Positions 1 through 64,000 of a stretch of 64,000 nucleotides of DNA are shown one piece after another. Position 1 is the first letter of the stretch. Each line of letters begins with the position of its first letter. Both the position numbers and the translations under genes were made by a program. The DNA is from Escherichia phage GEP001. Location of the stretch: the sequence record PV173775, one strand, 5' to 3'. Below the pieces are notes generated by a model that saw only the letters and a list, made by a program, of their open reading frames with translations, did not search any database and was not told the origin of the DNA.

Positions 1-2
1 GC

Positions 3-169
<167 letters not shown>

Positions 170-170
<1 letters not shown>

Positions 171-367
171 TGGCTTGGCATCATGAAACTTGGGCTATTG
201 TTATTGTAAATAGCGATTTAGTTGGTACTAGTAATGGGCAATTTTGCGTATTCACTAGTGAAATTAGGGCTTGGGAGGAATGTCTTAAATTAAGAGAAAA
301 GAATCCTGATGTTGAACTAACAGTAAAGAAAACTAAACTGCCTTTACCATGGAAAACTTATGAATAA
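170..367 (+). CDS. hypothetical small protein, 65 aa (pseT-cd interval)
   Basis: ATG 170 overlaps pseT stop (TAATG); no domain recognised. Confidence 0.5.
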
Positions 368-560
368 TCTAGAAAAGATTTATCGTCTTTGCGATAAAAT
401 CGAAAAAGAAAAGAAATACCTATTTTGTCTATGGCCTATTGTTGACGGAAGAGTGGGCTTAGATGTTCTTGATTATGAAACAGAAGACAAAGTAGATGGT
501 TCAATTTTTGATAACGCTTTGGATGTTATTGATTGGCTTGAAGAAAATTATGTGAGGTAA
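360..560 (+). CDS. hypothetical small protein, 66 aa
   Basis: ATG 360 overlaps upstream stop; acidic C-terminal half. Confidence 0.5.
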   Translation: MNNLEKIYRLCDKIEKEKKYLFCLWPIVDGRVGLDVLDYETEDKVDGSIFDNALDVIDWLEENYVR

Positions 561-562
561 AT

Positions 563-838
563 ATGTTTCCGACTTACTCTAAAATCGTAGAAGTAGTGTT
601 TAGTCAAATTATCGCTAATAACATGTTTGAAAAGCTTGATAATGCAGCTGAACTTCGAATCCACGCTCAAGTGACTCATGTATTGAACACTTTGCTTCCA
701 GACCAGGTGGATTCTATCGCCATTACGCTGTATCCAGGTTCCGCGCATATCATTGTCGTATTTGGTCTTGATGCTGAGTTAGTTATCAAAGGCGATATTC
801 GTTTTGAATCGCAGACATCAGAATTCAAAGCAATTTAA
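563..838 (+). CDS. hypothetical protein, 91 aa
   Basis: ATG 563 two nt after upstream stop. Confidence 0.5.
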   Translation: MFPTYSKIVEVVFSQIIANNMFEKLDNAAELRIHAQVTHVLNTLLPDQVDSIAITLYPGSAHIIVVFGLDAELVIKGDIRFESQTSEFKAI

Positions 839-840
839 CA

Positions 841-870
841 GTTTACTTTACAGTAGAGTTGTGATATTAT
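841..870 (+). promoter_or_regulatory. early-type promoter (GTTTAC-N18-TATTAT)
   Basis: GTTTAC 841-846, TATTAT 865-870; upstream of ORF 901. Confidence 0.6.
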
Positions 871-900
871 AGCTCTACCAAAACAAATGAGGAAATTGAA

Positions 901-1428
901 ATGAGCGAATGGTTTGAAGAAGGTAAGGTTTATCGCTTTAAAGCTGGATATAAAGATATTTTTAATGAAACTTGCGGGGCTAATAAACGAATTGCCCAGT
1001 TTATTGGGGAAAATTCATTTAAAGTAAAAATAGATCCTGCGAAAAATGTTATTAGCATTAAACGCGAAATTGATGATTGCTGGTATAAAGCTGTTGATGT
1101 AATGGGTGAATCCTATAAAGTTAGTCCGTTATTTTCAATTGCTTATATGTTAGAATATTCTTTTTTCGAAGAAGTTCAAAAAGATGATTCTGCCAGTAAA
1201 TTTGAAATTAAAGCTGATAAAGAAATTAAGTGGAAAGTAGTAGGTATTACTGGTTGTATGTTCTATATCTATGCTCAAACTGATACGAAGGAAGAAGCTA
1301 AACAGAAAGCTCTAGAATATCTTGAAGAGTATGAAGAAGGTCCGGTAATGATTACTCAAGATGCTGAATTAGTTTCTGTCAAATTAGTTAAAAACGTTGA
1401 AAGTAAGGAGCTAGGATCAACATGCTAA
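901..1428 (+). CDS. hypothetical protein, 175 aa
   Basis: GAGGAAA ribosome-binding site upstream of ATG 901, preceded by early-type promoter 841-870. Confidence 0.6.
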   Translation: MSEWFEEGKVYRFKAGYKDIFNETCGANKRIAQFIGENSFKVKIDPAKNVISIKREIDDCWYKAVDVMGESYKVSPLFSIAYMLEYSFFEEVQKDDSASKFEIKADKEIKWKVVGITGCMFYIYAQTDTKEEAKQKALEYLEEYEEGPVMITQDAELVSVKLVKNVESKELGSTC

Positions 1429-1658
1429 GCGAAAAACCAATTACTGTTAAAGAATTTCAAGAAAAAGTTAAACTATTTGCTCAGGAATTGGTAAATAAGG
1501 TTTCTGAACGATTTCCAGAAACATCAGTTCGTGTTATTACCGAAACTCCTCGTTCAGTATTAGTAATTGTGAATCCAGGTGATGGTGACCAAATAACACA
1601 TCTTAAACTGGATTTTGATGGATTAGTTGAAGCACAAAGGGTGTATGGCGTACTATGA
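1422..1658 (+). CDS. hypothetical protein, 78 aa
   Basis: start overlaps upstream stop (ATGCTAA). Confidence 0.5.
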   Translation: MLSEKPITVKEFQEKVKLFAQELVNKVSERFPETSVRVITETPRSVLVIVNPGDGDQITHLKLDFDGLVEAQRVYGVL

Positions 1659-1993
1659 TGAATTTAACTGATATAATTGATAATTGTCTTGAAAATGATA
1701 CTGGTGATCATAGAGCGCTTGATTCTGAAACAGCACAGTTCATTAGAATAACTTTAATGAATGATACTCTAGTGAATAGTATTCATCCTTCTGTGTATGA
1801 TGCTATTATTGTGACGAAGTATCCAGTTGAGCTTCGCAAAAAGATGGCTGGTGCAATTTTTATTGATAAGAAAAACCGCTTTAAAGATGGGCAGAATATA
1901 ATTAGTTCTGTTATTAAAAGTATAACTAAACTTCGTCACGAAATTTATCGTGTTGAAACTGCTAAATCTGCTTATCTGGTGATTATGAAATGA
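1655..1993 (+). CDS. hypothetical protein, 112 aa
   Basis: ATGA start/stop overlaps on both sides (with upstream ORF and with cd). Confidence 0.55.
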   Translation: MMNLTDIIDNCLENDTGDHRALDSETAQFIRITLMNDTLVNSIHPSVYDAIIVTKYPVELRKKMAGAIFIDKKNRFKDGQNIISSVIKSITKLRHEIYRVETAKSAYLVIMK

Positions 1994-2571
1994 AAGCGAG
2001 TACAGTACTTCAAATTGCATATTTAGTATCACAAGAATCAAAATGTTGCTCCTGGAAGGTAGGAGCAGTAATTGAAAAGAATGGACGTATTATTTCTACC
2101 GGATATAATGGTTCACCTGCCGGGGGTGTGAACTGTTGTGATTATGCTGCTGAGCAAGGTTGGTTGCTGAATAAGCCTAAACATACTATCATTCAAGGTC
2201 ATAAGCCCGAATGTGTATCGTTTGGTTCAACTGATCGTTTTGTTTTGGCGAAAGAACACCGTAGCGCGCACTCTGAATGGTCGTCTAAAAATGAAATTCA
2301 CGCTGAACTAAATGCGATTTTGTTTGCTGCGCGAAATGGTTCTTCAATTGAAGGTGCTACTATGTATGTAACACTTTCTCCTTGCCCAGATTGCGCAAAA
2401 GCAATAGCTCAATCTGGAATTAAAAAGCTGGTTTATTGCGAAACATACGATAAAAATAAACCTGGCTGGGATGATATTCTGCGAAATGCGGGTATTGAAG
2501 TGTTTAATGTTCCTAAGAAAAACTTAAATAAGTTAAACTGGGAAAATATCAACGAATTCTGTGGTGAATAA
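1990..2571 (+). CDS. cd: dCMP deaminase
   Basis: 193 aa; zinc-deaminase motifs HAELNAI and SPCPDCAKAI in translation; N-terminus MKASTVLQIAYLVSQESKCCSWKVGAV recognised from memory of T4 Cd. Confidence 0.93.
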   Translation: MKASTVLQIAYLVSQESKCCSWKVGAVIEKNGRIISTGYNGSPAGGVNCCDYAAEQGWLLNKPKHTIIQGHKPECVSFGSTDRFVLAKEHRSAHSEWSSKNEIHAELNAILFAARNGSSIEGATMYVTLSPCPDCAKAIAQSGIKKLVYCETYDKNKPGWDDILRNAGIEVFNVPKKNLNKLNWENINEFCGE

Positions 2572-2807
2572 TGAAATTTCGTTTGGTACAGCTCACAGCA
2601 ATTAGTTCTTATTCTAATGAGAACATTTCATTTGCTGTAGAGTATAAGAAGTATTTTTTCTCTAAATGGAAACAGTATTATAAAACTGATTGGACTAGTA
2701 TTGATAGGCCGTATAGTTGGAAATCTGATTTAGAAAAATGCCAAAAATTGCTTTCCACTCTTAAAGAACGTGGAACAACCCATATTAAAACTGTAATAGG
2801 TAAATAA
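2571..2807 (+). CDS. hypothetical protein, 78 aa (T4 31.2 position)
   Basis: ATG immediately after cd stop; position between cd and gene 31. Confidence 0.55.
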   Translation: MKFRLVQLTAISSYSNENISFAVEYKKYFFSKWKQYYKTDWTSIDRPYSWKSDLEKCQKLLSTLKERGTTHIKTVIGK

Positions 2808-3116
2808 ATGAAACTGACAACTGAACAAAAAGTAGCAATTCGTGAAATTTTGAAAACTAAATTGTCCATGGGGGTTTCAAACATAGTTTTTGAAAAGTCT
2901 GATGGTACTATTCGTACTATGAAAGGTACTCGTGATGCTGATTTTATGCCAACCATGCAAACCGGTAAATTGACTGAATCTACTCGGAAAGAATCTACTG
3001 ATATGATTCCAGTATTTGATGTTGAGCTTGGTGCATGGCGAGGTTTTTCTATTGACAAATTGATTTCCGTTAATGGTATGAAAGTTGAGCATTTGCTTCA
3101 ATTTATTGGTAAATAA
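2808..3116 (+). CDS. hypothetical protein, 102 aa (T4 31.1 position)
   Basis: ATG 2808 directly follows upstream stop. Confidence 0.55.
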   Translation: MKLTTEQKVAIREILKTKLSMGVSNIVFEKSDGTIRTMKGTRDADFMPTMQTGKLTESTRKESTDMIPVFDVELGAWRGFSIDKLISVNGMKVEHLLQFIGK

Positions 3117-3142
3117 ATGCTTTAAGAATTATTTGTTATTAT
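3116..3142 (+). promoter_or_regulatory. middle promoter (MotA box AATGCTTTA + -10 TATTAT, 12-nt spacer) for gene 31
   Basis: MotA box 3116-3124, -10 3137-3142; 28 nt identical to the copy at 62582-62609. Confidence 0.65.
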
Positions 3143-3172
3143 TAATTCATCTGTTAACAAAAAGGAAAAACG

Positions 3173-3508
3173 ATGTCTGAAGTACAACAGCTACCAATTC
3201 GTGCTGTCGGTGAATTTGTTATTTTAGTTTCTGAACCTGCGCAAGCCGGTGATGAAGAAGTTACAGAATCAGGACTTATTATCGGTAAACGTGTTCAAGG
3301 TGAAGTTCCTGAACTGTGTGTAGTTCACTCCGTTGGTCCTGATGTTCCTGAAGGTTTCTGCGAAGTTGGTGATTTGACTTCTCTTCCAGTTGGTCAAATT
3401 CGAAACGTTCCGCATCCTTTTGTAGCTCTGGGACTTAAGCAGCCAAAAGAAATTAAACAAAAATTCGTTACCTGTCACTATAAAGCTATTCCGTGTCTTT
3501 ATAAGTGA
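3173..3508 (+). CDS. 31: head-assembly co-chaperonin (GroES analogue)
   Basis: 111 aa; [14 protein letters not shown]...KAIPCLYK recognised from memory of T4 gp31; middle promoter 3116-3142 upstream. Confidence 0.9.
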
Positions 3509-3516
3509 TATAAATA
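3509..3516 (+). promoter_or_regulatory. late promoter TATAAATA upstream of rIII
   Basis: exact TATAAATA immediately after gene 31 stop. Confidence 0.55.
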
Positions 3517-3655
3517 ATAATATGAATTGGGTGTCGGAATAATAAGTTAACCGAACAATTCTACGTGGTAGTCTACAACTGAGAGATCTGTCGAAAGAAG
3601 ATGAAATTCAGAAGAACGTGACTACCGAGTTTTAATCTCTAATGAGAATTTTTAA

Positions 3656-3904
3656 ATGATTAAACAATTACAACACGCTCTTGAACTGCAACGAAACGCA
3701 TGGAATAATGGTCACGAAAACTATGGCGCATCTATTGATGTTGAAGCCGAAGCTCTTGAAATCCTGCGTTATTTCAAACATCTGAATCCTGCTCAAACTG
3801 CATTAGCTGCTGAGCTTCAGGAAAAAGATGAACTTAAATATGCTAAGCCTTTGGCTTCTGCCGCACGAAAAGCAGTTCGTCACTTTGTGGTAACACTGAA
3901 GTAA
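3656..3904 (+). CDS. rIII: lysis-inhibition accessory protein rIII
   Basis: 82 aa; MIKQLQHALELQRNAWNNGHENYG... recognised from memory; late promoter TATAAATA at 3509-3516. Confidence 0.85.
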   Translation: MIKQLQHALELQRNAWNNGHENYGASIDVEAEALEILRYFKHLNPAQTALAAELQEKDELKYAKPLASAARKAVRHFVVTLK

Positions 3905-4024
3905 GTATGATGACGGGTTTATGGTTATCCTGGTCGTTAAATATTCAAAAACCTATGTTCCCCTTGAGGGCTTGCGCAGGCAATGCCAATAAGTCCTGCA
4001 TTTTCATTTAAAAGAGAATTTATA

Positions 4025-4201
4025 ATGGCAAAACAAGCTAAAGCAAAGAAAGCAGTTGAAAAGAAAGTTGGTGATTCTAAACGCGCTGGTTACAAGCGTG
4101 GGTCGAACTCTCGTATCAATCAAACTGTTGAGAAGATCATGCGCCGAGCACGTGCGGTTCTTCGAGATGATGCTTCTCGTTTTGGTAAGCAGAAAGCATA
4201 A
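4025..4201 (+). CDS. small highly basic protein, 58 aa (T4 30.9 position)
   Basis: ORF-track entry 3983-4201 trimmed to internal ATG 4025 (MAKQAKAKK...); Lys/Arg-rich; followed by hairpin terminator 4205-4235; start choice uncertain. Confidence 0.5.
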   Translation: MAKQAKAKKAVEKKVGDSKRAGYKRGSNSRINQTVEKIMRRARAVLRDDASRFGKQKA

Positions 4202-4204
4202 GTT

Positions 4205-4235
4205 GAGGACTCCTTCGGGAGTCCTTTTTTATTTT
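4205..4235 (+). terminator. rho-independent terminator
   Basis: GAGGACTCC-TTCG-GGAGTCCT hairpin followed by TTTTTTATTTT. Confidence 0.8.
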
Positions 4236-4254
4236 CCAAAGATTGCACAAAGTT

Positions 4255-4284
4255 GTTTACAGTATGGTTCCTTTGTGATAGTAT
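4255..4284 (+). promoter_or_regulatory. early-type promoter (CACAAAGTTGTTTACA ... TAGTAT)
   Basis: GTTTAC 4255-4260, TAGTAT 4279-4284; follows terminator 4205-4235. Confidence 0.6.
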
Positions 4285-4311
4285 TATCTTACACAAACAA
4301 AGGAGAATAAA

Positions 4312-4644
4312 ATGAAAACGATTAATCTAAACGCTGCGGTTAAAACTAAATGCTTCAATGGTAAATATGATGAAACTATGTGGTTCTTAATGGCAGTTGA
4401 AGGTGATATTATTGAAGTAGAAACAACAGAAGGTATGGGAACAGATTTCACCTTTACAATTCAAGTTCATAATTTCTTTACTGGTTGGATTTATGAATTG
4501 AATACAGTAATCGTTGGAAAAATTGAACAAAATGAATCAGGTGAATGGTATTATGTTACAGCTCGCCAACGTGCCGAACGCTTAATTGAGAAGATGAAAA
4601 AAGTTGGTAAACTTGACATGCAACATTGGAAAGTAGTAAAATAA
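4312..4644 (+). CDS. hypothetical protein, 110 aa (T4 30.8 position)
   Basis: AGGAG ribosome-binding site upstream of ATG 4312; early promoter 4255-4284. Confidence 0.55.
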   Translation: MKTINLNAAVKTKCFNGKYDETMWFLMAVEGDIIEVETTEGMGTDFTFTIQVHNFFTGWIYELNTVIVGKIEQNESGEWYYVTARQRAERLIEKMKKVGKLDMQHWKVVK

Positions 4645-4646
4645 TT

Positions 4647-4675
4647 GTTTACTTTGGTACAGGATATGATATTAT
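4647..4675 (+). promoter_or_regulatory. early-type promoter
   Basis: GTTTAC 4647-4652, TATTAT 4670-4675. Confidence 0.6.
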
Positions 4676-4712
4676 ATACCTGTACCGCAATTAAACATCT
4701 CGGAGAATAAAA

Positions 4713-5078
4713 ATGAACTACATCAATTTTGAACGTAAATATGTTTCTAATGGTATTGCAGGTTCTATTGATACTATCTGCCTTTGGAAACATCAAAATG
4801 GATCAGTATGCGAAATTGAACAGTATATGACTCCTAACTACGTTTATATGCGATTTGAAAATGGCATCACGGTTTCAATCACGAAAGAAGGTTCTTCTTT
4901 TAAAATCGCATTAGATGATGATTTCCGTCAACGCGATTTAGGGACTCATCCTTGCTGGAATGGTGTTAATCGTAAGCTTCTGGTTAAAACTTGGATTCGT
5001 CATATTCTGAGCAACAGAGCTAAACCTGAGCATCTTGAAGCAATCTTTGATGTAGTTCTTAACGAATTTGATATTTAA
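4713..5078 (+). CDS. hypothetical protein, 121 aa (T4 30.7 position)
   Basis: GGAGAA ribosome-binding site; early promoter 4647-4675; GGGGC-TTCG-GCCCC hairpin after stop. Confidence 0.55.
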   Translation: MNYINFERKYVSNGIAGSIDTICLWKHQNGSVCEIEQYMTPNYVYMRFENGITVSITKEGSSFKIALDDDFRQRDLGTHPCWNGVNRKLLVKTWIRHILSNRAKPEHLEAIFDVVLNEFDI

Positions 5079-5086
5079 AATAAAAT

Positions 5087-5104
5087 AAGGGGCTTCGGCC
5101 CCTT
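5087..5104 (+). terminator. stable UUCG-tetraloop hairpin (weak terminator or RNA-stability element)
   Basis: AAGGGGC-TTCG-GCCCCTT; only TT follows, so termination is doubtful. Confidence 0.35.
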
Positions 5105-5119
5105 ACTGAGGAAAATATT

Positions 5120-5407
5120 ATGTTTATGACTACTTATTTTGATACCCGTAAAAATTTCTGTGAAGTGGTTTTCTCTAAGGCACCTAAAGGCCTTCCTGCT
5201 CATTTGCAACCTACCAGTGAATCGATTAAAAACTACGTTAATGTAGTATGTCCTTTAGAGTTCCGTACTGTAAATGGACGTGATACTCTAGCAATCATTA
5301 AACTCAATCGTGAAATTGACATTGACCCTTCAATTGCGCGTGAAATTAATATTTCTGACATTGGTGGTGGTAATGTTAAATCGCATGGTTTTCAGATGAG
5401 GTTCTAA
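5120..5407 (+). CDS. hypothetical protein, 95 aa
   Basis: GAGGAAAA ribosome-binding site upstream of ATG 5120. Confidence 0.5.
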   Translation: MFMTTYFDTRKNFCEVVFSKAPKGLPAHLQPTSESIKNYVNVVCPLEFRTVNGRDTLAIIKLNREIDIDPSIAREINISDIGGGNVKSHGFQMRF

Positions 5408-5604
5408 TGAAATTCTTTTTGGGTCAAACTGTTGAATTAAAGGGAGTCGGTATACCTGGATTAATTTCTAAGGTTTTGCCTGCATTTAAATGGAGAGACG
5501 TTCAAATAAAAGAAGCTTATATTGTTTCCTGGGTAGATGGAAATGAAGACCTTCGTATGGGTGATGAATTATCTCCTATCTATGGATTAAAGGAATTAGT
5601 ATGA
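5407..5604 (+). CDS. hypothetical protein, 65 aa
   Basis: ATG overlaps upstream stop (TAATGA). Confidence 0.5.
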   Translation: MKFFLGQTVELKGVGIPGLISKVLPAFKWRDVQIKEAYIVSWVDGNEDLRMGDELSPIYGLKELV

Positions 5605-5807
5605 ATATAATTAATAAGATTTTTGGAATTCAGTACATTAAGGTCACATATAAAGTAACATATAAAGGTCCGTATACCGATGAACATGAAGAACCACAAG
5701 TTATGTCTATTATATTAGAAAAGGACCCTAACTGGCCAGTTGAATTTCGTCTTCCTTGCTATGGTCATTGGGCTGATGTTGAAATTATAAGTATTGAAAA
5801 TGTCTGA
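5601..5807 (+). CDS. hypothetical protein, 68 aa
   Basis: ATGA overlap with upstream ORF. Confidence 0.5.
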   Translation: MNIINKIFGIQYIKVTYKVTYKGPYTDEHEEPQVMSIILEKDPNWPVEFRLPCYGHWADVEIISIENV

Positions 5808-6258
5808 GCTAGAAATAAGAAGCAATTTTAGATGGCCATCATGTGCATTAAGCAATTTCGCCCAATGGCCTTTCGTTATGGATGGTATCCAATTTGGAGG
5901 TCTCGAAGGATTCCTCCAAGGATGTAAGGTGAAAAATGTTGAACAGCAAAGACGTATATTTGGGTTATCCGGGCTTGCCGCCCAACAAGCTGGAAGGTCT
6001 TATGCTAGAGCTCAGGACCGTGGCACGTTGTTCTGGCTTGGAACTCCGTTTTCAAGATATTCCGAAGCATGGAAAGAATTATACACAAATGCATATTTTG
6101 AAGCAGCGATCCAAAACAGGGGTTTTCGTGATGCATTACAAGCCTCGAAAGGAAAAGTTTTGAAGCACAGCATGGCTAGTGGTCTAACAAAAGATGATAC
6201 AATACTAACCGAAGCTGAATTTATTGATGTGTTAAACCTATTAAGAGACTCTCTATGA
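5800..6258 (+). CDS. hypothetical protein, 152 aa (T4 30.3 position); possible YbiA/NADAR-type hydrolase, unverified
   Basis: ORF-track start 5794 is TTG; first ATG at 5800 (MSELEIRSNF...); family assignment is from memory only, not from a motif I can point to. Confidence 0.55.
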   Translation: MSELEIRSNFRWPSCALSNFAQWPFVMDGIQFGGLEGFLQGCKVKNVEQQRRIFGLSGLAAQQAGRSYARAQDRGTLFWLGTPFSRYSEAWKELYTNAYFEAAIQNRGFRDALQASKGKVLKHSMASGLTKDDTILTEAEFIDVLNLLRDSL

Positions 6259-7094
6259 AGCCAACTATTTTAACTGATATTGATGGAGTTTGTTTAAGCT
6301 GGCAATCAGGCCTTCCTTATTTTGCTCAAAAATATAATCTTCCATTAGAACATATTTTAAAAATGATCCAAGATGAGAAATTTATTTCTCCAGGTAAACT
6401 CTTTAATTGTGACGAAGAACTTGGCGTCAAGTTAATTGAAAAATACAATCGTTCAGATTTTATTCGTTACTTGTCTCCGTATAAAGATGCCCTGTGTGTA
6501 ATTAACAAATTAAAAGAAGATTATAATTTTGTAGCTGTTACAGCATTGGGTGATTCTATTGACGCTCTGTTGAATCGTCAATTTAATTTGAATGCTCTTT
6601 TTCCCGGTGCCTTCTCAGAAGTAATGATGTGTGGTCATGATTCTTCAAAAGAAGAGCTGTTCAAAAAGGCAAAAGAGAAATATAACGTAATTTGTTATAT
6701 TGACGATCTCGCTCATCACTGCGATCATGCGAGTGAAATATTAAATGTTCCTGTTTATTGGATGGCTCGAGGAGAGCGTGACAATATTCCAAAAACTGCA
6801 CAGCGAGTTTATACATGGAATGATGTAGAAAATAAGCTTTTTTCGCCGAAGGAAAATAAAGAAAGTTTTGATAGTGAAAAAGCTATAAAAGATTTAATTG
6901 AGAAGATGGTTAAAAACGATTCTTTTCCTTGGAACACTACCTGGAGAACGCCTGGATTTAATCCTTATAATCATCTATATCATCCATATCAGACACATCC
7001 GTTTCAGACATGGAACTATATTAAACCTGGTGGCATAGAGTATTTGTATAATAGACCTACTTGTGGTGATAATATTTTCCAAGGAGCATTCTAA
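6255..7094 (+). CDS. HAD-superfamily hydrolase-like protein, 279 aa (T4 30.2 position)
   Basis: N-terminal ILTDIDGV (HAD motif I, DxDG) and later CYIDDLAHH (Asp pair) in translation. Confidence 0.65.
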   Translation: MKPTILTDIDGVCLSWQSGLPYFAQKYNLPLEHILKMIQDEKFISPGKLFNCDEELGVKLIEKYNRSDFIRYLSPYKDALCVINKLKEDYNFVAVTALGDSIDALLNRQFNLNALFPGAFSEVMMCGHDSSKEELFKKAKEKYNVICYIDDLAHHCDHASEILNVPVYWMARGERDNIPKTAQRVYTWNDVENKLFSPKENKESFDSEKAIKDLIEKMVKNDSFPWNTTWRTPGFNPYNHLYHPYQTHPFQTWNYIKPGGIEYLYNRPTCGDNIFQGAF

Positions 7095-7363
7095 TGTTTG
7101 TTGTTCACACTATTTATGAAAATGAAGGTAATACTACACGTGATTATGGTCACGTAAATCAATTTTTTAGATGCAATCCAGAATTCCGAGCTCAAAAAGA
7201 CGAACGAATTTTTAAAAAATGTGTAGAGCAAGGTTTCATTTACGTCAAGCACTGGATGCAAGGAAATAAAGTTAGAACTACATATCATAAGTCTTTGCCT
7301 GAGCTTAATGATGAATTGATTTATAATAGAGCTGTAAATCAAACTCTGAAGGATGAACAATGA
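7094..7363 (+). CDS. hypothetical protein, 89 aa (T4 30.1 position)
   Basis: ATG overlaps upstream stop; ends in ATGA overlap with ligase start. Confidence 0.55.
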   Translation: MFVVHTIYENEGNTTRDYGHVNQFFRCNPEFRAQKDERIFKKCVEQGFIYVKHWMQGNKVRTTYHKSLPELNDELIYNRAVNQTLKDEQ

Positions 7364-8820
7364 TTCTTAAAATTCTGAATGAAATAGCATCTATTGGATC
7401 AACTAAGCAGAAGCAAGCAATTCTTGAAAAGAATAAAGATAATGAATTGCTTAAACGAGTATATCGTCTGACTTATTCTCGTGGGTTACAGTATTATATC
7501 AAGAAATGGCCTAAACCTGGTATTGCTACCCAGAGTTTTGGAATGCTGACTATTACCGATATGCTTGACTTCATTGAATTCACGTTAGCTACTCGGAAAT
7601 TGACTGGAAATGCAGCAATTGAGGAATTAACTGGATATATCACTGACGGTAAAAAGGATGATGTTGAAGTTTTACGTCGAGTTATGATGCGAGACCTTGA
7701 ATGCGGTGCTTCAGTATCTATTGCAAACAAAGTTTGGCCAGGTTTAATTCCTGAACAACCTCAAATGCTGGCAAGTTCTTATGATGAAAAAGGCATTAGT
7801 AAGAATATCAAGTTTCCAGCTTTTGCGCAGTTAAAAGCAGATGGAGCTCGGTGTTTTGCTGAAGTTAGAGGTGATGAATTAGATGATGTTCGTCTTTTAT
7901 CACGAGCTGGCAATGAATATCTAGGATTAGATCTTCTTAAGGAAGAGTTAATCAAAATGACTGCTGAAGCCCGCCAGATTCATCCAGAAGGTGTGTTAAT
8001 TGATGGCGAATTGGTATACCATGAGCAAGTTGAAAAGGAACCAGAAGGCCTAGATTTTCTTTTTGATGCTCCTGAAATCAGTAAAGCTAAAGAGTTTGCC
8101 GAAGTAGCTGAATCTCGTACTGCTTCTAATGGAATCGCCAATAAATCTTTAAAGGGAACTATTTCAGAAAAAGAAGCCAAATGCATGAAGTTTCAGGTCT
8201 GGGATTATGTTCCGTTGGTAGAAATATACGGTCTTCCGGCGTTTCGTTTAAAATATGATGTACGTTTTTCTAAACTAGAACAAATGACATCAGGATATGA
8301 TAAAGTAATTTTAATTGAAAACCAGCTAGTAAATAACCTAGATGAAGCTAAGGTAATTTATAAAAAGTATATTGACCAAGGTCTTGAAGGTATTATTCTC
8401 AAAAATACCGATGGATTGTGGGAAAATGCTCGTTCAAAAAATCTCTATAAATTTAAAGAAGTAATTGATGTTGATTTAAAAATTGTAGGAATTTATCCTC
8501 ACCGTAAAGACCCTACTAAAGCAGGTGGATTTATTCTTGAATCAGAGTGTGGAAAAATTAAAGTAAATGCAGGTTCAGGCTTAAAAGATAAAGCTGGTGT
8601 AAAATCACATGAACTTGACCGTACTCGCATTATGGAAAACCAAAATTATTATATTGGAAAAATTCTAGAGTGCGAATGCAACGGTTGGTTAAAATCTGAT
8701 GGCCGCACTGATTACGTTAAATTATTTCTTCCGATTGCGATTCGTTTACGTGAAGATAAAACTAAAGCTAATACATTCGAGGATGTATTTGGTGATTTTC
8801 ATGAGGTAACTGGTCTATGA
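7360..8820 (+). CDS. 30: ATP-dependent DNA ligase
   Basis: 486 aa; adenylation-site lysine in FAQLKADGARCF; MILKILNEIASIGSTKQKQAILEK... recognised from memory of T4 ligase. Confidence 0.95.
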   Translation: MILKILNEIASIGSTKQKQAILEKNKDNELLKRVYRLTYSRGLQYYIKKWPKPGIATQSFGMLTITDMLDFIEFTLATRKLTGNAAIEELTGYITDGKKDDVEVLRRVMMRDLECGASVSIANKVWPGLIPEQPQMLASSYDEKGISKNIKFPAFAQLKADGARCFAEVRGDELDDVRLLSRAGNEYLGLDLLKEELIKMTAEARQIHPEGVLIDGELVYHEQVEKEPEGLDFLFDAPEISKAKEFAEVAESRTASNGIANKSLKGTISEKEAKCMKFQVWDYVPLVEIYGLPAFRLKYDVRFSKLEQMTSGYDKVILIENQLVNNLDEAKVIYKKYIDQGLEGIILKNTDGLWENARSKNLYKFKEVIDVDLKIVGIYPHRKDPTKAGGFILESECGKIKVNAGSGLKDKAGVKSHELDRTRIMENQNYYIGKILECECNGWLKSDGRTDYVKLFLPIAIRLREDKTKANTFEDVFGDFHEVTGL

Positions 8821-9005
8821 AAGCTTACTTAGAAACAATTGTTATAGCTCAAAAAGAAGGTGGAGATGTTTCTACTTCTGTATCACAAGTCATTCTCGAA
8901 TTTGTAGATGCATATGCTTATAATAAATTTACAGAAACATTTGATGCCTATGAAAAAGGGCCAAAGTTTGAAATATATCGTACTCTCTTACCATTAGATT
9001 ATTAA
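8817..9005 (+). CDS. hypothetical protein, 62 aa
   Basis: ATGA overlap with ligase stop; hairpin 9004-9027 after stop. Confidence 0.5.
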   Translation: MKAYLETIVIAQKEGGDVSTSVSQVILEFVDAYAYNKFTETFDAYEKGPKFEIYRTLLPLDY

Positions 9006-9027
9006 AGGCCTTCGGGCCTTTAATTTT
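9004..9027 (+). terminator. hairpin terminator between ligase-distal ORF and alt
   Basis: AAAGGCC-TTCG-GGCCTTT followed by AATTTTA. Confidence 0.55.
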
Positions 9028-9034
9028 ATAAATA
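9027..9034 (+). promoter_or_regulatory. late promoter TATAAATA upstream of alt
   Basis: exact TATAAATA about 24 nt before the alt ATG. Confidence 0.65.
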
Positions 9035-9057
9035 GAATAAACACTAGAGAGGATATG

Positions 9058-11151
9058 ATGGAACTCATTACAGAATTATTTGACGAAGATACTACTCTTC
9101 CGATTACAAACTTAAATCCAAAGAAGAAAATACCGCAAATTTTTTCAGTTCATGTTGATGACGCAATTGAACAACCAGGCTTTCGTTTATGTACCTATAC
9201 ATCTGGAGGTGATACTAACCGTGATTTAAAGATGGGCGATAAAATGATGCATATTGTTCCTTTTACATTAACTGCTAAAGGTTCAATTGCTAAATTAAAA
9301 GGTCTCGGTCCAAGCCCAATTAATTACATCAATTCAGTTTTTACTGTTGCAATGCAGACGATGCGCCAGTATAAAATTGATGCCTGTATGCTTCGTATTC
9401 TTAAGTCTAAAACTGCTGGTCAAGCTCGACAAATTCAAGTTATTGCTGATAGACTTATCCGTAGTCGTTCAGGCGGCAGATACGTCCTTCTTAAGGAACT
9501 CTGGGATTACGATAAAAAGTATGCATATATTCTTATACATCGCAAAAATGTATCACTAGAAGACATTCCAGGAGTTCCAGAAATTAGTACCGAGCTCTTT
9601 ACTAAAGTTGAATCGAAGGTCGGCGATGTTTATATCAATAAAGATACTGGAGCTCAAGTAACTAAAAATGAGGCAATTGCAGCATCTATTGCGCAAGAAA
9701 ATGATAAACGTTCTGACCAAGCTGTAATCGTTAAAGTTAAAATTTCCCGTAGAGCAATTGCACAAAGTCAGTCATTGGAATCTTCTAGATTTGAAAGTGA
9801 ATTATTCCAGAAATATGAATCTACCGCAGCTAATTTCAATAAACCTGCTACAGCTCCTTTAATTCCCGAAGCAGAAGAAATGAAGCTTGGAATTAATTCA
9901 TTAGCTTCTAAAACTAAGGCAGCAAAAATTATTGCCGAAGGAACCGCAGATGAACTTCACTATGACTATAAATTCTTTTCAAAAAGTGATGTTAATGAAG
10001 TTTCTGAAAAAATTAAAGATGTAATTCTTAATGCGATTAAAAATGAACCAACTACTTCAATAAAATGTTTAGAGAAGTATGCAGCAGCTATTAATAAATT
10101 CTTTGAAGAATATAAAGATACTTGGCTTGATAAACATAATAAAACTCGTAAAGGGCAGCCAGATGAAGTCTGGGAAGAAATAACTAAAAATTCCTGGAAC
10201 GCAGCAAAAACTAAATTCCTCAAACGAATGATTTATAGCTTTTCTGGAATTGGTGCAGGTCCAATGATTGATATTACTATTGCCCGTGATGGTTCTAAAT
10301 ATACTCCATCACAAAAGCGCGGCATTAGAGAGTATTGTGGTTCAGGATATACTGACATCAATAATCTTCTTTTGGGTCGTTACAATCCAGAACGATATGA
10401 TGTAATGAGTGAAAAAGAAATTGAATCTGCGATAAATAATTTAGATTCAGCTTTTGAAAATGGTGACCGTATACCAGAAGGCATTACAGTTTATCGTGCT
10501 CAAAGTATGACTGCTCCTATATACGAAGCGCTAGTTAAAAATAAAGTGTTCTATTTCAGAAATTTTGTATCTACTTCTTTAACTCCTATCATTTTTGGAC
10601 GTTTTGGAATTACACATGCTGGTATCGGTCTTTTAGAACCAGAAGCTCGTAATGAATTAACAGTTGATAAAAATGAAGAAGGAATAACTATTAATCCAAA
10701 CGAAATAAGAGCGTATAAAGAAAATCCTGAATACGTTAAAGTTCAAATAGGATGGGCAATTGATGGAGCTCATAAAGTTAATGTTGTATATCCAGGAAGT
10801 CTCGGAATAGCAACAGAAGCTGAAGTAATTCTACCACGCGGATTGATGGTCAAAGTTAATAAAATAACTGATGCTTCTAATAATGACGGAACAACATCTA
10901 ATAATACAAAACTCATTCAAGCTGAAGTTATGACTACGGAAGAACTCACCGAATCAGTCATTTATGACGGTGACCGTCTAATGGAAACCGGCGAAGTAGT
11001 TGCAATGACAGGTGATATTGAAATAGAAGACAGAGTTGACTTTGCATCATTTGTTTCATCAAATGTTAAACAGAAAGCAGAATCATCTCTCGGAATTATT
11101 GCGTCTTGCATAGATATTACAAACATGCCTTACAAGTTCGTTCAAGGATAA
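9058..11151 (+). CDS. alt: ADP-ribosyltransferase Alt (capsid-packaged, modifies host RNA polymerase)
   Basis: 697 aa from second ATG (MELITELFDEDTTLPITNL... recalled T4 Alt N-terminus); STS motif (FYFRNFVSTSL) and E-x-E (EAEVILPRG); late promoter TATAAATA 9027-9034. Confidence 0.85.
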   Translation: MELITELFDEDTTLPITNLNPKKKIPQIFSVHVDDAIEQPGFRLCTYTSGGDTNRDLKMGDKMMHIVPFTLTAKGSIAKLKGLGPSPINYINSVFTVAMQTMRQYKIDACMLRILKSKTAGQARQIQVIADRLIRSRSGGRYVLLKELWDYDKKYAYILIHRKNVSLEDIPGVPEISTELFTKVESKVGDVYINKDTGAQVTKNEAIAASIAQENDKRSDQAVIVKVKISRRAIAQSQSLESSRFESELFQKYESTAANFNKPATAPLIPEAEEMKLGINSLASKTKAAKIIAEGTADELHYDYKFFSKSDVNEVSEKIKDVILNAIKNEPTTSIKCLEKYAAAINKFFEEYKDTWLDKHNKTRKGQPDEVWEEITKNSWNAAKTKFLKRMIYSFSGIGAGPMIDITIARDGSKYTPSQKRGIREYCGSGYTDINNLLLGRYNPERYDVMSEKEIESAINNLDSAFENGDRIPEGITVYRAQSMTAPIYEALVKNKVFYFRNFVSTSLTPIIFGRFGITHAGIGLLEPEARNELTVDKNEEGITINPNEIRAYKENPEYVKVQIGWAIDGAHKVNVVYPGSLGIATEAEVILPRGLMVKVNKITDASNNDGTTSNNTKLIQAEVMTTEELTESVIYDGDRLMETGEVVAMTGDIEIEDRVDFASFVSSNVKQKAESSLGIIASCIDITNMPYKFVQG

Positions 11152-11154
11152 ATC

Positions 11155-13212
11155 ATGGAACTTATTACAGAATTATTTGACGGCGCTTCGGCGCCGGTTG
11201 TTAACTTAAATCCTAAGCATAAAATACCTCAAATTTTTGCTATTCAAGCCGGTGAAGAAAGCGTGCTTCCTGGATTTAGATTTTGTACATACACCTCTGG
11301 CGGTGATACAAATAAAAACGTTAAGCCAGGCGATAAAATGATGCATATCGTAATGATAGGTGTTAATGAGAAACTATCATTAGTTAAACTTAAAAACTTA
11401 GGTGGAAATCCAATTGGTGTCATTAATGCGGTTTTTGATACTGCTCTTCAGACAATGAAACAGTACAAAATTGACGCATGCTTATTCCGCGTACTAAAGA
11501 GTAAAACAAATGGCGCAGCTCGACAAATTCAAGTTATTGCTGACCGTTTAGTACGTACTAAAGGAGCAGGTCGATATGTTCTTTTAAAAGAAATCTGGGA
11601 TTACGATAAAAAGTACGCATATATTATGGTTTACCGTAAAAATGCTAATTTAGAAGACATTCCAGGTGTACCTCCTATTTCAACTGAGTTATTCACAAAA
11701 GTTGAATCAAAGGTTGGTGATGTTTATGTAGATGTTAAAACAGGTAATGCTGTTCCTAAAGCTGTTGCTGTTGCTGCTTCTATTGCTTTAGAAAATGATA
11801 AGCGCACGGATCAAGCTGTTATTCAGAAAACTAAAATTAGTCGTCGATTAGCAGCACAAGCTCAATACTCTACTGTCGATGCTTCACTTCAGGGTGATAG
11901 CTTCGCTGCTAAGAAATATCAAGAGTTTGAATCTAAAGTTCCGGTATATAAAGCAGAAGGACCAATGAACTCCGGCGTTATTCAGGTTGGTTCAAACTTC
12001 AGCAAAGGAGCTATCGGTGGTATGAGAAGTGCTTCTCGTTTTAAATCTAATGATTATGAACTAGAAAGCTTCCGAAATCATATTGCATTGGCTCATGCAC
12101 GTTTACGTGATCCATCTATCAAGTTACAGAGCGATATAACATATCAAGGTTCTCAAGAATATTTAAAGAATAAAGAATTTTTTGATTATAAAACTGATAA
12201 AATTTTAAGCGATCTTGCTGACATTAATATTTCTAATAGCTTTGATGTTATTAAGAAAATTGTCAATGATTTAGTTAAAGGTTCTAAAGCCACACCAGAT
12301 GAAAAGGTAGCTATTGTTCAATTTGTCATGAATGGCATTTATAAATTGATTAATGAGTCTGCTTCTCAAGCGTATGAATATGCAAGTACTGAAGTACCCC
12401 CAAAAGGATTAACTCAAGCTGAGTCTGATGTAATTGAAGATTATTGCGCAGATTCATATGTTGAAATGAACTCGTTCCTTTTAGGTAAACCAGATTCTAC
12501 TCGTGAAGAATATATGGAACGAGCTATTAAACACATCGAGACAATGGATTCTGCTTTTGCCAAAGGATCAGTTCTTCCTCCAGGAACTACGCTTTACCGT
12601 GGCCAAGAAGTTACCTTTAAAACTTTACGTCATAATATTGAAAATAAAATGTTCTATTTTAAGAACTTCGTATCCACATCGCTTAAACCAAATATCTTCG
12701 GTGAGTATGGTAAAAACTATATGGCCCTAGATGATTCCGGCACAGTATTTTCTGGTGAAGGAGAAGGTTCAGTTGATGCTGAAGATTTGATGCATATGGG
12801 CAGTCATTCTGCGTATGCCAATGAAGATGCTGAAACTAGCGTTGGTATGGTAATTAAAGGAGCTGAGCGAATCAAAGTTATCGTTCCAGGTCATTTATCA
12901 GGATTTCCATCAGAAGCTGAAGTTATTTTACCGCGTGGAATTTTGCTGAAGATTAATAAAGTGAGTACGTACATGATGAAAGAAACTGCTTATAACAAGT
13001 ATCTAATCGAAGGCACAATCGTTCCTCCTTCTGAACAATTAGAAGAATCGGTATATGATGGTGACCATCTGATGGAAACTGGTGAAGTTCGTCCAATGAC
13101 TGGATTTAACCAATTCCTTGTAGAAGAATCAAAAGAAGAGGAAAACGAAGTTTCTCAAATCTTGGCTTCTTTGGTTAACATCAACGGAATGTCTAAAAAG
13201 TTCAAGATGTAG
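11155..13212 (+). CDS. Alt-paralogous ADP-ribosyltransferase, 685 aa
   Basis: N-terminal ~230 aa closely parallel to Alt (MELITELFDGASAPVVNLNPKHKIPQIF...); STS (FYFKNFVSTSL) and E-x-E (EAEVILPRG) retained; central region unrelated. Confidence 0.8.
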   Translation: MELITELFDGASAPVVNLNPKHKIPQIFAIQAGEESVLPGFRFCTYTSGGDTNKNVKPGDKMMHIVMIGVNEKLSLVKLKNLGGNPIGVINAVFDTALQTMKQYKIDACLFRVLKSKTNGAARQIQVIADRLVRTKGAGRYVLLKEIWDYDKKYAYIMVYRKNANLEDIPGVPPISTELFTKVESKVGDVYVDVKTGNAVPKAVAVAASIALENDKRTDQAVIQKTKISRRLAAQAQYSTVDASLQGDSFAAKKYQEFESKVPVYKAEGPMNSGVIQVGSNFSKGAIGGMRSASRFKSNDYELESFRNHIALAHARLRDPSIKLQSDITYQGSQEYLKNKEFFDYKTDKILSDLADINISNSFDVIKKIVNDLVKGSKATPDEKVAIVQFVMNGIYKLINESASQAYEYASTEVPPKGLTQAESDVIEDYCADSYVEMNSFLLGKPDSTREEYMERAIKHIETMDSAFAKGSVLPPGTTLYRGQEVTFKTLRHNIENKMFYFKNFVSTSLKPNIFGEYGKNYMALDDSGTVFSGEGEGSVDAEDLMHMGSHSAYANEDAETSVGMVIKGAERIKVIVPGHLSGFPSEAEVILPRGILLKINKVSTYMMKETAYNKYLIEGTIVPPSEQLEESVYDGDHLMETGEVRPMTGFNQFLVEESKEEENEVSQILASLVNINGMSKKFKM

Positions 13213-13241
13213 TTTACAAGTCCCTCGTGTTGTGTTATAGT
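13212..13241 (+). promoter_or_regulatory. early-type promoter
   Basis: GTTTAC 13212-13217, TATAGT 13236-13241; upstream of ORF 13273. Confidence 0.55.
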
Positions 13242-13272
13242 AATTTTACTTACATAACATGAGGAACACAAA

Positions 13273-13563
13273 ATGAAATCTTCTTTGCGCTTTTTAGGTC
13301 AAGAACTTGTAGTTGAAGGCGTTATTCCTGCTGATAATGCTTTTAATGAAGCAGTTTATGATGAATTTATCAAAATTTTTGGAACAGATAAAAAGTTTGG
13401 AATTTTTCCTTCTGAAAATTTTTCAAAGCCACAGCAGACTGAAAGCATTTTCCAAGGTGTAGTAACAGGTAAATTTGAGTCAGAAGCTCCGGTAAAAATT
13501 GAAGTTTATATTGAAGACAGTTTAGTTGCTTCAGTTGCTGCTTTTATTTCATTCCGTAAATAA
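13273..13563 (+). CDS. hypothetical protein, 96 aa
   Basis: GAGGA ribosome-binding site 13261-13265; own early-type promoter 13212-13241; bidirectional terminator 13566-13596. Confidence 0.55.
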   Translation: MKSSLRFLGQELVVEGVIPADNAFNEAVYDEFIKIFGTDKKFGIFPSENFSKPQQTESIFQGVVTGKFESEAPVKIEVYIEDSLVASVAAFISFRK

Positions 13564-13565
13564 AA

Positions 13566-13596
13566 ATATGGGGACCGAAAGGTCCCCATTGTTTTA
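13566..13596. terminator. bidirectional terminator between 96-aa ORF (+) and gene 54 (-)
   Basis: 9-bp stem ATGGGGACC-GAAA-GGTCCCCAT with T-runs on both strands. Confidence 0.75.
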
Positions 13597-14559
13597 TATT
13601 GCTCCTAATATTTTACTTTGCGAGTTGACAATTCCCGTCATAGTATTAATGTTTGAAATGCTTCCAGCAGTTCCTCCTAATCTACTAAGTCGTGAAAGCG
13701 AATTAGATAGTCCAGTAACGCCTCCGCTATTTCCGAGAACGCTTTGAATGCCATTTATAGCAGCAGATTCAAGCCACTCAAGCGCAGCTTGTCTATCAAC
13801 TGCTCCAGCCTGCATAACTCTATACGCAAAAGTAACATCAAATGTAGTTATTTGGTTATCTCCATCATATGATAACTCAGGAGCGCTCACTGACACTGGA
13901 ATGCATCCGGTGAACATCACTGCAGTATGAGGTAATCCATTACGAGCATGAAGATTAACTTGAATATCTGCCTCGACATCTTGTGGTAAAGCACGCAGTC
14001 CAGTTACTGGGTCTTGAACAGAGTTAACCCAGTCTTGCATTGCACGATAGTTACATGCTTCTGAATCCATTCTAAATGAAATAACCAAAGGGTCTAATTC
14101 TCTCCCAGTTATACGAATATTAGGAGAATTATAGTTCCAGTCAGTTTCATAGGATAATCTATTCTCTGGCATTTTTACAGAATATATCATCAATCCAGAT
14201 GAGTTATATGCCATGTTAAAGAAGTCAATTAAATATGTACCAACTGTAAATGAGCCCAATAAACTTTGAACTGTACGTTGACTCATGGCACCAATAAGAT
14301 ATTTACTAACCCCTGATTTTCTTATCAGTTTTTGTGTGCCAGCTGTAATTAGCGTGGTAATTCCCTGATTAATATCGCCTTGAGTCAATCCTAACCAATC
14401 TGAATTTAGACCCAAGTTATTATAAGAAAAGTTGCTAATTGAACTTATCAACGAAGAGCTTTTAGTTGATGGAGTTGTCGCAAAAACGCAGCTAAACATA
14501 TTATTACGTTGGAAATCTGCGTTTATTGCTTGATTATTAAATTCCTCTAAAGAATACAT
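13594..14559 (-). CDS. 54: baseplate tail-tube initiator
   Basis: 321 aa; length, position and sequence match recalled T4 gp54. Confidence 0.9.
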   Translation of the reverse strand: MYSLEEFNNQAINADFQRNNMFSCVFATTPSTKSSSLISSISNFSYNNLGLNSDWLGLTQGDINQGITTLITAGTQKLIRKSGVSKYLIGAMSQRTVQSLLGSFTVGTYLIDFFNMAYNSSGLMIYSVKMPENRLSYETDWNYNSPNIRITGRELDPLVISFRMDSEACNYRAMQDWVNSVQDPVTGLRALPQDVEADIQVNLHARNGLPHTAVMFTGCIPVSVSAPELSYDGDNQITTFDVTFAYRVMQAGAVDRQAALEWLESAAINGIQSVLGNSGGVTGLSNSLSRLSRLGGTAGSISNINTMTGIVNSQSKILGAI

Positions 14560-15653
14560 TAAAAAGTCCCCGCATATAAAGAAGCACGGTTTAACGTGAT
14601 AATTTCTCTCATAGTAATCTCAAGAGTAAATGTACTAGGGAGGTTTGGAGCAATAGCTAATCCGTTAAAGTTACCATTAGGTGTTTTATCAAATCTGATG
14701 CTCTGTATTTGGCATGGGCCAAATATTTCCGTTTTTCCATCAAACTTAGATGTTGCACCAAAGTTTTTCACCATCCAAATTGTCGGGTTTGAAACTACTA
14801 GAACGTTAGTTAAACTCGATGTCATTTTCTCAAATAGTGTTTTATTTTTAGCTGCGTCTTCCGGAGATAAAGGTTCAATTAACGTAGAACGATACCAATC
14901 ATCTAAATACCCCTTTATTTCAGCAGCATATTGAGATTTGCCAGTTTCACCATAAGAAAAATAGTTAAAATATTGATAGATATTAATAATAGCCATCAAA
15001 TCTTCTGTTGAACGTGGAGTCAAATCCCATGTAAACACTTTAGTTCTATTCTCAGCACCACCATACATACTTCTGGCTGTCGTATAAATCTGTTCATTAT
15101 TATCAGCCATTATACCTTGTGTTATACTTTCCAGTGCCCCAAATACTGCAGTTGAAGCAATATTACTTAGCACACCAGTAGCAGTACCTCCGCCTCTGCT
15201 GATAAGACTTTCTTGAACATCATTAAATCTATGTGATGATGTATCAACATCAGATTTAGATCTCGGTAAAAGAATGTTTGCGACAGGGGCTTTACTTATT
15301 GTTCCTGAATTATTATCTGATATTAATCCATTTGACAGTTTTGATACTGTATTACTGATAGTGTTTCTGGCTGTACGTAAAATACTCGAAGATGAAGAAG
15401 AGTAGTTAGATCTCATCGATCTAAGACTTCCAGAATCCCTAGATGACATATTGTATGCAGTAAATAATAATCCATTCTTATATAGATCTGTTACCTGGAA
15501 GTCCCCTGTAGTGTCATTACCACTAGCACGCCCAGTTGGAAACTGGGCAGTGTATGTTTTAGTTGCTACTTCTGATTTAGTACTCTGTCCGGCTGAAATT
15601 TTCTCACCGGACTTTTTAATTAAATCAGCAGTTATTTCTTTAACAATTGCCAT
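14559..15653 (-). CDS. 48: baseplate tail-tube cap
   Basis: 364 aa as T4 gp48; 1-nt stop/start overlap with gene 54. Confidence 0.9.
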   Translation of the reverse strand: MAIVKEITADLIKKSGEKISAGQSTKSEVATKTYTAQFPTGRASGNDTTGDFQVTDLYKNGLLFTAYNMSSRDSGSLRSMRSNYSSSSSSILRTARNTISNTVSKLSNGLISDNNSGTISKAPVANILLPRSKSDVDTSSHRFNDVQESLISRGGGTATGVLSNIASTAVFGALESITQGIMADNNEQIYTTARSMYGGAENRTKVFTWDLTPRSTEDLMAIINIYQYFNYFSYGETGKSQYAAEIKGYLDDWYRSTLIEPLSPEDAAKNKTLFEKMTSSLTNVLVVSNPTIWMVKNFGATSKFDGKTEIFGPCQIQSIRFDKTPNGNFNGLAIAPNLPSTFTLEITMREIITLNRASLYAGTF

Positions 15654-15661
15654 ATTATTCC

Positions 15662-17434
15662 TTAATTAACTCCTGTCGCGTCAAATACACCGGGAGCAGT
15701 TGTACTCGTAACAGGTGTCATATTATGAACGACAGTATTTTTCTTAATAACATTATTAGTATTATTGATCGAAGGAGATGCTTGTTGAACAGGAGCTTGT
15801 TGTGCTTTGTTCTTTTCTATTACCTGGACTTGTTTTGCTTCTGGCGATTTAGCAGAAGTTTCAGGTTTGGCATTAGGCTGATTTTTCTTGAGCTCTTGAT
15901 AAGTAGCATCAATTTTAGAAAATCTAGCAGCAAGTTCTTTTTTAACTGCCGGTGAATTATTTAAATCCGGGTCATCCATCCGTTTTTTAAGGTCTTCATA
16001 GGCAGCTTCAACTGATTTAACTGTTGAGTCTTTACTCATGTCAGCTGAATCAGCATATTTTTCAAAGCGAATCATCGCGGCGCGCGCTTCATTAGCCTTC
16101 ATTAAAGCATTTTTTCTTTCTTCAGGTGAAAGTTGCTTTAATTTTTCTTCTTCTGCTGCACGTTCTTCGTCGGTAGTTAGTGCTTCTTTATTATCAACTC
16201 CACGAATCCAGTTAGATGCACGAGTTTTCCAATTAGCAATTTTATCTAATCCTTTTGCTATCGGACCAAGGTCTCCGTTCATTCGTTTATCTTGATAATT
16301 TGCAACTTTTTCCTGGTCTTCTTTATTGAGAGATGCTCCAGTAGAATTTTGGAAATTTTCTAGTGCTCTTCCTTCTACTTCATCAGCGGTATCCTTCATG
16401 CCAGGAATGACTCGAAGAATTGCAGCAGATAATTTAGCCATTCCAAGCTGAATAAGTTCTCCTAAATTATAAAGAACCTTTCCAAGCCCTTCTACAATAG
16501 CTACCGTCAAACCGCCCCAATCTCCCTCTTCCCAGAATTTTTTAATTTCATCAATAGAACTAAAGATGCTCTGTAATAAAGGACCCCATGTTCCGGTTTC
16601 GCTAGAGAATTTAGTAAAGTTTGAACTAAACAAATCCCAAGCCTGCGAAAATTTATCTGACCAATATTTAAAGTGAACCATCAGCAGATCTATTCCAACA
16701 ACAACAGCCAATATCATTGCAGTCATTTTAGCGGCTTCAATAGCAGCACTGACGGTGTACTTAAATAACATGCTTGATATTTTATCAGTAATTGAAATGG
16801 ACTTCTTAAATCCAAAATCAACAGTCTTCGTTAATTTATCTAAAGCTTGAGATAATTTTAAGTTAAATGCGTCTTTTTTCTGTTTTTCTTCTGGTGATTC
16901 TTGTTTGGGTTCAACTGGCTGAGGGGTAGGGAAAAAATCAGCATCAGGATCATTATTAACTGCTTCAGGAGCCGGTAATAAAGGACCCACAGATTCAGCT
17001 GTATCATCCTCAACAACTTTAACAGGAATAGCGCTTTCAACCGTGGCTAAACTGGTTCCTGTTTGTTGAATTCCAGCTGTCTGAATTTTTTGCTCTAGTA
17101 AACTTGTTAATTTATCTAATTTGCTCCCGAGTGATTCACCGATTTCTTTATTAATATTGTTGCCAATTTCAACAGTTTCAGCAATTAACTCAGAACCGGC
17201 AGTAGTATCACTCACTGCGTTTTCTACGTTGTCAATTGCTCCAATTATTTCATTCGATTTTTCTTCGACAGTTTGAGCAATTAATTCAGAAGCAGCTTGA
17301 GCATCATCCAATTTCGTAGATATATCGTTAAGTCCAGATAAAGTGTTAGAAGCGGATTTAGCCGCTTCCTGTGTTGGTTTATTATCTGAAATAACTTTTC
17401 TACGCATCGTTTGCATTTCTTGTGGCTTTTTCAT
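15662..17434 (-). CDS. 29: baseplate hub / tail-length tape-measure protein
   Basis: 590 aa as T4 gp29; order 29-48-54. Confidence 0.9.
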   Translation of the reverse strand: MKKPQEMQTMRRKVISDNKPTQEAAKSASNTLSGLNDISTKLDDAQAASELIAQTVEEKSNEIIGAIDNVENAVSDTTAGSELIAETVEIGNNINKEIGESLGSKLDKLTSLLEQKIQTAGIQQTGTSLATVESAIPVKVVEDDTAESVGPLLPAPEAVNNDPDADFFPTPQPVEPKQESPEEKQKKDAFNLKLSQALDKLTKTVDFGFKKSISITDKISSMLFKYTVSAAIEAAKMTAMILAVVVGIDLLMVHFKYWSDKFSQAWDLFSSNFTKFSSETGTWGPLLQSIFSSIDEIKKFWEEGDWGGLTVAIVEGLGKVLYNLGELIQLGMAKLSAAILRVIPGMKDTADEVEGRALENFQNSTGASLNKEDQEKVANYQDKRMNGDLGPIAKGLDKIANWKTRASNWIRGVDNKEALTTDEERAAEEEKLKQLSPEERKNALMKANEARAAMIRFEKYADSADMSKDSTVKSVEAAYEDLKKRMDDPDLNNSPAVKKELAARFSKIDATYQELKKNQPNAKPETSAKSPEAKQVQVIEKNKAQQAPVQQASPSINNTNNVIKKNTVVHNMTPVTSTTAPGVFDATGVN

Positions 17435-17964
17435 TCAAATAATCCAATAATATTGCCAATTCCGGTTATTGGACCATTAGGGCCAGGAATTGCTAAAGTT
17501 GTAAAAATATCATTTGCCCATTTTAAAACGAATGCTGGCATCTCAAGAAAATTAATTTCTTTAACTTCATCATTGACCTTAAGCAAGCATTTGGATAACA
17601 TATCGCTCACAGTTAAAAATTGTTCAAATTTTCCAGGCGGTCTAAAATAAAATGTATTTCCTTGGTATTGAAATTCCAATCTTTGGCATACATAAACATC
17701 ATTAATGTCATAAGTATAACCATCTATTTCTTTGCGAGATTTAATCTTTCCATTAAATTCCAATAAATGAATAGAAACGAAATCAACTTCTGCCGGTGAT
17801 AAATTTGGACAAATAGAATCGATCAAAAGTTTTAAATTTTCATCAGGACCTTTAACATCTTTTAAAATGTTATAATGTTTAAGACCCATTTTAGGAATAG
17901 AAACTTCTTTATTGCTTATTGGAAGAACTACTTTCTTCAGTGGTAGTATCAGATTTAAATTCAT
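17431..17964 (-). CDS. 28: baseplate hub distal subunit
   Basis: 177 aa as T4 gp28; ATGA overlap with gene 29. Confidence 0.88.
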
Positions 17965-19084
17965 TTTTAACCTTAACTGGGTCTATTGTTTCCAGTTTCG
18001 TTGCATTAGTGAACATATATAGATGAGTTACTGAATTATTATTGGATAATTCATGGATGACTTCATCAACGTAAAATTCTGTTTTAAATTGGTTTTTACT
18101 ATCATTAAAAATAATTTTAACGCCAGGTGTCAAGTTAAAATTACCGACAGTAGAACATTTAGCATAGCCATCGTATTGTGCCATAGTTTGAAGACGAATA
18201 GCTTCTTCATATCCATTCCTATAAGTCATTTCAGAATAAGCACCTGACCTTGACACTACAATAGAGTTTTCGCCTTTTCCTGTAGTAATCATTGGCAATG
18301 AAGAATCTAAAAATGAATGCGCGTAGATAGTAGCGTTTTTCATTGGGTCGCGTTTGTGAGGATTCGATTTAGTCAACCAAACGAAATCATACGCTAATGG
18401 ATATTTTAATTCTTGGATGAATTGACCTATTAAAGATGGCTCACCGACAATCATTGGATAGGGTTCTTGATTTATCATCATATCATAGTCCATCATGTTA
18501 ACTCCCATGATGTCTTGCCATACAAATACAAATTTGTCACTTCCTACAGCTAGAGCAACTTCTCTAACATATGACAAATAGTTTTCAAATGTGCTAGTCC
18601 ACGGAATATCAGGAACATAAGCATTTATAGCATTTATTGCTGGAGTTAATAACGTGCGATCCTGATAAATGACACCAAGCATTTCCTTTATAGATTCACC
18701 TGCATCAGAGAAAAACGGTCTGCCAAATTTAAGATTTTCTATAGAATGAATAGTTCCCAATTCAATAGCAATGATGTTATCACCCTTTGAATCTACTGAC
18801 ACGGAAAAATGCTTACATCCATAAATTCTTGTTTTAACATTATTAATATCGTTTGCATTAGCTACAGAAATCTGAATTATTTCATTTCCATCCATTTTTG
18901 TATGGATGTTTTTAGAATCATAAAACTGCAGCATTCCTTCATTTCGGCCATAAAGAGAATCCCGCATAGTTAATGTGGTAATAGTAGCAGCTAATTCAAC
19001 AAATCTATTATTACTCCAAGCGTCGTAGCTATCAAACAATTTAACGCTGAGATTTGGATATCCTGGGCGTTGCAACATACTCAT
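17909..19084 (-). CDS. 27: baseplate hub subunit
   Basis: 391 aa as T4 gp27. Confidence 0.9.
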
Positions 19085-19833
19085 TATTGTTTATCCTTCT
19101 CAATCAGTTTTAATACGAATCCGCGCTCGGCAGGAATCATTTTCATTATTGAATTTAAACTATAATTACTTTTTACGAGTGTGTGATTAATTTGATAAAA
19201 AGTAAATATCTCATCTGGGTTAACTAATAGCTTAAACACATCTACTATATCAGTGTATTTTTTTACATACTTATCACAGCATGACATGTGTAGCGTTAAA
19301 TTAATAGGATTCATTGCATCGAGAATTTTTTCTAATGTTTCTATCTCGATGGCGTCAACAAGTTCTATTTGACTTGATTCACTAATTTCCTTCCAATCAT
19401 ACCATGTTTCATCTACTTGAACAGAATGAATATTTTCAGTAATCATCTTTGCTTTATTTTCATAAAACTCAGAAGGAAACTTTAATTTAATTTTAACATT
19501 AGCTACATCAAAAACAGGTTCCTTTAGTTCTTTTTGATATATTTCAAATGGAACTGTCTTTTCTTTTTTACATTTTGGACATACAAATGTGACCGGTACT
19601 TTAGTTTTACCTATTGACCCTACAAATACCTGCAAAAATATAAATGGTTGCCAAGTCTTCGGATAGTCTCCAAAATAATCAGCAATTAAATCAGCAATTA
19701 TTTCTTTTTGTTCTTGTGGTGACCGATGTTCTATATCGTTTCGAACTAACAAAAAATCTCGATAATCTTCTACCGTAAATGGTTTAAAACGATGAACACC
19801 ATCTGGTAATTTACAACGAATAATGTTTGCCAT
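19084..19833 (-). CDS. 51: baseplate hub assembly catalyst
   Basis: 249 aa as T4 gp51; late promoter 19851-19858 upstream. Confidence 0.88.
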
Positions 19834-19850
19834 AGATGCTCCTTTTATTC

Positions 19851-19858
19851 TATTTATA
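19851..19858 (-). promoter_or_regulatory. late promoter TATAAATA for gene 51
   Basis: TATTTATA on + strand; overlaps the divergent gene 26 late promoter. Confidence 0.65.
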
Positions 19859-19862
19859 AATA
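19855..19862 (+). promoter_or_regulatory. late promoter TATAAATA for gene 26
   Basis: exact TATAAATA 22 nt before ATG 19884. Confidence 0.65.
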
Positions 19863-19883
19863 TGATAAATAAAGGAGCTAAAT

Positions 19884-20510
19884 ATGTATGAATACAAATT
19901 TGACGTGAGAGTTGGTTCTAAAATAATCAACTGTCGCGCATTTACTCTTAAAGAATATCTAGAACTTATTACTGCTAAAAAGAACGGTTCAGTAGAAGAG
20001 ATCGTTAAAAAGCTAATCAAAGACTGTACAAATGCAAAAGATTTAAACCGTCAAGAATCAGAACTACTATTGATTCATTTATGGGCGCATTCTCTTGGAG
20101 AAGTTAATCACGAAAACTCCTGGAAGTGCACCTGTGGAACTGAAATACCAACCCATATAAATCTATTACATACACAAATAGATGCACCAGAAGACCTCTG
20201 GTATACACTGGGTGACATTAAAATTAAGTTCCATTACCCTAAAATTTTTGATGATAAAAACATAGCCCACATGATAGTATCATGTATAGAAACAATTCAT
20301 GCTAACGGTGAAAGCATTCCAATTGAAGACTTGAATGAAAAAGAGTTGGAAGATTTATATTCTATCATCACAGAGTCAGATATTGTAGCTATAAAAGATA
20401 TGCTTTTAAAGCCTACTGTTTATTTGGCTGTTCCAATTAAATGTCCAGAGTGTGGAAAATCTCACGCTCATGTAATAAGAGGACTCAAAGAATTCTTTGA
20501 GCTATTGTAA
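19884..20510 (+). CDS. 26: baseplate hub subunit
   Basis: 208 aa as T4 gp26; late promoter 19855-19862. Confidence 0.88.
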
Positions 20511-20908
20511 TGGCAAATATTAATAAGCTTTATTCTGACATTGACCCGGAAATGAAAATGGATTGGAACAAAGATGTTTCCAGATCACTTGGATTAAGGT
20601 CAATTAAAAACAGTCTTTTGGGAATTATTACAACAAGAAAAGGTTCAAGACCGTTTGACCCTGAATTTGGATGTGATTTATCAGACCAGCTTTTTGAAAA
20701 TATGACTCCTCTTACTGCTGACACAGTTGAGCGTAACATCGAAAGCGCAGTAAGAAACTACGAGCCACGTATTGATAAATTAGCAGTTAATGTAATACCA
20801 GTTTATGATGATTATACTTTGATAGTAGAAATACGCTTTTCGGTCATCGATAACCCTGATGATATTGAGCAGATAAAACTACAACTAGCTTCCAGTAACA
20901 GAGTATAA
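20510..20908 (+). CDS. 25: baseplate wedge subunit
   Basis: 132 aa as T4 gp25. Confidence 0.9.
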   Translation: MANINKLYSDIDPEMKMDWNKDVSRSLGLRSIKNSLLGIITTRKGSRPFDPEFGCDLSDQLFENMTPLTADTVERNIESAVRNYEPRIDKLAVNVIPVYDDYTLIVEIRFSVIDNPDDIEQIKLQLASSNRV

Positions 20909-20934
20909 TGCTTCACGTATAAACGTGGTATAAT
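20907..20934 (+). promoter_or_regulatory. middle promoter (MotA box AATGCTTCA + -10 TATAAT) for uvsY
   Basis: MotA box 20907-20915, 13-nt spacer, TATAAT 20929-20934. Confidence 0.6.
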
Positions 20935-20974
20935 GAATCTAAGTCCATCCAATAACAATTGAATAGAGAACAAT

Positions 20975-21388
20975 ATGAAATTAGAAGATCTTCAAGAAGA
21001 ATTGAAGAAAGATGTGTTTATAGATTCGACTAAATTGCAGTATGAAGCAGCTAATAATGTGATGTTATATAGTAAATGGCTTAATAAGCATTCAAGTATT
21101 AAAAAGGAAATGCTTAGAATTGAAGCACAGAAAAAAGTTGCTCTTAAAGCTAAATTAGACTACTACTCGGGACGAGGAGATGGTGATGAATTTAGTATGG
21201 ATCGTTATGAAAAATCAGAAATGAAGACAGTTCTATCAGCTGATAAGGACGTTTTAAAAGTTGATACTTCATTACAATATTGGGGAATTTTATTAGATTT
21301 CTGTAGCGGAGCTCTTGATGCTATTAAATCACGCGGATTTGCTATTAAGCATATTCAAGACATGCGAGCATTTGAGGCTGGAAAATAA
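20975..21388 (+). CDS. uvsY: recombination mediator UvsY
   Basis: 137 aa as T4 UvsY; MotA-box middle promoter 20907-20934. Confidence 0.9.
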   Translation: MKLEDLQEELKKDVFIDSTKLQYEAANNVMLYSKWLNKHSSIKKEMLRIEAQKKVALKAKLDYYSGRGDGDEFSMDRYEKSEMKTVLSADKDVLKVDTSLQYWGILLDFCSGALDAIKSRGFAIKHIQDMRAFEAGK

Positions 21389-21603
21389 TGAAATATAGCA
21401 TTGATGATGCTTTTAATTATGAAGAAGAATTCGAAACGGAAATTCAATTCTTAATGAAAAAGTATAATCTCAAGCGTCAGGATATTCGTATCCTGGCCGA
21501 CCACCCATGCGGTGAAGATGTACTTTATATTAAAGGAAAATTTGCCGGATATCTTGATGAATATTTTTATTCTAAAGATATGGGCATTGATATGCGCATA
21601 TGA
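21388..21603 (+). CDS. hypothetical protein, 71 aa (T4 uvsY.-1 position)
   Basis: ATG overlaps uvsY stop (TAATG). Confidence 0.6.
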   Translation: MKYSIDDAFNYEEEFETEIQFLMKKYNLKRQDIRILADHPCGEDVLYIKGKFAGYLDEYFYSKDMGIDMRI

Positions 21604-21609
21604 GAGTTA

Positions 21610-21617
21610 TATAAATA
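21610..21617 (+). promoter_or_regulatory. late promoter TATAAATA upstream of 55-aa Cys-rich ORF
   Basis: exact TATAAATA 26 nt before ATG 21643. Confidence 0.55.
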
Positions 21618-21642
21618 GATATATAATTTAGAGGAGACAATC

Positions 21643-21810
21643 ATGTCAGATAAGATTTGTGTTGTCTGTAAAACTCCAATCGATTCTGCATTGGTTGTTG
21701 AAACAGACAAAGGTCCTGTACATCCTGGGCCTTGCTATAATTACATTAAAGAACTACCAGTTTCAGAAAGTTCGGAAGAACAATTAAATGAAACTCAACT
21801 TTTGCTATAG
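21643..21810 (+). CDS. hypothetical Cys-rich protein, 55 aa (T4 uvsY.-2 position)
   Basis: Below ORF-track cutoff; found by reading: GAGGAG ribosome-binding site, ATG 21643, MSDKICVVCKTPIDS...HPGPCYNY...; late promoter 21610-21617. Confidence 0.55.
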   Translation: MSDKICVVCKTPIDSALVVETDKGPVHPGPCYNYIKELPVSESSEEQLNETQLLL

Positions 21811-21833
21811 TGTGACCTTTAGTCTATAGTTTT

Positions 21834-21862
21834 GGCCCTTCCTTTTTGGTTGGGCCTTTTTT
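21834..21862 (+). terminator. hairpin terminator after uvsY-distal ORFs
   Basis: GGCCC...GGGCC (5-bp stem, 13-nt loop) followed by TTTTTT. Confidence 0.45.
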
Positions 21863-21865
21863 AAT

Positions 21866-22096
21866 TTAAAAGCTTTCTTCTACTTCATCGTCTGAATCTT
21901 CTAATTCAGCTCTTTTTCCTGCCAAAGCATCTCTCACGGAGATGTCATCAGTATCTTTTAATTCAGTTTCTTTAACTCTTTTCTTATAATAAGCTTCAAG
22001 TTCTTCTAGACCTTCTAATGTTTGGCAAGAGGCAATTTTACCCATAAATTCATCAATAGAAGCTTCATAAAGAAATTGTTTAAATTCTAGTAACAT
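21866..22096 (-). CDS. uvsW.1: UvsW.1 small protein
   Basis: ORF-track start 22108 is TTG; first ATG gives 76 aa (MLLEFKQFLYEASIDEF...) as in T4. Confidence 0.75.
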   Translation of the reverse strand: MLLEFKQFLYEASIDEFMGKIASCQTLEGLEELEAYYKKRVKETELKDTDDISVRDALAGKRAELEDSDDEVEESF

Positions 22097-22121
22097 CTTT
22101 TTCTCCAAAGGGCCGAAGCCC

Positions 22122-23633
22122 TTATAAATTAACTGTTTTCATTACGTAATTAAATTTTTCATCTGCGTATCGCTGAATACGATCAATGCCGTGTTTTAAA
22201 AGATAGTTCAAATGAACATATTTCTTTTTCGTATTAGCAGATTTTGGCTTAACACCGCAATCATCTATGAGGTCCCAGACCGTTGCAATTGTTTTAGAAC
22301 CATGCTTACGTAATACACGACCTATTGTTTGCAATACAATAATTTTAGATTTAACACCGTGCGCTAAAACAACGTGATGCAGATTTTTAACTGAAATACC
22401 AGTAGAAAATACACCATAACTAGCTACTATAATTATTCCTTTACCGTTTTCAGCTAAGGTTTTCATTACGTTGCGTGTTTCAGTATCAACTTCCCCTGAT
22501 ACGTAATAAACTTTATCGTATTCATTTTTAATTAAATCGAAAATAGCTTTACCATGTGATACATGCTTAAACATGACAAAAGTGTTTTCATCTTTTTGCG
22601 CAAGTTTAATAGCTAATTTAGCGATCCATTTATTTCTTTTACTGAGTCCAGTAATAATTTTTATTTCTTCTTGGTAAGTTTTTCCCTTTAATTTAGTAGT
22701 GAACTCATCAGGATAGCGAAGAAAAATACTATTAATTTTTAACTCAGTTACTTGTCCATCTTCCATTAATTTAGAAGTCGTTACTGGCTTAAATATTTCA
22801 CCAAACATTCCAACATACTGCATGATATTAGCTTTGCCATCACGTAATGAACCTGATAGACCAAATTTGAACATGCAGTTATTTAAACCTGATATGATAG
22901 ATGAAATACTTTTTCCTGTGGCAAGATGGCATTCATCATTCATCATCATTCCAAACTGTGAGAACCATTCTTTTGGTTGTTTTACTACAGTTTGCCATGT
23001 ACCAACAATTACCGGTGCATCATTTTTATATTTATCATCTTTTGATGCTCCACCACCGATTTTCTTTATCATTGCATGACTGAATAAACGATAGTCAACA
23101 AAGTCATCAGCCATCTGAGTTGTCAGAGCAGTTGTTGGAACAATGATAAGAATTTTACCTTCATAATTTTCCAAATAATAACGTGCAAGCAAAGCTTGAA
23201 TTAAAGATTTACCTGCGGATGTTGGAAGATTAAGAATTCTACGACGATTAACTAATCCTTCGAACACTGCATCTTTTTGATACCAGTGTGGTTCAATTCT
23301 TTTATTTCCTGAATAGATTTCTAACTTAGAAAGCCATTCATCAAAATCTTTTCTTGATAATTCTTCTTTTTCGTTAATTTGCGGGTCAATCCAAGCTTTA
23401 TAGCCAAAGTTATCGCAGAACTTTTTAATTTGCCCAACTAAGCCGAATGGAAGAAGGCGATTATAATCTAAAAGACGGATTCGTCCATCCCAGTGACCAT
23501 ATTTGTATTTCGGATTAAAACGATACCCATCAGCTTCAAAGCTAAAGAAATCACGGAGTTCATGAAATGTACTTTCTTCACAATCAATTCTCACGTGACT
23601 AAAATCATAAAAATGTACTTTAATGTCAGTCAT
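22122..23633 (-). CDS. uvsW: UvsW RNA-DNA / DNA helicase
   Basis: 503 aa; Walker A LPTSAGKS and DExH-like NDECH in translation; recognised from memory. Confidence 0.92.
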   Translation of the reverse strand: MTDIKVHFYDFSHVRIDCEESTFHELRDFFSFEADGYRFNPKYKYGHWDGRIRLLDYNRLLPFGLVGQIKKFCDNFGYKAWIDPQINEKEELSRKDFDEWLSKLEIYSGNKRIEPHWYQKDAVFEGLVNRRRILNLPTSAGKSLIQALLARYYLENYEGKILIIVPTTALTTQMADDFVDYRLFSHAMIKKIGGGASKDDKYKNDAPVIVGTWQTVVKQPKEWFSQFGMMMNDECHLATGKSISSIISGLNNCMFKFGLSGSLRDGKANIMQYVGMFGEIFKPVTTSKLMEDGQVTELKINSIFLRYPDEFTTKLKGKTYQEEIKIITGLSKRNKWIAKLAIKLAQKDENTFVMFKHVSHGKAIFDLIKNEYDKVYYVSGEVDTETRNVMKTLAENGKGIIIVASYGVFSTGISVKNLHHVVLAHGVKSKIIVLQTIGRVLRKHGSKTIATVWDLIDDCGVKPKSANTKKKYVHLNYLLKHGIDRIQRYADEKFNYVMKTVNL

Positions 23634-23683
23634 GTCTAAATACCATGTAATAAATATATCTATATTTATACTGAGGAAATATT

Positions 23684-24364
23684 ATGATAGATAAAGATTA
23701 TATTGCAGAGCTGAAGGCTCTTGATGATAATAAAGAAGCTAAGGCTAAATTAGCTGAATATGCTGAACAGTTTGGTATAAAGGTCAAAAAGAATAAATCT
23801 TTTGATAATATCGTTAATGATATTGAAGAAGCCCTCCAGAAGCTCGCTAGTGAACCTATGCCAGAGACTGATGGGTTATCTATTAAAGACTTAATTAATG
23901 CTGCTGATGCTGCAGAGGGATTAAAATATGACGATGAAGAAGTCAATCCAGAAGCAGCACTTCTGATTGATTCTCCGGTTAAATCTGATATTAAAATTGA
24001 AGTAGTAGAAACGGATAAAATTCCTGAAAATACCGATGTTTTGATTGAAGATACTCCTTTTGTTGAAGAAAAATTCGAACAGGCTGTAGCTGAGATTATT
24101 GAATCTGAAAAACCGTCTGTATTTACTCTTCCGGAAAACTTTAGTCCGAATCTTCAGCTGATTGGGAAAAATCCAGGATTTTGTACTGTTCCTTGGTGGA
24201 TTTACCAGTGGATTGCTGAAACTCCGGATTGGAAATCTCACCCAACTAGTTTTGAACACGCGTCAGCACACCAAACTTTATTTAGCTTAATTTACTACAT
24301 TAACCGTGACGGATCAGTTTTAATTCGTGAAACACGCAACTCTTCTTTCGTAACATTAAAATAA
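23684..24364 (+). CDS. inh: inhibitor of prohead protease
   Basis: 226 aa; position upstream of hoc as in T4. Confidence 0.8.
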   Translation: MIDKDYIAELKALDDNKEAKAKLAEYAEQFGIKVKKNKSFDNIVNDIEEALQKLASEPMPETDGLSIKDLINAADAAEGLKYDDEEVNPEAALLIDSPVKSDIKIEVVETDKIPENTDVLIEDTPFVEEKFEQAVAEIIESEKPSVFTLPENFSPNLQLIGKNPGFCTVPWWIYQWIAETPDWKSHPTSFEHASAHQTLFSLIYYINRDGSVLIRETRNSSFVTLK

Positions 24365-24373
24365 GGATAACTT

Positions 24374-25504
24374 ATGGCTTTTACAGTTGATATAACTCCT
24401 AAAACACCTACTGGAGTTATAGATCAGACTCAGCAGTTTACTGCTACACCCAGTGGTGAAACTGGAGGTGGAACTATTACCTATGCTTGGACTGTAGATA
24501 ATGTTCCACAAGATGGAGCTGAAGCAACTTTTAGTTATGTACTAAAAGGACCTGCCGGTCAAAAGACTATTAAAGTAGTTGCAACAAACACAGTTCCAGA
24601 AGCTGAGGCTGAAACAGCAGAAGCTTCTACAACTATCACAGTTCAAAATAAGACACAGACAACTACCTTAGCTGTAACTCCTGCTAGTCCTGCTGCTGGA
24701 GTAATTGGAACTCCTGTTGAATTTACCGCTGCCTTAGCTTCTCAACCATCAGGTGCATCTGCTACGTATCAGTGGCATGTAGATGGTTCTCCTGTGAGCG
24801 AAGCAACTAGTGCTACATTCAATTACACTCCTACTACAAGCGGAGTTAAAAAAATTAAGTGTGTAGCCCAAGTAACAGCGACAGATTATGATGCAAAGGA
24901 AGTTACTTCTAATGAAGTATCATTGACGGTTAATAAGAAGACAATGAATCCACAGATTGCATTGACTCCTCCTTCTATTAACGTTCAGCAAGATGCTTCG
25001 GCTACATTTACTGCTAATGTTACTGGCGCACCTGACGCAGCACAAATTACTTACTCGTGGAAGAAAGATTCTTCTCCTGTAGAAGGGTCAACTAACGTAT
25101 ACACTGTTGATACATCATCTATTGGAAGCCAAACCATTGAAGTTACTGCAACTGTTACCGCCGCTGATTATGATAGCAAAACTATTACAGCAGAAGGCCA
25201 AGTTCAAGTGACTGATAAAGTTGCTCCGGAACCAGAAGGTGAATTACCTTATGTTCATCCTCTTCCACATCGTACTTCAGCTTATATCTGGTGCGGTTGG
25301 TGGGTTATGGATGAAATCCAAAAAATGACTGAAGAAGGTAAAGATTGGAAAACTGACGACCCAGATAGTAAGTACTACTTGCATCGTTACACTCTTCAGA
25401 AGATGATGAAAGACTATCCAGAAGTTGATGTTCAAGAATCGCGTAATGGATACATCATTCATAAAACTGCTTTAGAAACTGGTATAATCTATACCTATCC
25501 ATAA
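24374..25504 (+). CDS. hoc: highly immunogenic outer capsid protein Hoc
   Basis: 376 aa; repeated Ig-like ~90-aa modules visible; hairpin terminator after stop. Confidence 0.9.
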   Translation: MAFTVDITPKTPTGVIDQTQQFTATPSGETGGGTITYAWTVDNVPQDGAEATFSYVLKGPAGQKTIKVVATNTVPEAEAETAEASTTITVQNKTQTTTLAVTPASPAAGVIGTPVEFTAALASQPSGASATYQWHVDGSPVSEATSATFNYTPTTSGVKKIKCVAQVTATDYDAKEVTSNEVSLTVNKKTMNPQIALTPPSINVQQDASATFTANVTGAPDAAQITYSWKKDSSPVEGSTNVYTVDTSSIGSQTIEVTATVTAADYDSKTITAEGQVQVTDKVAPEPEGELPYVHPLPHRTSAYIWCGWWVMDEIQKMTEEGKDWKTDDPDSKYYLHRYTLQKMMKDYPEVDVQESRNGYIIHKTALETGIIYTYP

Positions 25505-25508
25505 TCTC

Positions 25509-25535
25509 AGGGGCTTCGGCCCCTTTCTTCATTTT
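25509..25535 (+). terminator. terminator after hoc
   Basis: AGGGGC-TTCG-GCCCCT followed by TTCTTCATTTT. Confidence 0.7.
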
Positions 25536-25592
25536 GAAAGCACATAAAACACAATCAGAAAACGATGTATATAATGGCACCAACTCGATAAC

Positions 25593-25808
25593 ATGAGATT
25601 GATTATGAGAACTGAGGTTGTGGTGTTTACACTCCATGAGTCTGGAAAGTCATTCATTGAAATTGCTCGTGAATTGAACTTACAGGCAAAGGAAGTGGCT
25701 GTATTATGGGCTCGAGCTATGACTGCTAAGAATAAATTTGAGACTCGAGAAAAAGTTGTCTATAGAAAAAGACATATTAATAAGAAGGTGAAAAATGGAA
25801 CAGTATGA
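25593..25808 (+). CDS. hypothetical protein, 71 aa (T4 24.3 position)
   Basis: ORF between hoc and rnlB; start could instead be ATG 25605. Confidence 0.5.
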   Translation: MRLIMRTEVVVFTLHESGKSFIEIARELNLQAKEVAVLWARAMTAKNKFETREKVVYRKRHINKKVKNGTV

Positions 25809-26073
25809 TCTTTATGAAAATGAATCTTTTGCTAATCAATTACGCGAAAAAGCACTTAAAAGCAAACAGTTTAAACTAGAGTGTTTTATTAAAGATTTTT
25901 CGGAACTTGCTAATAAAGCAGCTGAACAAGGTAAAACATATTTTAGTTATTATTGTACTGCTCGCGATAAATTGATTACTGAAGAAATTGGTGATTGGCT
26001 GAGAAAAGAAGGATTTAGCTTTAAAGTCAATAGTGATCAGCGTGATGGTGATTGGTTAGAAATTACATTTTGA
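25795..26073 (+). CDS. hypothetical protein, 92 aa (T4 24.2 position)
   Basis: overlaps upstream ORF end by 14 nt. Confidence 0.55.
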   Translation: MEQYDLYENESFANQLREKALKSKQFKLECFIKDFSELANKAAEQGKTYFSYYCTARDKLITEEIGDWLRKEGFSFKVNSDQRDGDWLEITF

Positions 26074-26082
26074 GGATTAATT

Positions 26083-27087
26083 ATGTTTAAAAAGTATAGC
26101 AGTCTTGAAAATCATTACAATTCTAAATTCATTGAAAAACTTTATAGTTTAGGATTGACTGGCGGCGAATGGGTAGCTCGCGAAAAGATTCACGGTACAA
26201 ACTTTTCATTGATTATTGAGCGTGATAAAGCAACTTGTGCTAAACGTACTGGACCGATTCTTCCTGCTGAAGATTTCTTTGGGTATGAAATTATTCTAAA
26301 GAATTATACTGATTCCATTAAAGCAGTACAAGATATTATGGAAACTTCAGCAGTTGTATCTTATCAAGTCTTTGGCGAATTCGCTGGACCTGGTATTCAG
26401 AAGAATGTCGATTATGGCGATAAAGATTTTTATGTATTTGACATTATTGTTACTACCGAAAGTGGTGATGTGACTTATGTCGATGATTATATGATGGAAT
26501 CATTCTGTAATACATTTAAATTTAAAATGGCTCCACTTTTAGGTCGCGGTAAATTTGAAGAGCTTATTAAATTGCCAAATGATTTAGATTCTGTCGTTCA
26601 AGATTATAATTTTACAGTAGACCATGCTGGATTAGTTGATGCAAATAAATGCGTTTGGAATGCCGAAGCAAAAGGCGAAGTATTTACCGCTGAAGGTTAT
26701 GTATTGAAACCTTGTTATCCTTCTTGGATGCCTAACGGAAATCGTGTAGCTATTAAATGCAAGAACTCTAAATTTAGTGAAAAGAAAAAGTCTGATAAGC
26801 CTATTAAAGCTAAAGTTGAGCTGTCAGAAGCTGATAATAAATTGCTGGGAATTTTAGCTTGCTACGTTACACTGAACCGAGTAAATAACGTTATTTCTAA
26901 AATTGGCGAAATTGGTCCAAAGGATTTTGGAAAGGTGATGGGACTAACTGTTCAAGATATTTTGGAAGAAACTTCTCGTGAAGGTATTACTTTAACTCAA
27001 GCGGATAATCCTTCTTTGATTAAGAAGGAATTAGTTAAAATGGTACAAGATGTACTTCGTCCGGCTTGGATTGAATTAGTGAGTTAA
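26083..27087 (+). CDS. rnlB: RNA ligase 2
   Basis: 334 aa; nucleotidyltransferase motif I KIHGTN (lysine adenylation site); recognised from memory. Confidence 0.93.
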
Positions 27088-27091
27088 ATAA

Positions 27092-27120
27092 AAAGGGACC
27101 GAAAGGTCCCTTTGTTTTAT
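27092..27120. terminator. bidirectional terminator between rnlB (+) and gene 24 (-)
   Basis: AAAGGGACC-GAAA-GGTCCCTTT followed by GTTTTATT; A-run upstream gives a T-run on the other strand. Confidence 0.75.
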
Positions 27121-28400
27121 TCATCAACGATAATTTTTGGTAGCTTAACACCCAATAAAACAGACAAATCTGAACGACCCGCCATTTTATCCATGTCTCC
27201 ACCATCAATTATTCTTGCTTCTTTTTCATCTTTTGCTACAGTGTAAGGATTTGCAGATAAAGCATATCTAACCAATAAACCGATAGATGGCTGCAAACTT
27301 TCTGGATCAACTACAACTTTAAATGCACCTACATGTTCAGGGTCATCTAAGTCAAGACCTTCTGTATACGGAGCATAGAAAATTGATCCAACAATTTCTT
27401 TTTCGCCAATATTTTCTACCACACCGACGATTACATAATCTAATGGGCTGTTAGTATCGCAATAAAGCGGTAAACCATTAGCTAAAAACCCGTAGGCATT
27501 TTGTGAAAGATATTTATCATCTTCTGGTTTATGTTTTAACCAACCTGATGCAGCAAGAATCGCAGCAGCACGAGCTGAAGCAACACAGAACGTTGCTGTA
27601 TAAGTTGATTCTTTTTGGATATGTGAAACCATTTCACATACCATTCGGTATAATGAACGACCAGCTTCAGGTGCAGATGCATAGCTCAAATCAATGAATC
27701 CAGTGTCAGTAATTCCTGTAACTTTATATCGTTTTGATACTGTAATCAAAGACTGTAGAATATCTTTATTGATTTCATCCGCCATTTCAGTTGCAAGCAA
27801 ATCTTCCAAGAAATTAGGAGCATCGAATCCATTTGCTTCTAAATCTTGTGCTAATTCAACTGTGATGCCAGTTTTAAGTTTACGAGATTTAACTGCGGTT
27901 TGCCATTTATTAATCTGGAATCTAGCATCCGCAATTTCGCTATCAGAGCTTTCAAATTTGCTCGTTGACGCTGCGTCAGAAAATAGACGAACCTTTAAAA
28001 GAACAATTGCAATCTGAAGAGCTAATTCTAAATCGCTTTCTTCAATAGTAGCAAATGGTGTATCTTCTAATACTTTATAGACGATATTATTGTATTTGAA
28101 TAAATCGCCTTTATTGAGAGTTAATTTAGACTCTTCTGTTAATTCTGTGATTTGTTCTCGGTCTACATATCCAGCTTCGCCAGCGTAAGTAGCACCAGTT
28201 TTAAATGTAAATTCGTTATCTGGATTAAGGTATTTGATACCATAAAAAGCAGCAACAGGTTGATTAGTTCTTTGCGTTGCTACAATGTCAGAATATATTA
28301 ATTTAGTGGTAGCGCGAGTCAAAGCAACGAGATTTGGGCGACCGATTGAGTTGCTATTCGTTGTGGTTGATTCGCGCAGAAGTTCGTTGATTTTAGCCAT
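27117..28400 (-). CDS. 24: head vertex protein
   Basis: 427 aa as T4 gp24; late promoter 28429-28436. Confidence 0.92.
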   Translation of the reverse strand: MAKINELLRESTTTNSNSIGRPNLVALTRATTKLIYSDIVATQRTNQPVAAFYGIKYLNPDNEFTFKTGATYAGEAGYVDREQITELTEESKLTLNKGDLFKYNNIVYKVLEDTPFATIEESDLELALQIAIVLLKVRLFSDAASTSKFESSDSEIADARFQINKWQTAVKSRKLKTGITVELAQDLEANGFDAPNFLEDLLATEMADEINKDILQSLITVSKRYKVTGITDTGFIDLSYASAPEAGRSLYRMVCEMVSHIQKESTYTATFCVASARAAAILAASGWLKHKPEDDKYLSQNAYGFLANGLPLYCDTNSPLDYVIVGVVENIGEKEIVGSIFYAPYTEGLDLDDPEHVGAFKVVVDPESLQPSIGLLVRYALSANPYTVAKDEKEARIIDGGDMDKMAGRSDLSVLLGVKLPKIIVDE

Positions 28401-28428
28401 TGCGCTTTCCTTGTTGAGAGTATATGTT

Positions 28429-28436
28429 TATTTATA
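28429..28436 (-). promoter_or_regulatory. late promoter TATAAATA for gene 24
   Basis: TATTTATA on + strand, 29 nt upstream of gene 24 ATG. Confidence 0.65.
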
Positions 28437-28442
28437 AAAGTT

Positions 28443-28472
28443 GTTTACAGCAAGGTTATCACATGTTACTAT
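28443..28472 (+). promoter_or_regulatory. early-type promoter (AAAGTTGTTTACA ... TACTAT) for the 88-aa ORF
   Basis: GTTTAC 28443-28448, TACTAT 28467-28472. Confidence 0.6.
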
Positions 28473-28502
28473 AGACCTATCAAAAACATGAGGAGATTAA
28501 AA

Positions 28503-28769
28503 ATGAACAAGTTAAACTTTATTCGTACTACTCTGTCCGCTCTTGATAAAGACATCAAAGCCCTGGTAGAAAAATATGGTTCCAATCCTAACGGTAATGC
28601 AGTGAATGCCCTAGTTAAGAAATATGAAACCATGGCTTATGCTACTGACTTCTGGTGGAACGGTGAATATTCTACCCATACCAAAGACAAATCTGGTAAC
28701 TGGCTGAAAATCCAAGAAAATCGTATTGACTTCCGTGACATCATCAACCGTCGAGTTAAGATTGCGTAG
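28503..28769 (+). CDS. hypothetical protein, 88 aa, on opposite strand between head genes 24 and 23
   Basis: AGGAG 28491-28495 then ATG 28503 (ORF-track ATG 28488 lies inside the ribosome-binding site); own early promoter 28443-28472; hairpin 28783-28804 downstream. Confidence 0.6.
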   Translation: MNKLNFIRTTLSALDKDIKALVEKYGSNPNGNAVNALVKKYETMAYATDFWWNGEYSTHTKDKSGNWLKIQENRIDFRDIINRRVKIA

Positions 28770-28804
28770 TATAGAAACAAGAATGGGAGACCGAAGTCTC
28801 CCAT
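28770..28804 (-). terminator. terminator downstream of major capsid gene 23
   Basis: 9-bp stem ATGGGAGAC-CGAA-GTCTCCCAT; on - strand followed by TCTTGTTTCT. Confidence 0.7.
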
Positions 28805-28818
28805 AATAAGGTTATATC

Positions 28819-30384
28819 TTAGATACCTTTAACATATACACGGCGGAAGTAAGCGTTTTTACCAAGGCTATTCAGAATAGAAGGCATACCGCTCTGGATG
28901 CGAGAAGCCGGAGCCTGAGCAGCGGATTCTGCAAATGGGTTGATACCGATACCGTAACGAGTTTTGAATCCCATTACTGGTTGGAAGTTCTTCGGATCAG
29001 AACCACGCAGCGGAGTCAGAGCTACATATGGAGCATAGTAAATACCAGCATCCATTTCGTTCGGACCTTTATAACCTACAGTGAAATAATCCTGTTTAGC
29101 ATACTGGTCGATATATACACGGTATTTACCACCCAGAACACCAGCAAATACTGACTTGGTAGTATCAGTGTTAAAGCCGGTAGCCAGACCCTGTGCAGCA
29201 TAAGAAATGCCAGTATCAACTGAAGCCAGAACGTTAACTACGTTACGGGAAGCGATAATGAAGTTACCTTCACCACGACCGGTCTGACGAGCAATTTCAA
29301 CTGCTTCTTTGTCAATCTGGAACAACAGAGCTTTAAAGGATTCACCCGCCCAGCGAGCACCACGAATATCAATCGGATCCTGGAAGTCAAATACACCAGC
29401 TTTAGAACCCGGAGTCAGGGTCATACCAGATTTACCAACCTGAGCTGAGTAGTTAATCCAATCAACAACTTCACGGTTGATTTCCAGCATGATTTCGGTA
29501 GCCAGAATACCAGACAGTTCAGCATCAGCATCCATACCGTGAACAGCGCGGAGGTCTTGTGCTAATTCGATAGAGTAAGCAGCTTTCAGCTGACGAGATT
29601 TAGCTTCGATAACTTGTTTATCGATACGGAAGCCCATTTCATTCCATGGGTTATCGGTAGAACCGTTGAAACCTTCCTGGAGTTCAGCGATAGAAGTAGC
29701 CATACCTTCAGCGATTTCTACCAATGCACCAGCTTCCATTTGTTTCTTAATTTCAGCATCTAATTTAGCTGCATCAGTTGCGCTTGCACTAATTGTTACT
29801 TGAGCAGAAGCCTGCAGATACACAGTACCAGTGTCCTGGAAGAAGTGAGTATAGATATCACCTACTGTGGTTTCTGTGCTAGCAGCCAGAGCCGGGAATT
29901 TCTTAGCAGCGCCCTGACCAGAGAACATTGCATCTGGACCATACATTGGGTGGAATGCTTCTTTAGCGCCGGCAGCGATTGGGTCTTTACCATATACTGC
30001 GCGCAGTGCGAATACCTGACCGGTCGGGCTGTTCATCGGCTGAACACCGCAAATATCGAAAGCAATCAGGTTAGGAATAGCACGACGTACCATACCCATA
30101 ACAGCTGGGCCAATCTGAGTTACTGCGCCAGAAGTCTGACCAGCAGCGATGTTAGTAGCGTTGTAACCGTGGTCACCACCGATTTCAGCTTCTGTTAAGA
30201 AAGAACCGAATGCCTGAGCAATTTTTTCGTCTTTGTACTCTGGAGCTGTCTGGAAATCTTTTTCCTGGTTTTCAAAGATTTTAGCGATAATCGCTTGTTT
30301 GCTATTAGCAATTTCCGGTAAACCTTCACCTTCCAGTAATGGCTTCCATTTGTTCAAAAGTTCAGCTTTAGTTTTGATAGTCAT
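28819..30384 (-). CDS. 23: major capsid protein
   Basis: 521 aa as T4 gp23; MTIKTKAELLNKWKPLLEGEG... recognised. Confidence 0.95.
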   Translation of the reverse strand: MTIKTKAELLNKWKPLLEGEGLPEIANSKQAIIAKIFENQEKDFQTAPEYKDEKIAQAFGSFLTEAEIGGDHGYNATNIAAGQTSGAVTQIGPAVMGMVRRAIPNLIAFDICGVQPMNSPTGQVFALRAVYGKDPIAAGAKEAFHPMYGPDAMFSGQGAAKKFPALAASTETTVGDIYTHFFQDTGTVYLQASAQVTISASATDAAKLDAEIKKQMEAGALVEIAEGMATSIAELQEGFNGSTDNPWNEMGFRIDKQVIEAKSRQLKAAYSIELAQDLRAVHGMDADAELSGILATEIMLEINREVVDWINYSAQVGKSGMTLTPGSKAGVFDFQDPIDIRGARWAGESFKALLFQIDKEAVEIARQTGRGEGNFIIASRNVVNVLASVDTGISYAAQGLATGFNTDTTKSVFAGVLGGKYRVYIDQYAKQDYFTVGYKGPNEMDAGIYYAPYVALTPLRGSDPKNFQPVMGFKTRYGIGINPFAESAAQAPASRIQSGMPSILNSLGKNAYFRRVYVKGI

Positions 30385-30402
30385 TTGTGTTAACCTTTAA
30401 AA

Positions 30403-31212
30403 TTAGAAACGAGATGCGACTTTCGCATATACACTTACAATATCTTCTGCACCAGGTGCAGCTTTATCTTCTACAGCTTCAGTGACGAAATTCAGTCCGG
30501 CTGCTTCAGTATCAGGAGTATTTATACCCTCAGTAATAGTGCTTTCATCTTTATTAGACTTCTTCACCATTTCTACGATGGCACTCAATTTATTTGAGAA
30601 TTCATCTGAATAATCCATACCTTCGACCAGAGCAGAGACTTTTTCTTTTTGAGACTCAGTCAGATCTTTAGTACTTTCGCTCAATGCCACTTCACGCTGC
30701 ACATAATTGATATATGCGTCGCGCATATTGAGTTCTTCGAACAGACGAGCTGATTCTTCTTTATGTTCTTGCAGCTCTTCTTCCATTTCAGCCACAACAT
30801 CAACTGATTCTTCTGGAACAACAACGTTGTGTTCAACAAAGAGCTCTTTTAATCCACCAAGCATGGATTCAAACAGTTCGGCTTTGATGCCTTTATCAAC
30901 TGCTAATTTATTTTCAGCGAGCCATTCTTTCGCAAGATGGTCAATGAATTTAGAAGCTTGCTCAGCGATTTTCTTCTCAGCTTTTTCTTCGGCTTCTTCT
31001 TTATTTTTTTCTACTTCTTCTTCTGCTTTTTCAGCAATTTTAGCGATATGAGATTCAGCTAATTTAACGGCGTGCTGCTTGACGGTAGCTTCGAATACAG
31101 TGCCGAAAGTTTCTTTTGCTTCCGGAGAAATATTAACTGATTCGAAAATACTATCAAGAGCAACGGAAGCATCAATTTTTTGCGCTTCAGCAATCAGTTG
31201 TTCTTTAAGCAT
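30403..31212 (-). CDS. 22: prohead core scaffold protein
   Basis: 269 aa, Glu/Lys/Ala-rich, as T4 gp22. Confidence 0.9.
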   Translation of the reverse strand: MLKEQLIAEAQKIDASVALDSIFESVNISPEAKETFGTVFEATVKQHAVKLAESHIAKIAEKAEEEVEKNKEEAEEKAEKKIAEQASKFIDHLAKEWLAENKLAVDKGIKAELFESMLGGLKELFVEHNVVVPEESVDVVAEMEEELQEHKEESARLFEELNMRDAYINYVQREVALSESTKDLTESQKEKVSALVEGMDYSDEFSNKLSAIVEMVKKSNKDESTITEGINTPDTEAAGLNFVTEAVEDKAAPGAEDIVSVYAKVASRF

Positions 31213-31239
31213 TTTGTAGTCCTGTTGTTTAGATAATAA

Positions 31240-31247
31240 TATTTATA
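31240..31247 (-). promoter_or_regulatory. late promoter TATAAATA for gene 22
   Basis: TATTTATA on + strand, 28 nt upstream of gene 22 ATG. Confidence 0.6.
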
Positions 31248-31881
31248 ACGCTTTTTTCATGGCCTCTGCGAGAGCCATATAGGCGTCATCGGCACTTGTA
31301 TCGGCTTCCGCCGTCTGTGATTCGGTAATTTCCTTAGGAGTTACCCATGCATCTGGAGCACTTGGACCCCATACTGCATCAACACCTACAGTTAATTTGA
31401 ATCCTTCGTTTACGATACGATAACCTTTATTTGTGTCAGTCAATGAACCTAATCCACGAGAAGAAACTCCTGGAATCCATCCGGCACGAATATTAGCTGC
31501 TAATTTATCTCCAGGACCGTGGTCACCTTCAATAACACGAGCTCGTCCGTATACGTCATTTCCTTTCCACCACATATCTTCTATAATGATAGCGGCTTGC
31601 ATCGGGTCAACATTAGCGCGTGGAGGATGATTTAATTCTCCGAGAGCTTGTTTAGTTAAAACTTGCTCATTAATATAGTCTTTTACCGCTTTTTCTAATA
31701 TGCGTTTTGGATAAAGACGTTTATTTCTATTGACGACTTCTGCTTGCATGAATATTCCTTCGATGTATAAACCCGGTTTTAAACCTAAGTCTTTTCCATC
31801 GTGGGATTCAAGCATTGGCACACCATCAATAATTTCGCCAGGTTGACCCCAAGTTTCAATTAGTAATTGGGGTTCATTCAT
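31243..31881 (-). CDS. 21: prohead core protein / prohead protease
   Basis: 212 aa as T4 gp21. Confidence 0.9.
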   Translation of the reverse strand: MNEPQLLIETWGQPGEIIDGVPMLESHDGKDLGLKPGLYIEGIFMQAEVVNRNKRLYPKRILEKAVKDYINEQVLTKQALGELNHPPRANVDPMQAAIIIEDMWWKGNDVYGRARVIEGDHGPGDKLAANIRAGWIPGVSSRGLGSLTDTNKGYRIVNEGFKLTVGVDAVWGPSAPDAWVTPKEITESQTAEADTSADDAYMALAEAMKKAL

Positions 31882-32306
31882 TAGCTTAATCCTAATGCTT
31901 TACGGCGTTTAAGAGCTTTTTTACGCTTACGCTGAGCACGAGATTGACCTGCTGGATTGGCAATCTTCGTTTTGGTAGCTTTGCGAGCAATTTGTCTACG
32001 TTTTGCTTTAGACAGCCCAGTGGTTTGAAATGCATTACGTTCGCGTGTTTTGCGGTCTTTAGTACGTGTAATTTCACCACGAGCTGAAACGTGCTTAACA
32101 ATGAATTCATTTAACGGCATGTTTTCATTAATAGAAGCTAATGCAACTGCTAAATCAGTTTCATCATCAAGCATATTCTCGACAATTGTATTTATATCGT
32201 CTTTATTTAAAGCAGAAGACAATTCGTCAAAGCGACCCTGTGCTTCAGGAATAAGTGCTTCGACATTCTCGAGAACTAATTCATGAGTTTCAGGGATCAG
32301 AAGCAT
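31881..32306 (-). CDS. 68: prohead core protein
   Basis: 141 aa as T4 gp68; TAATG overlap with gene 67. Confidence 0.85.
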
Positions 32307-32535
32307 TATTCATCATCCTCGTCTTCGTCATCTTCGTCTTTTTTGTCGTCTTTATCATCACCGTCTTCGTCATCATCCTCGTCTTCAGGTTCTTCACCTT
32401 CGATTAAGAAATTACGAGCGATAGCGATTTTTTCTTCTTTAATTAAATCAATCGTTCTTGCAGCCATGGCTTCAGCAAATAATTTACGAGCGGCTACGAG
32501 GTCGTTTGATTTAATAGCTTCAATTAAACCTTCCA

Positions 32536-32536
<1 letters not shown>
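32306..32536 (-). CDS. 67: prohead core protein with acidic C-terminal tail
   Basis: 76 aa; C-terminus [26 protein letters not shown]. Confidence 0.85.
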
Positions 32537-34161
<1,625 letters not shown>

Positions 34162-34193
34162 TTAAGCAGGATGGGGATTTCTCCCCATTCATT

Positions 34194-34685
34194 TTATTCC
34201 CAATAATCGAGAGCGAGAGTTACTTCAAAGGTTTGGATTTCATTGTTTGAATCCCAATCTAACTGAAGTTCACCCACGTTAGTAGGCCACAGGCCTTTAA
34301 TTTCGACTTCTTTTGTTACAGTTTTAGCGTCACGAGCATATTGGCGTACAATAGCACTCTTTTTATACTCTGCTGGTTTTCCACCAGTAATTTCGTTTCC
34401 TTGCCCAGCAGCAATGCTTTGCCAATCAACAAACTTCTGACGTGCATCATGCGCCTCATCATTCATTACTGTAATAGTCCAGTCATCGAATGTACGATCG
34501 CCTGCTACGTTAATTTTACGGTTCATAAATCCGACTGGAATTTTTTCTACAATACCAGCTGGTAAAGCAGTGGCTTTACATTGAAACGTAAAATTTTGTC
34601 CAAGATAAGAAATTTCTACTTGGAATAAGTTAGGTCGAGCAAAATCACCAGATTCAAACGCTCGTGTTACATCATCTACAAACAT
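34194..34685 (-). CDS. 19: tail tube protein
   Basis: 163 aa as T4 gp19. Confidence 0.92.
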   Translation of the reverse strand: MFVDDVTRAFESGDFARPNLFQVEISYLGQNFTFQCKATALPAGIVEKIPVGFMNRKINVAGDRTFDDWTITVMNDEAHDARQKFVDWQSIAAGQGNEITGGKPAEYKKSAIVRQYARDAKTVTKEVEIKGLWPTNVGELQLDWDSNNEIQTFEVTLALDYWE

Positions 34686-34699
34686 ATTAGCCTCTGTAG

Positions 34700-34707
34700 T
34701 ATTTATA
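34700..34707 (-). promoter_or_regulatory. late promoter TATAAATA for gene 19 (proximal)
   Basis: TATTTATA on + strand 15 nt upstream of ATG; a second copy lies at 34759-34766. Confidence 0.5.
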
Positions 34708-34758
34708 TCCCTATGTTTAACCTAGGGCATATAGAATTAAAGAATTAAGGATATAGTG

Positions 34759-34766
34759 TATTTATA
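34759..34766 (-). promoter_or_regulatory. late promoter TATAAATA for gene 19 (distal)
   Basis: TATTTATA on + strand next to hairpin 34768-34785. Confidence 0.5.
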
Positions 34767-34801
34767 TGGCCTGCCGAAACAGGCCTTTAGAATGCACCGT
34801 A

Positions 34802-36781
34802 TTAACCTGCAAGACCAGTTAACTCATCGAAATCTGCACCTGTAGCAGTTGCTACGAAGTTCAAGGTAATGTAGTTAATGCTTCTAGCCGGTTGGATGTA
34901 GAATGTTGCAACAAACTCATTTCTATCAATTACTGACGGAGTGTTATTTGTTGTATCGCAAACTACACGATATTCATAAATTCCACCGAGAGCTTTAATT
35001 CCCTGTAAGTATTGGGCAGTTTCTGTGCGGAATGATGAACGAGTAAACGCGTTGTTTAATTCGAACAAACGATATTTTGAACTACGTCCGATATTCGTTT
35101 TCAACATATTAAACAGACGACGAACGTTAATACGATCAAATGGAGAAGGAACAGAAGTAGCTGTTTTATCACCATATAATACGTAACCATCACCACCTGT
35201 ACCAGTTACTGGGTTGATAGCTTCTTGATATAAACGGTCGCGCTGAGCTTGGCGAGTTTCAATAGCAAGTTTAATAACGTTAAGAATCTGGCCGCGATTA
35301 TAACCAGCTGGAGACATCCAAGTCTGAGAAACGTTATCGGTTCTTGCACATAAACCGGCAATATCAGCTGCTAATGGAACCCAGCGATTGACATCATTAT
35401 ATTTGTCATACTGATATTTGTAGTTACCATCAATTGCTGCGTAGGTTGAACTGATATTAAAGTTATTATCAGTGTATGAACCTGTTGCGGTTCTCCAATT
35501 GACTAAGTTGTCAACAGCGCGAGTTACAGGAATTCCAACTACAGTTTCGCGCGGTGGTGAGCACAATACTAAGCAATCCTGGCGAGCATCCCCAATCGAA
35601 ACGACGTGTTTTTGGACAGTAGATGCTGTTTCCAAAGATTCACCGGCACAAGAACCCGCAATAAACAACTGAACGTCAACAGATTCACGGTCAGCAAAGA
35701 AGTCCCAAGCTTCCATCAAATCTCCTGCTGTTACTTCAGCATTTGATGATAATCCACCAGACAGAGTTAAAATTCCAGAGAATCCTTCTGGCCAGTTTTG
35801 TGCAGTTGCGAAAATATATTCTGAACCGCCTTTTGCGAAAAAGTCATCAATGTAGATGTTACTATCGTAAATATCTTTTTCACCACGCTTTGTTGAAAGA
35901 ACAACGCTTTGAACAATAGCATCATTACGACGAACTATAATAGCGTATTGCGAATCAGTTTGTGGTCCATATCCAAACACTGCCTTAGCAGTAGATGCGC
36001 GTGTTCCGCCACCTGGATAAATTGGGAGTAATGCAGAAGCTCCTTTTGCGTAGTCAGCTTTAGATACGATTTCAATTTCGATTTTATCGCCCAACTCGCC
36101 TGGATAAAGAGCTACTACTCCTGGAATTCCATATTTTTCGAGATTTGTTTGAAATTCAACTGCTGTCATAGCAGCTTCAGCATTTTCAATCTCAGCTAAT
36201 AAAATACCGGAATCAGTAATAATTTTTCCAAGAGTTATTACTGCAGCTAAACCAGATGAAGACGAAGAAATTTCCGCGGTCCAGTTAGAACCTAATGCTG
36301 GATATTCACCGACTTCTTTCGCTTTAGCGATAATTTTTGCAGTAGGAATATTAATTTTCTTAATTTTTCCATCAGCATCTACTTCGGTAATTTTACCTTC
36401 CGTTTCAATGTCTTCTGAAACATACTTAACTGTGATTTTATCTCCAACCGCGTAGTTACTACCTGGGGTAGAAATAGTGTATTCAATATTACCAGCAATC
36501 GGAGATGAGTTTTTAGCGGTATCTCTATCGACAGCACGCACAACTCGCAAATCATTTCCGTATTGTAAGAAATTCATTGCAGACATAAAATAATCAGCAG
36601 TTTCAGCTGTAGGTTGACCAAAAGTATTAACTAAATCTACTTCATTTGTAACCTGTTTGATCTGAAAAGCAGGACCCCACTGGAATTTACCGGCCAAAGC
36701 TGCTGTACCAGTAGAGTTATTAACCACGGTGCTTTGAACCGTAGTTTCTTTGAGCTCAATGCCCGGAGATAATAAAGTCAT
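34802..36781 (-). CDS. 18: tail sheath protein
   Basis: 659 aa as T4 gp18. Confidence 0.93.
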   Translation of the reverse strand: MTLLSPGIELKETTVQSTVVNNSTGTAALAGKFQWGPAFQIKQVTNEVDLVNTFGQPTAETADYFMSAMNFLQYGNDLRVVRAVDRDTAKNSSPIAGNIEYTISTPGSNYAVGDKITVKYVSEDIETEGKITEVDADGKIKKINIPTAKIIAKAKEVGEYPALGSNWTAEISSSSSGLAAVITLGKIITDSGILLAEIENAEAAMTAVEFQTNLEKYGIPGVVALYPGELGDKIEIEIVSKADYAKGASALLPIYPGGGTRASTAKAVFGYGPQTDSQYAIIVRRNDAIVQSVVLSTKRGEKDIYDSNIYIDDFFAKGGSEYIFATAQNWPEGFSGILTLSGGLSSNAEVTAGDLMEAWDFFADRESVDVQLFIAGSCAGESLETASTVQKHVVSIGDARQDCLVLCSPPRETVVGIPVTRAVDNLVNWRTATGSYTDNNFNISSTYAAIDGNYKYQYDKYNDVNRWVPLAADIAGLCARTDNVSQTWMSPAGYNRGQILNVIKLAIETRQAQRDRLYQEAINPVTGTGGDGYVLYGDKTATSVPSPFDRINVRRLFNMLKTNIGRSSKYRLFELNNAFTRSSFRTETAQYLQGIKALGGIYEYRVVCDTTNNTPSVIDRNEFVATFYIQPARSINYITLNFVATATGADFDELTGLAG

Positions 36782-36809
36782 TTTTAATCCTCTTTAATAT
36801 GCTTTAATA

Positions 36810-39950
<3,141 letters not shown>

Positions 39951-39991
39951 GATTTCTCCTAATCTGGGCTTTAATTAGTTTATAATATTTA

Positions 39992-41693
<1,702 letters not shown>

Positions 41694-41722
41694 TTAAAAA
41701 TCCTTTGGGGCCTTGCGGCCCC
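41694..41722 (-). terminator. hairpin terminator downstream of wac
   Basis: GGGGCC-TTGC-GGCCCC; on - strand followed by AAAGGATTTTT. Confidence 0.5.
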
Positions 41723-41725
41723 ATG

Positions 41726-43183
41726 TTATGCTGGTGATAAAAAGGTAGAAAGTAGTACCCATTCGCCGTCTTTACGAACGTAAGCTTGACCATCCTTTGG
41801 AGCTTCAGGAATATAACCTGCTTCCTGTAAAGTCTGAACATCCCCCTGTAATGAAGATACATTACTTTTAATACTACGCATTTCTTGATTAATAGAAGAA
41901 ATGTTAGTTTCATTAGCTTTTATTGAATTAGTTAATCCGCGCTCTTCTACCGTTGAACCATTTGGATTTGTGCCGCTTACTAGTTTATTTAGTGCAACAA
42001 CTTGGCCTTTAATTCCAGTAGTGTTATTACCAATTTCAACTTGTAAGTTTTGAACATCATTGTTCAGTCTATTAACTGAAGTTTCAATAGTTGAAACCCT
42101 ATTTAAAAGAGACCCAGGAGGAGAAGGCTGACCTCCGCTAGAATCAGTTCCAACGATTTGATTTAACCATGAAACGTTTGCTCGTAGTCCAGATGAAGTG
42201 TTTTCACCAACAATTCCATTTAAAAACTCAATAGATGTTGTATTATCTTTAATTCTACCTTTAATACTAGAAGGAATATCATCTGAGCCAATTGACGTTT
42301 CAATGACAGTCAATCGTTGTTTAATACCTCCGCTTTTATTTAGTTCATCATTTAAAGCTGAAACTTCTCGTGTATTAGTGTTAACATCTGTGATTATTGA
42401 AGTATTTCCTGGATATCCAATAGAAGTTTTGATAGATTTAATTTCGGAACTAAGATTAATTTGAGATTGATCTAAATTATGCACACGTGAATATATGCTT
42501 TCACTGAATGAAGATGGTCTTTGTCCAAGTTCTTGTCTAAGATTTCCGACTTCAATTGTCAGTGAACCTACATCAGATTCAATAAATTTTTCTTCCAAAT
42601 CACTTAGACGTATTCCTTGGGAAGTTATAGCATCTGTATTATTAATGATGCGGTGCTTCATACCCGTGCTGCTATTTCCTACAACAGGAAGACCATTAAT
42701 GTCTTGCCCAGCATATTGTCCTAATTCCCTTTTAATCCATAACAAATCATTTCTAATTGTTCTATAAACTGAATTTGCTTGCGAATTAAATGGACCAATA
42801 TCAGAAAGAATATTATCAACCGTAGTATTTGTACCATTTAATATATCAGTATGTTCATTCGTGAGTGTCTTTAAATTTGATATATCATTTTTATTAACAC
42901 TGATCTGTGATAGCGCTTCTATATCTCCTGATACATCTAAAATGCCTTGAATGGTTTTAATATCTTCCTGAGATGTTTCAATGGCAGTTTTAAGAATTCC
43001 TACATTTTCGTCGAGAACCTCGACATTTTTAAACACAGAAACAGTTGGTCTATTCATTGACCCATCGTTTCCATACTTAGTACTAGCTCCTAATATTTCT
43101 TCACCATTTTTAATCCATGAAATACGTTCCTGACCTTCGCCAGGAACGCTATCAACAAAAGGTAACTCTTTTAATTCAATCAT
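41726..43183 (-). CDS. wac: fibritin (whisker / neck fibre)
   Basis: 485 aa; long heptad-repeat central region; C-terminal ...[27 protein letters not shown] foldon recognised. Confidence 0.92.
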
Positions 43184-43192
43184 TTGTAATCC

Positions 43193-44743
43193 TTAGTAAT
43201 GAATTTTAATAATATAGTTTAATGATATATTCCATGGTCTAGTTTCATAACCAATTAATCCTTCACGATTAAGTGTACCAAGGGCATCTCTCGGTCCACC
43301 CAATTCAAATCCATCATTAGTGAAGTATGAAGCATTATCCCAGTCGGAATATTTTCTAGTTCCAAGATATCCTTGATAAACGGACGCGCCAAATGGAGCT
43401 TCATGTCTTTGGTATTCTCCCCAACCACCAGCGTGTTTATGGTATGACATTTGTTGTGCCTGAACACCACCAACATGCATTCCGTCACATCCTACGCCAA
43501 GTCTATCCTTCCCATAACCATCTTGTCCACGTTGATTTAAAATATGACCGCCCGTGCCAGCTCCTCTAACAAAAAGACCTCTCATATCAGGAATCCCTGG
43601 ATTATTCCAATCACCACCAAATCTTGCTCCAACCGTGTTTCTATAATCAGGATATTGATCTCCTGACACGGTTCCGCCGTGGCACATAATCCAACCCGGA
43701 GGTGCTGAATCACCCGCAAACATCATAATAGTTCCGACTGGAACCCTTTCGGACGCATATCTTTCAGTGGCAACAGGTTGATCGCCATTTTTCCACATTC
43801 CGCCGCGTGACCAAATTCCGTTTGCTGTAAGATGGTCTAAATTTAAAGAACCATTAATAGTTTGTCCACCACGAGTATTAATTACATCTGCGTTCCATGC
43901 TAATGCACCAGAGCTATCACCTTCAGGGGCAATACCGGCTTGCGTCGTTAATTTAACTACTCCACGCATAGAACCAGTAGCTCCTCGACCATTTAGTGTT
44001 TCACCTGTTACTGCAACATCTCCTAAATTACTGTTAATTTCCGATTGTGTTCCTAAACGTATAACACCCTTATATTCTTGTGTTGCAACAGAATTCATAA
44101 AGGTATACGGAGAAATTGCATATCCTTCGCGGAGAGTTCCTTGACGAGTTTGCGCAACAGTAGATAATTGAACTACACCTCTCACAGATTCTGATGCAGT
44201 ATCTTCGGAAGGAGCTATTTGTGAAATTAATTTTATTGCAAGTTTTTGGGTTTTTAATGGAGTCATTGCCGTAGTATCATCTACACCAGCTAAAGCTGCA
44301 GGTGTAGATGATATTTTAATAACCCCGTTTGATGACTCAGACGAATATCTATTTTGGAACACATCGTCAGTATGATATTTCAGTTTTTGCGGCGTTATTG
44401 ATGAATTATTATCTGAACCTTCTAATGTTTCTTCATTTGTTGAATAACGCGTTAAACCATATTTAGTTTCAGTAGCATTTGGATACAATAATCTTGTTGC
44501 TAATGTAGCTGGTGTAACGATTTTAGAATTATTAGTTCCATCTAAAACCTCTTGCTCTGACGCAATCATTGCTATTCCTTTAACTTCCATAGTTGCATCA
44601 GGAATACCATTTACGCCGATATTACTTATTTTTGATAATGCAGACTGCACTGTCGTGACAGTGTCAGGAAAATTCGATCCAGTAGGATCGAATTTAACAT
44701 ATTTTGATTCATTTGATACGTGCTGATATGTATTGTTACTCAT
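43193..44743 (-). CDS. 12: short tail fibre protein
   Basis: 516 aa; position between wac and 11. Confidence 0.88.
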
Positions 44744-45399
44744 GCTATTCTCTCAAAATAATAAAATACCGTAGGTTGTGTGTGACTATCTAGCGTGACA
44801 GTTTGCGCACCTAATAATTGCCAAGTTCCGTATCCAGGTTTAGAAGGAGAAATTATTTCCTGTTTGAAAGTAATTCCTTTATCAGAGTATTGTTCTAAGA
44901 TATGTTCTTGGTTATCTAAATACTTAACTTGTATTTTATTTCCTATGGTAGGATGGTCTTCAAATGAATCAATTGCAATAAATTTTGCAACCATTTCCTG
45001 TAGAGCTGTTCTAACGGCACTGGTAAATTCGATTGAAGTCATTCCGTTGGTAGCTTTAACAGGAATGCCAAACATGTTAACAATAACTGGGTCACCTGGT
45101 TTGGCTGAAGTATCATTGACAGTTCCTTCAAATGACCAATAGTCTGTTTGCTGCACGCCAGTAGGAGATACGCCACTTATATTAACTAATACAGCTCCAA
45201 CCTGTTGCTCTGCCATATTTCTAACATCATTAATAGCAGATTCTACATTTGGGTCATAAAACCCTTTTGCTATTTGTGAAATTGTTACAGCACCTACTGG
45301 CTGATTATTCATAACCGAAATATCATTTTTCTTAGTTCTAAAACCAAGAAAATCTGCTAAGCGGGAAATAACTCCCGCTTTATTATTAAGTAAACTCAT
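44740..45399 (-). CDS. 11: baseplate wedge / short-tail-fibre connector
   Basis: ORF-track start 45417 is TTG; first ATG ([14 protein letters not shown]...) gives 219 aa as T4 gp11. Confidence 0.9.
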
Positions 45400-47204
45400 T
45401 ATGCAATCCTTATCCAACGATATACAGTAATAGACGGTTGAATATTACTAATATTAGCAGGAGGAGTATGTGAAGAGTTTGTTGTTGCATAGTCTTCACG
45501 ATATTTTGTATATATAGGACCAGTTTCGTCTGGGTCATATTGGCAACCTCCAATAATAACCGATCCATTTTCGTCTTCAATTAAAACTCTTTCGTCGGTT
45601 TTAGTTGCAGGAAGATTTGCGTTTTCAAGCGTTACTGATGTTGTTCCAACTGTTCCACCGGCAGTATGTGAAGGATTTCCGCTAGAATCTAAATCATTAT
45701 TGTTTAAAGCAAAGTTTGGATCCGTAACATCATCATTCCATCCTACTAAAACTTGTCCTTTACCAAATAATTTCCATGAACCAAATCCCATATAAGTCAC
45801 CGGATTATTTGGATTTATAGCATTTTCATAAATTGAACCTACAGGATAAATGCTATCGAAAATAGATGATATTGAATTATACGTTCTAGTATAAGAATCA
45901 ACTTTTTCAACATTTGGCCAACCGATTTTATCAAAATCTGTTAAGGCTACATCACCAGTAACTTCGGTAGATGATCCTTTACTAACATAACGGTCATCAG
46001 TCAATTCAATAATGTCATCTTTTTCTAAAAGAGTTCCTAAATCGTTATTGAACCATGTTATAACGATAATGTCACCTGATTCAAATTTTCTATCAAATAA
46101 AAGACTGGTAGGTTTTCCATCTTCATATTCTATAGAATAATCTGTGTTTGATTCTTTCCATTCGCCACCAAGAGATATACATCCTTCTTGTGTATCTGAA
46201 CTAGCGCCTTCACACAAAAACAGAGGATATCCAGCTGTTCCAGCCTGCTGCTGTAAAATTCCATTAAAACGAACCTCAAGAGAGTTAGGATTAATGGGTT
46301 CACCAGGAATTAATCCAAATGCAGAAAATGGAATTGATTTCATCGCCGATAAATCAGTAACATAAATGCTTCCTTCTAAAGAAGTCTTTGATGTTAGTTT
46401 TGAATCTAGTACTTTTATTTGGCGTCTAGTATATGAACTTCTCCATTGTGATACACCATCCATAAATGTTTCAATTTGAACAGTGTCACCAATATTACAA
46501 GGCTGTCTTAATCGAATATTAAATCCATCAAGAGGAACTAATTCGCCTTCATTTTCGCCCGGAGAGCCAAAGTCACTGTTTTCGCTAAATACATCGCCGT
46601 AATACAATTCGTTACCACGATGTTTTACTCTGATGTTATTGACATTATAACTAGTTCCATTGAAAACATCTAAAAAGTCTGTTTGTCCTTGAACTTCAAC
46701 TAAAAATTCTTTGCGAGCTACATTACTAATGTCTGAACTAATAATTTTATCAATTTGCTTATTTTTGACATACTCCCAGCGTCCTGGAGCGCAATAAACG
46801 AGCTCTAAATCACTAAATTGAATATTAATTTCAACTGATGATGACGACCCTTTAATTGTATCTCCGGAAGCAGCTACTAGTGTAACTGGATTGATGTTCC
46901 ACGTTGCAAATACATCCCTGGCTCTAATTACCTTGTTGTAATCATTGACAGTTCCTTTAGGAAGTTGTAGAGTTACTCTTCCAGAAGAGGTATTAATAGC
47001 GTATGATTTTCCCCATTCTGCCGTTAGTGTTTGACCAGATGAAGCATCATAAGTTTTCCAGGCACCGGCTGAATATGGAACATCTCCATCACCAAGTTCA
47101 TAATAAAGCTCATCAAAGTTTTCATTTATTTTTATACCACCTTTACGCAGGTAGTCACCGGTACCATCATCAACAACATTACCGATATTAATATTTTGTT
47201 TCAT
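45399..47204 (-). CDS. 10: baseplate wedge subunit and tail pin
   Basis: 601 aa. Confidence 0.9.
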
Positions 47205-48070
47205 TATTGAGCCACCCCGATTTTCTGCGTAGCGATAACTTTAACTGCTGCTCTCATACCGACAGTTGAAGAACTTATAGTCGCCGTTACATAATTTTCT
47301 TTAATACTAAATGCAATATTAGCGATTTCGTCTTCTTCGGTTTCATTCCCAACCCGCATGACAGCATATTCAGAAGAAATGACCGTTGAATTAACAGTAT
47401 CTACAAGAATATTTATTTCTGCCGTTTTAATTTTTCTTCCATCTACCGATTGACAAGTAACTAGCAATTTAGCCATATTGTATTCAGTACGATGAAATAA
47501 TGGAATGTCAACTGATCCGGATGTAGAAATATTCCATGTACCTTCAGCCGGTGATTCCTTTTGGCCAAACATACTTTCAATAGAATAATTCCAAACTGAC
47601 GTAGAATTATCAGATGAAATACAACGTAAAGTAACTTTACTATATGGGCTAGTTACTACCAAATTACCTGAAACACCTTTAATTGAATCAATGGCTTGAA
47701 TTGTTAAAGGATTAGTAACTGATATCGATCCGTTAGAATTAATGAATTCAACACAGTCACCGAGTTCTCCTCTTTCAATGATAACTTTAACACCAACAGT
47801 AGAGGTATCAATATCATGCCTAGTACCAACTTTCACCGGAGTTGCGTACTCTGTGATAGAATGCTTTTGATAATATCCAGTAGCATGGATAATTTGGCCG
47901 TCAGCACCAGTACCATTTGCTACTGCCATTTTACGCTGATCGCCAAACGCGTTATAAATTGCATTAAAATCACTATTAATTTTATTACCACCGTCGAATA
48001 AGATATCACCAGTAGAAGCGTTACCAATTTCGCCGGTATCAATCAATTTCTTTGGTTCTTGAATGAACAT
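47204..48070 (-). CDS. 9: baseplate wedge, long-tail-fibre socket
   Basis: 288 aa as T4 gp9; late promoter 48095-48102. Confidence 0.9.
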   Translation of the reverse strand: MFIQEPKKLIDTGEIGNASTGDILFDGGNKINSDFNAIYNAFGDQRKMAVANGTGADGQIIHATGYYQKHSITEYATPVKVGTRHDIDTSTVGVKVIIERGELGDCVEFINSNGSISVTNPLTIQAIDSIKGVSGNLVVTSPYSKVTLRCISSDNSTSVWNYSIESMFGQKESPAEGTWNISTSGSVDIPLFHRTEYNMAKLLVTCQSVDGRKIKTAEINILVDTVNSTVISSEYAVMRVGNETEEDEIANIAFSIKENYVTATISSSTVGMRAAVKVIATQKIGVAQ

Positions 48071-48094
48071 AGCGGTTTCCTTATGAGTTTATAG

Positions 48095-48102
48095 TATTTA
48101 TA
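48095..48102 (-). promoter_or_regulatory. late promoter TATAAATA for gene 9
   Basis: TATTTATA on + strand between gene 8 terminator and gene 9 ATG. Confidence 0.6.
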
Positions 48103-48130
48103 AAGAAAAAGGGAGCCCATGGGCTCCCTT
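48101..48130 (-). terminator. terminator downstream of gene 8
   Basis: GGGAGC-CCATGG-GCTCCC hairpin; on - strand followed by TTTTTCTTT. Confidence 0.65.
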
Positions 48131-48133
48131 AAT

Positions 48134-49138
48134 TTAAAATGTAAACAGAATATTGATTTCTTCTGTTTGATCCATTGCCATAATAATAGGTGGCCTATTT
48201 TCCATATAAATCATTTCGCCCGAATGCCTCATTAAATCTTCCGGATCATAGTAATCCTTTTCAGCTTTAACGTTTGGGTCATTTGGATGAACTTTAGCTT
48301 CAAGAGGATTCGTGATTATCGATATTTGTCTAAATCCTTTATTTCCTGGCAATGCAGCTTCAGGAAAATAAACTGAATCTAAGTATGCTTTAAAACGAAT
48401 AGTATTTGCCTTAACCCGGTAAATTAATCCAAAATCATCTTGCTGCCAAGTGAGGTTATCTTCATACCCCCATCTAGTCGGGTCTTCTTTTAATTCCTCG
48501 GGCCAAGGAACCACGATATATTCATTCGTGCATCTGTTTATAGATACATCAGGCGGAATCTCAAAAAGATATTCCCATACATACCCGTCTCCAGGTTCGA
48601 TTGTTCCTTCCGCGTCTCCTCGACCTTCAGGAGGAGTCATTGACCTAACAGAAGGAGTCCATTTTCCACCTAGCTTAAGGCATTCATCCTTATTAGTTAA
48701 AGACTCAATTGAGCACATTCCAGTATCAGGAACATCTAAACAACGATATACTAACCAGCCTGCGCCTGATTCGGTAGCGTTGTAAGGAGCTGAGTTACAC
48801 ACTACAATATCGTTAATTCTAAATGTGTATGGATCCGGATATCTAGTATCTCCCCAATCTCGACGAGGAATAACTGCATCAAGCATAGATGGAAGAACCT
48901 TCACGGTTCCCATCATATGAGTCCACATGTCAGTTACACCTAACACAGAATCGGTGGGATAAGGTGGGGCAAATCCCACCTCATTTTCGTTTGATGACCA
49001 CGGTTCTGATCTTCCAAATGTAATAAAGATAGTGTTTTTATCCGGACCACTTCCAATTGAATTATAAAAATTCAACATTTTTTCTGTTCTAAATTTTGAA
49101 GTAACTATCGCACGATAGATAACACTTGAATCATTCAT
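48134..49138 (-). CDS. 8: baseplate wedge subunit
   Basis: 334 aa as T4 gp8. Confidence 0.9.
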   Translation of the reverse strand: MNDSSVIYRAIVTSKFRTEKMLNFYNSIGSGPDKNTIFITFGRSEPWSSNENEVGFAPPYPTDSVLGVTDMWTHMMGTVKVLPSMLDAVIPRRDWGDTRYPDPYTFRINDIVVCNSAPYNATESGAGWLVYRCLDVPDTGMCSIESLTNKDECLKLGGKWTPSVRSMTPPEGRGDAEGTIEPGDGYVWEYLFEIPPDVSINRCTNEYIVVPWPEELKEDPTRWGYEDNLTWQQDDFGLIYRVKANTIRFKAYLDSVYFPEAALPGNKGFRQISIITNPLEAKVHPNDPNVKAEKDYYDPEDLMRHSGEMIYMENRPPIIMAMDQTEEINILFTF

Positions 49139-52100
49139 CTATTTTAACCTGTGTTGGATTTTCATGGTCTCTTGGATTTCCTATATTATCTTTTAGACGT
49201 TTATTAACTAAATCCCTAAATTGTGCAAATGTTGTTCCAGATGCATCAAATAGAGGACTCATTAATTTACGTCGTTCAGATGGCAATTGACCTTGAAATA
49301 TTGAATTATTATTTTCAGCATTATAGTCATCAGGAAGAGGATATTCTACACCAGCCATTGGGCCAGGTTCATAAATTGCTTCGCCTGTTACTGAGTCATG
49401 CTCAATTTCACCGGTTGGAGTCAATTTGGCTACTCTATCAGCATATTCAGTAGGCAATCCAGAATCCCATTTATAGTTTTTGTATTTATTAATTATAGTC
49501 TCTGTGTGTTTAAGAGTTAAACCAACATTAATAAACATTGTTAAAAGGGTAATTGCTATAAATCCAAATCCTACTGGATGAACAAAACGAATAACGTCAG
49601 ATTTCCAGCGGGAAGAAGGTAAATTGGATTTAATTTTCATTACATAATATGATCTACTTCTATTAATATAGTCTATATTATTTTGAAGCAAATCCTTTCC
49701 TTTAACCCCGCGAATAATTTCGCCTTCGAAACTAGGGAGTCTTTCTGCTTTAACTTCTTGACCGGCAATTAATCTTCCCAAAAGATTATGAATAGTTACG
49801 GTCCATTGCAATTTACCATTAGAATAGCTTCTTTCTATATAAGTAACATTACATCTTCCTGTAGCTGTATAAATCGTTTGTCCTACTAAGTCTTCGGTTA
49901 AAGAATCAGATTGAACGATTATATCATATTCAGTACCAGCTCCAGATTCAATTTCAATTTCAACTTCTTCATTATAAAGAACTTTAAAAAGAAATTTGTA
50001 TGATGCTTCAATTCCTTTAGTAGAATAAAAATCATAGCTACGTGATTCAAAAAATCTTGCAACAGCATCACGTTTATCAGCATTTAAATAAATGTTTCTT
50101 TTATATATCTCTGACCACAAATATTCCCACGCGTGCTCTTCTCGCGGATATTGGTTACGAATTAAATTTCGTAAATTATTATACTGAGTTCCATATCCAT
50201 CAGAAAGATACTGAATATATGCTTCACAGAATGCCTCAAAATTAGAATCCTGTAGCAAATAAGAATCAGGCATCATTGTGCCAATCAATGGTCTTAAATC
50301 AGGATCAGCTAATCCATGCTCTTCTTCCGGGGACCAAGGAGTTTCACGCTCTTGGTTTTGTAAAAATGCTTTTAAAAATATTCCAGTTGGCTTCCAAATT
50401 ATTTCAACCGTGTCTCTCACTCGATAGTTAAAATCATAGTAAGAAATTATTTCACCAGAAGACTTATAAAAAAGCATCCCAGACGCGTATTTTTTAAATC
50501 CCGTGAATTTAACATTTGGCATTACTATCGTGCAATCACCATCATCCCAATATTCATGAACTAATCTATCTGGTGATGTTTCAGGAATATTTTCTATAAC
50601 TTTAGTGTATTTTAAATCAGCATAAACTACTACAGCTCTGTCAGAGTTGTTTATCCAACAACGTGTGTTAGATTTTTTAGACCAGTTAAAGAATGGTTCT
50701 GCATAGTATTTCATCGGCTGAGGCGTAAAAGTTTCCCAATCAGATTTTTCATCTGCTATAAATGCCATCATATGATAATGCTTATCAGCTAGCCATTCAC
50801 GTGGAAATTCATATTTAACAGCACCGATTAACTGATATTTCGCTGCAGTTTCAGGGTCATTAACAATGTTATCACTTAAAAATTTAAAATTACTCGAAGA
50901 CAGAGAAACTAATTTACCGTCAGTTGACATATTCGCATATCCAGGTTGAATACGTCTTCTTTCTTCTTCAGTGTTGCCAAAAACTCTTTTCCATGTTTTC
51001 GTGCCATGATTTAAAACATATATTCCTTTATCGGCAGAATCAATTATTTTTGATGTTCTAGGATTAGCATTTAATGTTTCAACTTCTCCAACAATAAGAG
51101 CAAAAACTTTATCACCAATAGAATCCATTTTATAACATACTGCTTTAGGATTTCCGGTTATAGTCATCGTATCAGGTTCAAATAGCCTTTCCGAATATGT
51201 TGGAGATAATGGGTCAGAATCTATAGGTGCATTACTCGTTTTTATGTATCTAACTTTGTCTCTGGCGACAACGTAAATGTAATCATCGGTGCAAGTAATA
51301 GCTTCTGCAATACGGTATACATTAGCTGGCAAAGTCGCGTAAGTGGCAAAAATTTCTACATCAAATCCTAGATGTAATTGGTCGCCAAGTTTAGCGAATG
51401 TTATATCCTGCGAACTAAATCTGACATCATCAGCTGACCATCTAACATCAGTAGATTTGCGGCCGTAGAAAATCTTGTCGTATCCTAGAACGTATGTTGT
51501 GTTTGCAGATTGGTAATATACAGTCTTAGATAAAGGATATCCTACGCGGTCATTGAAGAGCTTTACAGCTTTCCAGGTTTGTCCTTTATCATTAGATACT
51601 TTAACTACAGGTTGATAACGCTCAAAAAGATATAGAATCCCTTCTGATTCCATCAAATAAACTCGGTTAATATCCTTACATACTTGCTGAATAGAACCTT
51701 GTATTTCATGATACTCATTTTCACCAATAATAAAATTACTTATTGATGAAACATCAACATATGATGGGCTGAATTGAAACGATTCATTCATCAATGCAGC
51801 CATTATAGTGTCATTGTTAAAATTGACATAGTCAGAATTATTAAGAGTAAATTTTTCCTGAATGAATTTATTAGCTAATTGCATTTCAATCATGTTTTGA
51901 AATGTATAAGCGTTTGTAGCAAAAGTTTCAAACTCTTCAGTATAAATCCAATCAGACTGCTCAAAATCCTGCGCAGCTGTAGCTACTCTAATAATGTACG
52001 ATGTCAATGGATTAGCATTATCAAAAAAGAAGCTGTTATTTGCAGTATATCCTAAGTTAATCCATCGGTATTGATTGCTCGGGAGATTTTCTCCCGAGTT

Positions 52101-52229
52101 TGTTTTTGTCTCAGCGATTTCTACAAAATAGTAGAAATTAGCACCAACGTCATCCCAGCGTACTTGCACCTGATTTGCGGATAACTTGGAAATTCTGAGA
52201 CTAGTGACTGAAGGTGCTTTTACTGTCAT
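49131..52229 (-). CDS. 7: baseplate wedge initiator
   Basis: 1032 aa as T4 gp7. Confidence 0.92.
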   Translation of the reverse strand: MTVKAPSVTSLRISKLSANQVQVRWDDVGANFYYFVEIAETKTNSGENLPSNQYRWINLGYTANNSFFFDNANPLTSYIIRVATAAQDFEQSDWIYTEEFETFATNAYTFQNMIEMQLANKFIQEKFTLNNSDYVNFNNDTIMAALMNESFQFSPSYVDVSSISNFIIGENEYHEIQGSIQQVCKDINRVYLMESEGILYLFERYQPVVKVSNDKGQTWKAVKLFNDRVGYPLSKTVYYQSANTTYVLGYDKIFYGRKSTDVRWSADDVRFSSQDITFAKLGDQLHLGFDVEIFATYATLPANVYRIAEAITCTDDYIYVVARDKVRYIKTSNAPIDSDPLSPTYSERLFEPDTMTITGNPKAVCYKMDSIGDKVFALIVGEVETLNANPRTSKIIDSADKGIYVLNHGTKTWKRVFGNTEEERRRIQPGYANMSTDGKLVSLSSSNFKFLSDNIVNDPETAAKYQLIGAVKYEFPREWLADKHYHMMAFIADEKSDWETFTPQPMKYYAEPFFNWSKKSNTRCWINNSDRAVVVYADLKYTKVIENIPETSPDRLVHEYWDDGDCTIVMPNVKFTGFKKYASGMLFYKSSGEIISYYDFNYRVRDTVEIIWKPTGIFLKAFLQNQERETPWSPEEEHGLADPDLRPLIGTMMPDSYLLQDSNFEAFCEAYIQYLSDGYGTQYNNLRNLIRNQYPREEHAWEYLWSEIYKRNIYLNADKRDAVARFFESRSYDFYSTKGIEASYKFLFKVLYNEEVEIEIESGAGTEYDIIVQSDSLTEDLVGQTIYTATGRCNVTYIERSYSNGKLQWTVTIHNLLGRLIAGQEVKAERLPSFEGEIIRGVKGKDLLQNNIDYINRSRSYYVMKIKSNLPSSRWKSDVIRFVHPVGFGFIAITLLTMFINVGLTLKHTETIINKYKNYKWDSGLPTEYADRVAKLTPTGEIEHDSVTGEAIYEPGPMAGVEYPLPDDYNAENNNSIFQGQLPSERRKLMSPLFDASGTTFAQFRDLVNKRLKDNIGNPRDHENPTQVKIDE

Positions 52230-54208
52230 TGTGATATAGGCTCCAAATCGATAGTTAAGTATTGTGGGCGTAAATCATTTTCAAATACAATCAGTGAACC
52301 ATCGCGTGTGAAAATAACATCGTCTATTGGATCAGAATATAGCTCAATAGTCTGAACCTCAAATTTATCGGATGTTAAATTAATTTTAGCGATATTCCAA
52401 TAAATCATGTCAGCTGGATAATTTATTTCACCGATAACATAGTATTTGTCACGTCCATCGGAACTTGCTAATTTATTAAAATCATTGCCTGTATATGGCT
52501 GAATGTTTTCATTTTCTGTAACATCACCCGAAGCAAATGGACCAATAATAACTTTACCAATTCCTTTAGAATCTCGGTCTGTTGATACTATACGAACGTC
52601 ATATAATACATCTTCTTCTAAGCCAGTATCAGGATTTACAACCTTTCGTCCTGAATTAAATGAAAACGTATTAGATTCCATAGAACGATCTTTTATTTGA
52701 TTATTGTATTTAATACCCGCTTCAGGCGTTTTATAGAAGTTTTGTACTTCACGTACCATCTGAATTGTCGCTGATGAGCCAATAATAGAATGATCTGCAT
52801 CATCTACATATGTCAACATCTTAGATTTAGCGAAAGATGAGTTAAAAATTTCTACATCTTCGGTATAATAACGATCAATTTTATCAATTATTTGACCTTC
52901 TAGCCACTGTTCTGATTCTTGCAGCTTATTTAAAGCATATGTGACTTTTAAATTAGTCTTAACAAAAAGATAATTAGGAGAAATAATTGATGGTGTAATA
53001 GGAGCTAAATTATAATCTTTGAGATAATTTTTAATATCTTCACGTTGTACAGTAGTTAAATATAGTCCTGATTTAGGTTTAGCAGCAATAAATGCATAAC
53101 CAGGTTTAGTAGAATCAGTGAAAGTCTGAACCGCTTGAATAATAGAACCGAATCTTTCTGAAACAAATGTATCATAGTCGGTCGCAGTTACGCAGCGTTG
53201 CTGGGTTTCGCGTTTAATAGTACCCAATTCGCGAATACGCTCAATATCTTCTGGATCGCCACCGCCATCTGCCCCAACAAAATCTGGGTCATCATTTGGA
53301 TTTTCGTTAATATTGATGACAGTTATATTTGTTAATGTATCTGCGTATGAAAATCCGACTGCACCATTCGCATCTGCACCGTTAGTACTGATATACTCAA
53401 TAACAATCGTAGAGTTCTGAGTAGGTTTAAGACCTCCAATATAATTAGCGGTCAATGCTCCTTCTGCCGCGTTAACAGAAATCTCACCTTCACCAAAATA
53501 AAATTCAGTATTTCCATCAATAGTTTCACGCATGTAGTAAATTGTTGATGTAGAACCAGCATGAACCATTGACTTTCTTGTCCAGTTAATCCATTCTGCT
53601 CCATCAACGTATAGTTTAACTTGGTTTCTATCTATATTTTTGTCATAAATGATAATAGGTGTTAATTTATCATAAATGATTTCAGTTCTTACTATACGTC
53701 CTTGGGCCAATTTTAAACGTGGAAAATACTGGTTATTTTTATCACGAATAGCAATAACATCTTCGGTAGATACAAAGTTGTAAGGATTAACGGAAGTATC
53801 TTTTGCATATGCTAAAAAGCGAGTACCACGAGGAATAGTAATGTAATTTCTATTCAATGCGTCTGTGCAAGTTAGCATAATTTCAGTTTGAGCAGCTGAT
53901 TTTGAAGTAGGTAAATATCCATTATCTTGTGCCGCTTGAACTACTGAACTACGTAAGTTAGCAGTACGCATAAAGCTTTCATATACGGCAGCATTACCAA
54001 ACTGCTGAATGTATAATGTATTATAAGCTAAAAGGTCACACAGAACGTTTAATCTTGAGCCTTCAAAATCATAATCCAAAAATTCATTTTGACCATTAAG
54101 CCATTCAATGAGGTTTTGTTTTATTTCAGCAAATGTACCCCCGACGAATATCTCGGGAATAGCATTTGCTGTTCTTGTTAATTGATAATTTACAGGGGTA
54201 TTTGCCAT
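52226..54208 (-). CDS. 6: baseplate wedge subunit
   Basis: 660 aa as T4 gp6; ATGA overlap with gene 7. Confidence 0.92.
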   Translation of the reverse strand: MANTPVNYQLTRTANAIPEIFVGGTFAEIKQNLIEWLNGQNEFLDYDFEGSRLNVLCDLLAYNTLYIQQFGNAAVYESFMRTANLRSSVVQAAQDNGYLPTSKSAAQTEIMLTCTDALNRNYITIPRGTRFLAYAKDTSVNPYNFVSTEDVIAIRDKNNQYFPRLKLAQGRIVRTEIIYDKLTPIIIYDKNIDRNQVKLYVDGAEWINWTRKSMVHAGSTSTIYYMRETIDGNTEFYFGEGEISVNAAEGALTANYIGGLKPTQNSTIVIEYISTNGADANGAVGFSYADTLTNITVININENPNDDPDFVGADGGGDPEDIERIRELGTIKRETQQRCVTATDYDTFVSERFGSIIQAVQTFTDSTKPGYAFIAAKPKSGLYLTTVQREDIKNYLKDYNLAPITPSIISPNYLFVKTNLKVTYALNKLQESEQWLEGQIIDKIDRYYTEDVEIFNSSFAKSKMLTYVDDADHSIIGSSATIQMVREVQNFYKTPEAGIKYNNQIKDRSMESNTFSFNSGRKVVNPDTGLEEDVLYDVRIVSTDRDSKGIGKVIIGPFASGDVTENENIQPYTGNDFNKLASSDGRDKYYVIGEINYPADMIYWNIAKINLTSDKFEVQTIELYSDPIDDVIFTRDGSLIVFENDLRPQYLTIDLEPISQ

Positions 54209-54216
54209 TTTGAATC

Positions 54217-54510
54217 CTATTTAATGAATACTTTAGATGATGCCTGAGCCACAGTATCACCGCATGATATTGGATCAGCCATTTGAACAGCTTTCTTTCC
54301 AGTGACATATACCTTAGAAGTTCTAGGTTGTGTCACTCCGCCATGTGTTTCATATGGTTTTTTAATTTCTGTATGTTCTGTAATTGGATCACCTGCCACG
54401 AGAACAGCAATTCCTCCAGTGAATACTTTACTTTGTGTAGCATTCACAACTGTTGGAGGCCATGCTTCATGGCCAGCAGTAACACACTTATCATAACTTA
54501 ATCCTGACAT
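54217..54510 (-). CDS. 5.4: baseplate spike tip protein (PAAR-like)
   Basis: 97 aa as T4 gp5.4. Confidence 0.8.
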
Positions 54511-55065
54511 TTATTGCCTCTCATACACGTAGCTTCTTAATTTATTAGCCCAACGACTCCAATTTCCAACTATAGTTTTTGTGTAATTTTTAACAAGGGT
54601 TTTTCTTATTGGAGCTGGAGGATCGGTTGGTTCAGTAGTATCAGAAGATGACCTAGAATTACTGCCAGAACCTCCAGATTCACTTTGTTCTTGGTAGTCA
54701 TATATTAACGTTACTTCATAAGTGAATGTCTTCTGGAGGTTTTGAGGAGCTTTCCATAGATATAACTGAGTATTAGAATCAGTTGGAAGGTCTTCCCATG
54801 AAGCAGCAGTTTTAAATTCATTATCTAAACGATATTTCAATGCGTCATTTCCAAATCCAAATACAGATTCATACGTTCCATATAAACGATTTTCTTCTAC
54901 TAAAACCCCAGGAGTTTCTTCGTAACTAGTTATATTTATAGATACTAACGTTTCACCTGTTTCTAATTGAGCGGTAAAGGTGACGTCGATAGAAGAACCT
55001 TCCATGGATTCTCCTAAATCAGCGCTCATTGGAAGTATATTAGCCAATGTCAATCCTCGATCCAT
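54511..55065 (-). CDS. 5.1: hypothetical protein (T4 5.1 position)
   Basis: ORF-track start 55068 is TTG; ATG one codon in gives 184 aa. Confidence 0.65.
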
Positions 55066-56767
55066 CAATTGTGTATTGACCAGATGAAATAGAACTCATA
55101 GATGCCATTTTTTCTGTCCAATCACCACCAACATCCCAATCAACTGTTCCAGCAACTTTCCAAGAAAGATTTCCATTTACTGTATTAGTCTGGTTTCCTT
55201 CAACTAAAGTAGTAGCATCTCCTTTAACTGTAATGTCAGCATTGCCTTCAACTACAATAGTAACATTACCTTTGACTAGGATAGTTCCATTACCTTCAAC
55301 TGTCTTAGTTTCATCGCCACGGACAAATATCGTATTGCTTCCATCTATTTGGTGAAGACGATTATCCATGTTGTAATAAATTTCTGATCCACCGACGTTA
55401 GTCTTTTTATCGCCGGCTACCAAAAAATTACCGTCAGCATTTGTTATATCATACAAATTATCAACAGTTTTTCTTGTTCTTCTTCCTGATGGTGATACTT
55501 CCTCATACGTTCCAGTCGGATGAACTAATCTGTATCGCTCTTGCCCAGGGGTATCATCAAATTCCTGAATATGACCGCTTTCAGTTTCCATTGTGTGAAC
55601 ATACGGATATTCGCCTTTATATGAAGAAACAGGTTCTTTGAATAAAATTCTTGAATCATTCGGAATAGGAGGGTCAGCTGGGTCAGAAGACTTTGCTACA
55701 GTAGCAGCCATTGCAGACAAAGACCTAGCTGGCGTTTTCACTTCAATACCATATGATTCCAAATTCCCTGTAAGAATAATCATGGTAACACGGGATGCAC
55801 GGCCTTTTGTTTGTTGATACCACAACGAATCACGACCGGCTTTATATGCTTTTTCCCAATCTCCGGCTAACATAGCAGTTAACATTGTGTTAAATTTAGC
55901 TACACCGCCAACGCCCATTTGGAATGCCATATTTTCTAACGCCATTTGACGAGAACGATTAACTGCTTTCCAAACTGGGCCAACTTTAGAATGTGATTTA
56001 ATGTCACGTTGCATATCAGCCAAATCGCGTTCAAATAAAGTTACCGCTTCTTCCATTGTAATAGAACCTGGATTTCCGGTAATTTCACGACCAACTTGTT
56101 TTGATAAAACTTTATTAATTTGGGTCATATCACGAACTGGCTGCTTCATGATAAGATGACCAATACCAATTGTCGGATATCCTTCAGTATCCCAATAAAC
56201 TTTTAGTCTTAATCCTTCATCGCGGCGAAGCATTTCAGCCATTGACATATTTGGATTATCATCAGTTGGAATTTCTGATAGCGGTCTATCATCAGGATTT
56301 ATCGCAGTATCTAGATTGCTATCTTGGATAATATTAGAAGACGAATCATATCCTACTTCTCCGCCTTGGTTTAATACGTTAGTATCATTTCCTAGACGTC
56401 TAGGATACTGTCCAGTTGGGTCAGAAAAGCCTTCAAGTCTATTAGGTTTTTCACGAACTATCCCACCATACGTGCCAAGGACAATTCCGTTAGTTTTCCA
56501 TTTGTCTAAAAAATGACCATAAACTCTAGTTCCTTCTACTGGACCAGTAACGGAGCCTCCAATTCCAGACATTGCTGCAGAAGTTATCGGTTGAATAACT
56601 GACATCCATGGCAATTTATCGGTTGGAATACCCATTACATCGCCTTGTGCTCTTTGAGGCGGATGCAGACCAACCACACGAACACGAACACGACCTAATT
56701 TTAATGGGTCCATTCTATCTTCAACAACGCCAACAAACCAGTTGAGGTTATTACTTATCATTTCCAT
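55040..56767 (-). CDS. 5: baseplate hub subunit with tail lysozyme (cell-puncturing device)
   Basis: 575 aa; C-terminal beta-helix octapeptide repeats (VEGNGTILVKGNVTIVVEGNADITVKGD...). Confidence 0.95.
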   Translation of the reverse strand: MEMISNNLNWFVGVVEDRMDPLKLGRVRVRVVGLHPPQRAQGDVMGIPTDKLPWMSVIQPITSAAMSGIGGSVTGPVEGTRVYGHFLDKWKTNGIVLGTYGGIVREKPNRLEGFSDPTGQYPRRLGNDTNVLNQGGEVGYDSSSNIIQDSNLDTAINPDDRPLSEIPTDDNPNMSMAEMLRRDEGLRLKVYWDTEGYPTIGIGHLIMKQPVRDMTQINKVLSKQVGREITGNPGSITMEEAVTLFERDLADMQRDIKSHSKVGPVWKAVNRSRQMALENMAFQMGVGGVAKFNTMLTAMLAGDWEKAYKAGRDSLWYQQTKGRASRVTMIILTGNLESYGIEVKTPARSLSAMAATVAKSSDPADPPIPNDSRILFKEPVSSYKGEYPYVHTMETESGHIQEFDDTPGQERYRLVHPTGTYEEVSPSGRRTRKTVDNLYDITNADGNFLVAGDKKTNVGGSEIYYNMDNRLHQIDGSNTIFVRGDETKTVEGNGTILVKGNVTIVVEGNADITVKGDATTLVEGNQTNTVNGNLSWKVAGTVDWDVGGDWTEKMASMSSISSGQYTIDGSRIDIG

Positions 56768-57341
56768 AAGATTTCTCCATTATACGTATAAGGTCGTTCA
56801 TAAATGAATTGATGTCTGATTTTGCTATTATTTTTATTTGACGAAGTTTTTCATTTTCAAGAACAGCAGCTTCATACGTATCGACCGCAGCAAGTGCTCC
56901 TTCGTATTGAGGATATTTTCTAGCTTTATCGCCTTTATCATACCAAACATATGGATTATCATCGTATGATATTAAATTATAAAATTTTTCACCATTCTCA
57001 TTCACGTGATATACTATTTGGTCTCCACCTACATTTTTGTATTTTTGTATAGATGCTTGATAAGCAGCTTCTTGCGAAGTAATCCATCCATAATACGGAT
57101 CATAATTATCATTACACATCAATAAAACCCAATACAACTGTGGATTTCCATATATAGCATTTGCTAATTCTTCCGGGCGTGGTGAACCTTTAATATAATA
57201 AGTACGTAAGCGATATCCCGCAAGAGCACGTTTGAAATAGTCTTTATAGTTTCTAAAAATATCTGTCATAGGAATAGTCGGCGCGTTTTTATTCACCGTT
57301 TTGGCCGCATATTCAATCGGATCAAAAAATGTAAAGAGCAT
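56751..57341 (-). CDS. 53: baseplate wedge subunit
   Basis: 196 aa as T4 gp53; late promoter 57370-57377. Confidence 0.9.
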   Translation of the reverse strand: MLFTFFDPIEYAAKTVNKNAPTIPMTDIFRNYKDYFKRALAGYRLRTYYIKGSPRPEELANAIYGNPQLYWVLLMCNDNYDPYYGWITSQEAAYQASIQKYKNVGGDQIVYHVNENGEKFYNLISYDDNPYVWYDKGDKARKYPQYEGALAAVDTYEAAVLENEKLRQIKIIAKSDINSFMNDLIRIMEKSYGNDK

Positions 57342-57354
57342 GGGCCCTCCTGTT

Positions 57355-57362
57355 TATAAATA
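57355..57362 (+). promoter_or_regulatory. late promoter TATAAATA for gene 4
   Basis: exact TATAAATA 27 nt before ATG 57389. Confidence 0.6.
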
Positions 57363-57369
57363 TATTATC

Positions 57370-57377
57370 TATTTATA
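57370..57377 (-). promoter_or_regulatory. late promoter TATAAATA for gene 53
   Basis: TATTTATA on + strand; divergent partner of the gene 4 promoter. Confidence 0.6.
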
Positions 57378-57388
57378 AGGAGAATCCA

Positions 57389-57841
57389 ATGGCATATTCT
57401 GGAAAATGGGTTCCTAAAAATATATCAAAATATAGAGGTGACCCTAAAAAAATTACGTATAGATCAAATTGGGAAAAATTCTTTTTTGAATGGTTAGATA
57501 AAAATCCAGAAATTATTGCATGGGGTAGTGAAACAGCAGTAATTCCTTATTTTTGTAATGCAGAAGGGAAAAAACGTAGATACTTCATGGATATTTGGAT
57601 GAAAGATTCTTCTGGACAAGAATTTTTTATTGAAATAAAGCCTAAAAAAGAAACACAACCACCAGTTAAACCAGCACATCTAACAACTGCAGCGAAGAAA
57701 AGATTTATGAATGAAATTTATACATATTCCGTTAATACTGACAAATGGAAAGCAGCTCAAGCTTTAGCTGAAAAGCGTGGAATAAAATTTAGAATTTTAA
57801 CAGAAGATGGATTACGAGCTCTTGGCTTTAAGGGGGCATAA
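57389..57841 (+). CDS. 4: head completion protein
   Basis: 150 aa as T4 gp4; late promoter 57355-57362. Confidence 0.88.
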
Positions 57842-58665
57842 TGGCTATTTTTCAAATAATTAATGAAAGCACTCCCCAAGTTCCAAAGGTTAAGCAATCA
57901 TTAAACGAAAAGAAATGGATTCAGATAGGTCTTGAATACAGAAAGGCCAAAGCAAAAGGAATGACAGGAAAGCAATTTGCTGAAGAAAGAGGAATCAAAT
58001 ACTCTACGTTTACTTCGGCAATGTCAAAATATGCTTCAGGAATTAAAACGGCTGAAAAGATTCAAAAGCTTGAATCAAAACCAATGAATAAACTCAATAA
58101 GCAAGAAAGACAACTGCTTATGATAAATTCATTCAGGCAAACGTTGCGTGATAAAATTCGTAATGAAGGTGCAGCAATTAATAATAAAACCAGAAAGTGG
58201 TTTGCTGAAACTATTAAGCAAGTAAAAGGACATAAAGTTGTTCGCCCGCAGCCGGGACGAATATATGCTTTTGCTTATGATGCTAAACACAAGGAAACTC
58301 TTCCTTATTGGGATAAATTTCCTTTGATAATTTACCTTGGTTTAGGTAAACACAATTTAATGTACGGATTGAACTTGCACTATATTCCACCTAAAGCTCG
58401 TCAGCAATTTCTAGAAGAGCTTTTAAAGCAATATGCAAATACGCCTACTATTACTAATAAAACGAAATTAAAAATTGATTGGAGTCAAGTGAAAGGATTT
58501 AGGGGTGCAGACCAAATGATTAAGGCATATATACCTGGTAATATCATGGGTAGTCTTGTTGAAATCGCCCCGAAAGACTGGGCGAACGTTGTGTTGATGC
58601 CACTTCAGCAGTTCGTTTCAAAAGGAAAACGTTTCTCTGCAAACAAAGTCTGGTCAAATATCTAA
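57841..58665 (+). CDS. 2: DNA end protector protein
   Basis: 274 aa as T4 gp2. Confidence 0.9.
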
Positions 58666-58771
58666 TTCTATTATCTTCCATTCTTTTCTATTGTTTGTTC
58701 TAATTGGAATTGAATGGAAGGGACTTAGACCCATTATACCACCAACATTTATAAAGCATTATGAGGAATAT

Positions 58772-59302
58772 ATGTCGCAAGCACTACAACAAATTTTTAA
58801 CCAAGCAAATACAACTAACTTTGTAGTATCAATACCGCATAGTAATACTACATCTGCTTTTACTTTAAATGCTCAGTCAGTTCCTATTCCAGGAATTAGA
58901 ATACCTGTTACTGATACCGTGACTGGGCCGTTTGGACTAGGCAGAGCGCAACGTCCAGGAGTTACATTTGAGTACGACCCACTCATTGTGAGATTTATAG
59001 TTGATGAAGAGCTTAAGTCGTGGATAGGAATGTATGAATGGATGCTAGGAACTAGTAACTATCTTACGGGTGAAAATACTGCCCAAAAAACAGGTCCTGA
59101 ATACATTACGCTTTACATTTTAGATAATAGTAAAACTGAAATCGTGATGTCAATAAATTTTTATAAGCCTTGGGTTTCTGACCTGTCTGAAGTAGAATTT
59201 AGCTACACGGAAGATTCAGACCCAGCTTTAGTATGTACAGCAACGATTCCTTATACGTATTTTCAAGTAGAAAAAGATGGTAAAATTATAGCAGAAGTTT
59301 AA
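58772..59302 (+). CDS. 3: tail completion and sheath stabiliser
   Basis: ORF-track entry 58691-59302 trimmed to ATG 58772 after GAGGA ribosome-binding site (MSQALQQIFNQANTTNF...), 176 aa as T4 gp3. Confidence 0.85.
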   Translation: MSQALQQIFNQANTTNFVVSIPHSNTTSAFTLNAQSVPIPGIRIPVTDTVTGPFGLGRAQRPGVTFEYDPLIVRFIVDEELKSWIGMYEWMLGTSNYLTGENTAQKTGPEYITLYILDNSKTEIVMSINFYKPWVSDLSEVEFSYTEDSDPALVCTATIPYTYFQVEKDGKIIAEV

Positions 59303-59351
59303 TGCTTCAGTTTCATGTGTTATAATCTTAACTAAATTTGAGGAGAAACAT

Positions 59352-60076
59352 ATGAAACTAATCTTTTTAAGTGGTGTAAAGCGTAGTGGAAAAGATACTA
59401 CCGCAGATTTTATCATGAATAATTATTCTGCAGTTAAATATCAACTTGCTGGTCCTATTAAGGATGCATTGGCTTATGCATGGGGCGTATTTGCAGCAAA
59501 CACTGACTATCCTTGCTTAACTCGTAAAGAGTTTGAAGGAATTGACTATGATCGTGAGACTAATTTAAATCTGACTAAATTAGAAGTAATTACGATTATG
59601 GAACAAGCATTTTGCTATCTTAATAGTAAAAGCCCAATTAAAGGTGTGTTTGTTTTTGATGACGAAGGAAAGGAATCAGTTACTTTCGTAGCATTTAACA
59701 AGATTGCTGACGTTATAAATAATATTGAAGATCAATGGTCAGTCCGTCGTCTGATGCAAGCCCTAGGTACGGATTTGATTGTTAATAACTTCGACCGCAT
59801 GTATTGGGTAAAATTATTTGCTTTAGATTATCTTGATAAATTTAACTCAGGTTATGATTATTATATCGTTCCTGATACTCGTCAAGATCATGAAATGGAT
59901 GCGGCTAGGGCGATGGGTGCTACAGTAATTCATGTAGTTCGTCCTGGTCAAAAATCCAATGATACTCATATTACAGAAGCTGGATTGCCAATTCGTGATG
60001 GTGATTTAGTAATTACAAACGATGGTTCTCTTGAAGAACTTTTTTCTAAAATTAAAAATACACTAAAGGTACTATA

Positions 60077-60077
<1 letters not shown>
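59352..60077 (+). CDS. 1: deoxynucleoside monophosphate kinase
   Basis: 241 aa; P-loop GVKRSGKDT in translation. Confidence 0.93.
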
Positions 60078-60774
<697 letters not shown>

Positions 60775-60786
60775 TTTCACAAAGTT

Positions 60787-60816
60787 GTTTACACGCTGAT
60801 GAGGTAGTGATACTAT
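60787..60816 (+). promoter_or_regulatory. early-type promoter (CACAAAGTTGTTTACA ... TACTAT) for ipI
   Basis: GTTTAC 60787-60792, TACTAT 60811-60816. Confidence 0.65.
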
Positions 60817-60846
60817 TATCTCATCAAAATTAATTAGGAAAATAAA

Positions 60847-61134
60847 ATGAAAACATTTAAAGAATTTACTTCTACAACTACCCCGGTTTCTACCATTACC
60901 GAAGCTACTCTTACTTCTGAAGTTATTAAAGCAAATAAAGGACGAGAAGGTAAACCAATGATTAGTCTGGTTGATGGCGAAGAAATCAAAGGTACTGTTT
61001 ACCTAGGCGATGGGTGGTCTGCTAAAAAGGATGGTGCTACAATCGTTATCTCTCCTGCTGAAGAAACTGCGTTGTTTAAAGCTAAACATATTTCTGCGGC
61101 ACATCTCAAGATTATTGCTAAAAATCTTTTGTAA
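60847..61134 (+). CDS. ipI: internal protein I (packaged, injected; anti-restriction in T4)
   Basis: 95 aa; MKTFKEFTSTTTPVSTITEATL... recognised from memory; early promoter 60787-60816. Confidence 0.88.
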   Translation: MKTFKEFTSTTTPVSTITEATLTSEVIKANKGREGKPMISLVDGEEIKGTVYLGDGWSAKKDGATIVISPAEETALFKAKHISAAHLKIIAKNLL

Positions 61135-61152
61135 TAAATATTTCACAAAGTT

Positions 61153-61182
61153 GTTTACATAGGGTTTTAGTTGTGATACTAT
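61153..61182 (+). promoter_or_regulatory. early-type promoter (CACAAAGTTGTTTACA ... TACTAT)
   Basis: GTTTAC 61153-61158, TACTAT 61177-61182; upstream half identical to the ipI promoter. Confidence 0.65.
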
Positions 61183-61210
61183 TACCCTATCAACTACTGA
61201 GGAGAATAAA

Positions 61211-61396
61211 ATGAAACGTTGTGAATTAATTCGAAATGTTGCTATTGCAATTTCTGCTTCTGCTTTTAGTTTTTCAATGTTTGTTGGATTTATATGCGGA
61301 TTATTGACTACAGCAGAAAACGTTTTTTCACTTGTAGTAGCATTTTTAATTGGTTTAATCGCTATTGTTATGGATAAAATTTCTAAAGGTGAATAG
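61211..61396 (+). CDS. small hydrophobic (probable membrane) protein, 61 aa
   Basis: two hydrophobic stretches (IAISASAFSFSMFVGFICGLL and FSLVVAFLIGLIAIV); early promoter 61153-61182; GGAGAA ribosome-binding site. Confidence 0.6.
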   Translation: MKRCELIRNVAIAISASAFSFSMFVGFICGLLTTAENVFSLVVAFLIGLIAIVMDKISKGE

Positions 61397-61397
61397 A

Positions 61398-61781
61398 ATG
61401 TATAAAGTGTACGCGGATTATCAGGCTAATCCATCTAAAAAGCCAAGCTGTCAAATAGGATGGGCTCATGATACTTTGCTTGAAGCAGTAGATGCTGCTC
61501 AAAAATTGGGATATAAATATGTAGAGATTGTTCAACTTCCATCAGGAACAGTTATTACTCTCGAAGAGTTTAATAATATTAAATCAAACTTTTTACTTTT
61601 TGCAGGTGATAATTATTATCCTCGTGGTGGATATGCTGATTTAATCGCGAAAGCCGCTACCGAAGATGAACTTCGTGATATTATTAAAGAAAATGAAAAT
61701 AAACCGATGTATGGTTCTAATCGCTTTGATTGGTGGCAAATCGTAAATGCCCATACTCATACTATTGTTGATGAAGGCTGA
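61398..61781 (+). CDS. hypothetical protein, 127 aa
   Basis: ORF-track start 61365 is TTG inside upstream gene; ATG 61398 follows AAGGTG ribosome-binding site. Confidence 0.55.
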   Translation: MYKVYADYQANPSKKPSCQIGWAHDTLLEAVDAAQKLGYKYVEIVQLPSGTVITLEEFNNIKSNFLLFAGDNYYPRGGYADLIAKAATEDELRDIIKENENKPMYGSNRFDWWQIVNAHTHTIVDEG

Positions 61782-61783
61782 TA

Positions 61784-62089
61784 ATGATTCTTTATGCGAA
61801 AGTATCGTCCATTGAAAATGGATATAAATATGATCAAGAAGCAGCTAAAGCCTTGATTGATGATTATGGCATTTTAACGTGTTTTGAAGTTGAAAAGGTT
61901 TACATTGACCGTTCATCTTCTCAAGTTAAATTAGTGAAGGAAGACCGTAAATTTAATACAGTAAATTTTGATTTCTTTATTGAAACAGAAAAAGGTCCTC
62001 TTGAATATGATATTTTCAAGAATCCTTTGGGTCTTGAATGTATTAAATATACTTACATTAATATGGTGAACAAATGTATATTCGTTTAG
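61784..62089 (+). CDS. hypothetical protein, 101 aa
   Basis: ATG 2 nt after upstream stop. Confidence 0.55.
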   Translation: MILYAKVSSIENGYKYDQEAAKALIDDYGILTCFEVEKVYIDRSSSQVKLVKEDRKFNTVNFDFFIETEKGPLEYDIFKNPLGLECIKYTYINMVNKCIFV

Positions 62090-62589
62090 GCAGCACAATT
62101 CCTAAGGGTTACGTAATTGATGTCACTACCTGGGAAAATGATGGTGACAACTATAAAACAAAAACTCTGTTTGGCGTAGAAGAGCATGAGCTCCAACAAT
62201 TTAAATATCTCTTGAAGAAGTTTAAGAGTCGTCATTCTAGTACCAAAGTTGAACGTTATTGTGGTAATGGTTTGTTCAGCGAGCAAGAGCTTTTTATATA
62301 TGAATATTTGGTTGAAGGACTGTTCTCAGACCAACTTTATCCAGAATTCATTAAAAAGGTCTTTGACATAGAAGTTGACCTTGGTAATAAATCCGAAGAA
62401 GATGAAGAACGTGTATTTGACTTATTCTTTGTGAATGGTAATAAGATATCTGAAGGCCTCATTGATATTCTTGGTCATGCTTCTGAATACTATGAATATG
62501 ATTTCTTGCGTGTAGTTGAACATGTAGAATTTGCTTATATCGAAGAAGAAATTGTTTTGCCGACTGTTAAAATGGTTGATTTGCTTTAA
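62074..62589 (+). CDS. hypothetical protein, 171 aa
   Basis: overlaps upstream ORF by 16 nt; stop overlaps MotA-box promoter of the tRNA cluster. Confidence 0.55.
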   Translation: MYIRLGSTIPKGYVIDVTTWENDGDNYKTKTLFGVEEHELQQFKYLLKKFKSRHSSTKVERYCGNGLFSEQELFIYEYLVEGLFSDQLYPEFIKKVFDIEVDLGNKSEEDEERVFDLFFVNGNKISEGLIDILGHASEYYEYDFLRVVEHVEFAYIEEEIVLPTVKMVDLL

Positions 62590-62606
62590 GAATTATTTGT
62601 TATTAT
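62580..62606 (+). promoter_or_regulatory. middle promoter (MotA box TTTGCTTTA + -10 TATTAT) ahead of the tRNA cluster
   Basis: MotA box 62580-62588, 12-nt spacer, TATTAT 62601-62606; duplicate of the gene 31 promoter. Confidence 0.6.
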
Positions 62607-62675
62607 TAACTCATATCGCACTGATTAATACCCTCTATCATCAAGGGTTCTTATTTGAGAGCCTTTGTTAATAAT

Positions 62676-62748
62676 TGGGAATTAGCCAAGTTGGTAAGGC
62701 ACTGGATTTTGATTCCAGGATGCAAAGGTTCGAGTCCTTTATTCCCAG
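62676..62748 (+). tRNA. tRNA-Gln (anticodon UUG)
   Basis: Hand-folded: acceptor TGGGAAT/ATTCCCA, anticodon stem CTGGA/TCCAG, loop TTTTGAT; CCA not encoded. Confidence 0.85.
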
Positions 62749-62749
62749 C

Positions 62750-62836
62750 GCGAGAATGGTCAAATTGGTAAAGGCACAGCACTTAAAATGCTGCGGAATG
62801 ATTTCCTTGTGGGTTCGAGTCCCACTTCTCGCACCA
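62750..62836 (+). tRNA. tRNA-Leu (anticodon UAA), long variable arm
   Basis: acceptor GCGAGAA/TTCTCGC, anticodon stem CAGCA/TGCTG, loop CTTAAAA; encoded CCA. Confidence 0.85.
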
Positions 62837-62841
62837 AATTT

Positions 62842-62915
<74 letters not shown>

Positions 62916-62925
62916 ATTTAATTTA

Positions 62926-62999
62926 CTCCGTGTAGCTCAGTTTGGTAGAGCGTCTGCTTTGGGAGCAGAATGTCGTAGGTTCAAATCCTGCTACGGAGA
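62926..62999 (+). tRNA. tRNA-Pro (anticodon UGG)
   Basis: acceptor CTCCGTG/TACGGAG (one G-U), anticodon stem TCTGC/GCAGA, loop TTTGGGA; CCA not encoded. Confidence 0.8.
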
Positions 63000-63001
63000 C
63001 T

Positions 63002-63091
63002 GGAGGCGTGGCAGAGTGGTTTAATGCACCGGTCTTGAAAACCGGCAGTCGCTCCGGCGACTCATAGGTTCAAATCCTATCGCCTCCGCCA
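63002..63091 (+). tRNA. tRNA-Ser (anticodon UGA), long variable arm
   Basis: acceptor GGAGGCG/CGCCTCC, anticodon stem CCGGT/ACCGG, loop CTTGAAA; encoded CCA. Confidence 0.85.
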
Positions 63092-63097
63092 GTTTTT

Positions 63098-63173
63098 GCT
63101 GATTTAGCTCAGTAGGTAGAGCACCTCACTTGTAATGAGGACGTCGGCGGTTCGATTCCGTCAATCAGCACCA
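63098..63173 (+). tRNA. tRNA-Thr (anticodon UGU)
   Basis: acceptor GCTGATT/AATCAGC, anticodon stem CCTCA/TGAGG, loop CTTGTAA; encoded CCA. Confidence 0.85.
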
Positions 63174-63174
63174 A

Positions 63175-63249
63175 GGCCCTGTAGCTGGAAGGTTCAAGCA
63201 AGCGACTCATAATCGCCAGATGGTGGTTCAATTCCACCCAGGGCCACCA
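63175..63249 (+). tRNA. tRNA with CAU anticodon (Met by anticodon; may be lysidine-type Ile reading AUA)
   Basis: acceptor GGCCCTG/CAGGGCC, T-arm GGTGG-TTCAATT-CCACC, anticodon loop CTCATAA; top anticodon-stem pair is A/C. Confidence 0.75.
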
Positions 63250-63258
63250 AATTAATTT

Positions 63259-63345
63259 GGGGAGTTATCCCGTAGAGGTAGCGGTGTGGACTGTAAATTC
63301 ATTGTCATTGCGACTCGGGTGGTTCGACTCCATCACTCCCCACCA
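63259..63345 (+). tRNA. tRNA-like gene, probably tRNA-Tyr (anticodon GUA), long variable arm, non-canonical D-arm
   Basis: 7-bp acceptor GGGGAGT/ACTCCCC + A + CCA, T-arm GGTGG-TTCGACT-CCATC, loop CTGTAAA flanked by GTGGA/TTCAT (two G-U pairs); D-arm does not fold canonically by hand. Confidence 0.55.
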
Positions 63346-63349
63346 ATTT

Positions 63350-63424
63350 GGATGTGTAGCTCAATGGCAGAGCGATCGCCTGTTAAGCGATTGGTTATAG
63401 GTTCGAATCCTATCACGTCCGCCA
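63350..63424 (+). tRNA. tRNA-Asn (anticodon GUU)
   Basis: clean cloverleaf: acceptor GGATGTG/CACGTCC, D-stem GCTC/GAGC, anticodon stem ATCGC/GCGAT, loop CTGTTAA, T-arm ATAGG-TTCGAAT-CCTAT; encoded CCA. Confidence 0.85.
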
Positions 63425-63428
63425 AATC

Positions 63429-63504
63429 CGAGGCATAGCTCAGAAGGAAGAGCAAGGACCTTCTAAGTCCTAGGTCGTAGGTTCGATCCCTACTGCCTCG
63501 ACCA
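63429..63504 (+). tRNA. tRNA-Arg (anticodon UCU)
   Basis: acceptor CGAGGCA/TGCCTCG, D-stem GCTC/GAGC, anticodon stem AGGAC/GTCCT, loop CTTCTAA; encoded CCA. Confidence 0.85.
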
Positions 63505-63520
63505 ATTAAGTGAGGAAAAT

Positions 63521-63871
63521 ATGAAAGGTAATGTTTATTTAGTAGTTCATGATTTAACATTCTATTTTAATCACAATGACACTGTTATTTCTGAACGTGT
63601 AATTAATTTACTTTATCAGCACGCAGATTATGTTTATGTCGAAAACGAATATGGTCATTGGCAATTTCTCAAAAATCGTTCATTTGGTTTAGATGGTTAC
63701 GAATACTTTGAACGTAAAGACCTTTTAGATAAAATTCCGTTATCTACACAATATCAAAATCATAAGTCTTTACATAAATGCCGTCAAATTCGAAATGCTG
63801 AATCTGCGTATGAAGCAATTGATTTATGGCGTAAACGTCGTGAACAGATTGATGCATTAAAAGAATATTAA
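63521..63871 (+). CDS. hypothetical protein, 116 aa
   Basis: GAGGAAAA ribosome-binding site upstream of ATG 63521, immediately after tRNA-Arg. Confidence 0.55.
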   Translation: MKGNVYLVVHDLTFYFNHNDTVISERVINLLYQHADYVYVENEYGHWQFLKNRSFGLDGYEYFERKDLLDKIPLSTQYQNHKSLHKCRQIRNAESAYEAIDLWRKRREQIDALKEY

Positions 63872-64000
63872 GAAGCCGGGTCGCTACCGGTAAGTCGTCG
63901 GACTGATGTTCCCTGGAGTATAGTTTCTCCCACAGTTTTACTGTGTTCTGATTCTTTACTATCACAGCAGAAACGGCGCACAGAATTATCGATTCGAGGA

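Follow-up and report, generated by a model that had tools for sequence, protein, structure and literature searches.

The window, a stretch of 64,000 nucleotides from Escherichia phage GEP001, carries a tandem pair of genes which probably forms a late bicistronic unit encoding two capsid-delivered, arginine-specific mono-ADP-ribosyltransferases (ARTs), Alt and Alt2, that differ in their host targets. For Alt2 we infer the catalytic activity, the packaging, the injection and the distinct target from sequence.

Copy 1 (alt, the Alt ortholog, 697 aa) covers positions 9058-11151 and copy 2 (alt2, the Alt paralog, 685 aa) positions 11155-13212. Both are located on the plus strand with a gap of 3 nt between them, as the initial annotation had described and the open reading frames confirm. 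Each gene was divided into an N domain (9058-9771 in copy 1 and 11155-11865 in copy 2), a middle domain (9772-10287 and 11866-12390), an ART domain (10288-10953 and 12391-13047) and a C-terminal propeptide (10954-11148 and 13048-13209). The reading frame of copy 1 has two possible starts, 9055 (698 aa) or 9058 (697 aa), and the ATG at 9058 appears to be the better one, since GAGG (9049-9052) is found 5 nt upstream and this start agrees with the T4 start MELITE.

On the 3' side of alt.1, a terminator-like hairpin, AAAGGCC-TTCG-GGCCTTT, and after it the T4 late-promoter consensus TATAAATA can be read from the plus strand, hairpin and promoter together spanning 9004-9034. The consensus itself is found at 9027-9034, 24 nt upstream of copy 1, and is the single occurrence in positions 8000-14000 when both strands are scanned. 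A Shine-Dalgarno sequence for copy 2 (AAGGA, 11144-11148, plus strand) is placed within the 3' end of copy 1, 6 nt before the copy 2 ATG, and scanning of the alt-alt2 junction revealed no promoter or terminator between the two genes. Copy 2 is thus predicted to share the upstream late promoter of copy 1, i.e. to be co-transcribed with alt. The end of the unit is marked by an early-type sigma-70 promoter for the downstream alt.-3 homolog (TTTACA-17-TATAGT, with TG; 13213-13241, plus strand), which is the top promoter match in positions 8700-13700 with agreement at 10/12 positions. The pair holds the Alt-type genomic position, with gene 30/alt.1 on one side and alt.-3/gene 54 on the other, under a late promoter.

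Over the whole length, the two proteins are 41% identical (BLASTP, E 3e-160), and we regard them as true paralogs with a similarity far beyond chance. The N domains (residues 1-238) are 68% identical, in line with the ~230 N-terminal residues which were initially seen to run in parallel, and identity falls to 35% in the ART domains and ~40% in the C tails. The middle domains (residues ~239-412) gave no BLASTP match even at E<=10, and comparison of their profiles by hhalign gave a probability of 0.24% and an E-value of 0.25, i.e. no detectable similarity. The initial annotation had called ~200 central residues unrelated, which is true at the sequence and profile level, the length of this region being ~175 residues. 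The first ~25 residues past KISRR can be aligned between the copies, with E259 and P263 nearly invariant. The Alt2 middle domain is helical in the AF2 model of copy 2, and the middle domains of both copies may have a common fold despite the dissimilarity of their sequences and profiles. Exact DNA runs of 27, 22, 20, 19 and 16 nt are common to both copies; such runs had been noted before with lengths of 20-26 nt, including a 26-mer found at 9424 and 11518.

Both copies match PF03496 (ADPrib_exo_Tox) above the Pfam gathering cut-off of 23.4 bits, copy 1 with an E-value of 1.3e-37 (129.5 bits) and copy 2 with an E-value of 3.1e-20 (72.8 bits). Furthermore, phrog_802 is matched over the full length (E 1.8e-272 and 4.5e-255 for the two copies), and PF26846 (Tevenvirinae_ADPRT) is on record for close homologs of the pair. 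The catalytic residues are YR480, STS505-507 and EAE587-589 in copy 1 and YR482, STS507-509 and EAE587-589 in copy 2, of which R482, S507, S509, E587 and E589 of copy 2 are invariant in 19 diverse homologs. The STS codons are located at 10570-10578 and 12673-12681 and the E-A-E codons at 10816-10824 and 12913-12921, which are the positions first assigned apart from the STS motif of copy 2, previously placed one base off.

Sequence searches with copy 1 gave matches to CDTa and iota toxin. The copy 2 sequence had no match among PDB chains at E<=0.01, and its fold was therefore shown via Pfam and an AF2 model (pLDDT 73), for which the Foldseek matches are Vis, C3, CDTa, VIP2 and iota toxin (E 4e-7 to 1e-5, probability 1.00, target TM-score 0.58-0.70). 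Copy 2, whose failure to model as an ART the initial annotation had named as one way to refute it, thus models as a C3/VIP2/Vis-type ART. Both genes encode full-length Alt-type R-S-E ARTs, which are predicted to be catalytically active.

The R-S-E toxins of PF03496 (C3, VIP2, iota, CDTa and Vis) share the C-terminal fold and the catalytic motifs with the pair at an identity of 14-21%, but these are secreted or binary bacterial toxins and have neither the N and middle domains of the phage proteins nor their gp21 propeptides. ModA and ModB of T4 are also phage ARTs, acting on the transcription and translation machinery; they are ~200 aa, non-packaged and encoded elsewhere, whereas the window proteins are multidomain and 685-697 aa long. 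Neither copy gave a BLASTP or phmmer match to ModA or ModB below E 0.1, and a kinship of the pair with the Mod-type ARTs was rejected on this ground (E > 0.1) together with size and multidomain build. Nine distant N-domain representatives were checked for non-ART cargo, and most of them keep PF03496 while three are without any Pfam match. A search of BFVD returned Alt homologs and, additionally, weak N-domain-like matches in large uncharacterised phage proteins, one of which has a Zeta-toxin domain; these matches are no more than a lead.

Copy 1 is 72% identical to T4 Alt (NP_049811) overall, with 100% identity in the N domain, 32% in the middle domain, 61% in the ART domain and 90% in the C tail. 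We consider it the T4 Alt ortholog with another allele of the middle and ART domains; between the window Alt and T4 Alt the N domains are identical in protein sequence with a dS of 0.11, and dS exceeds 1 in the middle and ART domains. Copy 2 has the architecture, the N domain (68%), R-S-ExE, both gp21 sites and the genomic position in common with T4 Alt, but the ART identity is 35-37% and the middle domain is non-homologous.

Whether T4 holds an intact second copy had been left unsure in the initial annotation; it has only the deleted stub alt.-1/alt.-2. By blastn, T4 matches the window to ~11502 and resumes at 13193, so that a copy 2 segment of ~1.69 kb (11503-13192, plus strand) is deleted in T4, and the annotation note in the T4 GenBank record agrees with this. 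The products of alt.-1 and alt.-2 (NP_049810 and NP_049809) are near-identical to residues 1-117 of copy 2, and their PHROG families score copy 2 above copy 1. In T4, alt.-1/alt.-2 are what the ~1.7 kb deletion has left of the copy 2 gene. In T4 a stop codon interrupts the gene and no ART domain is left, whereas copy 2 is intact.

T4 Alt is present in ~40 copies in the capsid and is injected along with the DNA (PMC9026906), and the prohead protease gp21 cleaves it at ITE-6 and LTE-619 (Ali et al. 2017, PMC5694885). A search for such cleavage signals, suggested in the initial annotation, found both motifs in both copies at aligned positions, ITE-6 and LTE-632 in copy 1 and ITE-6 and LEE-631 in copy 2. 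In copy 2, E6, E631, YDGD634-637 and E641/G643/E644 are invariant among homologs. The predicted mature sizes are 70.1 kDa for copy 1 and 69.1 kDa for copy 2, compared with 68.2 kDa for T4 Alt. Virion proteomics of Alt2 was not found in the literature searches.

The copy 2 middle domain occurs in 445 phage records, with an identity of at least 90% in 401, examples being T6, RB18, RB27, AR1 and wV7. The tandem pair is the majority state in Tequatrovirus (~400 records), and two full-length Alt-type ARTs are also present in the BASEL phages Bas37, AdolfPortmann and Paracelsus. Bas37 (Escherichia phage KarlGJung, MZ501089) has in essence the same pair, with bas37_0033 'Alt' and bas37_0032 'Alt2' matching the proteins of the window at 99.0% and 98.4% identity and the gene order (ligase, alt.1, Alt, Alt2, alt.-3, gp54) as in the window. 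Such pairs are annotated in RefSeq as 'Alt-like ... (x2)', and the alt duplication has already been pointed out by Nolan et al. 2006 and is mentioned in the T4 GenBank record. As a sequence feature the pair is ordinary, already known and annotated. A functional study of Alt2 was not found in the literature searches, and the HIDEN-SEQ preprint contains Alt2 in extended-data tables only, with no discussion in the main text.

What the present analysis adds is that the two copies do recombine, as the shared DNA runs had been expected to permit. This is demonstrated by six natural Alt-N/Alt2 hybrid genes (ECML-134, PST, P0003, P0004, P0006 and P0007), in which 97-99% of the informative sites fit a gene that is of copy-1 type up to one switch point and of copy-2 type beyond it. 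The six crossovers fall in a zone of the N-domain coding region (9207-9717 in copy 1, with the partner 11310-11820 in copy 2, plus strand). Assembly collapse is possible for the four SRA/metagenome contigs, but unlikely overall, because the single-gene state recurs, with differing crossover points, in three complete genomes that were deposited independently of each other (ECML-134, SCS4 and PST). Hybrids are formed by unequal crossover within the N domain, leaving a single Alt-N/Alt2 gene, and the locus occurs with both effectors (the majority), with Alt only (T4, 1.7 kb deletion) or with one hybrid.

Copy 2 orthologs have a dN/dS of ~0.05 at a dS of 0.09-0.26, and the value is ~0.05-0.09 across the Alt and Alt2 types, which means strong purifying selection. 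The 685-codon reading frame is intact in every copy-2 or hybrid gene that was translated (window, NBG2, AR1, ECML-134, P0003 and P0006). In the transposon screen of Bas37, 116 of the 164 TA sites in Alt2 were hit with a mean count of 44.5 (rated 'Intermediate'), against 164 of the 179 sites in Alt with 203.6 (rated non-essential), and this suggests that, on E. coli K-12, Bas37 depends more on Alt2 than on Alt. The insertion table is the sole experimental hint on Alt2. With Mokosh type I, growth was restored by Alt(T4) and not by Alt(Bas37_0033) (preprint 10.1101/2025.11.20.689424). Alt variants are therefore functionally divergent, as Alt(T4), unlike Alt(Bas37_0033), overcomes this system.

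Both proteins have a common build, with a predicted 6-residue propeptide at the N terminus, a conserved basic alpha/beta N domain (~230 aa), a variable middle (~175 aa), the ART domain with R-S-ExE and, at the C terminus, a predicted propeptide that is acidic and 54-65 aa long. Among these proteins T4 Alt alone has known targets, RNA polymerase alpha (at Arg265) and further proteins of the host. In the mechanism we propose, Alt and Alt2 would be incorporated into the prohead core and then cut by gp21 at ITE-6 and L-x-E ~631/632, leaving enzymes of ~69-70 kDa, which would enter the host with the phage DNA and spend host NAD+ to modify arginines of host proteins. Alt would act on RNA polymerase alpha and the other known targets. 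Alt2 would most likely act on another set of host proteins, because its middle domain is non-homologous and its ART domain only 35% identical while the delivery parts are shared. In this view the locus combines a common delivery module with effector modules that can be exchanged. Since copy 2 has kept both gp21 sites and the late-promoter context, the most economical reading appears to be that a second ART is injected and has another target.

Alt2 could instead be a redundant duplicate that acts on Alt's targets (RNA polymerase alpha Arg265 and others) and raises the dose or robustness of the injected ART. Architecture, the arginine-type E-x-E motif, operon and processing motifs are indeed common to both copies, and T4 without Alt2 and the hybrid phages without the Alt effector suffer no obvious harm, as expected if the two were interchangeable. 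We consider redundancy unlikely: the middle domains are without detectable similarity and the ART domains only 35% identical, yet purifying selection acts strongly on either type, and this together with the co-retention of Alt and Alt2 in ~400 genomes argues for distinct selected functions. Moreover, even Alt variants that differ less than Alt and Alt2 do cannot replace each other against Mokosh, and the insertion tolerance in Bas37 differs between Alt2 and Alt.

ModA and ModB, the non-packaged ARTs which T4 already owns, offer a precedent for an active Alt2 that stays outside the capsid and acts late inside the producing cell after expression. This is rather improbable, as Alt2 keeps the Alt-specific N domain (68%), both gp21 motifs and the invariant YDGD..ETGE, all needless for a non-packaged enzyme, shows no significant sequence match to ModA or ModB, and is predicted to be co-transcribed with alt from the late promoter. 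A copy 2 without function or in decay, i.e. a pseudoenzyme or a nascent pseudogene as in T4, where only a degraded stub is left, would fit its lower Pfam score compared with copy 1 and its lack of a PDB sequence match. This reading is nevertheless highly improbable, with the full 685 codons in all genes translated, a middle domain at 90% identity or more in 401 records, a dN/dS of 0.05, catalytic residues which are all invariant, and insertions under-represented in Bas37; a pseudogene was rejected on dN/dS and conservation.

Beyond two injected ARTs with different targets, it is possible, though we put it forward only tentatively, that the alt locus of T-even phages is a polymorphic injected-effector system, in which the distinct target of Alt2 is plausibly a defence or stress-response protein and not RNA polymerase. 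A conserved scaffold for capsid delivery, made up of the N domain and two gp21-cleaved propeptides, would carry interchangeable middle+ART cassettes, and homologous crossover within the N-domain coding region would reassort them. This resembles, by analogy only, the logic of polymorphic toxins and polyvalent proteins, in which the delivery module is conserved while the effector can be swapped (Iyer et al. 2017, PMC5512222; Iyer et al. 2022, PMC9503650). Alike are the conserved N module and propeptides flanking a variable middle/ART region and the reassortment of effectors by recombination; the differences are that the effector here is always an ART and that the N domain, having no Pfam match, is not of the MuF kind.

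T4, the reference for host takeover, is atypical here, having one full-length Alt-type ART where most close relatives have two. Alt2, tractable and as yet uncharacterised, is an obvious candidate for a second enzyme that is injected to modify the host or to counter its defences, and the natural hybrids and deletions are ready-made genetic contrasts for it. If the locus is indeed polymorphic in this sense, T4 as a model would have hidden half of the injected ART arsenal of the T-even phages.

The source phage is T4-like, belonging to the genus Tequatrovirus; 542 phage records match across 8800-13600, with a top identity of 97.9%. Elsewhere in the window, 10 tRNA genes are clustered at 62676-63504 (+), for Gln, Leu, Gly, Pro, Ser, Thr, Met/Ile-CAT, Tyr, Asn and Arg. 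T4 has 8 tRNA genes, without Tyr and Asn, and on this count the GEP001 set is slightly larger.

The DNA ligase gene (gp30, 7360-8820, +) is followed by a homolog of alt.1 (8817-9005, +; 62 aa; Pfam PF24647 'Phage_blade', E 1.9e-29), overlapping the ligase stop by 4 nt. Then come copy 1 (alt, 9058-11151, +; 697 aa), copy 2 (alt2, 11155-13212, +; 685 aa) after a gap of 3 nt, and a homolog of alt.-3 (13273-13563, +; 96 aa, DUF5498), downstream of which the baseplate genes 54, 48 and 29 lie on the - strand. For copy 1 the ATG at 9058 was preferred to that at 9055, because it has GAGG 5 nt upstream and gives the T4-like N-terminus MELITE. The late-promoter consensus of T4 (TATAAATA) occurs only once in 8000-14000, at 9027, just past a strong GC hairpin, its loop TTCG, that separates the alt.1 homolog from this late promoter of alt. 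Copy 2, 3 nt behind copy 1, carries its own AAGGA Shine-Dalgarno sequence, and no terminator was found in the intergenic sequence between the two copies. Immediately 3' of the copy 2 stop, from 13213, a strong early-type promoter (TTTACA-17-TATAGT) serves alt.-3. C-terminal extensions of T4 Alt.-3 lead to escape from the CmdTAC defence system (PMC11618068), and on E. coli CFT073 the alt.-3 homolog of phage Bas37, bas37_0031, shows depletion (log2FC -2.70, q 0.02; Extended Data Table 7 of the HIDEN-SEQ preprint, 10.1101/2025.11.20.689424).

The initial annotation described a tandem pair of full-length ADP-ribosyltransferase (ART) genes with unrelated central domains. The pair was confirmed on the sequence, and the motif positions hold except for the second STS motif, which is at 12673-12681, one base off. 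In BLASTP the two proteins are 41% identical (E 3e-160), and the similarity is strongly segmental: 68% in the N domain (residues 1-238), 35% in the ART domain (residues ~413-630) and ~40% in the remaining C-terminal tail. The middle domains (residues ~239-412) gave no BLASTP match between the copies even at E<=10, and a profile-profile comparison of the two families, with profiles built from 4 and 7 diverse sequences, gave a probability of 0.24% (E 0.25). On these two null results the central domains are unrelated at the sequence level, as had been claimed, through either domain replacement or divergence beyond recognition.

It had been set beforehand that failure of copy 2 to model as an ART would count against the proposal. 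No such failure was seen, given the Pfam match, the invariant residues and the structural model. Both copies score above the gathering cut-off of 23.4 bits for PF03496 (129.5 for copy 1, 72.8 for copy 2), and both match the Alt family phrog_802 over their full length. A family-wide alignment of 19 sequences has R482, S507, S509, E587 and E589 (numbered as in copy 2) as invariant residues. In an AlphaFold2 model of copy 2 (mean pLDDT 73), residues 15-215 form an alpha/beta N domain, 250-415 a helical middle domain and 420-625 an ART domain, followed by a C-terminal tail of low confidence. Foldseek matches this model to Vis, C3, CDTa, VIP2 and iota toxin (E 4e-7 to 1e-5, target TM-score 0.58-0.70). 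Neither copy resembles ModA or ModB. On paper, then, both copies are predicted ART enzymes.

Residues 1-415 of the copy 2 model were also compared with BFVD by Foldseek, giving Alt homologs together with weak N-domain-sized matches (170-230 columns, E 1e-5 to 1e-3). The latter are in large, uncharacterised proteins from phages of Erwinia, Vibrio, Dickeya, Shigella and Agrobacterium; for one of these proteins the annotation gives a Zeta-toxin domain. From these structural matches, the Alt N domain may be a wider delivery module, and they are a lead to that more general idea.

Compared with T4 Alt, copy 1 is 100% identical in the N domain and 90% in the C-terminal tail, but only 32% in the middle domain and 61% in the ART domain; judged by sequence, it is the T4 Alt ortholog. 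Synonymous divergence is 0.11 in the N domain but >1 in both the middle and the ART domain, so that Alt itself comes in two or more old alleles, set between flanks that are conserved. The middle and ART part of copy 1 (9772-10953, +) is dimorphic among close relatives, with a window/T2/Bas37 allele and a T4/AR1 allele, and the window allele is found at >=90% identity in 316 records including T2. The dimorphism indicates that an effector cassette of some age has been exchanged inside these flanks.

Copy 2 is the intact counterpart of T4 alt.-1 and alt.-2, two short ORFs nearly identical to its residues 1-117, which the T4 GenBank record notes as 'an old duplication of the first part of gene alt'. 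The T4 DNA match ends at ~11502 and restarts at 13193, a deletion of ~1.69 kb that comes on top of the internal stop and leaves T4 with only a stub of the second copy.

The copy 2 middle domain is present in 445 phage records, 401 of them at >=90% identity (T6, RB18, RB27, AR1, wV7, ime09 and others) and 44 at <60%. RefSeq carries the annotation 'Alt-like RNA polymerase ADP-ribosyltransferase (x2)', AR1 has two genes annotated 'alt', and in the BASEL phage Bas37 (KarlGJung, MZ501089) bas37_0033 is named 'Alt' and bas37_0032 'Alt2', with 99.0% and 98.4% identity, respectively, to copy 1 and copy 2. The alt paralogs, including the T4 stubs, were listed by Nolan et al. 2006 (PMC1524935). The alt-alt2 pair is therefore already known as annotation; the literature searches turned up no functional study of Alt2.

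The copies share exact DNA runs (the longest 27 nt, then 22, 20, 19 and 16 nt). Recombination through such runs had been proposed, and natural recombinants do exist as single hybrid genes. Four hybrid proteins (P0003, P0004, P0006 and P0007) are each encoded by the single gene between alt.1 and alt.-3 in SRA or metagenome contigs. Such genes in short-read contigs could be the product of assembly collapse, but the complete genomes of ECML-134, SCS4 and Yersinia phage PST likewise have one alt gene in this position, which lends the state credibility. The hybrid genes are located at L005 1742-3802 (ECML-134), L014 542-2602 (PST) and in loci L003, L004, L007 and L008. Throughout, the 5' part is of copy-1 type and the remainder (middle, ART and C-terminal parts) of copy-2 type; one clean switch accounts for 97-99% of ~255 informative sites. 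Six distinct switch points were mapped, at codons ~51, 100, 108, 156, 183 and 221, all within the N domain. Judging from these junctions, the hybrids are what would be expected of unequal crossover removing the Alt effector part. At least three locus states exist: most phages have both effectors, T4 has Alt alone, and others have just the Alt-N/Alt2 hybrid.

Selection, processing motifs, the shared late-promoter context and a transposon screen point to a functional Alt2 that would be delivered as Alt is. Orthologs of copy 2 have a dN/dS of 0.05 at dS 0.09-0.26, with all segments <0.13. By mass spectrometry, T4 Alt lacks 6 N-terminal residues (ITE-6) and 63 C-terminal residues (LTE-619), leaving a mature protein of 68.2 kDa (Ali et al. 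2017, PMC5694885; see also PMC9026906). Motifs for the prohead protease gp21 are found at aligned positions in copy 1 (ITE-6, LTE-632) and copy 2 (ITE-6, LEE-631), with predicted mature masses of 70.1 and 69.1 kDa; E6 and E631, like the propeptide motif YDGD..(L/M)E(T/S)GE, vary little or not at all. When Bas37 was screened with transposons on K-12 (HIDEN-SEQ, 10.1101/2025.11.20.689424, Extended Data Table 7), Alt2 had insertions at 116 of 164 TA sites (mean count 44.5, 'Intermediate') and Alt at 164 of 179 (mean count 203.6, 'Non-essential'); the small flanking genes are non-essential, and Alt2 is not discussed in the main text of the preprint. An alternative reading of the Alt2 depletion is that truncated products are toxic. 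In the same preprint T4 Alt aids evasion of Mokosh type I, and Alt(Bas37_0033) does not substitute for Alt(T4); differences among Alt proteins in their middle and ART region therefore matter for function.

Copy 2 is almost certainly a genuine, selected Alt paralog. Alt2 would be a second arginine ART delivered by the capsid, its substrate range unlike that of Alt. As a full mechanism, for which we infer packaging, catalysis and targets, this is the best-supported reading and somewhat probable. The earlier interpretation was largely sound. The tandem pair is the common, annotated state in Tequatrovirus and T4 is the exception.

Follow-up and report, generated by a model that had tools for sequence, protein, structure and literature searches.

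The junction between head genes 24 and 23 of Escherichia phage GEP001 carries a small gene that runs opposite to both of its neighbors, is preceded by an early promoter of the T-even type, and encodes an 88-residue protein that is under strong purifying selection. The window analyzed here is the 64-kb stretch of DNA in which this junction lies. Our best explanation is that of an autonomous, non-essential early accessory gene occupying a swap slot at the 23–24 junction, with a product that binds a host component. Taken as a whole, this explanation seems to us an even bet. Its architectural and evolutionary part can be held with high confidence, while its functional part, which makes the product a counter-defense or host-takeover factor, is a tentative reading drawn from context.

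Organization of the gene 23–24 junction

The window is classified in the genus Tequatrovirus. Its segment 28350–28870 is 100% identical to phages vB_EcoM-G28, EP01, KIT06 and HZ_ZJUN4, the first of which is classified as Tequatrovirus ecomg28. The junction is flanked on the left by gene 24, encoding the capsid vertex protein (27117–28400, minus strand, ATG at 28400), and on the right by gene 23, encoding the major capsid protein (28819–30384, minus strand). A preliminary description made from the sequence alone had placed an opposite-strand unit between them, consisting of a promoter, a ribosome-binding site, an 88-aa open reading frame (ORF) and a hairpin. Each of these elements was found in place, and the plus-strand orientation of the ORF, its early-type promoter and its Shine-Dalgarno sequence were confirmed.

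The promoter, of the T-even early (sigma-70) type, extends over 28443–28472 of the plus strand and is composed of GTTTAC(A) at 28443–28448, a 17-nt spacer, a TG at 28465–28466, and TACTAT at 28467–28472. The Shine-Dalgarno sequence GAGGAG (28490–28495) lies 7 nt 5′ of the ATG of the ORF, a member of the PHROG 6003 family that occupies 28503–28769 of the plus strand (ATG at 28503, TAG at 28767–28769). An in-frame ATG further upstream, at 28488, falls within the Shine-Dalgarno sequence, and all members of the family begin at M-N/T-K. The hairpin, with a 9-bp stem and a 4-nt loop, spans 28783–28804; on the minus strand it is the intrinsic terminator of gene 23, and it would also be the 3′ structure of a plus-strand transcript of the ORF.

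The late promoter of gene 24, which was absent from the preliminary list of elements, is located at 28429–28436 on the minus strand, 29–36 nt upstream of the gene 24 ATG. It reads TATAAATA (TATTTATA on the plus strand), which we take to be a late promoter on the strength of the established T4 late consensus TATAAATA. This element is kept in all six of the aligned genomes, including that of a phage with an empty junction. The early −35 element is only 7 nt away from it, such that the two promoters stand back to back.

The early promoter

A generic sigma-70 scan was uninformative, since its result was at chance level (10 sites versus 9.3 expected). The pattern GTTTAC-N17-19-TAnnnT occurs seven times in the 64-kb window, compared to 2.66 times expected; all seven sites are on the plus strand, and in all seven a TG precedes the −10 element. 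Six of the seven begin 57–66 nt 5′ of a plus-strand ORF, and for the seventh, at 61153, no ORF of at least 75 aa is found at that distance. The sites other than 28443, located at 841, 4255, 4647, 13212, 60787 and 61153, share the form GTTTAC...TGnTAnnAT. Together with 28443, these six sites constitute a coherent promoter class within the window.

The same promoter also matches a published consensus. TTTACW-N17-TAYWAT has been described as the early-promoter consensus of T4 and PST in PeSL (promoter-early stem-loop) elements (Comeau et al. 2014, PMC4122927). Four matches to it are present in the window, compared to 0.31 expected, and none of 100 shuffled sequences reaches four. One of the four is 28444–28472, which has an AT-rich upstream region. 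The −35 element GTTTACA and the 17-nt spacing are retained in IME08 (Dhakavirus), VR26 (Gaprivervirus) and JS09 (Mosigvirus), where the sequence of the spacer has diverged; the −10 element is CATAAT in VR26 and TACTAT in JS09. Preservation of the hexamers in the face of a diverged spacer is the pattern expected for a functional promoter. The early type initially assigned to this promoter thus fits the published T-even consensus, and is shared with three other genera.

The corresponding site in T4 is occupied by the homing endonuclease gene segD, and the promoter of the 88-aa ORF can be aligned with the region 5′ of T4 segD. This region contains TTTACA-N17-TGaTATTAT upstream of segD (NC_000866, 102500–109700; positions 4754–4782 of this locus, L005, minus strand), which is the only match to the consensus in 7.2 kb (0.04 expected) and lies on the segD strand. 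A 2010 review of T4 mobile elements (PMC2988022) considered that no segD-specific promoter was identifiable and assumed vanishingly low transcript levels. In a later study, T4 segD was classed as "early RNA / middle protein", and the SegD protein was detected, rising through infection (Wolfram-Schauerte et al. 2022, PMC9697503, supplementary files 4–6). The aligned site suggests a promoter for T4 segD. The early segD RNA could also be read-through from the upstream rnlB and 24.2 promoters, early or middle. By homology with the segD slot, we infer that the 88-aa ORF is probably expressed early.

The hairpin and gene 23 termination

The terminator scan calls the 28783–28804 hairpin on the minus strand only, where it has a C(UUCG)G tetraloop and the U/T-rich tail TCTTGTTTCT. 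The plus strand folds equally well, at −16.4 kcal/mol, and the folding z-score is about −3.8 on either strand; the plus-strand tail, AUAAUAAGG, is not U-rich. A search of Rfam gave no match in the region. A homologous hairpin follows gene 23 in T4, JS09, VR26 and IME08, as well as in Tequatroviruses that do not carry the ORF, such as DalCa. Its equivalent in VR26 has a T-run on both strands, the plus strand included. A terminator after gene 23 has been predicted in six of six T4-like genomes (Nolan et al. 2006, PMC1524935). The U-tail and UUCG loop on the minus strand, combined with the presence of the hairpin where there is no ORF, indicate that it is primarily the terminator of gene 23 and not a property of the ORF. 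The ORF cassette thus appears to borrow its 3′ end from gene 23, and on the plus strand the hairpin may either terminate the transcript or merely stabilize it. The unit had been described as self-contained, with a terminator of its own; the position of the hairpin stands, and its ownership passes to gene 23, whose conserved terminator is shared with the ORF.

Another perfect 9-bp hairpin, with T-runs on both strands, is located at 27092–27113, between the convergent genes rnlB (26083–27087, plus strand) and 24 (minus strand). This is a bidirectional terminator, a designation that it also carries in the annotations of G28 and DalCa. The rnlB gene itself, encoding RNA ligase 2, is annotated as two coding sequences in JS09 (positions 86–1085 of locus L003) and in DalCa (positions 1–488 of locus L007), which suggests frameshifts or sequencing errors in these two records.

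States of the junction among T-even phages

To survey the junction, a 1-kb query across the 23–24 junction was compared with roughly 500 Tequatrovirus-level records. Most Tequatroviruses have an empty junction, spanned in 686 bp compared to 1021 bp here; the empty junction of DalCa measures 83 bp and contains only the late promoter and the hairpin. In T4-type genomes the junction (span of 1412 bp) holds segD without the ORF, and segD is on the same strand as the ORF is here; the preliminary description had correctly placed T4 segD in this slot. The ORF without segD is found in the window, JS98 (Dhakavirus), VR26 (Gaprivervirus) and JS09 (Mosigvirus). In each of these it lies between genes 23 and 24 and runs opposite to them, as does the syntenic RB69 copy. 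Both genes are present in IME08-type Dhakaviruses. In IME08 (NC_014260; positions 1868–2809 of locus L006), a segD-like GIY-YIG gene begins 3 nt past the stop codon of the ORF and ends before the shared hairpin, and the two look like one early operon. The IME08-type segD allele is present in about 40 phage records.

With tblastn, the family was detected in 237 phage records, as a single copy in each, and was not found in T4. Among the roughly 500 Tequatrovirus-level records, only eight, representing about six distinct phages, match the junction of the window at ≥99%. The comparison of the 23–24 region across T-even genomes that the preliminary description called for thus shows that the ORF is not universal, being absent from T4, and that its presence or absence is a true polymorphism among close relatives, most Tequatroviruses being empty at 83 bp. 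The proposed moron-like behavior holds with respect to the type of unit. It does not extend to sporadic novelty, as the ORF is a standard resident in Dhakavirus, Gaprivervirus and Mosigvirus.

Some copies are inactivated. In RB69 (NC_004928; positions 6292–6532 of locus L012), the gene is frameshifted into RB69ORF188c (41 aa) and RB69ORF189c (29 aa) while its promoter is intact; either RB69 has a pseudogene here, or the 2003 record contains a sequencing error. A decayed copy is also present in a further Tequatrovirus, 310Ecol104PP (OR062946; locus L013). Here, a 10-bp deletion (window positions 28633–28642) is accompanied, 63 bp downstream (about 28706), by a 10-bp tandem duplication, GAAAATCCAA, and the product is truncated to 64 aa.

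Two other interpretations of these junctions were considered and rejected. For IME08 and many other records, tblastn aligned only residues 1–72 ("82% covered"), which might be read as a C-terminal truncation in the segD-carrying Dhakaviruses, but the IME08 ORF (1868–2134) is intact to residue 88. A deletion between TATA repeats was considered as the origin of the empty junction, and the sequences do not fit it cleanly. Gene 24 is in tandem (24a, 24b) in the Dhakavirus and Gaprivervirus genomes (VR26, IME08, JS98) and single in Tequatrovirus and Mosigvirus; the ORF occurs in both situations.

Origin of the tract in this lineage

The window was scored at informative sites against DalCa (Tequatrovirus) and JS98 (Dhakavirus). 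All sites are of the Tequatrovirus type up to 28399, all are of the Dhakavirus type from 28400 to about 28815, and the Tequatrovirus type resumes from about 28850. The intergenic tract (28401–28818) is therefore Dhakavirus-like, with Tequatrovirus backbone on both sides. The switch points fall in strings that are common to the two lineages, CATTGCGCTTTCCTT at the start of gene 24 and TTAGATACCTTTAACATATAC at the end of gene 23, and the identities at these boundaries are 15–21 nt long. Such clean switches indicate that the intergenic region was replaced as a block, comprising the late promoter, the early promoter, the ORF and the terminator. The tract was probably imported by recombination at the identities that mark the ends of genes 24 and 23. 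Between the window and JS98, dS of the ORF is 0.16; thus, the donor would have been a relative of JS98 and not JS98 itself.

That the ends of the swapped tract coincide exactly with the gene borders is also in keeping with a role of the ORF as a companion or landing site of segD. The ORF would then supply the promoter, and perhaps a target or immunity context, and would have spread as a side effect of the gene conversion that accompanies homing. The IME08 arrangement, in which segD closely follows the ORF and precedes the same hairpin, implies co-transcription; this segD allele recurs in the records mentioned above, and T4 has retained the promoter with segD replacing the ORF. However, most carriers have the ORF without segD (the window, JS98, VR26, JS09), and T4 has segD without the ORF. 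There is no endonuclease in the window, and the distant homologs described below have no endonuclease neighbor. We consider such a companion role quite improbable, and return to the reading of the ORF as an accessory gene in its own right.

The 88-residue protein

The dN/dS ratio of the ORF is between 0.03 and 0.13 (0.03 versus JS98, 0.07 versus IME08, 0.11 versus VR26), and the ORF is a real gene under strong purifying selection. Two minus-strand ORFs of 54 aa and 55 aa inside the interval were dismissed as non-coding, because the substitution pattern fits the plus-strand frame. The product has a mass of 10.3 kDa and a pI of 9.6, is hydrophilic, and contains no cysteine. A model by AlphaFold2, calculated with a 16-sequence alignment, has a mean pLDDT of 94 and an alpha-alpha-beta-beta-alpha topology, with predicted helices at residues 3–25, 31–48 and 77–87 and strands at residues 52–61 and 67–71. 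A family member in BFVD, predicted independently, superposes on it with a TM-score of 0.90. Residues M1, K3, F6, G31, N32, N35 and Q71 are invariant in the family, and position 51 is aromatic.

The protein matches PHROG 6003, a family of unknown function, with an E-value of 5.8e-50, residues 1–88 aligning with positions 1–88 of the 90 in the profile. Members of this family include JS98 gp173 (EpJS98_gp173), VR26 gp250, RB69ORF188c together with RB69ORF189c, and JS09_0270. The sequence identity is 99% to the JS98 homolog, 63% to VR26 and 34% to JS09, and the record of VR26 gp250 notes a similarity to VR7 gp190. Hundreds of genome annotations already list the gene as hypothetical, and a search of the literature by gene name or accession found the family named in no paper.

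The absence of a recognizable domain, and of GIY-YIG features in particular, was noted at the outset; Pfam and NCBIfam agree, without a significant match. Searches of Pfam, NCBIfam and PADLOC returned only sub-threshold noise, including DUF5380 (13 bits, cut-off 29) and a T9SS protease model (12.9 bits, cut-off 600), both discarded. A sequence-profile search of the PDB gave no match below an E-value of 0.026, and neither the sequence nor the fold yielded a match that indicates a function. The protein is not similar to the segD products of IME08 or T4, and has no sequence or fold similarity to characterized anti-defense or defense-associated families.

The basic character of the protein raises the question of whether it binds nucleic acid, for example to modulate the transcription or translation of host or phage early in infection, instead of inhibiting another protein by direct contact. 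The pI is 9.6 in most members, K3, K24 and K63 are conserved, the NGN loop and Q71 are invariant, and the expression inferred for the gene is early, all of which would suit a small basic nucleic-acid binder. However, the fold does not match a helix-turn-helix, ribbon-helix-helix, OB or other nucleic-acid-binding fold, one subfamily member has a pI of 8.0, and the net charge is only +5. An activity of this kind is unlikely.

A small basic protein encoded next to head genes could also be packaged and injected together with the DNA, like the T4 internal (IP) proteins, and the sequence does contain an L-x-E motif (LVE, residues 21–23). The IP proteins are marked by a capsid-targeting N-terminus and a gp21 cleavage site, a combination that the protein does not show. 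Their capsid-targeting sequence is MKTYQEFIAE, which the N-terminus MNKLNFIRTTL does not resemble. E23 is not invariant, LVE is inside a structured helix, and residues 3–25 form an integral helix of a confidently folded domain. The promoter is early only, and we regard a packaged factor as extremely improbable.

Distant homologs

An HMM search of 1.84 billion representative proteins yielded only 10 matches. Eight are short (41–160 aa), and six of these are full-length (84–90 aa); family clusters of 41–51 aa (P0018, P0019 and P0025) represent shorter versions, counted here with the inactivated copies. The remaining two, P0022 (1347 aa, E-value of 1e-15) and P0024 (3916 aa, E-value of 9e-8), score through 9–11 weak repeated stretches and were judged to be repeat-summed artefacts; P0022 is rich in Ig-like repeats. 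One 90-aa member, P0017, from a 173-kb contig, is labeled "NADPH-dependent curcumin reductase CurA" by JGI, an evident misannotation.

Besides T4-like phages, the family spans three unrelated phage backgrounds, each time beside a promoter-like site and a hairpin. Homologs are present in the Vequintavirinae phage ABPH49 and a related contig, amid long runs of small early-type genes; in a siphovirus-like contig, just past GpJ-type tail-fibre genes; and in a 64-kb IMG/VR contig, where an apparent endolysin ORF, identified by eye, lies about 1.8 kb upstream. In two of the distant loci (L010 and L011), a sigma-70-like site is located 50–58 nt 5′ of the ATG and a hairpin lies immediately past the stop codon. 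These promoter-like sites are individually at chance level, and their positions are consistent. L011 has an additional stem-loop 5′ of the promoter, as in a PeSL.

The settings of these homologs bear on why the gene resides where it does in T-even phages. Its stable residence at one site in three genera could reflect a housekeeping role tied to that site. Alternatively, the unit might regulate the head junction, either by antisense or divergent transcription through the slot or by means of a protein that tunes the expression or assembly of gp23 and gp24. The fixed site between 23 and 24 in four Tevenvirinae genera, the proximity of the early −35 to the gene 24 late promoter, and the hairpin common to the ORF and gene 23 are all compatible with such a regulator. 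Yet heads are made by most Tequatroviruses with the empty 83-bp junction and by T4 with segD, the RB69 copy is inactivated, and the homologs in non-T4 phages sit away from head genes. Furthermore, selection acts on the protein sequence, beyond transcription alone, and an early timing is mismatched with a late role in assembly. A regulator of the head junction is distinctly unlikely.

Proposed function

According to the preferred explanation, the sigma-70 RNA polymerase of the host would transcribe the unit during the opening minutes of infection, ahead of the convergent late transcripts. The product, predicted to be a compact, basic and soluble 10-kDa protein of alpha-alpha-beta-beta-alpha topology without a catalytic signature, would exert its effect stoichiometrically, through binding to a host component, most likely a strain-specific defense factor or a host-takeover target. 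The gene would then be useful on some hosts and dispensable on others, including laboratory hosts. Such conditional usefulness fits the patchy distribution, horizontal replacement and recurrent inactivation of the gene. The anti-defense or host-interaction role had been proposed from the outset, and the homology, fold and literature searches gave nothing that bears on it. A screen of early proteins of AV110 took only homologs of T4 early proteins (bioRxiv 10.64898/2026.09.14.751387), a choice that would have excluded this ORF, as T4 has no homolog of it.

A broader version of this proposal is speculative, and we put it forward as a doubtful possibility. The promoter, ORF and hairpin may form a portable early cassette that is passed between unrelated virulent phages of enterobacteria (four T-even genera, rV5-like phages, a siphovirus and the 64-kb phage) and encodes an inhibitor, with a new fold, of a strain-specific defense or takeover target. 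The 23–24 junction would be a slot dedicated to exchange, and its conserved early promoter would drive segD as well, which would explain why no promoter has been recognized for T4 segD.

Should the protein prove to act in counter-defense or host takeover, the T-even toolkit would gain a new fold and a new target, and the near-identical Tequatroviruses whose junction is empty or holds segD or the ORF would be a natural isogenic test set. Whatever its function, the conserved block of head genes holds a defined exchange slot, and it appears that a whole regulatory region, with late promoter, early promoter, cargo and terminator, was swapped between genera at identities of 15–21 nt.

Comparison with known systems

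The unit is a PeSL- or moron-like early accessory cassette, and this type of module is already known. Its protein is a clear member of PHROG 6003, and has in common with the other members full-length homology and the syntenic position between genes 23 and 24. The copy in the window differs from these in its surroundings, which are those of a Tequatrovirus, a background in which the gene is rare. T4 segD has the same position and orientation and an aligned upstream promoter, and the two genes lie side by side within one unit in IME08-type phages. In contrast, the two proteins are unrelated, and the ORF has no nuclease domain or mobility function of its own.

The morons of lambdoid phages, a concept of Hendrix and Juhala, are promoter-gene-terminator units inserted between two genes of a late operon. 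The likeness to these is one of architecture only: the unit is inserted between late-operon genes, is putatively transcribed independently, and is present or absent among relatives. Unlike the lambdoid hosts of morons, the phage studied here is virulent, without prophage expression; furthermore, its unit runs opposite to the operon and takes its terminator from a neighboring gene.

Among the kinds of element already described, the PeSL modules of T4-type phages come closest (Arbiol et al. 2010, PMC2839356; Comeau et al. 2014, PMC4122927). They combine an early promoter with an ORF and a stem-loop, mark the sites of indels and exchanges, and are rarer inside the structural block according to the authors (PMC4122927). 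The unit in the window resembles them in its small ORF of unknown function, in its TTTACW-N17-TAYWAT early promoter, in its Shine-Dalgarno sequence and start codon, and in its stem-loop. Like them, it is tied to indels or replacements between close relatives (empty, segD, ORF, or ORF with segD) and has been exchanged between phages. It differs from them in the placement of its stem-loop, which follows the ORF and also serves the convergent gene 23 as terminator; the sequence 5′ of the promoter contains no stem-loop, and is taken up by the late promoter and start codon of gene 24. It is also located within the conserved structural block and not in a hyperplastic region, and the endpoints of its exchange fall where gene 24 starts and gene 23 ends, in contrast to the mini-circle model, in which they would fall in the PeSL motifs.

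Follow-up and report, generated by a model that had tools for sequence, protein, structure and literature searches.

Four catalogued early genes, one of them an optional RB69ORF151c-type gene, between ipI and the tRNA cluster of Escherichia phage GEP001

Gene content and coding status

We analyzed a 64,000-nt stretch of the genome of Escherichia phage GEP001 (PV173775), referred to below as the window. Four ORFs were found on the plus strand between the ipI gene and a cluster of 10 tRNA genes (Gln, Leu, Gly, Pro, Ser, Thr, Met, Tyr, Asn, and Arg; 62676–63504, plus strand): ORF1 of 61 aa (61211–61396), ORF2 of 127 aa (61398–61781), ORF3 of 101 aa (61784–62089), and ORF4 of 171 aa (62074–62589). 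The first-pass annotation had listed all four with the same lengths; the start/stop overlaps by which it linked them hold for ORF3 and ORF4, sharing 16 nt, but not for ORF1/ORF2 and ORF2/ORF3, which are separated by gaps of 1 and 2 nt, respectively. A 138-aa version of ORF2 with a TTG start at 61365, taken from a mechanical ORF list, was rejected, as every homolog starts at MYKVY, corresponding to the ATG at 61398.

The gene upstream, as had been proposed, is ipI (60847–61134, plus strand): its 95-aa product, internal protein I, belongs to PF11634 (E 7e-54) and is 100% identical to T4 IPI. Another neighbor, 57B, encodes Acb1 (PF23474). Acb1 is an anti-CBASS protein, while T4 IPI is an inhibitor of GmrSD, a type IV restriction enzyme.

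All four ORFs gave full-length matches to PHROG profiles, exclusively of families of unknown function. ORF1, ORF2, and ORF3 are homologs of trna.4 (phrog_1692, E 6e-35 over residues 1–61 of 61), trna.3 (phrog_1411, E 3e-55 over residues 1–127), and trna.2 (phrog_2023, E 1e-48) of T4, respectively; ORF4, absent from T4, belongs to the RB69ORF151c family (phrog_2290, E 2e-66). The earlier label “uncharacterised” is thus right as to function, none being known, but not as to identity, since the genes had already been named T4 trna.4, trna.3, and trna.2 and RB69ORF151c. The first-pass annotation had not recognized them as long-annotated trna.x genes of T4 lying upstream of tRNA genes with no terminator between. 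We failed to find a terminator-like site between ORF4 and tRNA-Gln; a leader hairpin located there is not followed by a U-run.

An SD-like sequence was present 6–9 nt upstream of each ORF (4/4). Homologs were detected by tblastn in 564–803 phage records, and hundreds of phages, belonging to several genera, keep the ORFs at full length. Pairwise dN/dS values were 0–0.44 across the four ORFs, with synonymous divergence reaching saturation. Judged by these sequence data, all four ORFs are real genes under purifying selection. The T4 genes trna.2 and trna.3 have been classed as early at both the RNA and the protein level, and trna.4 at the RNA level (PMC9697503 supplement). Knockdown of the three T4 genes by CRISPRi-ART was scored “Not Fit” in every case, i.e., it cost the phage no fitness in laboratory E. 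coli (PMC11879866 supplement). The four ORFs are not new genes: early-expressed and dispensable, they had been catalogued in T4-like phages before. As genes they are ordinary; hundreds of T-even genomes carry them under the label “hypothetical protein,” and T4 can do without them in laboratory E. coli.

Scans of the four ORFs with Pfam-A, NCBIfam, and PADLOC gave nothing significant, and neither single-sequence nor profile searches of the PDB with ORF2, ORF3, and ORF4 gave a hit below an E-value of 0.1. By sequence and, for the two modeled proteins (ORF2 and ORF4), by fold, none of the four matched a known anti-defense or defense family, a characterized inhibitor (Acb, Tad, Gad, Acr, Ocr, IPI, and similar), or an enzyme or RNA-binding family. 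Profile–profile comparison showed the three soluble families (ORF2, ORF3, and ORF4) to be unrelated to one another; paralogs of the four ORFs were not found within the window, and the Rfam scan detected tRNAs only, with no match inside the ORFs. Our literature search gave no functional paper on trna.2, trna.3, trna.4, or RB69ORF151c, with the exception of a DRT1 pull-down; none of the queried peptide strings was present in the supplements of the accessory-gene screen of Silas et al.

Gene products

ORF1 is located directly 3′ of ipI, as is trna.4 in T4, and its product is 100% identical to T4 Trna.4 although dS is 0.16. This protein is nearly invariant: at least 95% identity was found in 505 of 790 phage records. 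The first-pass annotation had pointed to two hydrophobic segments in the 61-aa product; by hydropathy alone, both were recovered as Kyte–Doolittle peaks (19-residue windows) of 2.03 at residues 10–28 and 2.35 at residues 35–55, above the usual threshold of 1.6. ORF1 is convincingly predicted to form a two-helix inner-membrane hairpin. Across five genera, both tails (MKRxE(L/I)IxN and MDKI) stay invariant, and the helices vary.

ORF2 (pI 4.9) has about 58–61% overall amino acid identity with T4 Trna.3, and all full-length Trna.3 homologs carry the precomputed Pfam domain PF26894. It consists of a variable N-terminal domain (61398–61585) and a conserved C-terminal domain (61586–61781). Trna.3 alleles are sharply distinct: 273 records had at least 80% identity and 424 records less than 60%. 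The C-terminal domain of about 62 aa, with the motif FxG..YYPxGG..D...WW, is a widespread stand-alone phage domain (546 cluster representatives), and its occurrence in this form is a new lead; a cluster look-up of ten such proteins gave no informative names. The predicted structures of ORF2 and ORF4 were confident, the two models having pLDDT values of 89 and 87.

ORF3 (pI 4.95) is 93–97% identical in amino acids to T4 Trna.2, a well-conserved protein whose homologs carry the precomputed Pfam domain PF27001 and align with 47 invariant columns. Overlap of its end with the extra gene, ORF4, makes it longer than T4 Trna.2 (101 vs. 95 aa). T4 Trna.2 was enriched with the DRT1 defense protein in a pull-down, a single proteomic hit (PMC13275509).

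ORF4 (pI 4.6) is 87% identical to RB69ORF151c (AAP76053) and 98.8% identical to the RB27 protein. Members of phrog_2290 occur in RB27, RB32, T2-like phages, Mosigvirus, Dhakavirus, Jiaodavirus, Karamvirus, Moonvirus, and Aeromonas T4-like phages. The family shares the invariant motif W20-E-N-D-G-D-x-Y27, G64-N65, Y140-D-x-D-F-x-R146-V (WENDGDxY...GN...YDxDFxRV), with invariant columns persisting down to 27% identity; strict conservation, from coliphages through to Aeromonas phages, applies to E21, N22, D23, D25, Y27, N65, D141, and R146. As read from the alignment, this acidic/polar motif is a new lead. The conserved residues are probably grouped at one pole of the sheet, and the strict conservation of polar residues is more suggestive of a ligand-binding or catalytic site than of an inhibitor that simply binds a protein. 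A Foldseek search of BFVD with ORF4 gave uncharacterized phage proteins only and no solved or annotated structural relative. Judged by tblastn counts, the presence of ORF4 is patchy among close relatives: a close copy was found in 253 records vs. 652 records with a close Trna.2, and there is none in T4.

Promoter cassettes

The ipI gene lies between two copies of an early promoter, located upstream of ipI (60774–60827, plus strand) and of ORF1 (61140–61193, plus strand). The copies form a 54-nt direct repeat, 78% identical, which contains both local copies of the 16-mer CACAAAGTTGTTTACA (exact at 60778–60793 and 61144–61159; a third copy is located at 4246); a second repeat of 24 nt covers the SD and ATG. 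Each copy has TTTACA, a 17-nt spacer, and TACTAT with a TG-extended −10 (60788–60816 and 61154–61182). Upstream of ipI, the −35 TTTACA is at 60788–60793 and the extended −10, TGATACTAT, ends at 60816; upstream of ORF1, TTTACA at 61154–61159 and TACTAT at 61177–61182 with TG are followed by the SD GAGGAG. The proposal that the four ORFs are preceded by a near-duplicate of the ipI promoter agrees with these data, including the shared 16-mer and TACTAT. The −10 of the ipI promoter is surrounded by an inverted repeat (60797–60806/60817–60826), and that of the second cassette is flanked by another (61159–61165/61184–61190); the stem-loop at the cassettes, enclosing the −10, is stable (−14.8 to −20 kcal/mol, z −2.7 to −2.9). 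The GTTTAC-type −35, 17-nt spacer, TG-extended TAnnAT −10, and AT-rich upstream sequence are those of T4 early promoters recognized by unmodified sigma-70 polymerase, and T4 keeps both promoters at equivalent positions. The fuller T4-early motif GTTTACW-N14-TGNTAYWAT was found at 7 sites in the window, all on the plus strand, vs. 0.12 expected by chance, which indicates a genuine motif class not specific to ipI.

A MotA-box middle-promoter-like site (62580–62606, plus strand) overlaps the stop codon of ORF4 and consists of TTTGCTTTA at 62580–62588, 12 nt, and TATTAT at 62601–62606. This putative site fits the consensus of T4 middle (MotA/AsiA-dependent) promoters, in which the MotA box, (a/t)(a/t)(a/t)TGCTT(t/c)A, precedes a TAnnnT −10 by about 12 nt (PMC4122927). 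T4 is identical from TGCTTTA onward, the spacer and TATTAT included, directly 3′ of trna.2. In T4, a middle promoter was placed just upstream of the tRNA cluster (PMC2330249), and the main tRNA promoter is, according to the literature, the middle one.

Mosaicism

Comparison of the window with T4 DNA gave 97.5% identity up to position 61400, no match over 61401–61585, where the variable domain of ORF2 is encoded, 92.5% identity over 61586–62049, no T4 counterpart for 62050–62569, and 94.9% identity again from 62570. ORF4 corresponds to an indel of about 520 nt located exactly between trna.2 and the MotA-type middle promoter. The ipI slot was found to be exchangeable in Bas37. Variation was present in the Trna.3 alleles and in the presence or absence of ORF4. 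The variability that the first-pass annotation expected of this interval is therefore real for these two genes but does not extend to Trna.4, which is almost invariant, or to the well-conserved Trna.2.

In T4-like hyperplastic regions, promoter/stem-loop cassettes have been described as recombination points (PMC4122927). In GEP001, the “duplicated promoter” belongs to a set of promoter/stem-loop cassettes that flank exchangeable slots, which helps to explain the variation of the interval between phages.

Interpretation

We consider it fairly probable that the interval is a T-even cassette, trna.4–trna.3–trna.2 plus an optional RB69ORF151c-type gene, forming a non-essential early accessory block between ipI and the tRNAs that operates as follows. 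Unmodified host sigma-70 RNA polymerase would initiate at the early promoter at 61154–61182, one of the near-identical promoter/stem-loop/SD cassettes. From the sequence, we infer transcription that would span the four abutted, probably translationally coupled ORFs and then read on into the tRNA genes, until the MotA-dependent middle promoter in the stop codon of ORF4 would take over tRNA transcription. The products would be a 61-aa inner-membrane hairpin, with its conserved N- and C-terminal tails both facing the cytoplasm, and three unrelated small acidic soluble proteins. The repeated promoter cassettes may act as homology patches allowing genes to be swapped, gained, and lost in the interval; such patches would explain why the ipI slot is exchangeable, why the N-terminal domain of Trna.3 was replaced, and how the ORF4 indel arose. 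By analogy with Acb1 and IPI, the role of these proteins would most likely be early modulation of host or host-defense components, needed only on particular hosts, and not core replication.

The first-pass annotation had suggested this interval as a place to look for counter-defense genes. From its context, a counter-defense role of the four ORFs is plausible; it is a reasonable proposal because the neighbors (Acb1, IPI, and tRNAs) are anti-defense and because T4 Trna.2 co-purified with DRT1. The near-invariance of Trna.4 and the low dN/dS of Trna.2 and ORF4 are not, in turn, the signature of an arms-race inhibitor.

Alternatively, the cassette may serve phage–phage competition or host takeover, with Trna.4 as a membrane superinfection-exclusion or envelope/lysis-timing factor and the acidic proteins retuning host metabolism or expression; we regard this as rather unlikely, although it is the strongest of the alternatives. 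An early, small, two-helix membrane protein with invariant tails and variable helices would suit such a role, and the near-invariance of Trna.4 fits a conserved host or phage target. Imm, Sp, and RI are the small membrane proteins of T4 with which Trna.4 may be compared; however, a search for sequence similarity to such proteins gave none. The knockdown was likewise without phenotype in single infection, an assay blind to exclusion or host-specific effects.

It is less likely again that the proteins, and ORF4 in particular, assist the adjacent tRNAs by processing, modifying, or protecting them, or by acting as decoys or inhibitors of host tRNA-cleaving nucleases, so that the adjacency is functional. 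In Tequatrovirus, Mosigvirus, Dhakavirus, and Moonvirus, homologs of ORF4 are found within about 80–600 nt of tRNA genes; those of Jiaodavirus and Karamvirus are embedded in the tRNA cluster, and that of Aeromonas phage AS4 is 2.4 kb away from it, although the order relative to the tRNAs varies. There is no terminator between the ORFs and the tRNAs, and phage tRNAs themselves counter tRNA-cleaving defenses (PMC13096335). However, T4 makes functional tRNAs without ORF4, and RB69 and Dhakavirus retain the ORFs with only two tRNAs. The soluble proteins are all acidic (pI 4.6–4.95), which disfavors RNA binding, and no RNA-binding or nucleotidyl-transfer fold was found among them. Moreover, no tRNA is located within 8 kb of a distant ORF4 homolog in a non-T4-like contig or within 5 kb of the homolog in Aeromonas phage AS-zj; these tRNA-free contexts indicate that the adjacency may be an inherited T4-like gene order. 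The position between a promoter and RNA genes, together with short ORFs of no assigned function, might also suggest chance open frames in a non-coding leader of the tRNA operon. This reading is extremely improbable and was refuted by purifying selection in all four ORFs, their full-length conservation, the SD before each of them, the confident predicted folds of ORF2 and ORF4, and the detection of T4 Trna.2 and Trna.3 as proteins (PMC9697503 supplement).

Within the accessory cassette that we favor, a bolder proposal can be made, which as a whole we consider improbable, slightly more so than the competition or takeover role and slightly less so than service to the tRNAs: the ORF4 family may be an unrecognized anti-defense ligand- or metal-binding protein or enzyme, removing or sequestering an immune signal or decoying a tRNA-targeting nuclease, in an island with Acb1, IPI, and tRNAs, and Trna.3 may be a modular adaptor, with the phage domain of about 62 aa joined to an N-terminal recognition domain that undergoes rapid exchange. 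The genes matter as candidates, being early, conserved yet mosaic, and located between the proven anti-defense genes Acb1/IPI and the tRNA cluster, with one product co-purified with DRT1. The list of features worth testing was narrowed to the predicted acidic pocket of ORF4, the exchanged N-terminal domain and the C-terminal mini-domain of Trna.3, and the tails of Trna.4.

Comparison with known systems

In T4, trna.4, trna.3, and trna.2 (UniProt P13322, P13323, and P13324, respectively), between ipI and tRNA-Gln, have the same position, order, strand, and promoter as in GEP001; T4 differs in carrying another allele of the Trna.3 N-terminal domain and in lacking ORF4. RB69ORF151c, likewise placed between trna.2 and the tRNAs, shares the invariant motif and shows no meaningful difference from ORF4.

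The promoter cassettes resemble PeSL elements (promoter-early stem-loops; Arbiol et al. 2010; Comeau et al. 2014, PMC4122927), which are likewise repeated and combine an AT-rich lead, TTTACW-N17-TAYWAT, a stem-loop, SD, and ATG; like them, the cassettes are located in a variable region beside indels and exchangeable genes. In the published figures for PST/T4 (PMC4122927), however, the stem-loop lies just upstream of the promoter, whereas here and at the same sites of T4 and RB69 the −10 lies between the arms of the inverted repeat.

The four ORFs have no sequence or fold similarity to 57B/Acb1 and ipI; like these genes, they are small and early or injected, they can be dispensed with in laboratory hosts, and they lie in the shared variable interval.

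Gene Order and Coding Potential

The window originates from a T2-like Tequatrovirus; its region 60780-62680 had 97.4% identity with Escherichia phage EPIMRB01 and was matched by 851 phage records. Gene 1 for dNMP kinase (59352-60077), 57A (60077-60319), 57B (60319-60774), and ipI (60847-61134) were followed on the same plus strand by four ORFs: trna.4 (61 aa, 61211-61396), trna.3 (127 aa, 61398-61781), trna.2 (101 aa, 61784-62089), and a member of the RB69ORF151c family, designated ORF4 (171 aa, 62074-62589). The product of 57B scored as the anti-CBASS nuclease Acb1 (PF23474, E 3e-60) and was 100% identical to T4 57B, and ipI, encoding IPI, matched PF11634 (E 7e-54). Therefore, two proven anti-defence genes stand immediately before the four-ORF block.

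The four ORFs had the sizes given in the first-pass annotation. The start/stop overlaps it reported were present only between trna.2 and ORF4 (16 nt), while trna.4/trna.3 and trna.3/trna.2 were separated by 1 and 2 nt, respectively. The ATG at 61398 was taken as the trna.3 start, which is the reading supported by homologues, and Shine–Dalgarno-like sequences preceded all four starts. The dN/dS ratios (Nei–Gojobori; comparators T4, RB69, EPIMRB01, and one Dhakavirus) were 0-0.44 for all four ORFs; thus, they are genuine coding genes. "Uncharacterised", as they had been called, holds for function, since full-length matches were to PHROG families with no assigned function (phrog_1692, 1411, 2023, and 2290, respectively), but the genes already have names: the RB69 annotation lists tRNA.4, tRNA.3, tRNA.2, and RB69ORF151c in the same order. 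In T4, trna.4, trna.3, and trna.2 lie between ipI and tRNA-Gln, and the fourth gene is absent. Precomputed Pfam assignments of homologues were PF26894 for Trna.3 and PF27001 for Trna.2. Profile comparison revealed no relationship among the three soluble families (Trna.3, Trna.2, and ORF4), and no paralogues of them were found within the window.

In the time-resolved T4 transcriptome and proteome, trna.2 and trna.3 were early in both RNA and protein, and trna.4 was early in RNA with its protein undetected (PMC9697503 supplement). Genome-wide CRISPRi-ART scored trna.2, trna.3, and trna.4 as "Not Fit", meaning that knockdown costs the phage nothing on laboratory E. coli (PMC11879866 supplement). 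All of them are T-even genes already on record, early and dispensable, with conserved-hypothetical products.

Ten tRNA genes (62676-63504, plus strand) were encoded downstream in the order Gln, Leu, Gly, Pro, Ser, Thr, Met(CAT), Tyr, Asn, and Arg. This is the T2L-type arrangement, and the segB homing endonuclease gene was absent. The tRNA-Asn of T2L carries the preferred SegB cleavage site, and tRNA-Asn is also present here; tRNA-Tyr, likewise in this set, is the phage tRNA reported as a Septu countermeasure in T6. A 116-aa ORF of phrog_3355, a family with no assigned function, followed tRNA-Arg (63521-63871, plus strand). The window end (63871-64000, plus strand) had 78.7% identity with T4 71035-71168, which falls in the rnaD/rnaC (species 2/species 1) small stable RNA region; no Rfam model matched 63871-64000.

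Variation between Phages

Each protein was searched by tblastn against 50,697 phage records. Trna.4 matched 790 records (505 at ≥95% identity) and Trna.2 matched 803 (652 at ≥80%). Trna.3 had a bimodal distribution, with 273 of 763 records at ≥80% and 424 at <60%; ORF4 matched 564 records, 253 at ≥80% and 311 at <60%, the latter from T4-like phages of Klebsiella, Enterobacter, Citrobacter, and Aeromonas. The control, gp1, matched 1635 records (503 at ≥90%).

Positions 59300-61400 (gene 1 through trna.4) were 97.5% identical to T4 DNA; 61401-61585, encoding the N-terminal domain of Trna.3, had no blastn match in T4; 61586-62049 (C-terminal domain of Trna.3 and trna.2) were 92.5% identical; 62050-62569 (ORF4) were absent from T4; and from 62570 onward, including the putative middle promoter and first tRNAs, identity was 94.9%. 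These sharp boundaries, together with the tblastn counts, show that the interval is mosaic, the units being a single protein domain and an entire gene. The variability expected by the first-pass annotation therefore applies to the N-terminal domain of Trna.3 and to ORF4, but not to the membrane protein Trna.4, which is almost fixed. The one Dhakavirus genome compared lacked trna.2, and its ORF4 homologue came straight after trna.3. By its sequence, 61401-61585 (plus strand) is a domain-sized allelic replacement in trna.3, and the raised synonymous divergence (dS 0.82 vs. 0.14-0.16 in neighbour genes) indicates that it was acquired by recombination from a distant lineage and did not arise by rapid evolution in place.

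Predicted Properties of the Proteins

Trna.4 contained the two hydrophobic segments anticipated for it, with Kyte–Doolittle means of 2.03 and 2.35 in 19-residue windows. Across Tequatrovirus, Mosigvirus, Dhakavirus, Karamvirus, and Moonvirus its tails, MKRxE(L/I)IxN and MDKI, were invariant, while the helices varied. Because basic residues occur at both ends, we infer an N-in, C-in hairpin that would present two short conserved cytoplasmic motifs.

The predicted model of Trna.3 (pLDDT 87, pTM 0.73) comprised two alpha/beta domains. Its profile gave 546 matches at E ≤0.001 among 1.84 billion cluster representatives, nearly all being 60-100-aa proteins consisting of the C-terminal domain alone (consensus YLLFAGxxYYPxGGxxD...DWWHIVD) and mapping to PHROGs 17649, 4811, and 5638, which have no assigned function. 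Helix-turn-helix models matched one of 60 scanned members; these 60 had no other informative matches. Trna.2 was highly conserved (47 invariant columns), and no relatives were found in the PDB.

In the ORF4 model (pLDDT 89, pTM 0.82), an N-terminal hairpin and one C-terminal strand together make a sheet of three strands, which has a helical insert; BFVD matches were all uncharacterised phage proteins. Down to members with 27-34% identity, G12, E21, N22, D23, D25, Y27, F50, G64, N65, R146, and V147 were invariant, and W20, G24, S52, Y140, D141, F144, and E149 nearly so. By strand topology, residues 21-27 at the hairpin tip and 146-147 at the start of the last strand should be neighbours; they would therefore form a single conserved acidic/polar site, seemingly suited to ligand or metal binding or to catalysis more than to being an evolving protein-binding surface.

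Transcription and the tRNA Leader

No terminator-like site was found between ORF4 and tRNA-Gln. TTTGCTTTA, a MotA-box-like element that contains the ORF4 stop codon, is separated by 12 nt from a downstream TATTAT (62580-62606, plus strand); by layout, this is a candidate MotA-dependent middle promoter. T4 is identical from TGCTTTA onward directly after trna.2, which places the ORF4 indel exactly between trna.2 and the candidate promoter. PMC2330249, citing Broida and Abelson (1985), locates the main T4 tRNA promoter, which is of the middle class, a short distance before the tRNA cluster. Early transcripts from the promoter at 61154-61182 would thus allow translation of the four ORFs and read through into the tRNAs, which would later be driven by the middle promoter.

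The 96-nt leader before tRNA-Gln had a predicted fold of -20.1 kcal/mol (z -2.3) and contained, just before this gene, an 11-bp hairpin, AAGGGUUCUUAUUUGAGAGCCUUU (62642-62666, plus strand), that differs in T4 by two substitutions. As no U-run followed it, the hairpin probably serves precursor processing or stability instead of termination.

Relation to tRNAs and to Host Defence

A functional tie of ORF4 to tRNAs would agree with the position of its homologues: in six genera of Tevenvirinae they adjoin the tRNA cluster or are embedded in it, and in Aeromonas phage AS4 the distance is 2.4 kb. However, Aeromonas phage AS-zj had no tRNA within 5 kb of its weak homologue, a non-T4-like contig of 86 kb had none within 8 kb of a distant one, and T4 lacks ORF4 altogether. 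Such a tie is unlikely, and the adjacency is most likely inherited gene order. In Jiaodavirus (JD18, 2396-2566 of the locus compared) and Karamvirus (RZH, 4616-4804 of the locus compared), weak homologues of the 116-aa ORF (E 0.001-0.002) stand upstream of the ORF4 homologue, so the two families may be neighbours there; in phages resembling T2 or RB69 they lie on opposite sides of the tRNA cluster.

Searching this interval for counter-defence genes, as had been proposed, is reasonable on context, given Acb1, IPI, the tRNAs, and a DRT1 pull-down. Phage tRNAs counter tRNA-cleaving systems (PMC13096335). In that experiment the defence reverse transcriptase DRT1, compared with its inactive mutant, enriched two T4 proteins, Trna.2 and Inh; this was the sole hint at the ORFs' function found in the literature and was not pursued by its authors (PMC13275509). 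The sequences and predicted folds of the four ORFs contained nothing demonstrating counter-defence. Trna.4 is strongly conserved, as are the polar residues of ORF4, which suggests targets or ligands that are themselves conserved and not surfaces shaped by an arms race. That ORF4 or Trna.3 represents a new kind of anti-defence module appears improbable.

Early-Promoter Copies

The ORFs are preceded by a near-duplicate of the ipI promoter, as the first-pass annotation had recognized: the copies (60788-60816 and 61154-61182) share TTTACA-17 nt-TACTAT with a TG extension, and the 16-mer CACAAAGTTGTTTACA (exact at 60778 and 61144) sits inside a 54-nt direct repeat, 78% identical; a second repeat of 24 nt spans the Shine–Dalgarno sequence and start codon. 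The fuller motif GTTTACW-N14-TGNTAYWAT occurred at seven sites in the window, all on the plus strand (0.12 expected from shuffles), and both promoters were kept at the same positions in T4. A third exact CACAAAGTTGTTTACA copy, at 4246, belongs to another early-promoter-like site far from the ORFs (4246-4284, plus strand), and the cassette upstream of T4 e.7 matched window 61153-61219 by 74.6%; both are further members of a repeated promoter-cassette family.

In each copy an inverted repeat surrounds the -10 element (60797-60806/60817-60826 and 61159-61165/61184-61190), and stable hairpins of -14.8 and -20 kcal/mol (z -2.9 and -2.7), respectively, were predicted in read-through RNA. T4 (7513-7952 of the locus compared, minus strand) carries the same two hairpins, and RB69 (2430-2866 of the locus compared) has hairpins at the same places with other arm sequences, one with z -5.7, which suggests that selection acts on the structure. 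Over the three phages, these hairpins had 7-13 bp and z of -2.7 to -5.7. Three of the seven early-promoter-like sites (841, 60787, and 61153) had this geometry.

The ipI slot sits between the two copies. This slot is exchangeable, since it holds two other genes in phage Bas37, one an McrBC inhibitor (HIDEN-SEQ preprint), and an extra ORF in RB69. PeSL promoter/stem-loop cassettes have been proposed as mediators of gene shuffling in T4-like hyperplastic regions (PMC4122927). Our promoters fit the PST/T4-pair consensus TTTACW-N17-TAYWAT from that work; however, the published stem-loop lies upstream of the promoter, whereas here the inverted repeat encloses the -10 element. The promoter copies thus resemble PeSL cassettes without being identical to them.

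Follow-up and report, generated by a model that had tools for sequence, protein, structure and literature searches.

The window analysed here is the whole stretch of 64,000 nt from Escherichia phage GEP001 (PV173775), in which a short element occurs at two loci 59 kb apart. Copy 1 lies between gene 31.1 and gene 31, and copy 2 between an ORF of 171 aa and a cluster of tRNA genes, and the gene annotation agrees with the positions, before gene 31 and before the tRNA cluster, that had been given in the initial annotation. The features of the two loci are the following:

2808-3116, + strand: gene 31.1 orthologue, 102 aa, upstream of copy 1 (ORF list, T4 annotation)
3118-3150, + strand: copy 1, 33-nt repeat (32/33 to copy 2), orthologue of T4 P31, which differs at 1 of the 28 positions
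3118-3124 (copy 1) and 62582-62588 (copy 2), + strand: MotA core TGCTTTA
3125-3136 (copy 1) and 62589-62600 (copy 2), + strand: 12-nt spacer AGAATTATTTGT
3134-3135 (copy 1) and 62598-62599 (copy 2), + strand: TG of the extended -10, one base before the -10, absent from the initial annotation
3137-3142 (copy 1) and 62601-62606 (copy 2), + strand: -10 TATTAT
3149, + strand: predicted start A of copy 1, 24 nt before the ATG of gene 31, matching T4 131540
3173-3508, + strand: gene 31, GroES-like head assembly co-chaperonin, 111 aa, served by copy 1 (T4 annotation, annotated matches)
62074-62589, + strand: 171-aa ORF upstream of copy 2, whose final codons TTG CTT TAA are the MotA box
62582-62614, + strand: copy 2, orthologue of T4 PtRNAE (PtRNAsc1), which is identical over the 28-mer
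62613, + strand: predicted start A of copy 2, 63 nt before tRNA-Gln, matching T4 72593
62642-62667, + strand: 11-bp hairpin in the tRNA leader (-13.5 kcal/mol, z = -2.4)
62676-63504, + strand: tRNA cluster downstream of copy 2, 10 genes (Gln, Leu, Gly, Pro, Ser, Thr, CAU-anticodon, Tyr, Asn, Arg)

The element is a 28-mer, TGCTTTAAGAATTATTTGTTATTATTAA, present in exactly two copies at 3118-3145 and 62582-62609, both on the plus strand. The chance expectation for such a sequence is none, no match was obtained in 100 shuffles, and the exact-match search and the shuffles together confirm the two identical 28-nt copies described initially. A search of the window allowing up to 3 mismatches gave no site beyond these two, and at up to 6 mismatches no further site was found in the T4 genome and the window. 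With a repeat finder, the 28-mer grows to 33 nt (32/33 identical), the sole mismatch being position 29 (t/c), and the pair is the only long exact dispersed non-coding repeat found in the window. The flank comparison suggested in the initial annotation reveals sharp tract edges, identity outside the 33-mer falling to the random level with 19/60 positions upstream and 16/58 downstream.

Other repeats were seen in the window. Early-promoter-like repeats of 54 nt with 63-78% identity, of the form AAAGTTGTTTACA...TAcTAT, lie at 4242-4325, 28430-28483, 60774-60860 and 61140-61224; downstream of three of the four, a ribosome-binding site and N-terminus (AGGAGAATAAAATGAAAAC) are repeated as well. Two stretches of about 200 nt, at 9055-9257 and 11152-11351, form a direct repeat (2.1 kb apart, 72-94% identity), which may correspond to the partial duplication of alt in the T4 annotation (alt.-1/alt.-2).

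Both copies have the organisation of a MotA-type middle promoter. The MotA box consensus quoted in PMC1524935 and PMC2988021, (a/t)(a/t)(a/t)TGCTT(t/c)A near -30, is found as aaaTGCTTTA at 3115-3124 and as attTGCTTTA at 62579-62588, and the -10 element (TAnnnT, 11-13 bp past the box, often with TGn) is found in both copies as TATTAT with TG, after a spacer of 12 nt. The sequence bears out the MotA box, 12-nt spacer and TATTAT -10 initially read in each copy, whereas the proposed overlap of the box with the upstream stop codon is valid for one copy only: in copy 2 the TAA of the 171-aa ORF (62587-62589) sits within the core TGCTT-TAA, but the gene 31.1 stop at copy 1 (TAA, 3114-3116) is separated from TGCTT by 1 nt and reaches only into the A/T-rich 5' extension. 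A scan of 62000-63700 for the sigma-70 -35/-10 consensus gave no promoter at copy 2, and the sequence of copy 1 is identical; this absence is expected, since the MotA box stands in for the -35. The MotA-type pattern occurs at 13 sites in the window against 4.4 expected, and of these 13 sites the two copies are the only ones with a mutual likeness extending past the box and the -10.

Both regions of the window are 97-99% identical to many Tequatrovirus (T2/T4-like) genomes, and, judged by sequence, the window belongs to this genus, with an orientation reversed relative to T4 (AF158101). The T4 sequence upstream of tRNA-Gln is 28/28 identical to the 28-mer and the one upstream of gene 31 is 27/28 identical, with a C at position 13 as mismatch. 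Table 1 of Hinton's review (PMC2988021) places the start of T4 P31 at 131540 (Nivinskas et al. 1989) and the start of PtRNAE, or PtRNAsc1 (subcluster 1), at 72593 (Guild et al. 1988), and each of them falls on the A located 7 nt past the TATTAT of the element. Since the T4 starts coincide with both elements, the promoters themselves were already known; having been mapped in T4 in 1988-89, they add nothing new. The window copies are the orthologues of the T4 MotA/AsiA-dependent middle promoters P31 and PtRNA, with which they share the positions (the 31.1/31 junction and directly before the tRNA-Gln leader) as well as the MotA box, 12-nt spacer and TGnTATTAT. This orthology and the published T4 starts support the initial reading of both sites as MotA-type middle promoters, and the objection then foreseen, that no transcript might start downstream of either copy, does not apply. 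T4 differs from the window by the 171-aa ORF before PtRNA, present in the window only, and by the tRNA cluster, the 10 tRNAs of the window including Tyr and Asn without the homing endonuclease gene segB, whereas T4 has 8 tRNAs, segB and the stable RNAs C and D.

By orthology, we infer that both copies also depend on MotA and AsiA in GEP001; the T4 motA and asiA genes are found at 161-164 kb, outside the region matching the window. Under the established model of sigma appropriation, by which both promoters most likely work and in which MotA occupies the box while the extended -10 is contacted by region 2 of a sigma-70 remodelled by AsiA (PMC2988021), AsiA would remodel region 4 of the host sigma-70, MotA would bind the TGCTTTA box centred near -30, region 2 of sigma-70 would read the TGnTATTAT extended -10, and transcription would begin at 3149 and 62613, on the A found 7 nt past the TATTAT. 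As the orthologue of T4 PtRNA, copy 2 would transcribe the tRNA cluster. The co-regulation of the head chaperone and the tRNAs proposed in the initial annotation is sound in that both belong to the MotA regulon, but this regulon comprises nearly 60 promoters (PMC2988021) and nothing in it is specific to this pair; the identical sequence may mean that the two promoters are of similar strength. The 63-nt leader of the tRNAs (62613-62675), which contains ACCCTCTAT, is kept in Tequatro-, Mosig-, Dhaka-, Gapriver- and Gelderlandvirus, including cases in which the leader is followed by a different first tRNA, and a search of this leader against Rfam matched only tRNAs and no family for the leader. 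Past the tRNA cluster of phiE142, a Mosigvirus relative, ARAGORN predicts a 94-nt tRNA with anticodon UUA ("tRNA-Stop", contig L046, 980-1073), perhaps a tRNA of suppressor type, perhaps a false prediction.

The likeness of the two copies was compared with that of other middle promoters by extracting from the T4 genome all 58 promoters in Table 1 of PMC2988021, which form 1653 pairs. The best ungapped 28-nt identity was 14.5 on average (sd 2.0) and reached 27 for P31/PtRNA, with 22 for the next-best pair, and in gapped local alignment P31/PtRNA scored 35, the mean being 8.8 (sd 2.5) and the second-best score 21. In T4 this likeness extends over 44 nt, interrupted by 2 mismatches and a 2-nt indel. 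The 28-mer is not the generic middle-promoter consensus. The identity beyond the consensus positions pointed out initially makes the pair an extreme outlier among the T4 pairs, and the concern that the 28-mer could simply be the consensus of most T-even middle promoters does not apply with a next-best pair at 22/28. One could still suppose that both sites were independently selected to one optimal middle-promoter sequence, of which the 28-mer would be a strong consensus, since about 15 of the 28 positions are consensus (MotA box, TG, TAnnnT) and both promoters retain TGCTTTAAGAA and TGTTATTATTAA in several genera. Such a convergence seems to us very improbable, however, when no other pair of the mapped T4 promoters comes closer than this next-best value, when the other MotA-type sites of the window match in the box and -10 only, and when the P31 spacer diverges freely by genus while the promoter stays.

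Across the Tevenvirinae, the sample comprises five genera with a handful of genomes each (about 11 genome pairs), the gene 31 loci being taken from 26 IMG/VR contigs. Contigs were assigned by BLAST to Mosigvirus ChristianSchoenbein, Dhakavirus JS98, Gaprivervirus VR20 and Gelderlandvirus STML-198 (a Salmonella phage), and the tRNA promoter of the other genera was found via the conserved leader ACCCTCTATnAnCAAnGGT. A middle promoter is present at the 31.1/31 junction in 26/26 gene 31 loci, where the TGCTTxA box, the TG and TATTAT(TAA) are kept and the spacer varies by genus. Since at least five Tevenvirinae genera have a middle promoter at each of the two loci, both promoters are old orthologues and not the result of a module insertion. 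The promoter module copied by recombination that the initial annotation envisaged would keep its recombination, as a conversion homogenising two promoters, but not its copying into a new location.

Within a genome, P31 and PtRNA are 28/28 alike in the window against 27/28 in T4 (both Tequatrovirus), 27/28 in STML-198, 24/28 in a related contig from a relative of STML-198, 23/28 in Mosigvirus as in JS98 (Dhakavirus), and 21-22/28 in Gaprivervirus. The Tequatrovirus P31 spacer matches its own PtRNA at 12/12 positions, the Mosigvirus PtRNA at 11/12 and the Dhakavirus PtRNA at 10/12, against only 7-9/12 for the P31 of all other sampled genera. Position 16 is T in both Tequatrovirus copies and G in the PtRNA of all other genera that align in the same register. 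The STML-198 spacers of P31 (AGAAATTCGTGT) and PtRNA (AGAAATTAGTGT) agree at 11/12 positions, with at most 9/12 to any other P31, and their type, AAATT[C/A]GTGT, is found in both copies of this phage but not in both copies of its close relative. A within-genome likeness higher than the likeness between lineages, as in concerted evolution, is found in more than one lineage, namely Tequatrovirus and STML-198. Mosigvirus and Dhakavirus do not display this pattern (within-genome spacers 7-8/12), and since their pairs stand at 23/28, homogenisation would be episodic and not universal. In VR20 (Gaprivervirus), the unusual AACGCGT occurs in both spacers, 2 nt out of register, and this phage is a possible third case of homogenised P31/PtRNA. 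Both loci vary between t and c at position 29 in Tequatrovirus (c in the P31 of contig L050, t in the PtRNA of contig L042), and three more P31 loci of this genus gave almost no informative polymorphism.

Taken together, these data make it likely that the two copies are T4-type P31 and PtRNA promoters made alike by recurrent ectopic gene conversion between pre-existing promoters. Homogenisation of P31 and PtRNA appears to have taken place in Tequatrovirus and again in the Gelderlandvirus phage STML-198, and the identity outside the consensus positions is best explained by conversion, not by a functional requirement. As read from the comparative pattern, ectopic non-crossover recombination would act between promoters already sharing TGCTTTAAGAA and TGTTATTATTAA, and in Tequatrovirus the PtRNA version would have overwritten the P31 core, from the MotA box to +1. 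The conversion probably went from PtRNA to P31 in this genus, by parsimony over few positions, and at least one, probably two or three, conversions would be needed under any tree. Any crossover between these direct repeats, which lie 59 kb from each other, would remove essential genes, so that conversion products alone would survive. Efficient recombination in T4 needs roughly 50 bp of homology, and since the homologous tract of about 33-44 nt is below this length, conversion would be rare.

In some genera the two promoters are already highly alike through their common TGCTTTAAGAA and TGTTATTATTAA blocks, which points to an older common origin or a shared constraint besides conversion. Alternatively, an ancient promoter duplication would have been maintained by purifying selection with no later exchange, Tequatrovirus keeping the ancestral state and the other genera having diverged at P31. 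The outer blocks common to all genera at both loci, as well as the Mosigvirus and Dhakavirus pairs, which lie above the T4 background maximum of 22, are in agreement with it. We nevertheless hold this scenario to be unlikely, because it requires parallel changes, both for the Tequatrovirus-specific T16 in the two copies and for the Gelderlandvirus-specific AAATTxGTGT in the two STML-198 copies and not those of the close relative, and because the P31 spacer of other genera is weakly constrained, which speaks against strong purifying selection.

The T4 promoter P32 (AF158101 near 148057, outside the window), TGCTTACGAGAATTATGTGTTATTATTA, has a core of 19-20 nt in common with PtRNA. P32/PtRNA gives the third-highest local alignment score among 1652 T4 pairs, and P32 has the G16 state, as in the Mosigvirus PtRNA, and may thus belong to the exchanging family as its third promoter.

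An extra function common to both promoters could also constrain the 28-33 nt, either as a site for another phage or host factor or as a DNA structure (GAATTA/TAATTC around the -10). A 6-bp inverted repeat indeed flanks the -10 of copy 1, the P31 of other genera has strong inverted repeats around the -10 (z -2.5 to -4.8), and the core common to T4 P32 and PtRNA could be read in the same way. In Tequatrovirus, however, the predicted structure is no better than that of shuffled sequence (z = +0.5), the inverted repeat is broken at position 29 in copy 2, and the sequence varies between genera, which renders this explanation improbable. We know of no factor binding these spacers, and none appears in the literature examined here. 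A conserved hairpin around the -10 as the cause of the spacer identity was considered and rejected, being significant at the P31 of some other genera and not in Tequatrovirus. In these other genera (L020, L021, L026, L028 and L029), the P31 promoter lies within a strong inverted repeat with arms in the spacer and around +1, for example GGGTTATGT/ACATAACCC and GAGCATGA/TCATGCTC, which differ by genus; such a strong repeat was looked for in Tequatrovirus and is not present there.

The tRNA promoter also lies at a border of gene content. The 171-aa ORF located between trna.2 and the promoter is present in Mosigvirus and some Tequatrovirus genomes and not in T4 (L002), where the gap opens just past the ATG of this ORF and reaches the (A/T)TG of the MotA box. 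In the Mosigvirus-like contig L048, the 171-aa ORF region has undergone an independent deletion with other end points. An ORF with a M/L-L-stop end terminates within the MotA box in five genera (Tequatrovirus and four others), and the overlap of ORF and box is therefore ancestral. The homology of the window to the gene 31 regions of JS98 and AV112 begins at the box. The end of 31.1 and the trna.2/ORF171 junction of the window were suspected to share 13 nt, TGGTAAATAAATG, but this was dropped, the real sequence being TGGTGAACAAATG (11/13), and a longer upstream likeness, TGGTAAAT[AA]ATG, is seen only in genomes of the T4-type arrangement. A transfer to a T5-like phage, considered from a 44-nt match in the 121-kb PBM-1 (H119) and in a 121-kb IMG/VR contig, was likewise rejected: PBM-1 is classified as a Tequatrovirus, the contig matches phiE142, for which the search gave Mosigvirus phages as closest relatives, the two records fall about 47 kb short of related genomes (about 165-170 kb), and the matches are ordinary tRNA promoters.

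What is new in our results is only the evidence that two dispersed promoters, at a distance of 59 kb, have evolved in concert in at least two T4-like genera. It would imply that the phage recombination system can homogenise tracts of only about 30-45 bp, and the promoter pair could serve as a handy natural reporter for short-homology gene conversion. If the phenomenon is general, promoter alignments of T4-like phages blend selection with recombination history, and functional spacer positions deduced from a consensus would be biased.

A broader proposal, which we find doubtful, is that T-even middle promoters are short portable homology cassettes, repeatedly exchanged and marking the junctions of ORF gain and loss; the exchanging loci would be P31, PtRNA and possibly P32. 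Some T4 middle promoters have R-loop and origin activity, and the exchange might be driven by this activity. If the proposal is true, recombination shapes promoter sequence as much as selection does. These cassettes would be the middle-mode counterpart of the promoter-early stem-loop elements (PeSL), the mobile regulatory cassettes of T4-type phages (Arbiol et al. 2010, PMC2839356; Comeau et al. 2014, PMC4122927). Middle promoters and MotA are mentioned in neither of these two papers. The pair shares with PeSL the nature of dispersed, highly similar promoter-bearing repeats giving short homology for recombination, and the position of a promoter at the edge of gene-content variation, the 171-aa ORF being present or absent exactly at the MotA box. 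In contrast, PeSL consist of an early sigma-70 promoter and a stem-loop, in many copies and in hyperplastic regions (PMC2839356, PMC4122927), whereas the pair consists of two middle (MotA) promoters at conserved loci, which lack a -35 and have no further copy in the window or the T4 genome. The concerted evolution of dispersed paralogues offers a further comparison, the likeness within a genome being higher than that of orthologues between genera, with derived states common to both copies and sharp tract edges. What sets the present case apart from concerted evolution in general is a very short tract (about 33 nt), which is non-coding, regulatory and episodic.
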